Source of the DNA: Armatimonadia bacterium
Lineage (GTDB): Bacteria; Armatimonadota; Zipacnadia; Zipacnadales; UBA11051
DNA length: 32,123 bases
Direction of reading: 5' to 3'
Assembly (NCBI GenBank): GCA_039683575.1
Contig: JBDKRC010000040.1
Span: forward strand, 1 to 32,123
Of this stretch, positions 1 through 32,123 are shown piece after piece. The notes beneath the pieces were generated by a model. It was not told the DNA's origin and did no database searches. It saw only the letters and a list, made by a program, of their open reading frames with translations. The translations under genes and the position numbers were made by a program. Numbering within the stretch: the first letter of the stretch is position 1; each line of letters starts with the position of its first letter.

Positions 1-113
1 GGCGCGAAACGGGCTGTAGAGGGCTTCTGGAGCCAAAATCCGGCAAAAAAGCAGATTCCGAAAGTCAAAGCTGAACTTCAACGCACGAGAAGGGCCGGTT
101 GTTCAGCGGCTAC
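1..113 (-). mobile_element. Putative end (att-like junction) of an element inserted in the prepilin gene; continues beyond the window edge
   Basis: Similarity to prepilins ends abruptly mid-codon. The following sequence looks non-coding and has an inverted repeat GCTGAAC (70-76) / GTTCAGC (101-107). No recombinase is visible, so this is inference only. Confidence 0.4.
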
Positions 114-166
114 ATGATCGCGATGACGACCAACAACTCGATCAGCGTGAAACCTCGTTTGGCCAT
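110..166 (-). pseudogene. Truncated prepilin-type N-terminal (DUF1559-like) gene start, [18 protein letters not shown]
   Basis: GGAGGT RBS at 175-180 and ATG at 166. It encodes the [13 protein letters not shown] cleavage/methylation motif also seen in the two intact paralogs at 26-27 kb, then ATG TAG instead of [12 protein letters not shown]. Confidence 0.85.
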
Positions 167-245
167 GGTACATGACCTCCCTGAATGGTACGAGCCCTCG
201 CTCACCGACAGGGCGCCCTCTCCAGGGGTAGTGCCCTGTTCTACT

Positions 246-262
246 TTAACATTCTCTTAACA
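246..262 (-). promoter_or_regulatory. TGTTAA-N5-TGTTAA direct repeat, possible OmpR/PhoB-family regulator box
   Basis: Plus-strand TTAACA at 246-251 and 257-262 (11-bp period), upstream of the truncated prepilin gene. Confidence 0.35.
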
Positions 263-290
263 GGACGATCTTCCTTCAAGGCAGGTGCAA

Positions 291-2684
291 CTATTTTGTC
301 ACCTGTCTGAAGTCCTCATCAAGAGCCAGCTTCCAGCTTTTGCCCCCGTCGGTGGATACAACCAGGGCGCGGTTGTGGTAGCGATCCGGAAAATCGTCCT
401 GGTACGGATGGTCGGTCCAGTAGCTGTATGACAGGTACAGGCGGCCCTGGCGGTCTATGGTGAGCTTGTGGTAGTAGATCGAATAGCCGGGCACGGGAGG
501 AATGACGACCGGGCGCGCGGGGCTCCAGGGGCCGTCCTTGGGCTTGCTTTGCACAGACAGGGCTGCGTATAGCTGGTCGGGGTGGTGCTCATCAGCGTTG
601 CGGCGCCACTGGCGGAAGGCGATGTGAAGGGTGTCGTTGGCGTCGCAGACGAGGGAGCAGTAGGTCTGGCCGCCGTCGCCGTCGGCATCGCTCTTGTCGG
701 TCTTCCAGCCCGCACTCAGGACTGGTTCGGGCTTGGTCCAGCCGCTGTAGGCGTCGTTGGGTTTGAGCGACCGGGTGTACTGGAAGGGCTTGCCATGCGC
801 CCCGAGAATGACATGGATGTACCCCTGACTGTCCTGGGCGATGGCGGGAACGTTGTGCACGTCATTGACCGGCGGGGCATAGCCGAGCAGAACCTTTTCG
901 CCGACTTTGTCGGTAGTGTGATCGTAGGTGGCAATATAAGTCGGGGCGCCTGGGTCTTTTGGATCAGTGACTTCACCCCAGACGATGTGGGTCTTGCCGT
1001 TGAGGGTGGCCGTGGAGGCGGGGCCGCCGGAGTGCTGGCAGGAGCCGAAGCAGTTTTCGGCCACCTTGACCGGCTCGCCCATCACGAGCTTCCCGGCCTC
1101 CTTCTTGGGCAGGTAGAGGTAAAGGTCGTGATAGCCCGCAAAAGTGGCTTCATGGGGCTTTACGAAGCGATACTCGAGGATTGGCGGCGGGGCCTTGAGG
1201 GCGTTGTGGCCGACGAACTGCTCGATATCGAAGCTGCTGGAGCCCCCCGGCCCGACGGGCACAACCTGCCATGGCTGGCCGCGATCGGGCGTGTAGAGCA
1301 GGACGGCCTGGCGCGTTTTGTCGAGGCTGAGCTGCAGCATGGTGTAGGCCCCGCCGTCGCCATCGAAGGCAAACTTGGCCCCCAGGAAGCCCCCGGCGCC
1401 GTAGCTGGTGCGGTAGTCTGGGTAGGCGGCCTTGATGGCGTCTATGAACGGACGTAGTACCCACTGGCCCTTTTCCAGCAGTTGTACGCCCGTCGAGCCG
1501 TATACGCTCTCGGTGCGCTCGCGCATCCAGGGGTGGTTCCGGAGGTCGAAATATACCTCATTGGGGATGTAATCGGGCGCATACCCATACTGCATGCTCT
1601 CATGCTGGTATGGTTTCAGGACAATCGGCTTGTCCGAGGGGGCAATCAGGCTCGGCGAAACTTTGACCAAAAGGGCGGCACTGGCCTGTACGGTGGGGTC
1701 GCCGACGGCGGTCACTGAGACAGTCCCTCGCAGAACGGAATCTCTTCTTACATGTGGTAGAATTTCCCCTCCAATGTCAACATTGGTCAACTCGTTTTGT
1801 GCAACTAAGGCCGTTTTTTGCGACCCTAGAGTGAGCTTCAGACCATCTTCAGAGCGGGTTTCGATCTTGAAACTCTCGGCGACGCCGGTGCGGTTGCGAA
1901 GTTGTACCGTAAAGATGCATTCCTTGCCCGGCAGGACGGTCTGCATCTGGGAGTAGGGCAGCAGCATCCACTTGGACTTGTCGGCGGCAAACCAGGCGGT
2001 GCTGTCGGCGGTCCACATCGCGGGTTTGTCCAGCGTGAAGCTAACGTCCATGTGCGGGATGTCGAAGTACCAGAGGCCGCCACGGGGCCCCTCAGGGACC
2101 TTGTAGACGATTTTGTCGCCCGAGGGGGCCAGGTCGAAGGTGGTCACAACCTGCTGTTTGTCATCCAGCAGGGGCACCTTGGCAGCACCGGGCGGATGGA
2201 CGGCGCGGGCAGTGATCGTGAAAGCGGCCGCTGGCGGCATGAAGTACACGCGGCCGGGGATGGCGGGATCGTTGAGGAAGATCTCTCCACCCACCAGAGC
2301 CCCCGGAGCGGTGGTCTGCAGCCCATAGACCATATCGCCGCTGCCGGTCACGCGGAGCAAATATGTACCAGGAATGGCGTCTTGGATGGTTGTCTCAGCG
2401 GACTGGAGTTCAGTGGCAGCGCCCTTGCCGGTGCTGCCGTCGTCGGCGATCTCCAGCTTGGCGCGGAGCAGACGGACGGGGTCATAGACCTCGGCAGTGA
2501 GGGTATCGAGGTCGGGATAGATGTTGAGGTCGCGTTTATAGACCTTGATGGTCAGGGGGCCGCCGTCGGAGCGCAGGAGGATGGTGCGCTGGCCGCGGAT
2601 GACGGGCGGAATGGTCGCCGCGTGGGCGGAGGCGGCGATGAGCCCGAGGAGGGCGATGGTTGCGAGGCGGGTTGGGTTGGTCAT
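291..2684 (-). CDS. Secreted BNR-4 repeat (beta-propeller) protein, possible polysaccharide lyase or hydrolase
   Basis: 797-aa ORF with signal peptide (ASAHA). Motifs include DVHNVPAIAQDSQGYIHV..GAH, YYHKL and the Asp-box STDGGKSW. N-terminal beta-sandwich modules. Confidence 0.7.
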   Translation of the reverse strand: MTNPTRLATIALLGLIAASAHAATIPPVIRGQRTILLRSDGGPLTIKVYKRDLNIYPDLDTLTAEVYDPVRLLRAKLEIADDGSTGKGAATELQSAETTIQDAIPGTYLLRVTGSGDMVYGLQTTAPGALVGGEIFLNDPAIPGRVYFMPPAAAFTITARAVHPPGAAKVPLLDDKQQVVTTFDLAPSGDKIVYKVPEGPRGGLWYFDIPHMDVSFTLDKPAMWTADSTAWFAADKSKWMLLPYSQMQTVLPGKECIFTVQLRNRTGVAESFKIETRSEDGLKLTLGSQKTALVAQNELTNVDIGGEILPHVRRDSVLRGTVSVTAVGDPTVQASAALLVKVSPSLIAPSDKPIVLKPYQHESMQYGYAPDYIPNEVYFDLRNHPWMRERTESVYGSTGVQLLEKGQWVLRPFIDAIKAAYPDYRTSYGAGGFLGAKFAFDGDGGAYTMLQLSLDKTRQAVLLYTPDRGQPWQVVPVGPGGSSSFDIEQFVGHNALKAPPPILEYRFVKPHEATFAGYHDLYLYLPKKEAGKLVMGEPVKVAENCFGSCQHSGGPASTATLNGKTHIVWGEVTDPKDPGAPTYIATYDHTTDKVGEKVLLGYAPPVNDVHNVPAIAQDSQGYIHVILGAHGKPFQYTRSLKPNDAYSGWTKPEPVLSAGWKTDKSDADGDGGQTYCSLVCDANDTLHIAFRQWRRNADEHHPDQLYAALSVQSKPKDGPWSPARPVVIPPVPGYSIYYHKLTIDRQGRLYLSYSYWTDHPYQDDFPDRYHNRALVVSTDGGKSWKLALDEDFRQVTK

Positions 2685-2714
2685 GGTTGAGTTACCTAGG
2701 CGTGGTCGGCGTAT

Positions 2715-2815
2715 GCTGTAGGGCGGGGGCTCGTACCCCGCCGCTCGGGTGGTCGTAGATAACGGCAGGCGGGGTACGAGCCCCCTGCGACGCAGACGTC
2801 GCTCCGCCCTACAGC
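2715..2815. repeat. GTAG-type REP/REPIN-like long palindrome
   Basis: Terminal inverted repeat GCTGTAGGGCGG (2715-2726) / CCGCCCTACAGC (2804-2815), inner arms GGGGCTCGTACCCCGCC / GGCGGGGTACGAGCCCC; intergenic. Confidence 0.7.
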
Positions 2816-2820
2816 CGGAG

Positions 2821-2844
2821 GCGGGCAGGGATGCCCGCGGTCCC
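2821..2844. repeat. Second REP-like short hairpin (GCGGGCAGGGATGCCCGCGGTCCC)
   Basis: GCGGGCA / TGCCCGC stem adjacent to the first palindrome. Confidence 0.45.
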
Positions 2845-2863
2845 GGCGAGCGGCCAGAGACGG

Positions 2864-5800
2864 CTACTGGCCTGTGATGCGCAGGGCTGTCGCCTCGGCT
2901 GGATTCAACTCTATTGGCAGGCGGAAGGTTGCCTTTTGGGTTGTGGTTTCGGCTATGCCATCGGGGCCGAGACGCTCGACCTTCAGTTGCTTGTTCTTCA
3001 GGCCGTAGTCAGCGGCGTTGAAGTCGAGGGTGAGGATGCGGGTTGCCTTGGGCACGTTCACAATCGGCATCATCAGGCTGCCGTCGGCGAGACGCCAGGT
3101 GGTGGCCCAGACCACTGGGGTGTGGAGGGTGGTGGCGTTATGGCTCCATAGCTTCCAGCCGCTCTCCATCATGGGAATGGGCTCAACGAACCGCGGCGGG
3201 GCGGCCATGCGGCCGTGGACGAAGTACTCGTTGACCTGCTGACGCAGGTGAGTGGCGTCGCGGAGCCACTTGAGGCCTTCCGGCTGGCCCGTGATACTCG
3301 GGTTGGCCCACCACATCTGGCTGCCGAAGGCGAAGAGCTTGCCCTGGCGCAGGGCCATGAGCGAGGCGTCCTTGTAGTCCGCGCCATCCATGTAGGTGCC
3401 GAACATGAGGATCTTGCCGCCATAGACGGCCGGGAAGAGCGGTACCTCGTAGTTGCTGTTCGAGTTGCACATCAAGTAGGCATCGAAGTACTTGGCATAG
3501 GGCTCGGCGTTGCTCTCGGTGGTGAGCATCTTCTGCGGGCTGACAGTGGCGATCTTCTTCTGGAGCCCGTCGAGAAGCTTCCAGTAGCCCTCCACCCACC
3601 AGTGGCCGCCGCCGAGGGGGTGGCCGTGGGACTTGTCATAGCACAGGACCGGGTGGGCGGCGCCGATCTGGTCAATGTAGACGCCGTTGACGCCCTCTTC
3701 GCCGACCAGCTTCATCACGAGGTCGGTGAGGGTCTGACGCCAGTATTCCTGCGAGATGCACATCGGCGCGAGTTTCTGCTTGGAGCCGTATTCCTCGGTG
3801 TAGGGCTCCCCATTGAGCTGCTTGGTGGCGTACTTGTAGGCCTCGGCCTTGAAGCTCTCCGTGTCGGTGTCCCAGAGGCGGCCGTTGATGTAGGGCATTA
3901 CGTTGATGCCGGCGTCCTGAAGCTCCTTGACGCCGTCGCGGAAGCCCTCTTTGGTCGGGAAGTAGTGGGGGTAGTTGTCATCAAACGGGATCTGGTGCCA
4001 GCTGTACCAGTGAATGGCGGTGGGAACGCCGAGGGCTTGCTGCAGGGCCTTAGTCTGCGGGACGCAGTCCTTGGGGAAGCCGCCGGTGAGCGCCCACGCC
4101 TGGGTCGCCTTCACCCACTCGGGGTAGTCGGAGCGGGAGTACTGGCCGGGCTCCGGCCACCAGGGTGCGTTCTTCTCCAGCCAGGAGCGGTACTTGGCGC
4201 AGGGGGGGAAGTAGCCGCCAGCCGTGACGCCGATGACGACGCTGCCGGCGGTCTGATAGTCATTGCCGGGGATGGAGGCGTTCTCGACGGGGACTTCGAT
4301 GGAGAGAGGCGTGCGAGAGCCGGAGCCGGGGTTCTTGACGACAAGGAACTTGTCCGCGGCGGTGGGATCGTGCTGGGCGACGTAGACGCCGCTCTCGTCG
4401 TCGCAGATGCCAAACCATTGCATGGCGCAGCCGCCGTTGGGATAGGGGCCGCTGTAGCTGGTGGGGATGGTGGTTGGATAGGCACGGCCGAAGCCGTCGG
4501 GCAAAAGCAGGCGGTCATCAGCCGAATCGCCGCCGAGCGCGCCGATTGACAGGGCGGGCAAGGTGACGCGGTCGAGACTCCATTGGTCAGACTTGTTGGC
4601 AACGCTGATCTTCCACAAGGAATCGGGGCCATCAAGGCTGAGTTCGAGGTCCACTTCCAGGCCCTTGACGTCTTTCTCGTCGAGGCCGGTCCAGCGGAGC
4701 AGGGCGCGGCGGGTCTGTCCTGCCTGGTCGGTGATGTCCTGGGAAGACCTGAGCCAGCGGCTGTTGCTGGTTACGGTGGCGGTCTTTCCGGCAGCGTCGA
4801 GGACGGTGAAGCGGAAGAGTTCGCAGGGCTCAGCAAGCAGTTCGCGGCCGCGCTTGAGGTCATAGAGGCTCACAAGCGACCGCGTGTTGCCCTCGCGGGC
4901 GAAGGCGAGACCAATCTGATCGTTGTGCAGAAGCTCATAGCGACGGTCGCCAAGCGTCAGGAAAGGAAGTGGGGCTTCCCCCCGGGCGGCCAGTGCGAAG
5001 GCCGCATCGGCGGCCTTCTGGGCGTCGCTGAGGCTGAGCTTGCGGTTGTTGTAGGCGCTCTCGATCAGGCTGGCCAGCCAGGGCAGGCGGGCGGCGAGGA
5101 CAGGATCCTTGAGCTTCGGGGCAGGGGCGCGGAGCTTGTCGAACGCGGCGATAAGGGCGGGAGTATAGGCGGTGCCAGTCAAAGGCCTGGGACCGTGCTG
5201 AAAGGCCTGCTGGATGGTCTGCAGGGGACTAACGTCGGCGCCGATCCAGAGATCTGCGGAGTAGGATGCTTCGTTGGTGTTCCAGGCCTCCCAGGCGCCG
5301 TGGAGATAGCGGCCATAGTCGGAGAGGCCGTCGTAGACGCGGGCGGGGCCGGAGAGGGCGAGGGCGTTCTTGCCGTCCACGAGAGCGGCAAAGGAGCTAC
5401 CACTGGGCGCTTTCTTGGTGTCGGCGAAGTCGACAACCTCGAGCGGCGGGGCGGCGGCGTAGGCCGGGAATGAATTGTCCTTGAAGTGGAATTCGAGGAA
5501 GTGCAGCTCATTCCACGAGAATGGCTCCTTCTGGTTCATCTCGGCAGATACGCGAACCAGGGGCGAGCCGGCAAAGTAAGTCCAGGTGTAGAGAGCGTGG
5601 GCGCCCGAGGGGGCGGGCTTGTCGCCAGCCATGTAGCGAGCTTCGAGGCGGACCTCAGCGTAGAGCGGGCCGGACGCGACGAGGCGGAGGCCCGGTTGCT
5701 TATCATCCCGGAGGTTGAAACCGCCGACGCCAGGTTCCTTGCTGTGCAGGCGGTCGTTCATGTTCAGGGTGTTGAAGACCTTGCCGGTGGCGTTGAAGGC

Positions 5801-6253
5801 GATGGAGGAGGGCAGCCCGGCATTCTTCGCGGGGTCGTGAATGATGGTGTAGTTGGCATTCTTGACGGTGATGACGCCGTCGGTGGCGGAGGCCGACAGC
5901 GTATCGCCGGGCGCGGGACCGGAGGGGAGTATACCGAGCTTGAGAGTGACAGCGCGCGGGCCGGAGGGCTGGGCGAGCAGGAGCAGGCAGGCGCGCGCCT
6001 CGGTGTCGCTGATCTGATTGAGTTGCCCGAGAGTGTGGGTGTTGGTGGCCGGGTCGAAGGCAGTGACGAGTTGGGTCTGGGGGAGGGAGGAGACCTTGAA
6101 GGCGGCCTTGAGGTCAGCGATGGAGAGGTCAACAAGGACCGGGACAGTACCGCCTGTGAGGCCGGGCGGGATGGTGGTACGGACGATGAGCGACTGGGCG
6201 ATGGCGGGGAGTGAGAAGACAGTGAGGGCTATCAGCAGGGCAAGTTTGCGCAT
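2864..6253 (-). CDS. Secreted DUF6259-like putative glycoside hydrolase (TIM-barrel)
   Basis: 1129-aa ORF with GGAGG RBS and signal peptide. Motifs HWYSWHQIPFDDNYPHYFP, YINGRLWD, GVYIDQI and TESNAEPY. Confidence 0.7.
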   Translation of the reverse strand: MRKLALLIALTVFSLPAIAQSLIVRTTIPPGLTGGTVPVLVDLSIADLKAAFKVSSLPQTQLVTAFDPATNTHTLGQLNQISDTEARACLLLLAQPSGPRAVTLKLGILPSGPAPGDTLSASATDGVITVKNANYTIIHDPAKNAGLPSSIAFNATGKVFNTLNMNDRLHSKEPGVGGFNLRDDKQPGLRLVASGPLYAEVRLEARYMAGDKPAPSGAHALYTWTYFAGSPLVRVSAEMNQKEPFSWNELHFLEFHFKDNSFPAYAAAPPLEVVDFADTKKAPSGSSFAALVDGKNALALSGPARVYDGLSDYGRYLHGAWEAWNTNEASYSADLWIGADVSPLQTIQQAFQHGPRPLTGTAYTPALIAAFDKLRAPAPKLKDPVLAARLPWLASLIESAYNNRKLSLSDAQKAADAAFALAARGEAPLPFLTLGDRRYELLHNDQIGLAFAREGNTRSLVSLYDLKRGRELLAEPCELFRFTVLDAAGKTATVTSNSRWLRSSQDITDQAGQTRRALLRWTGLDEKDVKGLEVDLELSLDGPDSLWKISVANKSDQWSLDRVTLPALSIGALGGDSADDRLLLPDGFGRAYPTTIPTSYSGPYPNGGCAMQWFGICDDESGVYVAQHDPTAADKFLVVKNPGSGSRTPLSIEVPVENASIPGNDYQTAGSVVIGVTAGGYFPPCAKYRSWLEKNAPWWPEPGQYSRSDYPEWVKATQAWALTGGFPKDCVPQTKALQQALGVPTAIHWYSWHQIPFDDNYPHYFPTKEGFRDGVKELQDAGINVMPYINGRLWDTDTESFKAEAYKYATKQLNGEPYTEEYGSKQKLAPMCISQEYWRQTLTDLVMKLVGEEGVNGVYIDQIGAAHPVLCYDKSHGHPLGGGHWWVEGYWKLLDGLQKKIATVSPQKMLTTESNAEPYAKYFDAYLMCNSNSNYEVPLFPAVYGGKILMFGTYMDGADYKDASLMALRQGKLFAFGSQMWWANPSITGQPEGLKWLRDATHLRQQVNEYFVHGRMAAPPRFVEPIPMMESGWKLWSHNATTLHTPVVWATTWRLADGSLMMPIVNVPKATRILTLDFNAADYGLKNKQLKVERLGPDGIAETTTQKATFRLPIELNPAEATALRITGQ

Positions 6254-6361
6254 CGTTGTTGTCCTCCGTGGGAATCGAGGATAGAAGGTTCGCCGCGGGG
6301 CGGGTGGAGGCCTTTGGTGGAGGTTTGGATGGGCGGGAGAAGGAAACTTCTGCCCGCGTCC

Positions 6362-6376
6362 TTGTTATATGAACAA
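6362..6376. promoter_or_regulatory. Palindrome TTGTT-ATATG-AACAA in the divergent promoter region, possible repressor operator
   Basis: AT-rich 15-bp dyad between two divergently transcribed CAZyme-like genes. Confidence 0.3.
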
Positions 6377-6417
6377 ACACGAGACGGATTCGAGCCCGAT
6401 TTGTGAGGTAGCGTGCC

Positions 6418-9400
6418 ATGCGACGCCTGATACTCCCAGTACTTGCCCTTTGCCTCCTGACGCCTGTTTTCGCAGCGACGGACACTGATGGCGATGGGAT
6501 CAGCGACCTGATTGAGACCGAGCTTGGCCTGCTGCCGCAGGTGAAGCAGGAGTTTGTGCTGATCAGCGAGAGCCCCAATCAGGGCTTTACGGCTGCACAG
6601 GCTACGCAGAATGCGCCGGACATACTCAGGTTCGAGGCGGCGCATGTGGGTGACAACCGGGTGGTCTTCAAGGTTACCTTTGCTCACCCGGTTGACTTCA
6701 ATGGGTCTACCTTCATCATCTATGCCGATCTGGATGGCAAGCCGGAGACCGGACGGGCGGACCAGTATCATGGCGGCACGGAGACGATGTTCGCGTTCAG
6801 CGACCGGATGATGAGTCTTACGATGTACCCGCCATCCCGGGAGAACAACACCGGGGCGCGGCATGCCAAGGATGGGAATGTGCTGTATGTAGCGGTGGAT
6901 TTCCCCTTCCGGCGGGAGAACGGAAAGGTGCTGCTGGGGGCGCACCTGCTGAGCCAGCGGACGGAGGGGAAGAGCGATTCGACTGCGCAGGTGATGGTGC
7001 AACTGCCCGTCTCGACGGCGACGGTACCGAAACTGCCGCTCGGAACGCAGGGGATGTCGCGGGCCCTGACCGATTTCCGGTACTACAATGATAGGGTTGC
7101 ATATGAGAAGCTTGAGGATAAGGGACTGAAGGCCGAGCAGGTTACGCCGAAGACGCCGATTGTGCCGGGGCGGGAGCGGCCGGAAGTGAAATACGCATCG
7201 CAGGGGCGGCAGCCGGGTAAGGCGGGCAACGTGGACGTGCGGCGGGTACCGGTGGAGCTATTGGAGGAGGCGGGCGTGGCGCGGCAGGCGGCGGTGCTGA
7301 GCTTTGGCGTGCCGCTGCCGCAGGGGGCAGTGTACAGCCTGGATAGGATCAAGCTGGTGGACGGGAGCAAGGAAGTTCCGGCGCAGTTCGCGGCGACGGC
7401 CTTCTGGCCGGATGACAGCGTGAAATGGGTGCTGGTGGATGCGACGATGGCGTTGAAGGCGGGGGAGAGGCGGGGGCTTGAGGTGGTCTTTGGCAACAAA
7501 GTCAGCCGCGCGAAGCAGGAGGGCGGGCTGGTTGTGAACCGGCCGGGTAAGGAGATCACGGTTAGTCCGATGTCCGCGATGCCGAGCGGCGGGAATGAAC
7601 TGCGGAGCCTGCTGTGCAGGATCAACACTGAGCGGTTCAACTTGATTTCACAGGTCTGGCGGGGCGCGGCCCTCGGCGGGTGGGTTAGCAGTGAGAAGAA
7701 CCCGATTGTGACCGGCGAGCCGGCGGGTGTGACGATTGTGGACGAGCAGGGGAAGAAGTACTCGATGGGGCTGGGAGCGCCGGAGGAGGTCGTGGTTGAG
7801 CAGCAGGGGCCGCAGAAGGTGGTTGTGCGCGCCAGGGGGCCGTATACCGCCGAGGACGGCTCGACCTACATGCGCTATCTAGCGCGGCTGACGTTCCGGG
7901 CCAGCTCGCCGCTCGTGGAAGTGGCGGTGACGACGATCAATGACTACCTGAAGACTGAGTTCACTGACTTCGGCTCCGTCAGTCTGGGCTTGAAGGCTAA
8001 CTCGGCGCTGCAGGGCGTGACGGTGTATGGGGAGGATGGGGGGAAGCCGAAGCCGGTGGCGGGGACTGCAGCGGTGCAGCTTGATGAGACGAAGATGGCT
8101 TCCGGGCCGGGTAAGGGCGCCGGCGTGGTGACTTGGAACGGCGGCGGGGCGGTGCTGCACGACTTCTGGCAGCGCTGGCCCAAGGGCATCAGCGCGACGG
8201 GCGATCAGCTTACGTTTGATTTGCTGCCCGCGCAGCCGTCGGCGGACTATGGGAAGGACCTGCCCTTCTACCTGATGTTCCCGTTTGTGGACGGGAAGTA
8301 CCGGCTGAAGTGGGGCATGTCGTTTACCGAGCGGATCAGTTTCGATTTCAGCGGCACCATGACGCCCGAGGAGCTATGGGCAGAGGCTCAGAAGCCGGTG
8401 GTGCCGGTGATCCCGGCGGCGTGGTATGCGGAGACGAAGGCGATGGGAACGATAGCGGTGCCGCTGGGCAAGCAATTCGCCCAGTGGGACAAGTACGTCG
8501 CTGATGCCTACAAGGGATACATGGAGGGCAAGCAGCGGGACCGTGAGTATGGGTTCCTGAACTATGGCGACTGGTTCGGCGAGCGGGGGCGGAACTGGGG
8601 TAACAACGAATATGACCTCGCGCACGGGTTCTTTGCGCAGTTCGCCCGCACGGGCGACCGAGACCTGTTCCGCTGGGCGCAGATCGCGGCGCAGCACCGG
8701 GCGGATGTGGAGACGGTGTGGGCCTATCCGGACCCGTACTATGTGGGGGCGAACCCGCAGCACTCCATCGGACACACGGGGATGTGGACGCAGGACGTGG
8801 AACGGGCGCTCTGGACCTATCGCTATGACTCCCATGTGGATGCCACTGGAGGGCATAACTGGACTGACGGGCTCATGGACTGCTGGTACCTGACCGGGGA
8901 GCCACGGTGCATGGAGTCGGGGCTGGCCTTCGGGGAACACGTGGCGTGGGCGATGGCGCCGGCGTTCAAGGAACTCGGGACGCATGAGCGGTCGGCGGGG
9001 TGGTCGCTGCGGTCTATCATGGCGATCTACAAGGCGACTCACGACCCGGTGTACCTGGAAGCGGCGAAGAAGATCGCGTATGTGGCGGTCAACGCCCAGG
9101 GGCCGGAGGGGAACTGGCCGCATGTGCTGCCCAAGGATCATGCGGGAGACAGCCCGGGCGCCATTGGGAATAACCTGTTCCTGATAGGGATCCTGCTGGG
9201 CGGCCTGCAGGCGTACCACGAGGAGACGCAGGACCCGGCGGTGCTCAAGACGCTTGAGAATGGGGCGCTGTGGGTGGCGAGGTCGTGGGACGAGAAGGCA
9301 GCCGGGTGGCCGTACTCCGCGAAAACTGACGGTACGCCGGTTTATCGCCCGAGCACCGGCCTGAATCAGCTCATCATCGGGCCGCTGGCTTATGTGGGAC

Positions 9401-10320
9401 GACTGACGAACAACGAGAAGCTGCTGCACATTGCGAGCGAGGGGATGGCGGCGACGGCCAGCCAGAGCCCCAGCGGCAACGGCAAGAGCATCGCACAGCA
9501 GTTCTTCTTCACCCCGCAGGTGCTGGCGGAGCTGCAGCAGTGGTACGCCAAGACCATGCCGGACAAGGGCGCAACGGTGCTGGACGGCACTCCTGAAGCG
9601 ATGGCGGCGATGCTGATCCGAACGGCTACGAGCGAGCGGCACAATGTGCGGGCGCCCAATGTGAAGGTCTTCTTCGTGCGGCTGAAGAGGGATATCGCAG
9701 AGCTGACGCTGCAGCGCACGCCGCACGGGGCAATGATCAAAGTGGCTGACCAGGCGACGCTCAAGGCCTTGGACGCGTCGGGTAAGGTCGTGCAGCAGGC
9801 GACGTGCAGCACCGATGAGAAGGCGGAGATCAAGTGGACGCTGGTGGGCAAGGGCGCGCAGGTTTTCAAGATCGTCATAGACGACGACCAGCGCGGGGTA
9901 TGGACGCTCAGTGGGGCGGATCTGGACATTGTGGCGAAGACGGTGGAGGGCTTCCGCATCGGGGGCGTAGGGCGGTCGCGGTATTACTTCACGGTGCCGC
10001 AGGGGACGGCGGAGTTTTCGCTGAAGCTCCTGGGCGCGCACACCGGCGGGTACGGGGCAGTGGTGCTCGATCCGCAGGGCAAGCTGGTGGGGACCTTCCA
10101 GGGCACAAACACCGGTGGGGCGCTGATTCCCGGCGCCGCGGGCGGAACGGCAGCGGCGGGGCATCCGGAGTTGGGGACGTTGACGGTCAAGCCGGACGCG
10201 GCGCAGACGGGGAAGGTGTGGAGCGTAATACTGACGGCAGCGGGAGACATTGGGGTTGAGCTGGTGGGTGTGCCGCCGTACCTGGCGCTGTCGGCGGAGG
10301 ACTGGTTCCAGGGAGAGTAG
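6418..10320 (+). CDS. Large secreted protein with PcRGLX/YetA-like (exo-rhamnogalacturonan lyase-like) core
   Basis: 1300-aa ORF with signal peptide and Ca-binding-like DTDGDGISD motif. The N-terminal barrel carries SFGVPLPQG…WPDDSVKW, followed by GFLNYGDWFGERGRNWGNNEYD and an alpha-toroid. Confidence 0.7.
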   Translation: MRRLILPVLALCLLTPVFAATDTDGDGISDLIETELGLLPQVKQEFVLISESPNQGFTAAQATQNAPDILRFEAAHVGDNRVVFKVTFAHPVDFNGSTFIIYADLDGKPETGRADQYHGGTETMFAFSDRMMSLTMYPPSRENNTGARHAKDGNVLYVAVDFPFRRENGKVLLGAHLLSQRTEGKSDSTAQVMVQLPVSTATVPKLPLGTQGMSRALTDFRYYNDRVAYEKLEDKGLKAEQVTPKTPIVPGRERPEVKYASQGRQPGKAGNVDVRRVPVELLEEAGVARQAAVLSFGVPLPQGAVYSLDRIKLVDGSKEVPAQFAATAFWPDDSVKWVLVDATMALKAGERRGLEVVFGNKVSRAKQEGGLVVNRPGKEITVSPMSAMPSGGNELRSLLCRINTERFNLISQVWRGAALGGWVSSEKNPIVTGEPAGVTIVDEQGKKYSMGLGAPEEVVVEQQGPQKVVVRARGPYTAEDGSTYMRYLARLTFRASSPLVEVAVTTINDYLKTEFTDFGSVSLGLKANSALQGVTVYGEDGGKPKPVAGTAAVQLDETKMASGPGKGAGVVTWNGGGAVLHDFWQRWPKGISATGDQLTFDLLPAQPSADYGKDLPFYLMFPFVDGKYRLKWGMSFTERISFDFSGTMTPEELWAEAQKPVVPVIPAAWYAETKAMGTIAVPLGKQFAQWDKYVADAYKGYMEGKQRDREYGFLNYGDWFGERGRNWGNNEYDLAHGFFAQFARTGDRDLFRWAQIAAQHRADVETVWAYPDPYYVGANPQHSIGHTGMWTQDVERALWTYRYDSHVDATGGHNWTDGLMDCWYLTGEPRCMESGLAFGEHVAWAMAPAFKELGTHERSAGWSLRSIMAIYKATHDPVYLEAAKKIAYVAVNAQGPEGNWPHVLPKDHAGDSPGAIGNNLFLIGILLGGLQAYHEETQDPAVLKTLENGALWVARSWDEKAAGWPYSAKTDGTPVYRPSTGLNQLIIGPLAYVGRLTNNEKLLHIASEGMAATASQSPSGNGKSIAQQFFFTPQVLAELQQWYAKTMPDKGATVLDGTPEAMAAMLIRTATSERHNVRAPNVKVFFVRLKRDIAELTLQRTPHGAMIKVADQATLKALDASGKVVQQATCSTDEKAEIKWTLVGKGAQVFKIVIDDDQRGVWTLSGADLDIVAKTVEGFRIGGVGRSRYYFTVPQGTAEFSLKLLGAHTGGYGAVVLDPQGKLVGTFQGTNTGGALIPGAAGGTAAAGHPELGTLTVKPDAAQTGKVWSVILTAAGDIGVELVGVPPYLALSAEDWFQGE

Positions 10321-10362
10321 AGACGAGAACAGAAGAACAGAAAACGGAAAACAGACGGAGAG

Positions 10363-10388
10363 AGGGCCACGGCTATCGCCGTGGCCCT
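10363..10388. terminator. Intrinsic, probably bidirectional terminator
   Basis: Perfect 11-bp stem AGGGCCACGGC-tatc-GCCGTGGCCCT between convergent genes, with a pyrimidine/U-rich tract following on the minus strand. Confidence 0.7.
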
Positions 10389-10414
10389 TATAGCTGTGCA
10401 CGGGGTGAGAATGC

Positions 10415-11242
10415 CTAGACCAGTCTTCGCAAGAGGCTGAGGCCCTCTTGCAGTTCCTTGGGCGCAGCCTTGGGCTGGGGCAGAGACTGCGAAGCCAGGG
10501 ACCAGACCCAGTTGAGGACCAGAACACCGAGTGCGGCGACCGAGACGTAGATCATCAGGCCTCCGATGGTTCGGGTGTCGGGGTCCTTGGAGAATTTGAA
10601 CACGAGGCCCAGAAGCAGACCTAATGGCGCGGCGAAGAAGGAAGCGATCAGCAGGCCGGCTTGCGTGAAGGACGAGATGTGGATCAGATTTGGGGTCTCT
10701 CCGGCATCCACGCAGGCGATAGCGCAGTTGGTGCCCAGAAGGCGCTTGAGCTCACCAATGACGCACAGCAGGCCAGCGAGGGCGAGGAAAGCGGTGGTCA
10801 GGAACATGATGCGCGGGTCGGAGAAGACGTTGAGACCGAGGTCTTTGATCTCCTTGACGCTCAGGCCCTTGAGACTGGCCAGGCCGCCGGCTTGCTTGAG
10901 GTAGTTGCCGGCCATGACGGCGGCAACGATGGCCCCTACAAGTGCGATGGCGATGAGCACGGCCTGGGCGGGGCGCTGGGCGCGGAGCTTCTCGGCTTCC
11001 TGCTTGTCAAAGATGCGCAGGCGCTTTTCCTCCGCGTTCTCGCCTGGGAGAACCATCCCGGCAGCAGCGGGGTTAGCGACGGCGGCGGCCGGACTGGCCG
11101 GGCCGGAAGGGCCCCTGGCTTCTTTCTTCGCCTGCTCAACGATGTCGTGGCGCGCATCGATGAGATCGGCGCCGCAGTCCATGCAGACGACATCACTGGG
11201 GGCGACGCGGGAATGGCATTTCGGGCAGATGGTTGAACGCAT
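10415..11242 (-). CDS. Zinc-ribbon domain membrane protein of unknown function
   Basis: 275 aa with GAGG RBS, N-terminal CPKC…CMDC and about 4 hydrophobic helices. Confidence 0.8.
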   Translation of the reverse strand: MRSTICPKCHSRVAPSDVVCMDCGADLIDARHDIVEQAKKEARGPSGPASPAAAVANPAAAGMVLPGENAEEKRLRIFDKQEAEKLRAQRPAQAVLIAIALVGAIVAAVMAGNYLKQAGGLASLKGLSVKEIKDLGLNVFSDPRIMFLTTAFLALAGLLCVIGELKRLLGTNCAIACVDAGETPNLIHISSFTQAGLLIASFFAAPLGLLLGLVFKFSKDPDTRTIGGLMIYVSVAALGVLVLNWVWSLASQSLPQPKAAPKELQEGLSLLRRLV

Positions 11243-11479
11243 GTACTATCCTCGGTGGTCGGAAGAAGTGTTCGCGGGTGTTCGACGAACGGGCCAGACA
11301 TACCTTCCGGCGGGCCAAAAGAAACCTGCACAAAATCTCAAAACGGGGAAGGTGAGGGGGCGGGGGATGTGGAATTTGCGCGAGTCGCGGTAGCACACGG
11401 CACGGCACAGGCTCGTTGCCGCGTAAGGCCCTGCGAGCCGGAGAAGGCCCTGCGGGGGCCTGGGAGGCAGTTTTTCGTA

Positions 11480-13474
11480 GTGTCGGCAGTCAACACCACA
11501 ACTCCAGAGCACCCGCAGCCGGCACCGCCCTCCAAGCCCGAGGGCCTGTCGCTGCTCACGTTCTTGTTGTCCCTGGTCTTGCTCGCCCTGTCGCTGTTTT
11601 GGATGCTGCAGGCGGGCATGATCTCACAGGGCGTACAGCTCGGTGAGAGCGTACCGGTCATCCCGGCCCTTGGCGCGTTGCTGCTGCTGACGGTCGTGGG
11701 GCTGGCGCTGCGGCGCTTCAGCAGCACGCTACGCCTGTCGCAGGGCCAGGTGCTGTACGTCTACGCGTTCCTGTGCATCGGCGTCACGATGAACTCAGTG
11801 GGTGTGGCGCGGCTGCTGTTTCCGAACATCACTGCGGTTTACTACTTCCAGACGCCGGAGAATGACTTCGCGGAATTGCAGCGCTACATACCGTCCTGGC
11901 TCGCGCCGCAGGACGCGCGGGCTATCCAGGACATGTACGAGGGAGCCGACGACGGCCGTATTCCGTGGCGGCCCTGGCTCGTCCCGCTGACATCCTGGCT
12001 GCTTTTCATGACCGCGTTCTTCGTGTCCATGCTGGGGCTGATGGCGCTGTTCCGTCGGCAGTGGATGGACAAGGAACGTCTGACGTTCCCAATTGCCCAG
12101 TTGGCCATTGACATCTCGGACCAGGAAGGCCGACACATCATCGGCGGATTCTTTGGCAATCCGCTGATGTGGATCGGCTTCACGATCGCGTGTTTGTTCA
12201 ACATTGGGAATATTCTGCACGCATGGAACCCGGCGATACCGGCCATGGGGCAGAATTATGATATTGGGCGGCTGTTCACCGAGCGGCCGCTGTCGTCGAT
12301 CCGGCCGCTGATGATCGCGTGGCGCCCTGAGAACATCGGCCTGGGGTATCTGGTGTCCACCGAGATCACTTTCTCGGTGTGGGTGTTCTATCTGGCGCTG
12401 CGGATCGCAAGCGTGCTGGTGGCAGCCAGCGGGTACCAGATTTCGGGCTTCCCTTTTGAGCGAGAACAGTCGTTCGGGGCGTATGTGGCGCTGGGGTTGT
12501 TCCTGATCTGGGTGGGGCGGCATCAACTGCGCGACATCATCGTCGGCGCCTTCAGTCGCCGGAAGCTGGACGATCAGAATGAGCCGTTGTCGCACCGCCA
12601 GGCCGTGCTGATGGCGTTTGGCGGGTTTGGCTTCATGGTTGCTTTTGCCATGAAGGCAGGCATGTGGTGGTGGACGGCGCTTATCTTCTTCGGGCTGATC
12701 ATGCTGTTCGCGCTGGTATACGCGCGGGCCCGGGCTGAAGCGGGCGCGGCGATGGTATGGCTGTTCCCGTTCTATCTGCACAAGCAGATGATGATCTACA
12801 TCGGTGGTTCTCGGCTCTTTTCCAACGGCCGGGATTTCGGGAACCTTACAATATTCTCAACCTTTATGTTCCTGTCGCGCGGTTTCCTGCAGTCCACCAT
12901 GGCCTACCAGGTGGAGAGCAGCAAATTGGCGCAAGAAGCGAACCTGCGCCAGCGCACGATGGCATATTGGCTGATCGCGGCCCTGGTCATCGGCACGATC
13001 GGGGCGTACGCCACCCACCTCCATGCATACTATATGCACGGAGCGAATATCCTGGATGGCGGCACAACGCAGGGCGGATACCGGGTAACGCTCGCGCGGA
13101 CGGAGTTCGAGGAGCTTTCGGGCTTCATGAAGTCTCACCGCCCGCCTGACGCCCAGCGCACCGCCGCAGGCGTCTCAGGAGCGCTGATGGTGGCGGCGCT
13201 GGTCACTCTGCGCACGTACTTCCTGCGTTTCCCGCTGCATCCGCTCGGGTTCGCCATGGTTACCGCGTACGGTGGGCCGCTGTGGGGGCCGTTCCTGCTG
13301 GTGTGGCTGACCAAGAGTATTATCTTGCGGATTGGCGGAATGAGGGCCTACAAGCGCCTGGTGCCGTTCTTCATGGGGCTGATTGTGGGCCACTTCTTCC
13401 TGTCCGGGTTGATCTGGGGTTGGCTGAGTATCTTCAATGAGATGTATCGCCGTTACGTGGTGTTCTTCGGTTAG
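11480..13474 (+). CDS. DUF6785/DUF6784-type polytopic membrane protein (putative transporter), paralog 1
   Basis: Many TM helices. Motifs RRQWMDKERLTFP and FPLHPLGF. Start moved to GTG 11480, downstream of GGGAGG at 11462-11467. Confidence 0.75.
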   Translation: MSAVNTTTPEHPQPAPPSKPEGLSLLTFLLSLVLLALSLFWMLQAGMISQGVQLGESVPVIPALGALLLLTVVGLALRRFSSTLRLSQGQVLYVYAFLCIGVTMNSVGVARLLFPNITAVYYFQTPENDFAELQRYIPSWLAPQDARAIQDMYEGADDGRIPWRPWLVPLTSWLLFMTAFFVSMLGLMALFRRQWMDKERLTFPIAQLAIDISDQEGRHIIGGFFGNPLMWIGFTIACLFNIGNILHAWNPAIPAMGQNYDIGRLFTERPLSSIRPLMIAWRPENIGLGYLVSTEITFSVWVFYLALRIASVLVAASGYQISGFPFEREQSFGAYVALGLFLIWVGRHQLRDIIVGAFSRRKLDDQNEPLSHRQAVLMAFGGFGFMVAFAMKAGMWWWTALIFFGLIMLFALVYARARAEAGAAMVWLFPFYLHKQMMIYIGGSRLFSNGRDFGNLTIFSTFMFLSRGFLQSTMAYQVESSKLAQEANLRQRTMAYWLIAALVIGTIGAYATHLHAYYMHGANILDGGTTQGGYRVTLARTEFEELSGFMKSHRPPDAQRTAAGVSGALMVAALVTLRTYFLRFPLHPLGFAMVTAYGGPLWGPFLLVWLTKSIILRIGGMRAYKRLVPFFMGLIVGHFFLSGLIWGWLSIFNEMYRRYVVFFG

Positions 13475-13560
13475 CGTTGTGATGCGGTGACAAACAGTGT
13501 CCACAGGATGGCCACTGGTCAGAACTGCTGCCCCCGCGGGCCGGCAGAGGAGAGATACGG

Positions 13561-16500
13561 ATGGTTTTAGTAAGCAGCAGCAAGTCGCGTTTGGCATTCA
13601 TGGCTCTGATCGCCCTGCTGGCGGTGAGCACAGCCTTCGCGGCAGGGATAGACTATGAGAACGTTGCCGCCGGTTTGGACATGAACCGGATCAGCGCGGA
13701 CATCCGGGCCTTTGAGGGCCTGGGCTCGCGCGTCGTCGGCTATCCCGGCAACGCCCGCGCGGCAGACATGATTACCCAGCGCTTCAAGGACCTTGGCCTG
13801 GAGACCATGGTGCAGGACTACGACCTGCCCAGTGCGGTGGACGCGGGCAGCACCCTGTCGATCAATGGCGACAGCTACGAGCTTTCCGCGTTGTGGCCGA
13901 ACCACGTGCGCACCTGCCAGGTTCCTGCCAACGGCCTCACCGGGCCGGTCATCTACGTGGGCCATGGCAGCCTCGCCGACTTCAATGGCAAGGACACCAA
14001 CGGCGCGATCGTGCTGATGGACTTCAACACCCAGCAGAACTGGCTCAACGCGCCGCTGCTGAATGCCGCCGCTGTTGTTTTCGTCGAGCCGACGAGCATG
14101 ACGCGCGGCGAGGCGGAGATGAAGTTCCTGCGCGCGCCGATCAACGTGCCGCGGTTCTATGTCCGTGGCTCGGAAGCTTCACAGATCCTGGCGGCGGTGG
14201 CCGAGGGTAGCGCGACGGGCACGATCAAGTCGGCGGAGCCAATCGCGTGGCGCAGCACCCTCAACCGCAACATCATCGGCATCATGCCCGGCCGGGACCC
14301 GAACTTGCGCGAGGAAGCGATCATCCTCGAGGCATACTACGTTTCGGTATCCATCGTACCGCGGCTGGCACCGGGCGCCGAGAACGCGACTGGTATCGCG
14401 AAGATGCTTGAACTGTCCCGCCAGTTCAAGGCCAACCAGCCGGCGCGCACTGTCATCTTCCTGGCCTGCAGCGGCCACTTCCAGGCGCTTGCCGGGGCCA
14501 GGGAGTTCCAGGCGCTCTGGGGGCGTGAGCCCCGCAAAGAGAAGAACCGGCTTGACCAGCAGAAGGCTCTCAACAAGGAACTCGCGGAGTTGCAGCGGCT
14601 GAAGGACAAGCTCACGCGCGACCTGCAGAGTCTCAGCGAACGCTACGCCGCGGCCACACCCCAGGAGAAGACATACTTCAAGAACGTTGTGAACATCGGC
14701 GAGCTTGAGCTTAGCCCTGAGGCGGCTCAGATCCGGCTTGAGCGCCTGGATAGGGATATTCTCCGCAAGCAGAACGAGGTCAAGATCTGGGATCGCCTCA
14801 ATCAGATCGGCAAGATACAACTCTTTGTCGGCCTTGATCTGAGCAGCCGTAGCGAGCAGTTCGGCCCGTTCCAGTCGGGTTGGTACTACAACCAGTCCCA
14901 CCTGCTGCGGTTCTATTCGCCGCTGGGCAAGCAACTCATGGAATATGCCTCCGGCGCCGCCGAGGCCCTGGGGTATGCGGTAGGCAACACGTTTGTGGAT
15001 GGCATCAACCCCGTCAAGGGCCGTGAATGGAGCACGTTCTTCCCGGGTAAGGTCGCCTTCGACCACGAGATGATCATCCGCGGCGGGCGTCCGGCAATCG
15101 TCTTTGCGACGGTTAACGACAGCCGCTCGCTGATGGACACGCCTCTGGACACTTCCAACAACATTGACGTGGACAACCTCACGACTCAGGTGCGCATGCT
15201 CACCTGCGTGCTGAGCGAGTTTGTCAGCGATGAGACCCTCGACGACAAAGCCCTCAAGCGGATCGCGGCTCTGAAGAAGATGGATGACCTCAAGGACATC
15301 ATCGGCACGATCCTTGAGTTCCGCCGCCGCGACAGCTTCATCCCCAGCACTCCCGTGCCGGGCTCGCTGGTCGTCATCCAGGGCAACTACCGGATGATGA
15401 TGGGCGTGCACACCGAAGTCATGACCATGGCCAATGAAACGAGCGAGTTTGCGCTCCGTGGCGAGACGGGAGCCGGGCAGCTTGAGGCTTACAATTTCGA
15501 CCCGACGACGGGTGATATCAACTACGCGCCCGACATGGGGCCCGACGGCGACAAGAAGTACCCGCGTGCGGTCTCTGGACGCGCTGGCCTAAAGCGCCCG
15601 GTCATCGTTTTTGCGTGTGTTCCGACTGACCTTTACGACCTTGTGGATGAGCGCTACTTCCAGACGCTGCAGAAGATCTTCATCTATGACGCCAAGGACT
15701 ACTCGGAGCCGATCTCGTTCGGCTACTCGCTCTCATCGATGGGTGCCTCAGCGGCAGAGTTCCCGTCCTACGTGGAGCCCACGGCCGTCATCTTCTCGCT
15801 GCCTGACGTTGACCTGCAGGTCACGATGAGCATGGGCCTTCTGGGTCGGCGCCTGGCGCTGATCAACGCCACCGACGAGCGACCGACGGGGGCCGGGTTC
15901 CCGGTCACCCAGACGCCACGGATCGCCTTCACCCCGCTGCAGGTCGGGCAGGACATGTGGAAGATTGACGAGTTCCGCATGAAGCGGCTGCGGGCGCGCG
16001 GTATCCAGAACTCTCGCCTGGAGAAGCTGCACGCGGATGCCGCCACTGCACTTACTCTGGCCAAGCAGGAGCTTCAGGCCAAGCGCTACGACAAGTGTCT
16101 GACAGCCGCGCGCCATGCCTGGGGCTATGAGTCCCGCGCCTACCCGGATGTACAGCAGACGGCCATTGACGTGGTAAAGGGCGTGCTGTTTTACCTGGCC
16201 ATGCTCCTGCCGTTCGCTTACTTCGGGGAGCGACTGCTGATCTCGTCACGTACTGTCGTCGGGATGATCGTTGGCACGCTTGTGGTGTTCCTGGTGGTGT
16301 TCTTCGCGTTAGCCATGGTGCATCCGGCTTTCACGTTGACGGCTAATCCACCGATTATCCTATTAGCATTCATCATCATGGCCCTGGCGGTCATGGTGAT
16401 CAGCATCGTCACGATGAAGTTCAACGAGCAACTCAAGGCGATGAAGCAGGCTCGCGGCGGCGTGCACGAGGCAGACGTAGGCCGTCTGTCGGCGGCGGCG

Positions 16501-18285
16501 GCTGCCTTCAGCCTTGGTATCGCGAACATGCGCCGGCGCAAGCTGCGCACCGGGCTCACTGCCACCACGCTGATCCTGCTCACCTTCACGGTACTGAGCT
16601 TCACCTCCGTGCGCGAAAGCCTGCGCACCAACGAGATCCTGCTGACGACGTCTCCCGGCTACCAGGGCATGATGCTGCGTGACCGCGCGTGGCTCTCGCT
16701 TGAGGAGCCGACGGCGGACATTCTGACCAACGAGCTGTCCAAGGTTGGCACGGTGACCTCCCGGGCCTGGTTCACCTCGGCGCAGGTGGACAAAGAGCTC
16801 ATGATCGACGTCACCAATGCCGCTGACAACACGAAGAAGTACGTCGTGAGCTGCATCCTGGGGCTGTCGCCGCAGGAAGAGAAGGTCATGAACGTCGACA
16901 AGTTCGTGGTGGGCGGGCGCTGGTTCAAGCCGGGCGACAAGGACGTGTGTCTGCTGCCGACCGGCATAGCGGAAGCGCTGGGCGTCACGACCGAGCAACT
17001 GGGCTCGGCGCAGGTGCAGATCTTCGGCACCAGCTTCCGGGTAGTCGGCCTCATCAGCGAGGACCAGATGCGCAAGCTGCGCGACCTCGATGGCGAGCCA
17101 ATGATGCCCGTCAACTACGCGCAGTTGCGGCCTGAGGTACTGAAGGAGCTTCAGCGCCAGGCAGAGCAGCGTTCGCAGCTTGGCGCGAGCAGCGCCGAGT
17201 CGCTGCTGCAGGAGTACAAGCACTTCGGTCCCGAGAAGCTCGTGGTGCTGCCATACGAGACGACGCTGGAGCTTGGTGGCACGCTGCGCTCGCTGGCGGT
17301 GCAGTTCAACGATCCGAAGGAGGTCCTGCCGACGGTGCAGCGCATGATGAACCGCATCGCGCTGAGCCTTTACGCCGGGTATGGAGACAAGACATTCCTA
17401 TTCAGTTCAGTCAGCACCGCTTCGTTCTCCGGGCTGCAGCAACTCGCAATCCCGATCATCATCGCGGCGCTGATCGTGCTTAACACCATGCTCGGGTCGG
17501 TGCATGAACGCGTACGTGAGATTGGTATCTACAGCTCGCTGGGCCTCGCGCCCGTGCACGTGTCCATGCTGTTCCTTGCTGAAGCTTCGGTGTTCGCCAA
17601 TCTCGGTGCCATTCTCGGGTACCTCATGGGACAGGTGATCACCAAGGTGCTCTATGCGACAGGCAGCATGCATGGCATTGAGCTTAACTACAGCTCAATG
17701 TCAGCCGTGAGCGTCACCGTGATCGTTATCGTGGTGGTGCTGTTGTCCACGCTGTACCCGTCGAAGAAGGCTGGCGAGATTGCCTCTCCGGGCATCGACC
17801 GCAAGTGGTCATTGCCGGATCCCGTTGGAGACCTGATGACGGTCATCCTGCCCTTCACGGTAACCGGGCGCGATGCCTGGGGTGTGACCGCGTTCCTCAA
17901 GGAATTCTTCGATGAGTATGTCGGCTATGCCGGCGGGGAATTCCTGGCCGAAGATGTGCGCCTGCTGCCTTCGGATCACGAGCACGGCAAGGGGCTGACG
18001 GTTGCGCTGCGCATGTGGCTTGCACCGTACGACCTCGGCGTTAGCCAGGGGTTCCGCTTGTCCTGTGAGCCAACCGAGGATAGCAACATCTACAACATCG
18101 TGCTGCGTCTGGACCGGCTGGCGGGCGACATCACGTCCTGGAAGAAGACCAACACGCTCTTCCTGGGCGGCATCCGCAAGCAGTTCCTGATCTGGCGCAC
18201 CGTGCCGGTCTCGGAGAAGGGATCATACGCAGAACGCGCCGACCGAATCCTGCGCGGCGAAGAGCCTGAGGAAGAAGTGTCCTAG
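13561..18285 (+). CDS. M28-peptidase-like/PA domain fused to FtsX/MacB-type ABC permease
   Basis: 1574 aa with signal peptide. M28-like elements GSRVVGYPG, NIIG..PG and APGAE..TG. Permease elements NMRRRKLRTGLT and SVHERVREIGIYSSLGL (FtsX C-terminal motif). Confidence 0.8.
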   Translation: MVLVSSSKSRLAFMALIALLAVSTAFAAGIDYENVAAGLDMNRISADIRAFEGLGSRVVGYPGNARAADMITQRFKDLGLETMVQDYDLPSAVDAGSTLSINGDSYELSALWPNHVRTCQVPANGLTGPVIYVGHGSLADFNGKDTNGAIVLMDFNTQQNWLNAPLLNAAAVVFVEPTSMTRGEAEMKFLRAPINVPRFYVRGSEASQILAAVAEGSATGTIKSAEPIAWRSTLNRNIIGIMPGRDPNLREEAIILEAYYVSVSIVPRLAPGAENATGIAKMLELSRQFKANQPARTVIFLACSGHFQALAGAREFQALWGREPRKEKNRLDQQKALNKELAELQRLKDKLTRDLQSLSERYAAATPQEKTYFKNVVNIGELELSPEAAQIRLERLDRDILRKQNEVKIWDRLNQIGKIQLFVGLDLSSRSEQFGPFQSGWYYNQSHLLRFYSPLGKQLMEYASGAAEALGYAVGNTFVDGINPVKGREWSTFFPGKVAFDHEMIIRGGRPAIVFATVNDSRSLMDTPLDTSNNIDVDNLTTQVRMLTCVLSEFVSDETLDDKALKRIAALKKMDDLKDIIGTILEFRRRDSFIPSTPVPGSLVVIQGNYRMMMGVHTEVMTMANETSEFALRGETGAGQLEAYNFDPTTGDINYAPDMGPDGDKKYPRAVSGRAGLKRPVIVFACVPTDLYDLVDERYFQTLQKIFIYDAKDYSEPISFGYSLSSMGASAAEFPSYVEPTAVIFSLPDVDLQVTMSMGLLGRRLALINATDERPTGAGFPVTQTPRIAFTPLQVGQDMWKIDEFRMKRLRARGIQNSRLEKLHADAATALTLAKQELQAKRYDKCLTAARHAWGYESRAYPDVQQTAIDVVKGVLFYLAMLLPFAYFGERLLISSRTVVGMIVGTLVVFLVVFFALAMVHPAFTLTANPPIILLAFIIMALAVMVISIVTMKFNEQLKAMKQARGGVHEADVGRLSAAAAAFSLGIANMRRRKLRTGLTATTLILLTFTVLSFTSVRESLRTNEILLTTSPGYQGMMLRDRAWLSLEEPTADILTNELSKVGTVTSRAWFTSAQVDKELMIDVTNAADNTKKYVVSCILGLSPQEEKVMNVDKFVVGGRWFKPGDKDVCLLPTGIAEALGVTTEQLGSAQVQIFGTSFRVVGLISEDQMRKLRDLDGEPMMPVNYAQLRPEVLKELQRQAEQRSQLGASSAESLLQEYKHFGPEKLVVLPYETTLELGGTLRSLAVQFNDPKEVLPTVQRMMNRIALSLYAGYGDKTFLFSSVSTASFSGLQQLAIPIIIAALIVLNTMLGSVHERVREIGIYSSLGLAPVHVSMLFLAEASVFANLGAILGYLMGQVITKVLYATGSMHGIELNYSSMSAVSVTVIVIVVVLLSTLYPSKKAGEIASPGIDRKWSLPDPVGDLMTVILPFTVTGRDAWGVTAFLKEFFDEYVGYAGGEFLAEDVRLLPSDHEHGKGLTVALRMWLAPYDLGVSQGFRLSCEPTEDSNIYNIVLRLDRLAGDITSWKKTNTLFLGGIRKQFLIWRTVPVSEKGSYAERADRILRGEEPEEEVS

Positions 18286-18320
18286 CGCCGCCGAAGGCTC
18301 CTAACTTGCGAACCCAACTG

Positions 18321-18382
18321 TGTGGGAGGGTGCGCCGGATCTGCGACCATTAGCCTGGGTCAGAACCGGCAGCCCTCCCACA
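18321..18382. repeat. GTGG-type REP-like long hairpin
   Basis: TGTGGGAGGG…GCCGG…GACC / GGTC…CCGGC…CCCTCCCACA, intergenic. Confidence 0.6.
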
Positions 18383-18447
18383 TATTGTATGTGCCCGGCG
18401 GCGCGCCGCCGCCGCAAGCAATCCCCGGTAGCGAGGGAGTGGCCACG

Positions 18448-19239
18448 ATGCGTCTGAAGGGCAGGATCGCAGTCATCACCGGGGCCGGGAGCGGGATCGG
18501 TCGGGCTATTGCCGAGCGCTTTGCAGCCGAGGGTGCGCAGGTGGTCGTGGCTGAGATTGATCCGGCCAGGGGCTCTGCGGTTGTCGATCTGATCCGCTCA
18601 CGGCAGCAAGTCGCGCACCTGTGTGTATGTGACGTGACGCGGGTGGAGCAGGTACAGGCTCTGGCTGATTTCGTGTCAGGCGAACTGGGTGGCATCGATA
18701 TCCTGGTCAACAATGCCATCTCCAGCTACGAGTTGGTGCAAGACAACTCCTGGACGGTAGTCGAGGTTGCTTTGCGCGGCACATGGAACTGCACACGGGC
18801 AGTGCTGCCCGCGATGGTCCGACAGGAGTCGGGCAGTGTCGTGAACGTTTCCTCGATCAACGCACTGATGAGCTTTGGGCCCGAGCACCTCTACACTGCG
18901 GCCAAGGGCGCCATTGTGAGTCTTACCCGCTCTCTCGCCGCCGAGTATGGTCGCCACGGCATCCGCGTCAACGCCCTTTGTCCCGGGAGCACGGAAACAG
19001 AGCATTGGGAGCCGATCAAGCAGGCAAACCCCGGCGTCGTTGACAGCATCTCCAAACTCTATCCTCTCGGTCGCATCGCCCAACCCTCAGAGATCGCCAA
19101 CGCCGCACTCTTTCTGGCCTCGGACGAGGCCTCGTTCATTACGGGCTCCGTCCTCGTCGTTGACGGGGCATTACCGCGAGCCAGATGGCCTTCAGCAAGA
19201 CGTGAGCCCGCTGCGTCAAATGCGAATCGAGACTTCTAG
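18448..19239 (+). CDS. SDR family NAD(P)-dependent oxidoreductase; C-terminus probably frameshifted, true stop about 19205
   Basis: TGAGSGIG, NVSS, YTAAK and GIRVNALCPG motifs. Start at ATG 18448 after GAGGGAG. Confidence 0.9.
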   Translation: MRLKGRIAVITGAGSGIGRAIAERFAAEGAQVVVAEIDPARGSAVVDLIRSRQQVAHLCVCDVTRVEQVQALADFVSGELGGIDILVNNAISSYELVQDNSWTVVEVALRGTWNCTRAVLPAMVRQESGSVVNVSSINALMSFGPEHLYTAAKGAIVSLTRSLAAEYGRHGIRVNALCPGSTETEHWEPIKQANPGVVDSISKLYPLGRIAQPSEIANAALFLASDEASFITGSVLVVDGALPRARWPSARREPAASNANRDF

Positions 19240-19258
19240 TGATTCCAGGAGGTGCGGG

Positions 19259-22141
19259 ATGTTGCGATACCTGTCGGCAACAGTCGCGCTGATGCTGGCA
19301 AGCAGCGGCTTTGCGGCGGTGGACCTGTACGTGGCTCGAAATGGCAATGACGCCGCCGCGGGTACGCTGCAGGCTCCCTTCGCCACCCTTGAGCGCGCAC
19401 GGGATGAGGTGCGCAGACTGAAAGCCGCAGGTCCCACCGGGCCGGTGACGGTATGGGTCGGTGGTGGCATCTACGAGCTATCCAAGCCCTTTGCCCTCAC
19501 CGCCGGGGACCGGGGCACGCCGCTACAGCCGGTCGTCTATCGCGCCCTGGACAACACTCCCCTGGTCCTGGTGGGCGCCCGCCGGATCAGCGGCTTCAAG
19601 CCGTGGAAGGGCCAGATCCTGCAGTGTGATCTCAAGGGCACGGCACTTGAGGGTGTGGTCTTCCGCCAGCTCTTCTGCAACGGCAAGCGCATGATCATGG
19701 CCCGCTACCCCAACCATGACCCGAACGATCCGCATGGTGGCGAGTGGGCCTACGTGCTTAGCTCCGAGCCGGTTTCCGACCATCAACCCCGCTCCACGTC
19801 GGATACCGTGGCGCGATCCAAAATGGCTTTCACGGCGATGCCCGGTGTGGTCAAGCCGACATGGGAGAAGGTGGAGCAGGCTGAAGTCGGCATCCATCCC
19901 GCCTACGGCTGGGCCTGGAACCTGGTGCCGGTGAAGTCCGCTGACCCGGCCACCGGGGTCATCACGTTCGCGCGGCCGGTTGGGTATGGCATCATGGTTG
20001 GTGACCGCTATTTCATCCGGAACCTGCTGGCGGAGTTGGACAGCCCCGGCGAGTGGTACCTGGACCGCGAGGCAAAGACGCTGTATTTCTGGCCGCCGGA
20101 GCCGCTGTCCGAGCGATCGGTGGTGCTCGCGCCTGTGACCTCAAGCATCGTCACCCTCGACGGCGCTGACAATGTGACGCTGCGGGGCTTCACGATCGAG
20201 GCCTGCGACGGTGACGCCGTGAAGATGAGCAAATGCGAGGGCAGCATCATCGGCGGGTGCACCATCCGCAACTGCGGGGCGTGGGCGATCACGATCGCCG
20301 ACAGCCGCAACTCAGGCGCCAGTGGCAACGACCTCTACGCGACAGGCGCCGGTGGCATCAACCTCAATGCCGGCGACCGCAAGACCCTGACCCGTGGAGA
20401 CTGCTTTGCCGACAACAACTACATCCACCACATCGCGGAGTTCCAGAAGACCTACAACACGGGCGTGAACCTCGGTGGCGTGGGCAACCGCGCCAGCCAC
20501 AACCTCATCCACGATACCTACCACCAGGCGATCCTGATGGGCGGGAATGACAATACCGTCGAGTACAACGTCATTCACCACACCAACCTCGGCTCGGAGG
20601 ATACCGGCGGGCTGTACATGTCCTCGCGTGACTTCACCATGCGGGGCAACGTCATCCGACACAACATCTTCCACCACCTTGGTGGCTTTGGCAAAGCCAA
20701 CTCGTGGGCTCCGGCCAAGGACAACAAGGTCAAGTTCGAGTATCCCCACTTCACCTGGGGCATCTACCTCGACGCTCCGGAGTCCGGTGTGACGGTGTAT
20801 GGCAACGTGCTGTACAGCGTGCCGGTGTGCGGGATGCTCAACCACAGCGGCAGTGACAACACGTGGGAGAACAACATCATCGTCGACGCGCCGGCCTTCC
20901 GCGCCAGCACCTGGGACCCCAAGGACCTCCAGGTGCTTTCGTACAGCTACCTTAAGAAACTCGATCAGCAAGGTCTCCTAGCACTTTACCTGCAGCACTA
21001 CCCGGAGCTTAAGGCCTACCAGGAGAACCCGCTGCGGCATAACACGATGTTTGGCTGCAAGTTCGTGCGGAACATCTGCTACTACACGCCAACCGGCGGC
21101 CAGTGGCTGCGGGACCACAACAAAGCGTGGGGTGGGCAGTTGGTCTGGACGTACCGCGGCCACAAGGATGACTTCCCGCTGTTCAAGTTCGACTACAACT
21201 GCGTCTACGGCCCCCAGGACCTGCCGCTCAAGTTCTCGCTCTCGCCCTACCCCGACCCCTCGAAGATGCTGACGTGGGACGAATGGCGGCAGACCGGGCA
21301 GGACGCGAACTCGATCTATGCCGACCCGGGGTTCGTGAATCCGGCCAAGCATGACTACCGGCTGAAGAAGGACTCGCCGGTGTTCAAGCTCGGGTTCAAG
21401 CCGATTCCGTTTGAGAAGATAGGGCCGTACAAAGATGAACTGCGGGCGACCTGGCCGGTGGTCGAGGCTCCCGGCGCGGCGGCCCTGGGCGACTTCACCA
21501 CGGAGCGTTACTTCGTGCTGCCCGGCGGTGAGAAAGCCTCCCAGCGCGTTCCTGCCGAGTATACCGCGCCCCGGCGCTCAGACGTGAAGGTGGATGGGGT
21601 GCTGGGGGAGTGGCCATGGGGTGATACCAAGGCCCTGATGGAATTGCGCGAGGAGTACAGTGGCGGCACGACGGCGGGGTTGCCGAGCCTGGCCTGCGCC
21701 GCGTATGACGATGAAGCTCTCTACATCGCGGTACGCAACCCAATGCGCAGGCCCGACGCTCTGGTCATGAGCGGGGCATGGGGTGGACGTGACGGGCTGG
21801 AGATCGCATTCCAGGATGCTGAAAGCAAGCAGGCTCCGATCCTGAACCTCTACGGTTACCCGGACGGGAGCCTTGAGAGCGTGACAACGGCCGGAGCCAG
21901 CACCGCACAGGCGGAGAAGCTGGGGAAAGCGACCGAGTACCGCGCGCGGCGGTACGAGGGCGGGTGGGAGTGCGAATGGCGGATACCGTGGGCGGCGACG
22001 GGGATCGATCCGGCGAAGGTCAAGCGCCTGCGCTTCAACCTCGGCGTCCGCAAGATGGAAGACAACGCGTGGGTCATCTGGCGGGGGACGGGCGGGTACA
22101 CCTTTGACCTGCCGAACGCCGGAATGCTGATCCTGAAGTAA
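19259..22141 (+). CDS. Secreted right-handed parallel beta-helix protein (GH141-like) with C-terminal CBM9-like domain
   Basis: AGGAGG RBS and signal peptide. N-terminus LYVARNGND..GT..APFATLERARD, then ELDSPGEWY, Asn-rich PbH1 repeats and DTGGLY. C-terminus VDGVLGEW…AYDDEALY…EWRIPW. Confidence 0.8.
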   Translation: MLRYLSATVALMLASSGFAAVDLYVARNGNDAAAGTLQAPFATLERARDEVRRLKAAGPTGPVTVWVGGGIYELSKPFALTAGDRGTPLQPVVYRALDNTPLVLVGARRISGFKPWKGQILQCDLKGTALEGVVFRQLFCNGKRMIMARYPNHDPNDPHGGEWAYVLSSEPVSDHQPRSTSDTVARSKMAFTAMPGVVKPTWEKVEQAEVGIHPAYGWAWNLVPVKSADPATGVITFARPVGYGIMVGDRYFIRNLLAELDSPGEWYLDREAKTLYFWPPEPLSERSVVLAPVTSSIVTLDGADNVTLRGFTIEACDGDAVKMSKCEGSIIGGCTIRNCGAWAITIADSRNSGASGNDLYATGAGGINLNAGDRKTLTRGDCFADNNYIHHIAEFQKTYNTGVNLGGVGNRASHNLIHDTYHQAILMGGNDNTVEYNVIHHTNLGSEDTGGLYMSSRDFTMRGNVIRHNIFHHLGGFGKANSWAPAKDNKVKFEYPHFTWGIYLDAPESGVTVYGNVLYSVPVCGMLNHSGSDNTWENNIIVDAPAFRASTWDPKDLQVLSYSYLKKLDQQGLLALYLQHYPELKAYQENPLRHNTMFGCKFVRNICYYTPTGGQWLRDHNKAWGGQLVWTYRGHKDDFPLFKFDYNCVYGPQDLPLKFSLSPYPDPSKMLTWDEWRQTGQDANSIYADPGFVNPAKHDYRLKKDSPVFKLGFKPIPFEKIGPYKDELRATWPVVEAPGAAALGDFTTERYFVLPGGEKASQRVPAEYTAPRRSDVKVDGVLGEWPWGDTKALMELREEYSGGTTAGLPSLACAAYDDEALYIAVRNPMRRPDALVMSGAWGGRDGLEIAFQDAESKQAPILNLYGYPDGSLESVTTAGASTAQAEKLGKATEYRARRYEGGWECEWRIPWAATGIDPAKVKRLRFNLGVRKMEDNAWVIWRGTGGYTFDLPNAGMLILK

Positions 22142-22168
22142 CCACTCGTGCGGCCAGGCTGCGATGCC

Positions 22169-24154
22169 CTAGTACAGAATCTTGTGGTCCCGCAGGCCCG
22201 TGAAGCCGTCCAGCACCAGCCAGAACCCGCCCGCGGCCATCGCCCCGAGGATCAGCCCCAGGAAGAGCGGCCGCGCGGACTGGTAGCCCTTGTGGCCTGA
22301 GTACCGGAGGATCACCGTCTGCAGCGCCCACCCGATCATCACCGAGAACCACTCTTTATGCAGATATGTGACGAAGGACATAGCGTAGCCGACCGGGTGC
22401 AGCGGCCACCAGAGGAAGTAGGTACGGCACAGGTTCAGAAGCAGCAGCTTGCCTGCTCCGTAGCCGATGACCGCGAGAGTAGCGAAGTCGATGTAGGGGT
22501 GCGGCGTCGTTACCGCCTTCTCCATGAACAGCCCCGGCTGGCGCGCCAGACTCACAAACCTGTAGGTGTTGATCGCCACGCCGCCATGCAGGTATGAAGC
22601 CTTCAGCAGCGCCCACAGCGACACCGGAAGCGCGATGAGCACGGTTAGGCCCAGGGCCTTCACCAGATCCTGATTCGAGGTCTTCGTCTCCGCCGTCATC
22701 TTGAAGGACTGCATGAAGCGCGGCATCGGCGAGACGCGTAGATCGTGCGAGAAGGTCAGCAGCATCCCCGTCGCCACGAGTTGCGGCACCCGCAGTGAGC
22801 CCTGCGGGAACAGTGACATGATGAGGTTGTGGCCGCGGTACTCCGGCTCCGCGCTCCACGGCATCCCCGCCTCCGCCACCAGCCTAGTCATGGCCAGCAG
22901 ATAGACGAAGGACATGCCCAGCATCAGTAAGGTGGGGAAGAGGGGCATCCCCGCGAACAGGCACCAGATCACGAGCCCCACGAAGCCCACCGCTCCGCCG
23001 TACAGCGCCACTCTCCGCGGCAGCCCCGAGCGCAGCGCGAACCTATCATCCGCCTCGCCCCGCAGCGCCGCCAGCAGGTTGTGCCGCGCCACCCAGATGC
23101 TCACACCAGCCAATCCCAGGTAGGCGCCGGCCGTCTGTAGTCCCGGGAAGGGGAATGGTTCAGGATGTGTGGCCGTGCGCAGCGACTCGATCCCCAGCGA
23201 TGTCCCCAGGATAGCTTCGAGCTTGCCGAACCAGTAGAAGGCCCAGAGGCTGAACGAGATCTCGCGGGTGAACAGGAAGCTCAGCCCGATGATGAGGGGG
23301 AGGATGGCGAGACGGAGGCCATTGAGCGGCGTCCAGGGCTTGCCCAACGTGCCTTGCCCGAGTGGCATGCCCCACAGGAATATGTCCGCCTGCGGGATCT
23401 TGGCGAAGTAGTCATGAAGGCCGGTATAGATGTGCGGCGCGGCCCCCAGGGCGATCCCCATCCACACGAGCTTGTTGCGGAAAAAGCTGTTGAACACATG
23501 CCCCGGCTCGGGCTCCTCTATGATCTTCAGCGGTACTATGACCAACGGAAAGAGCAGTCGCTCATGGTCTACCCACTGCCGCTGAAACAACGCCACGCCA
23601 CAGAGCATCACCCAATAGGCGAGCACAAAGAACAATGACCACGAGGACAGCGGGCCCATCCACGCGCCCCACGGCGGAGGGTGCGGTGAGGCCTCGAACA
23701 TGCCCTTGACCACGCCCGCGTCCTGCGGCGCGAGCCACGGCTTGATGTAGGGCAGGAACAGGCTCTCGTAGCGGTTCTCGTCACTGGCGTAGTAGAGCGG
23801 CCCGGCGATCATCGGTGGCAGCTTCTGCGCGATGTCGATCGAGGCGATGCCGATAGCCAGCGAGAGCATTGACCAGATGATTACAAGCTCTCGCGAGGAT
23901 AGCGCCAGTTGGCGCCGTATCAAGTACAGCGGCCACTGGAACAGGATGATGAACGCAAAAAAGACGAGGAAAGCGCCGATAGGGGGATATGTCAGCGAAA
24001 TCTGCGTGCCGTGGATGACCAGCTCCGCGTACTGGCTCCAGATACTGATGAACACAACGAGCAGGCCGCCGATGATGGCCGCCCGCCAGGTAAAACCACG
24101 CATATTGGTCGCCGGCGCAGGCTTCGCGGCCGGGCTTTCTACTGGGTCATGCAT
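22169..24154 (-). CDS. DUF6785/DUF6784-type polytopic membrane protein, paralog 2
   Basis: 661 aa. Motifs QRQWVDHERLLFP, RLVAEAG and WWPLHPVGY, homologous to 11480-13474. Confidence 0.8.
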   Translation of the reverse strand: MHDPVESPAAKPAPATNMRGFTWRAAIIGGLLVVFISIWSQYAELVIHGTQISLTYPPIGAFLVFFAFIILFQWPLYLIRRQLALSSRELVIIWSMLSLAIGIASIDIAQKLPPMIAGPLYYASDENRYESLFLPYIKPWLAPQDAGVVKGMFEASPHPPPWGAWMGPLSSWSLFFVLAYWVMLCGVALFQRQWVDHERLLFPLVIVPLKIIEEPEPGHVFNSFFRNKLVWMGIALGAAPHIYTGLHDYFAKIPQADIFLWGMPLGQGTLGKPWTPLNGLRLAILPLIIGLSFLFTREISFSLWAFYWFGKLEAILGTSLGIESLRTATHPEPFPFPGLQTAGAYLGLAGVSIWVARHNLLAALRGEADDRFALRSGLPRRVALYGGAVGFVGLVIWCLFAGMPLFPTLLMLGMSFVYLLAMTRLVAEAGMPWSAEPEYRGHNLIMSLFPQGSLRVPQLVATGMLLTFSHDLRVSPMPRFMQSFKMTAETKTSNQDLVKALGLTVLIALPVSLWALLKASYLHGGVAINTYRFVSLARQPGLFMEKAVTTPHPYIDFATLAVIGYGAGKLLLLNLCRTYFLWWPLHPVGYAMSFVTYLHKEWFSVMIGWALQTVILRYSGHKGYQSARPLFLGLILGAMAAGGFWLVLDGFTGLRDHKILY

Positions 24155-24185
24155 GCTGCAAGGTCTTCCTGCCTGTTTCGGTGCC

Positions 24186-25307
24186 TTAGTCTCTGCCGCT
24201 CTTCAACATCCCCACCAGCCACTCGGCTGCCTGGCCCATGCCGCTGATACTGCACATCTCGTCGAGGGTATGCGGGTCGCAAGCCCCGGTCGCACAGATG
24301 ACCGCCGGGATGCCACGCTCGTTGAAGACGTTGGCGTCGCTGCCCCCGCCGCCGATCTTGTACTGCACCGGCAATCCAAGCTTTAGCGCTGCGCGCGCCG
24401 CGACCTGCACCACTTCGGCATCCTCGCTGAGATGGAAACTCCGGTACGAGGACTGTGTGTCTTCCTCCAGCCGCGCCTGAGGATAGCGAGCTACAGCTTC
24501 CTGGAAGCACTGCCTCATGTGCGCGATCTGTGCGGCGAGCTTGGCTTCGTCGTGACTCCGCGCCTCGCCCCATACCTCGCAGCTCTCCGGCACTATATTG
24601 CGCGCCGCCCCGCCCTCGATGCGGCCGATATTCGCGGTCGTCTCCTGGTCGATCCGGCCGATCTTCATCGCAGCGATGGCCTGCGCGGCGATCTGGACGG
24701 CGTTGACGCCCTTCTCGGGGCAGACGCCTGCATGGGCAGCGAGGCCCAGCACGCGCCACGTCATCTTCGCGGCGCTCGGGGCGGCGACCGTCAGGCTACC
24801 GACCTCGCGACCGCCGTCGAACACCAGCGCATAGTCGGGGTTGACCAGCGAGTAGTCCAGCCCCTGCGCCCCATGAAGGCCGATCTCCTCGGCCACGGTG
24901 AAGACAACCTGCAACTCGCCGTGCGAAAGGCCCTGCTCCATGACTTCGCGCAGCGCGGTCAGGATGATCGTTACGCCGGCCTTGTCGTCAGCACCGAGAA
25001 TCGTGTCGCCTACGCTGCAGAGCATGTCGCCCTTGCACCCGACCTCTATGCTGCAGCCAGGTGCCACTGTGTCTATGTGGGCGTTGAGCATCACCGTGGG
25101 CATCGAGGGATCGGTGGCCGGGACGATCGCGATGACATTGCCGGTGCGGCTGCCGATATGCTCGCCGGCCTGGTCACGCTGTACTGTCAGCCCCATCGCT
25201 TCGAGTTTGCGCGTCACTGCCAGCGCCATCTGCTCTTCCTGCCCTGAGAGGCTGTCAATCCTGACCAGTTCCTCAAACTCCGCGCGCATCGCTTGTGAAT
25301 CAATCAT
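24186..25307 (-). CDS. M20/M25/M40 metallopeptidase, peptidase T-like
   Basis: NAHIDTV, LGADDKAG, VAEEIG, AAHAG..PEKG and PHTLDE. AGGAGG at 25317-25322 favours a start at 25307 or 25310. Confidence 0.9.
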   Translation of the reverse strand: MIDSQAMRAEFEELVRIDSLSGQEEQMALAVTRKLEAMGLTVQRDQAGEHIGSRTGNVIAIVPATDPSMPTVMLNAHIDTVAPGCSIEVGCKGDMLCSVGDTILGADDKAGVTIILTALREVMEQGLSHGELQVVFTVAEEIGLHGAQGLDYSLVNPDYALVFDGGREVGSLTVAAPSAAKMTWRVLGLAAHAGVCPEKGVNAVQIAAQAIAAMKIGRIDQETTANIGRIEGGAARNIVPESCEVWGEARSHDEAKLAAQIAHMRQCFQEAVARYPQARLEEDTQSSYRSFHLSEDAEVVQVAARAALKLGLPVQYKIGGGGSDANVFNERGIPAVICATGACDPHTLDEMCSISGMGQAAEWLVGMLKSGRD

Positions 25308-25331
25308 CACGGCCACCCTCCTGTGTCCCGA

Positions 25332-25961
25332 TTACTGCTTCACGTACACCTTGCCCTGGTCCTTGAGGTGGTCGCCATTGGCCACCAACTCAAAGCGCCC
25401 GACTTCCTGCCCGGTCTCATGGTCCACGATCATGATGGTTCGTGTCGCCGCCGTCTGGCTCGGCTGAGCCACCGCCGGGGCCGCCACCATCTTCCGGAAG
25501 GCTCCCAGGTCCAGCTTGGTGCCTGGACAGGTCTTGTTCTGAAATTCCCGGTGAAAACGGATATTCGCCTGCGTGAGCTTGAAGCGCTCCACCAGCATCC
25601 GCACCAGCTCAACCATGCGTGGCAGGCCACAGCGGGCCGGGTCCTCGACGTCGAAATTGCCCAACAGCACGACCCCGATAGTGTGCTGGTTGCGGTTCAG
25701 GACATGCGCCCCCGACCGCGTCACCGGCCGCAGCTTCCACAGCGTCCCGTCAGGCCCGACGCCGTAGTGGTACCCGATGTCAGACCAGCCTCGCTCGCCG
25801 GTGTGGTACCTGCGGATCGCCTCCCAGGTCGCCTTGCCCTGGTACTGCGCCGCCGTGGGGGCCCACGTATGGTGCACGACCACTTCCTGTATGCCCCGTG
25901 TGACCCTCGTCTTTGCCAACTCCGCCTTCAACTCCGCCAACGACACCTGCTCAATCGCCAT
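25332..25961 (-). CDS. N-acetylmuramoyl-L-alanine amidase (Amidase_2/PGRP fold)
   Basis: VVHHT, GWSDIGYHY, GAHV and HREF..KTCPG zinc-ligand motifs; no signal peptide. Confidence 0.9.
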   Translation of the reverse strand: MAIEQVSLAELKAELAKTRVTRGIQEVVVHHTWAPTAAQYQGKATWEAIRRYHTGERGWSDIGYHYGVGPDGTLWKLRPVTRSGAHVLNRNQHTIGVVLLGNFDVEDPARCGLPRMVELVRMLVERFKLTQANIRFHREFQNKTCPGTKLDLGAFRKMVAAPAVAQPSQTAATRTIMIVDHETGQEVGRFELVANGDHLKDQGKVYVKQ

Positions 25962-26042
25962 CTTCGCCACCCGCCTGTTTGTAGTACGCTTCCATATAAG
26001 CAGGTACACGAACGGCGGATTTCGGCCAAAAACTTCCAGCAG

Positions 26043-26070
26043 CAAGCGCGGGCGGCCTCGCCCGCGCTTG
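26043..26070. terminator. Perfect 12-bp GC-rich hairpin downstream of the prepilin pair
   Basis: CAAGCGCGGGCG-gcct-CGCCCGCGCTTG. There is no clear U-tract, so it may be a REP or stability hairpin instead. Confidence 0.4.
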
Positions 26071-26140
26071 TCAAAGCGCCGCTGCGCACCCGGCTGCGAA
26101 GCCGTGCGCGCAGTATTCTACTATTTAAGCAACTAATAGA

Positions 26141-26863
26141 TTACTCGCCCGCTCCGGTCCAGAACAGATTAGCTCCGACTTGCGTCCTGTCGGCCATGTT
26201 TCCGATGGCAGGGATTGGGCCACCGGTGTTTGTGGACCAAAAGCGACTGAACTGCAGCCACTTGGCATGTCCGTCATAGTACGCAACGTTCAGGCCGTCG
26301 TTATGCCGGTCTGACATCCGGTAGCCCCCGGTAGCAGTGCGCTCCGGCGTTTGCTGACTGTAGGGGGGCCAGCACCAGTCCTCCGTGCTGACAGAGCCAT
26401 CGGCGATGAAGAAAGTCGAGACCGCGTTGATCTGCCCCTCTTTAGTGCTGACATAGGTGTCCTGCCCGTCAATCGGGTTCCCTGTGCCCGCACCAGCGAT
26501 TGCTGAAGCATTGAGGTGATAGCTCAGGGCGCGGTTGGTCGTGCTGGTCGAGGGACAGATGAAGATCTGATTGTTCTTCACATACGGCTGCAGCAGCGCC
26601 GGAACGCTTTGCAGGTCGGTGGCGCCATTTGGGTAGAGCGCTGTCGGCGCCTGATACGAGTATCGCCGCCAGCGGATTGTGCACTGGTCATAGTCCGACA
26701 TGTACTGGAGCATGCCCAGCGTGATCTGTTTGACGTTCGACAGACAGCTTGACTGCCGCGCCTTCTCGCGCGCCTTGGCGAACACCGGAAACAGGATCGC
26801 TGCCAGGATCGCGATGATCGCGATTACGACCAGGAGCTCAATCAAAGTGAATCCCCGTTTCAT
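26141..26863 (-). CDS. DUF1559 prepilin-type N-terminal cleavage/methylation protein with H-X9-DG motif
   Basis: [37 protein letters not shown]…CPS…[25 protein letters not shown]. Confidence 0.92.
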
Positions 26864-26967
26864 CCTCAACACCTCCAGGCGGTTAGGCACGGACTTTGCC
26901 GTACCTTGGGTCCAGAGCAGTCAGGTCTTGCACATCGAACAAGTGAGCCCTGCTCAACACTCCGAGA

Positions 26968-27702
26968 TCATTCCGTCGAGCCGGTGAAGAACATGTTCGG
27001 TCCGGCCGCAGTGCGGTTGCCGGCGCGGAAGTTGCCAGCCGGCATCGGAGCACCGGTGTTGAGCGTCCAGCAGACATTGTGCTTCAGCCACTTCGCATGG
27101 CCATCATAGTATGCGACGTTGGCGCCTTCGTTGTGCCGGTCGGAAATCTGATAGTAGCCGGTGGTGTCGGTCGAATCTGGCGTGCGGGCGCAGTAGTAGG
27201 TGGAGACCCAGTCCTCGGTCCGGGCCGCGACAACGCTGCCATCACAGGCGAACATTGTCATGGCTGCGTTGATCTGCCCTTCCTTGGTGCTGGGGTAGGT
27301 GTCCACCGCGTTGATGGCATCCCCTGTCCCCGCTCCGGCGATAGCCTCCACATTGATGTGGTAGCTGAGCGCCCGGCTGGTTGTACTGGCTGAGGGACAG
27401 ATGAAGATCTGGTCGTTCTTCACATACGGCTGCAGCAGCGCCGGCATGCTCTGATAGTCCGCAGCAAGAGGATATGTGCCTCCCGGCTTCTGATACGAAT
27501 ACCGCCTCCAGCGGAGCGTTGTCTGGTCATAGTCGCTGATGTACTGCAGGTTCCCCAGGGCGATCTGTTTCAGGTTGGACAGGCAGCTAGTCTGCCGCGC
27601 CTTTTCACGGGCCTTGGCGAAGACCGGGAACAGAATCGCTGCCAGGATCGCGATAATGGCAATGACTACCAGGAGTTCGATCAGAGTGAATCCACGCTTC
27701 AT
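26968..27702 (-). CDS. DUF1559 prepilin-type protein with H-X9-DG motif (tandem paralog)
   Basis: Same leader, [25 protein letters not shown]. Confidence 0.92.
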
Positions 27703-27788
27703 CTCGACACCTCCAGGACGATAGGATACGCACTTCCTCTTCGACAGGCCCCCGGCTGTCACCTGCCCCTGGCGGGCCCGTAGACCAG

Positions 27789-27824
27789 AAAAAAAGCACG
27801 AGCAGATGGGACCTGGTCGTGCTT
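27789..27824 (-). terminator. Rho-independent terminator after grpE
   Basis: Minus strand AAGCACGACCAG…CTGCTCGTGCTT followed by a T-run. Confidence 0.75.
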
Positions 27825-27856
27825 CATGGATCGCTACGTATCGGCGTCTCGAATTG

Positions 27857-28444
27857 TCAGTGCGGCTGAACAGCGACTTTCACTCTGGCTGCGCGTATCA
27901 CGCGGCCGTTGAGAGAGTAACCGGGCTCCAGCTCTGCGACGATGGTGCCCTCGCAGACGTCATTGGTCTCTTCCCGCGCCACAGCCTCATGCTCGGCCGG
28001 GTCAAAGAACTTGCCCTCGGTCACAATGCGCTGCACGCCGTAGCGCCCGAGCAGATCGCGCAACTGCTGCTCCACCATGCACACGCCCTTTAGCAGGCTG
28101 CGGGCCGCTTCGCTGTCCACCTCGCAGCCCGTCGCTCGCTCGAAGTTGTCCAGGATCGGCAGCAGGTCTGAGATGATCGCTTCATTGGCCCACTGCATCT
28201 GCTGGGCCCGCTCTTCCTGGCTGCGGCGGCGGTAGTTCTGCAGGTCCGCGACCGCGCGCAGGTGGTTCTCACGTGTTTCGGCCAGCTCTGCCTCCAGCTC
28301 CGCGATCACCGTCAGCATGTCTCCGGCGGTTTCCTCAGACACCCCTGCCAGCTCACCCTCGGCCGCTGCTGCTTCGACGCTGGCCACCGGCTCAACGTCT
28401 TTGTCTTGAATTGGTATGCGTTTCCCCTTGTCCTTGCCAGACAT
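27857..28444 (-). CDS. grpE: Nucleotide exchange factor GrpE
   Basis: [33 protein letters not shown] and [16 protein letters not shown]; directly downstream of hrcA. Confidence 0.95.
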
Positions 28445-28481
28445 GCCTATGAGCCTCACAAACTCGAGATATGAAAACAGC

Positions 28482-28507
28482 GTAGGACGGGCCGCCGGCC
28501 CGCCTAC
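28482..28507. repeat. GTAG-initiated REP-like hairpin between hrcA and grpE
   Basis: GTAGGACGGGCC-gcc-GGCCCGCCTAC. Confidence 0.45.
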
Positions 28508-28549
28508 CAAGGCGACTATACTACCAGACACACCAACACTGGGCGTGGT

Positions 28550-29599
28550 TCAGCGCTTGCCGCTCATCTCCGCCAGGGTCTCAGCCAGCTTGCGGGCCAT
28601 GAACGTGACGGCGTTCATGGCGCGATGATAGTCCATGCGAGTAGGGCCGAAAATGCCAATCGCCCCTCGCGACCGCCCATACTCATACGAGCTGGCCACG
28701 AGGCTGCAACTGCGCATCTCGGGGAAATGGTGCTCCCGTCCAATGGTGACGGTCATCTCGCCGCTCTCGACGGCGGCCTGCAGGATGTGCCTGAGCTTGG
28801 AGTCCTCGTCCAGGGTCTGCATGAACTCCCGCAGGCGCTCACGCTCACCGAACTCCGGCTCATCCAGAATGTAGCTCGTACCCTCGACATAGACCTGGGT
28901 GGCGTCGTCCGCCGCCGCAGCCTCGGCGATGGTCGCGATAAGTTGCTCTGGCACAGTCTGCTCGCCCAGCAGCGGCCGCAGCGAATGCGCTGTCACCCTC
29001 CCCAGAGCACTGGCGGGGCGGCCCACGAGTGTCTGCTCCAGCGCCTGCGATAGTGCGGCCAGTTGGGCTGCCGTCACAGGCTCCTGGGTGCGCAGCAGGT
29101 GGGGCCGCTCATCCCCGTCAGACGTCTTGTAGAGCAGCAGGGACGTCGTGCCGCTGACCGGCTGGACGCGCAGCGAGGTGATCCTGGGCTCCTCGTCGGG
29201 CGGCAGGGTAACCACTGCGGGGTGAGAGGTCAACCGGGCCAGCAGCCGCGAGGTCTTCCGCAGAAGCTCGTGAGGCTCGCTGGCCATGCGGCGGTACTCT
29301 CCCTGCACCCACCCTCCGGCGGCCTCGTCCGGAGCCTCCCTGGTGGAGAGATAGTTCACGTAGAGCCGGTAAGCCGCGTCGCACGGCACGCGCCCGGCTG
29401 AGGTATGGGGCTGGTGCAGGTACCCTGCCTGCTCCAGTTCCACCATCTCATTGCGGATTGTCGCAGTGCTGGCGTGGATGTGGTAGATCTCACGCACGAC
29501 GTGCGAGCCGACAGGCTCACGCGTCCTGACATGCTCTCGCACGACGGCGAGCAGGATTTGCACCTGCCGTTCGGTCAGTGGAGCCGCAAATTGCGTCAC
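28550..29599 (-). CDS. hrcA: Heat-inducible transcription repressor HrcA
   Basis: LTERQ..IL, EPVGS, STATIRNEM..LE..GYL.QPHTSAGRVP and GPTRMDY. GTG start at 29599 after GGAGG. Confidence 0.95.
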   Translation of the reverse strand: MTQFAAPLTERQVQILLAVVREHVRTREPVGSHVVREIYHIHASTATIRNEMVELEQAGYLHQPHTSAGRVPCDAAYRLYVNYLSTREAPDEAAGGWVQGEYRRMASEPHELLRKTSRLLARLTSHPAVVTLPPDEEPRITSLRVQPVSGTTSLLLYKTSDGDERPHLLRTQEPVTAAQLAALSQALEQTLVGRPASALGRVTAHSLRPLLGEQTVPEQLIATIAEAAAADDATQVYVEGTSYILDEPEFGERERLREFMQTLDEDSKLRHILQAAVESGEMTVTIGREHHFPEMRSCSLVASSYEYGRSRGAIGIFGPTRMDYHRAMNAVTFMARKLAETLAEMSGKR

Positions 29600-29635
29600 A
29601 GCAAATAACCTCCGCTGGTCACCCCTCCTAACCCT

Positions 29636-29665
29636 ATTATAGTTAAGATCAGGGGTCGAGGGCAA
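29636..29665 (-). promoter_or_regulatory. Sigma70-type promoter of hrcA-grpE
   Basis: TTGCCC-N18-TATAAT on the minus strand. Confidence 0.6.
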
Positions 29666-29798
29666 CTGGGGCGCGCAAGGCGGCATCTGCTCCACAATTG
29701 TATACTACCGTCACCACCGGCTGGCCGGGTTGGTGCGGGTCCTGTATATTGGACCGCCGCGTCCGCAAAGTAGTCATGCAAGGCATGCGCGGATGCGC

Positions 29799-29827
29799 TT
29801 GACCGCCACGCCTCGGGCTGTTATAAT
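29799..29827 (+). promoter_or_regulatory. Sigma70 promoter of tRNA-Ala
   Basis: TTGACC-N17-TATAAT with TGn extension, 13 nt upstream of the tRNA. Confidence 0.85.
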
Positions 29828-29840
29828 AACCCCTGTGAAT

Positions 29841-29915
29841 GGGGCCGTAGCTCAGGGGGAGAGCGTCTCCTTGGCATGGAGAAGGTCGAGGGTTCAATTC
29901 CCTCCGGCTCCACCA
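29841..29915 (+). tRNA. tRNA-Ala (GGC)
   Basis: Acceptor stem GGGGCCG/CGGCTCC with G3:U70, anticodon arm TCTCC-TTGGCAT-GGAGA, TTCAATT T-loop and encoded CCA. Confidence 0.97.
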
Positions 29916-29932
29916 ACCTAGTCCTCACAGGA

Positions 29933-29961
29933 GGCGCAGGCAAGTTTGTCTGCGCCCTTTT
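29933..29961 (+). terminator. Terminator after tRNA-Ala
   Basis: GGCGCAGGCAA / TTGTCTGCGCC stem followed by CTTTT. Confidence 0.7.
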
Positions 29962-30044
29962 CGTATGAGTTGGCAGGTTTACAGGGCTGTTTGTGCGGGT
30001 TTGAGGCCAGCAAATCTGCCAGCCAGAGGAAGGAATGAACCGCC

Positions 30045-30680
30045 GTGCGGAGAAATCTGCTACTTGTAGGGCTGCTGCTTCTGCCGGGGTGCGTGTTGGC
30101 TCAGGAGGGGCAGGACGCCATCGGCCTCGTCGTGGTGTTGGAGAACAACGCCGTGACCACGTTGGACGTCTCCTTGCCGGCGCTCAGCACCATGAGCGAC
30201 GTCACGCGGGACCTGCAGGAGGTCACGCGGTGGACCGGATGGTCGCTCGGGCGTCCCCAGGTGGACAACAGCGGCAATGCCACGACTGCGCATGTGCTCG
30301 TGACCGAGCCGGCTCCGGTCCAATCGGCTCTGGATGACGTGGTCTGGCCGCTCGTGGCTGCCTTTGCGCGGCACGGCCGCCTCGGACTGGTCATCATGGG
30401 CGGCCAGTTCACCGCCGCCGATAGTGTGGTAGAGAATCAGTACGTGCGCCTGGAACAGAGTGGCGGCCAGGGTGTTCACTCATACCAGGCTCAGGTCAAA
30501 GACGCGAATTTCGGCACCATCGAAGCCCTGTCGCGTAACGAGGCATCCGCTAACGGGCAGCCAGGGCAGGCGAAACGAGGGAGTCTGGCGCTGGCGTGGG
30601 TGTTGGTGATTATCGCGGCGGCGGCTACCGGATTCGCCGTGTACACGATAGTTGGCCGCCGCCAAGCCGCGCGGCAGTAG
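30045..30680 (+). CDS. Hypothetical exported protein with C-terminal membrane anchor
   Basis: 211 aa with signal peptide, C-terminal TM helix and basic tail GRRQAARQ. Confidence 0.8.
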   Translation: MRRNLLLVGLLLLPGCVLAQEGQDAIGLVVVLENNAVTTLDVSLPALSTMSDVTRDLQEVTRWTGWSLGRPQVDNSGNATTAHVLVTEPAPVQSALDDVVWPLVAAFARHGRLGLVIMGGQFTAADSVVENQYVRLEQSGGQGVHSYQAQVKDANFGTIEALSRNEASANGQPGQAKRGSLALAWVLVIIAAAATGFAVYTIVGRRQAARQ

Positions 30681-30716
30681 CTCAGAGCGAACCAGTATTG
30701 CTGGAGGCGACCTAAG

Positions 30717-31943
30717 TTGGACAACTGGCAAGATGTTATCCGCTGGGGGTTTGAGAACAAGGCATCCGACATCTATTGGAAGCCCGCAAGCCGTCCCTGC
30801 TGCAAACTGCGTGGTGTGGTCAACCACATTGAGCAGTACCCGGTCCTGACCAAAGAGGACACCGAGAACATCGCCAAGTCGCTGTTGCGACCGGGCCAGT
30901 GGGAGATGTTTGAAGAGACCCACGAGAAAGACGTAGGCCTCACCATCCCCGGCGTCTGCCGGCTCCGCATCAACATCTACTGCGAGCGCGGCAATACCTG
31001 TCTCGTAATGCGTCTGATTCCCCTGGATATCCTCACTATCGAAGACCTTGACCTGCCGGTGGTGCTGTCCGACATCGCCCTCAAACCGCAGGGCCTGGTG
31101 CTCGTGACAGGGCCGACTGGTTGTGGCAAGTCCACGACCCTGGCCGCGATGATTGACCTCATCAACCGCAAGCGACGGGCCAACATCATCACGGTCGAGG
31201 ACCCGATTGAGTACGTGCATCCGGATAAGTCGAGCATCGTGAGCCAGCGCGAGGTAGGGATCGATACGCTGGGCTTCGGACCGGCCCTCAAGTACGCCCT
31301 GCGTCAGGCCCCGGACGTGATCCTCATCGGTGAGATGCGCGACGTGGAAACGATGACTGTGGCCATGCAGGCGGCTGAGACAGGCCATCTGGTATTCTCA
31401 ACCGTTCATACGACCAGCGCGGCAGAGACGATGGAACGTATCATCAACATGTTCCCGCCCCACGAGAAGCCGCAGATCTGTCTGCGAATGGGTAAGTCAC
31501 TGCAGGCCGTAATCTCGCAGGCCCTCGTGCCCCGGTGTGATGAGAAAGGTCGGATCGCCGCCCTGGAGATCATGGTGGTCACGCCGACCATCGGCAAGCT
31601 GATCGAGGAAGGCAAGCCTTCGGAAGCCTACCAGTACATTGAGGATGGCGGTCACTTCGGGATGCAGACGAAGAACCAGGCCCTCCTGAAGTTGTACCAG
31701 GACGGCAAAGTCAGCGGTGAGGATGCACTGTTCCACGCGGGGAACTACACCGAGATGCGGCAGATGCTGCGGCGGGTCGATGGGCTGGCAGTAGACCAGC
31801 AGAAGGAAGACGAAGCTGCAGCCAAGAAGGTAGCGGCCGCCGAGGCCGCCAAGCGTCGCATGGCGCAGGCGCAGCAACCGAGGCCTCCGCAGCAACCACA
31901 GCAGGGGGCGCCGCCGCCTGCGCCGCGCCCGCCGGGACAGTAG
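30717..31943 (+). CDS. pilT: Type IV pilus retraction ATPase PilT/PilU family
   Basis: Walker A GPTGCGKST, Asp box TVEDPIE, Walker B PDVILIGEMRD and His box GHLVFSTVH. TTG start after GGAGG; Q/P-rich tail. Confidence 0.92.
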   Translation: MDNWQDVIRWGFENKASDIYWKPASRPCCKLRGVVNHIEQYPVLTKEDTENIAKSLLRPGQWEMFEETHEKDVGLTIPGVCRLRINIYCERGNTCLVMRLIPLDILTIEDLDLPVVLSDIALKPQGLVLVTGPTGCGKSTTLAAMIDLINRKRRANIITVEDPIEYVHPDKSSIVSQREVGIDTLGFGPALKYALRQAPDVILIGEMRDVETMTVAMQAAETGHLVFSTVHTTSAAETMERIINMFPPHEKPQICLRMGKSLQAVISQALVPRCDEKGRIAALEIMVVTPTIGKLIEEGKPSEAYQYIEDGGHFGMQTKNQALLKLYQDGKVSGEDALFHAGNYTEMRQMLRRVDGLAVDQQKEDEAAAKKVAAAEAAKRRMAQAQQPRPPQQPQQGAPPPAPRPPGQ

Positions 31944-32123
31944 ACAAGCAGGGGGCGCTAGCCCCATACGCGCACACTTAGGTCCCAATTTCACTGGTAG
32001 GGCGGGCGGCTCGCCAGTAGTGCCTCACAAAAAACCTAGACACCTTAGCTGGGCCTTTGTGGGCTGCTCCCAGAGCCGTTCGCGCAGTTTTAGCCAGACA
32101 TTTCTTAGACCGGTCACGCGGCC

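Follow-up and report, generated by a model that had tools for sequence, protein, structure and literature searches.

Insertion sequences (ISs) such as IS1397 and ISKpn1 of the IS3 family, and the REP-targeting elements of the IS110 family, are specialised on a short multi-copy palindrome that serves as a low-cost site, and the known multi-copy 'safe-site' targets of this kind are non-coding repeats. Members of the IS110 family carry a DEDD-type transposase, have no terminal inverted repeats and usually make no target duplication. Genes are interrupted at a defined site by the sigK skin and nifD elements, which are single-copy, depend on a site-specific recombinase and are excised precisely on cue. 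The IS1182 family spans sizes of about 1.3–1.95 kb, with target duplications of variable length, and bacterial MITEs are exemplified by the Correia elements. IS1272/TnSha1, an IS1182-family element of staphylococci, inserts in both orientations into hairpins, mostly terminators (PMC4923244). The portions of that source drawn on here describe no primary-sequence specificity, no target duplication and the deletion of part of the hairpin (PMC4923244), and a review cited there is given for the statement that some IS1182 members target palindromes. For IS1272, an 'IR-replacing' mode has been proposed in the part of a further source consulted (PMC5678879). Here we describe a prepilin gene of the DUF1559/HX9DG type that is cut inside its leader, and conclude with high confidence that the DNA at the cut (window positions 1–113) is the right end of an IS1182-family IS inserted at the ATCAT of that leader. 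A search of the literature, supplements aside, turned up no description of an IS that targets the DNA of prepilin leaders.

The window, that is, the whole stretch of 32,123 nt analysed, is contig C40 of a metagenome-assembled Armatimonadia genome (G000; 352 contigs, 6.23 Mb, 96% complete, 2% contamination). Its position 1 is the contig end, so the approximately 110 nt that follow the break are all that the assembly has of the foreign DNA here. Direct reading of the minus strand gives an 18-codon prepilin start, from the ATG at 166–164 to a TAG at 112–110 (truncated gene, 110–166), preceded at 8 nt from the ATG by a putative Shine–Dalgarno sequence, GGAGGT (175–180, minus strand). The gene strand is that of an ordinary prepilin leader down to position 114, matching the intact paralogs up to GCGATCAT (121–114); foreign DNA begins at 113 with GTAGCCGCTGAAC, and from 113 down to 1 the gene strand runs GTAGCCGCTGAACAACC. 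No prepilin-like continuation was found in any frame of 113–1. As only the 18-codon leader is kept, the prepilin reading of the window's own gene is limited to the N-terminal motif, and family assignment was made on an intact paralog of the same genome (contig C347, 217 aa). This protein scored 36.5 against TIGR02532 (cut-off 16.3), 34.7 against PF07963 (21.2), 36.1 against PF07596 (DUF1559; 23.3) and 24.2 against TIGR04294 (H-X9-DG C-terminus; 19), and is a DUF1559/H-X9-DG prepilin-type protein. Upstream of the cut gene, window 291–6253 carries two long ORFs on the minus strand (797 and 1,129 aa). The 797-aa gene has orthologues at 70–77% nucleotide identity in three congeners (G001–G003), and no prepilin gene was found after them, so the position of the window's prepilin gene is not conserved.

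The first 300 nt of the window were compared by BLAST with all contigs of this genome, and together with a subsequent motif scan this recovered the same junction at 19 contig ends, all 19 in prepilin leaders; recurrence of the breakpoint at so many contig ends is far beyond chance. Ten of the junctions adjoin 5′ leaders and nine adjoin headless 3′ halves, and both orientations occur. Behind a common 12-nt start, GTAGCCGCTGAA, stand two different sequences, end A and end B. End A, the window's sequence, adjoins 5′ leaders on contigs C40, C180, C277, C278, C298 and C335 and reverse-complement prepilin 3′ halves on C91, C300 and C301, and is 100% identical over 113–123 nt to eight other contig ends of this genome. 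End B adjoins 5′ leaders on C14, C237, C286 and C337 and 3′ halves on C150, C169, C228, C243, C339 and C341. One element whose two ends differ, present in both orientations, would produce the six A-left and six B-right junctions as well as the four B-left and three A-right, and the whole fits about ten insertions collapsed by the assembler. The deepest reach into the element at any contig end of this genome is 159 nt, and this assembly holds no copy of end A or end B away from contig ends. As DNA, end A matched nothing but this genome when compared with 60 relatives.

The cut leaders were also reached from the side of the gene family. A six-frame scan found 171 leader motifs in the genome, 160 of them with at least 80 codons downstream. 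Of the other 11, one is lost at a contig end and ten break off 13 codons past the F; all ten cut leaders are the junctions described above. The first-pass annotation had read the window's gene as cut at a sharp breakpoint rather than by a nonsense mutation, and the 19 identical switches, with the insertion end identified below, bear this out. Two further signs that it had proposed to look for, headless pilin 3′ halves and a recurrence of truncated leader mini-ORFs, are both present, at nine other contig ends and as ten cut leaders followed by end A or end B, respectively. The window's own 3′ half should be among the six contigs on which end B adjoins a 3′ half (C150, C169, C228, C243, C339 and C341). 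Same-genus genomes did not pair the window's leader with a 3′ half, as no prepilin gene follows the orthologues of the 797-aa gene, and two further contigs were tried in the same way. In the region of G002 orthologous to C278, no leader appears until about 1.2 kb further along, and the locus is cut; C277 found no match. An exact-pattern scan of a collection of genome contigs for the junction plus 16 nt of terminus gave five matches, all in unrelated coding DNA with no leader, which were discarded.

A complete copy was found on a 2,435-nt metagenome contig, L010, by a scan with 28 nt of end B. After a leader, it carries an element of 1,819 bp at 592–2410, bounded on the left by end A and on the right by end B. 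End A of contig C301, which is the longest in this genome and contains the window's 113 nt, is identical to L010 592–714 at 123 of 123 positions, and end B of contig C286 agrees with L010 at 156 of 159. The terminal inverted repeats are perfect over 12 of 12 positions and match at 15 of 16 over a longer stretch, and the G+C content of the element (62.9%) is close to that of the genome (63.5%). The sole long ORF runs from B towards A, starts with TTG and encodes 542 aa, its stop lying 140 nt from the A terminus. The product matches the IS1182 family transposase model NF033551 of NCBIfam at 322.4 bits (cut-off 270) over model positions 8–488 of 488, and contains PF05598 (DUF772, 73.9 bits), PF13751 (DDE_Tnp_1_6, 67.5 bits) and PF01609 (DDE_Tnp_1, 42.6 bits), all above their cut-offs. 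On the L010 copy, therefore, family model and domain make-up both place the element in IS1182, and its inverted repeats, its size of 1,819 bp (1,813 bp in the relative L016) and its short target duplication of 5 bp agree with that family.

Identity to the other ends and to L010 defines window 1–113 (plus strand) as the terminal 113 nt of the IS at end A, the right end relative to the transposase gene. The 12-bp terminal inverted repeat common to both ends occupies 102–113, reading GTAGCCGCTGAA inward, and positions 114–118 (minus strand) are one of the two copies of the 5-bp target site duplication, ATCAT in the direction of the gene, as defined by the flanks of complete elements and the empty site. 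The window thus holds the non-coding right end, and the transposase gene would lie on the plus strand to the left of position 1. The IS body is absent from this genome's assembly, which accounts for the lack of a transposase match in the genome, and the link between window and transposase rests on the identity of the ends to L010. A 7-bp inverted repeat that the first-pass annotation had singled out inside the foreign segment is present (GCTGAAC at 70–76, GTTCAGC at 101–107), its outer arm being the terminal repeat core and its inner arm a subterminal copy. As a functional hairpin it was rejected: the 113-nt end folds no better than its shuffles (z +1.13; 176 of 200 shuffles equal or better), and the inner arm is not conserved in related ends.

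Positions 2–4 of the IS terminus, which form the TAG of the window's truncated gene, are an in-frame stop in most lineages: TAG here, TAA in G024 and G005, and TGA in G016, G003, G045, G057, G035 and G029, with TGC in G225 (termini compared: window 110–113, L016, L017, L018, L020 and L021). Because the stop lies in the terminal repeat, a cut leader ends at once in either orientation of the element. The stop could be due to chance, 3 of 8 TRN codons being stops, or to selection against read-through.

The target duplication was established from occupied and empty sites. The left flank of L010 is 96% identical over 591 nt to C347, where the gene is intact; the two are identical through ATCGCAATCAT and part exactly after ATCAT, continuing as CGCCATCCTGG in the empty C347 and as GTAGCCGCTG in the occupied L010. 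In this genome, left flanks end in ATCAT at ten of ten junctions and right flanks start with ATCAT at eight of nine, C301 having ATCAA, which gives a duplication of 5 bp and an undisturbed target of the form GCN-ATCAT-NGC. In the first 130 nt of C301, the 3′ half starts with ATCAACGCA (I-N-A) rather than ATCATCGC, as a variant or as a mutated copy of the duplication. Direct repeats of ATCAT or ATAAT surround the complete elements L016, L017, L019, L037 and L054. The flanks of the two others among seven complete elements (L034 and L049) differ at the central base, reading ATGAT next to the leader and ATCAT at the far end, so that together they form a perfect inverted repeat; templated correction within the quasi-palindrome is a possible cause. 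At L042, one further leader junction, the leader-side copy is likewise ATGAT and the other side ATCAT. The right flank of L010 (2411–2435) is a second leader in reverse and not a continuation of the left flank; its two facing leaders come either from a chimeric assembly path across a repeat present in many copies or from a rearrangement such as an inversion between opposite copies. The near-identical copies and the pair of occupied and empty sites, taken as sequences, suggest that the element was recently active.

We then placed the element among its relatives. Transposase homologues at E ≤ 1e-30 were present in 5 of 401 genomes sampled from the phylum, at identities of 73% in G024 (two loci), 42% in G016, 42% in G003 (same genus), 38% in G005 and 36% in G225 (another family). 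All six homologue loci adjoin a leader or a 3′ half, and three are complete, with both flanks on one contig. The terminus is CTAATCGCTGAA in L016 (1,813 bp, flanks ATCAT and ATCAT), GTGACTGCTGAAAAA in L017 (flanks ATAAT and ATAAT) and CTGCCCGCTGA in L019 (flanks ATCAT and ATCAT). Subtraction of the 1,813-bp IS and one ATCAT from L016 restored an ORF of 219 aa. Across eight termini of four diverged elements, T2, G7-C8-T9-G10-A11 and A14 are invariant. A database search gave 151 transposase homologues at E ≤ 1e-20, two of them named by their source as IS1182 family transposase (Armatimonadetes MAGs); most lie on contigs of 1.7–2.5 kb, a length to be expected when a repeat is assembled separately from its flanks.

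The junction signature ATNGCNATSATSTRNNNGCTGA, which covers either side of an insertion, had 94 matches in 16 of the 401 home-phylum genomes, and its reversed-pattern control had none in any genome. Real junctions account for 87 matches in nine genomes (G000, 18; G057, 20; G035, 15; G003, 11; G024, 10; G045, 8; G029, 2; G225, 2; G005, 1), and the 24 distinct junctions examined among them all lie in leaders (12) or 3′ halves (12). Thus the proposals that a mobile element recognises the DNA coding for ...VVIAII..., and that the DUF1559/HX9DG paralogs form a multi-copy landing pad, hold at 19 of 19 junctions here and at 24 of 24 examined in relatives. Except for G225, every genome with real junctions belongs to the order of this genome. 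The seven single signature matches in other home-phylum genomes fell in unrelated coding DNA and were set aside. Neither junction signature nor transposase was found in G002, a 96%-complete congener, and 401 genomes sampled from the phylum of a Planctomycetota MAG gave three single signature matches, none in a leader.

Miniature elements were found in G003, G045 and G029, where two junctions stand 106–140 bp apart with no ORF between them (L037 on G003:C99, L054 on G003:C140, L049 on G045:C64 and L034 on G029:C653). Their termini, GTGACYGCTGAAA or CTGACTGCTGAAAAA, are the same as those of the full-length relatives and their position in the leader is also the same; owing to their short length, they were assembled whole inside contigs.

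The target is the centre of a near-palindrome, ATCGCNAT-C-ATCGCNAT, that encodes IAIIAI; in its general form, ATYGCNAT-C-ATNGCNAT, it codes for these residues within the hydrophobic core that directly follows the site of prepilin cleavage. In a GC-rich genome IAIIAI takes the codons ATC GCN ATC ATC GCN ATC, and this is the origin of the palindrome. Over 17 bp it is near-perfect, ATCGCGAT-C-ATCGCGAT, and its dyad is the midpoint of the 5-bp cut. Target words were counted on both strands of this genome. ATCAT occurs 12,014 times, 144 in leaders and 11,870 outside; the 11-mer GCNATCATNGC occurs 271 times, 127 in leaders and 144 outside; and the 17-mer ATYGCNATCATNGCNAT occurs 121 times, 120 in leaders and once outside. 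If the 11-mer alone sufficed, ten of ten leader insertions would arise by chance with a probability of about (127/271)^10, or approximately 5e-4, so recognition probably extends to about 17 bp. The lack of insertions at the 144 non-leader 11-mers could in part reflect selection rather than recognition.

These findings allow us to propose how the window came to begin as it does. We suggest that an element of 1,819 bp, with one gene for a 542-aa DDE transposase between 12-bp terminal inverted repeats, inserts in either orientation by a 5-bp staggered cut at ATCAT. The gene is cut after 17 codons of its own and closed by an in-frame stop from the IS terminus, and the 3′ half loses promoter and leader. 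About ten copies occupy as many different paralogs of this genome; the assembler could not resolve the repeat, so that every copy terminates a contig, which is why the window starts here. The palindrome may be read by the transposase itself, whether through its sequence or through an extruded structure, and the paralogs, as a large and presumably dispensable family, would offer the element a low-cost landing site.

Added to a clade specialised on the leader palindrome, a host population that uses the insertions as a reversible pilin switch is improbable. An insertion would silence a paralog cleanly through the stop, excision at the 5-bp duplication would restore the gene, and recombination between copies would re-pair promoters and leaders with other pilin bodies; if so, the expressed set of about 170 paralogs would vary between cells. 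Nothing shows the programmed excision of the skin or nifD kind to which the first-pass annotation had pointed, and the sole hint of one leader being joined to different pilin bodies, as it had also supposed, is the pair of facing leaders in L010, which may be an assembly path through the repeat.

The leader-only distribution might instead have come from one ancestral insertion, made by a transposase without target specificity and later carried to other paralogs when their conserved leader DNA recombined or underwent gene conversion. The near identity of the copies would suit this, and the conserved flanks, about 45 nt long to one side and 60 nt to the other, would be enough for recombination. 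However, both orientations occur in one genome (6 versus 4), and wobble bases differ up to the junction (GTCATCGCGATCAT, GTGATTGCGATCAT, GTTATCGCCATCAT and GTAATTGCCATCAT), so co-converted tracts are absent. Elements only 36–42% identical and unrelated miniature elements also stand at the same position in other genera. On these sequence comparisons, spread from a single insertion is very unlikely.

The agent favoured by the first-pass annotation, a serine or tyrosine recombinase or an IS110-type enzyme carried by an element that integrates into the leader motif and on excision restores or exchanges pilin genes, is very unlikely. A sharp junction that recurs in a conserved coding motif would suit such an element, as would the two leaders facing each other across L010. 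Yet the only long ORF of the complete 1,819-bp element is an IS1182-family DDE transposase rather than a recombinase of the skin or nifD type, no IS110 model is among its matches, and terminal inverted repeats and a 5-bp target duplication are present. Nor were rejoined forms or joints seen in the Logan contigs of four runs, which, being contigs, are unable to show absence.

Two explanations remain, and neither can be given appreciable weight. Insertion at random, followed by selection that left only copies in dispensable prepilin paralogs, would draw on the size of the family (171 genes) and on the probable dispensability of its individual members. Selection would, however, tolerate any site along these genes, which are about 650 bp long, yet all 19 junctions here, like all 24 examined in relatives, fall at the same 5 bp; leader-only junctions are beyond what purifying selection could produce by itself. 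An assembly artefact in the form of a chimeric contig end would suit a feature 113 nt from the end of a contig in a metagenome-assembled genome of 352 contigs, but the same junction stands in independent assemblies (L010, G003, G005, G016, G024, G029, G035, G045, G057 and G225) and in Logan contigs of other runs, and complete elements lie inside long contigs such as G024:C34.

The Logan contigs of the four runs were compared with window 1–1500. In run X2, a 169-nt contig equals window 1–115 and runs 54 nt past position 1; in run X24, a 538-nt contig has end A with two differences and then a different flank. A 662-nt contig of run X1 equals window 114–717 with no differences; ahead of 114 it has 58 other letters, and the window's own site is therefore joined there to a sequence that is not end A. 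Taken together, the 26 loose ends at 114 give a consensus that is the reverse complement of an intact leader and that mixes many paralogs.

Together, these results describe an IS1182-family lineage with miniature derivatives and a strict target in a conserved coding motif. Every junction examined falls at the same 5 bp of a 17-bp near-palindrome, though the transposases are down to 36% identical; to our knowledge, few DDE insertion sequences have a target as strict. The target is here a protein-coding motif, conserved across a gene family that has expanded greatly, and the lineage offers a tractable system for how IS1182-type transposases pick palindromic targets. It also shows how a mobile element can live at little cost on the erosion of redundant paralogs, with 10 of 171 genes knocked out. 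For those who work with such genomes, assemblies of these bacteria break at pilin-like genes, and annotations will list 18-codon 'mini-ORFs' and headless pilins that are halves of one gene.

Set against the known systems, the 106–140-bp derivatives resemble MITEs in having the terminal repeats of a parent, no ORF and the same 5-bp duplication, and differ from other bacterial MITEs in keeping the parent's strict leader target. Gene interruption at a defined site is common to the present element and to skin and nifD, but the former is a multi-copy IS with a DDE transposase, inverted repeats and a target duplication. Like IS1397, ISKpn1 and the REP-targeting IS110 elements, it aims at a multi-copy palindrome; those elements use non-coding REP units and belong to other transposase families, whereas the repeat used here is a conserved coding motif shared by a family of paralogs, one of which is inactivated with every insertion. 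With IS1272/TnSha1, as described in the portions of the source drawn on here, the element shares its transposase family, inverted-repeat or hairpin targets and insertion in both orientations; unlike IS1272, it uses one defined near-palindrome inside coding DNA and duplicates 5 bp of it.
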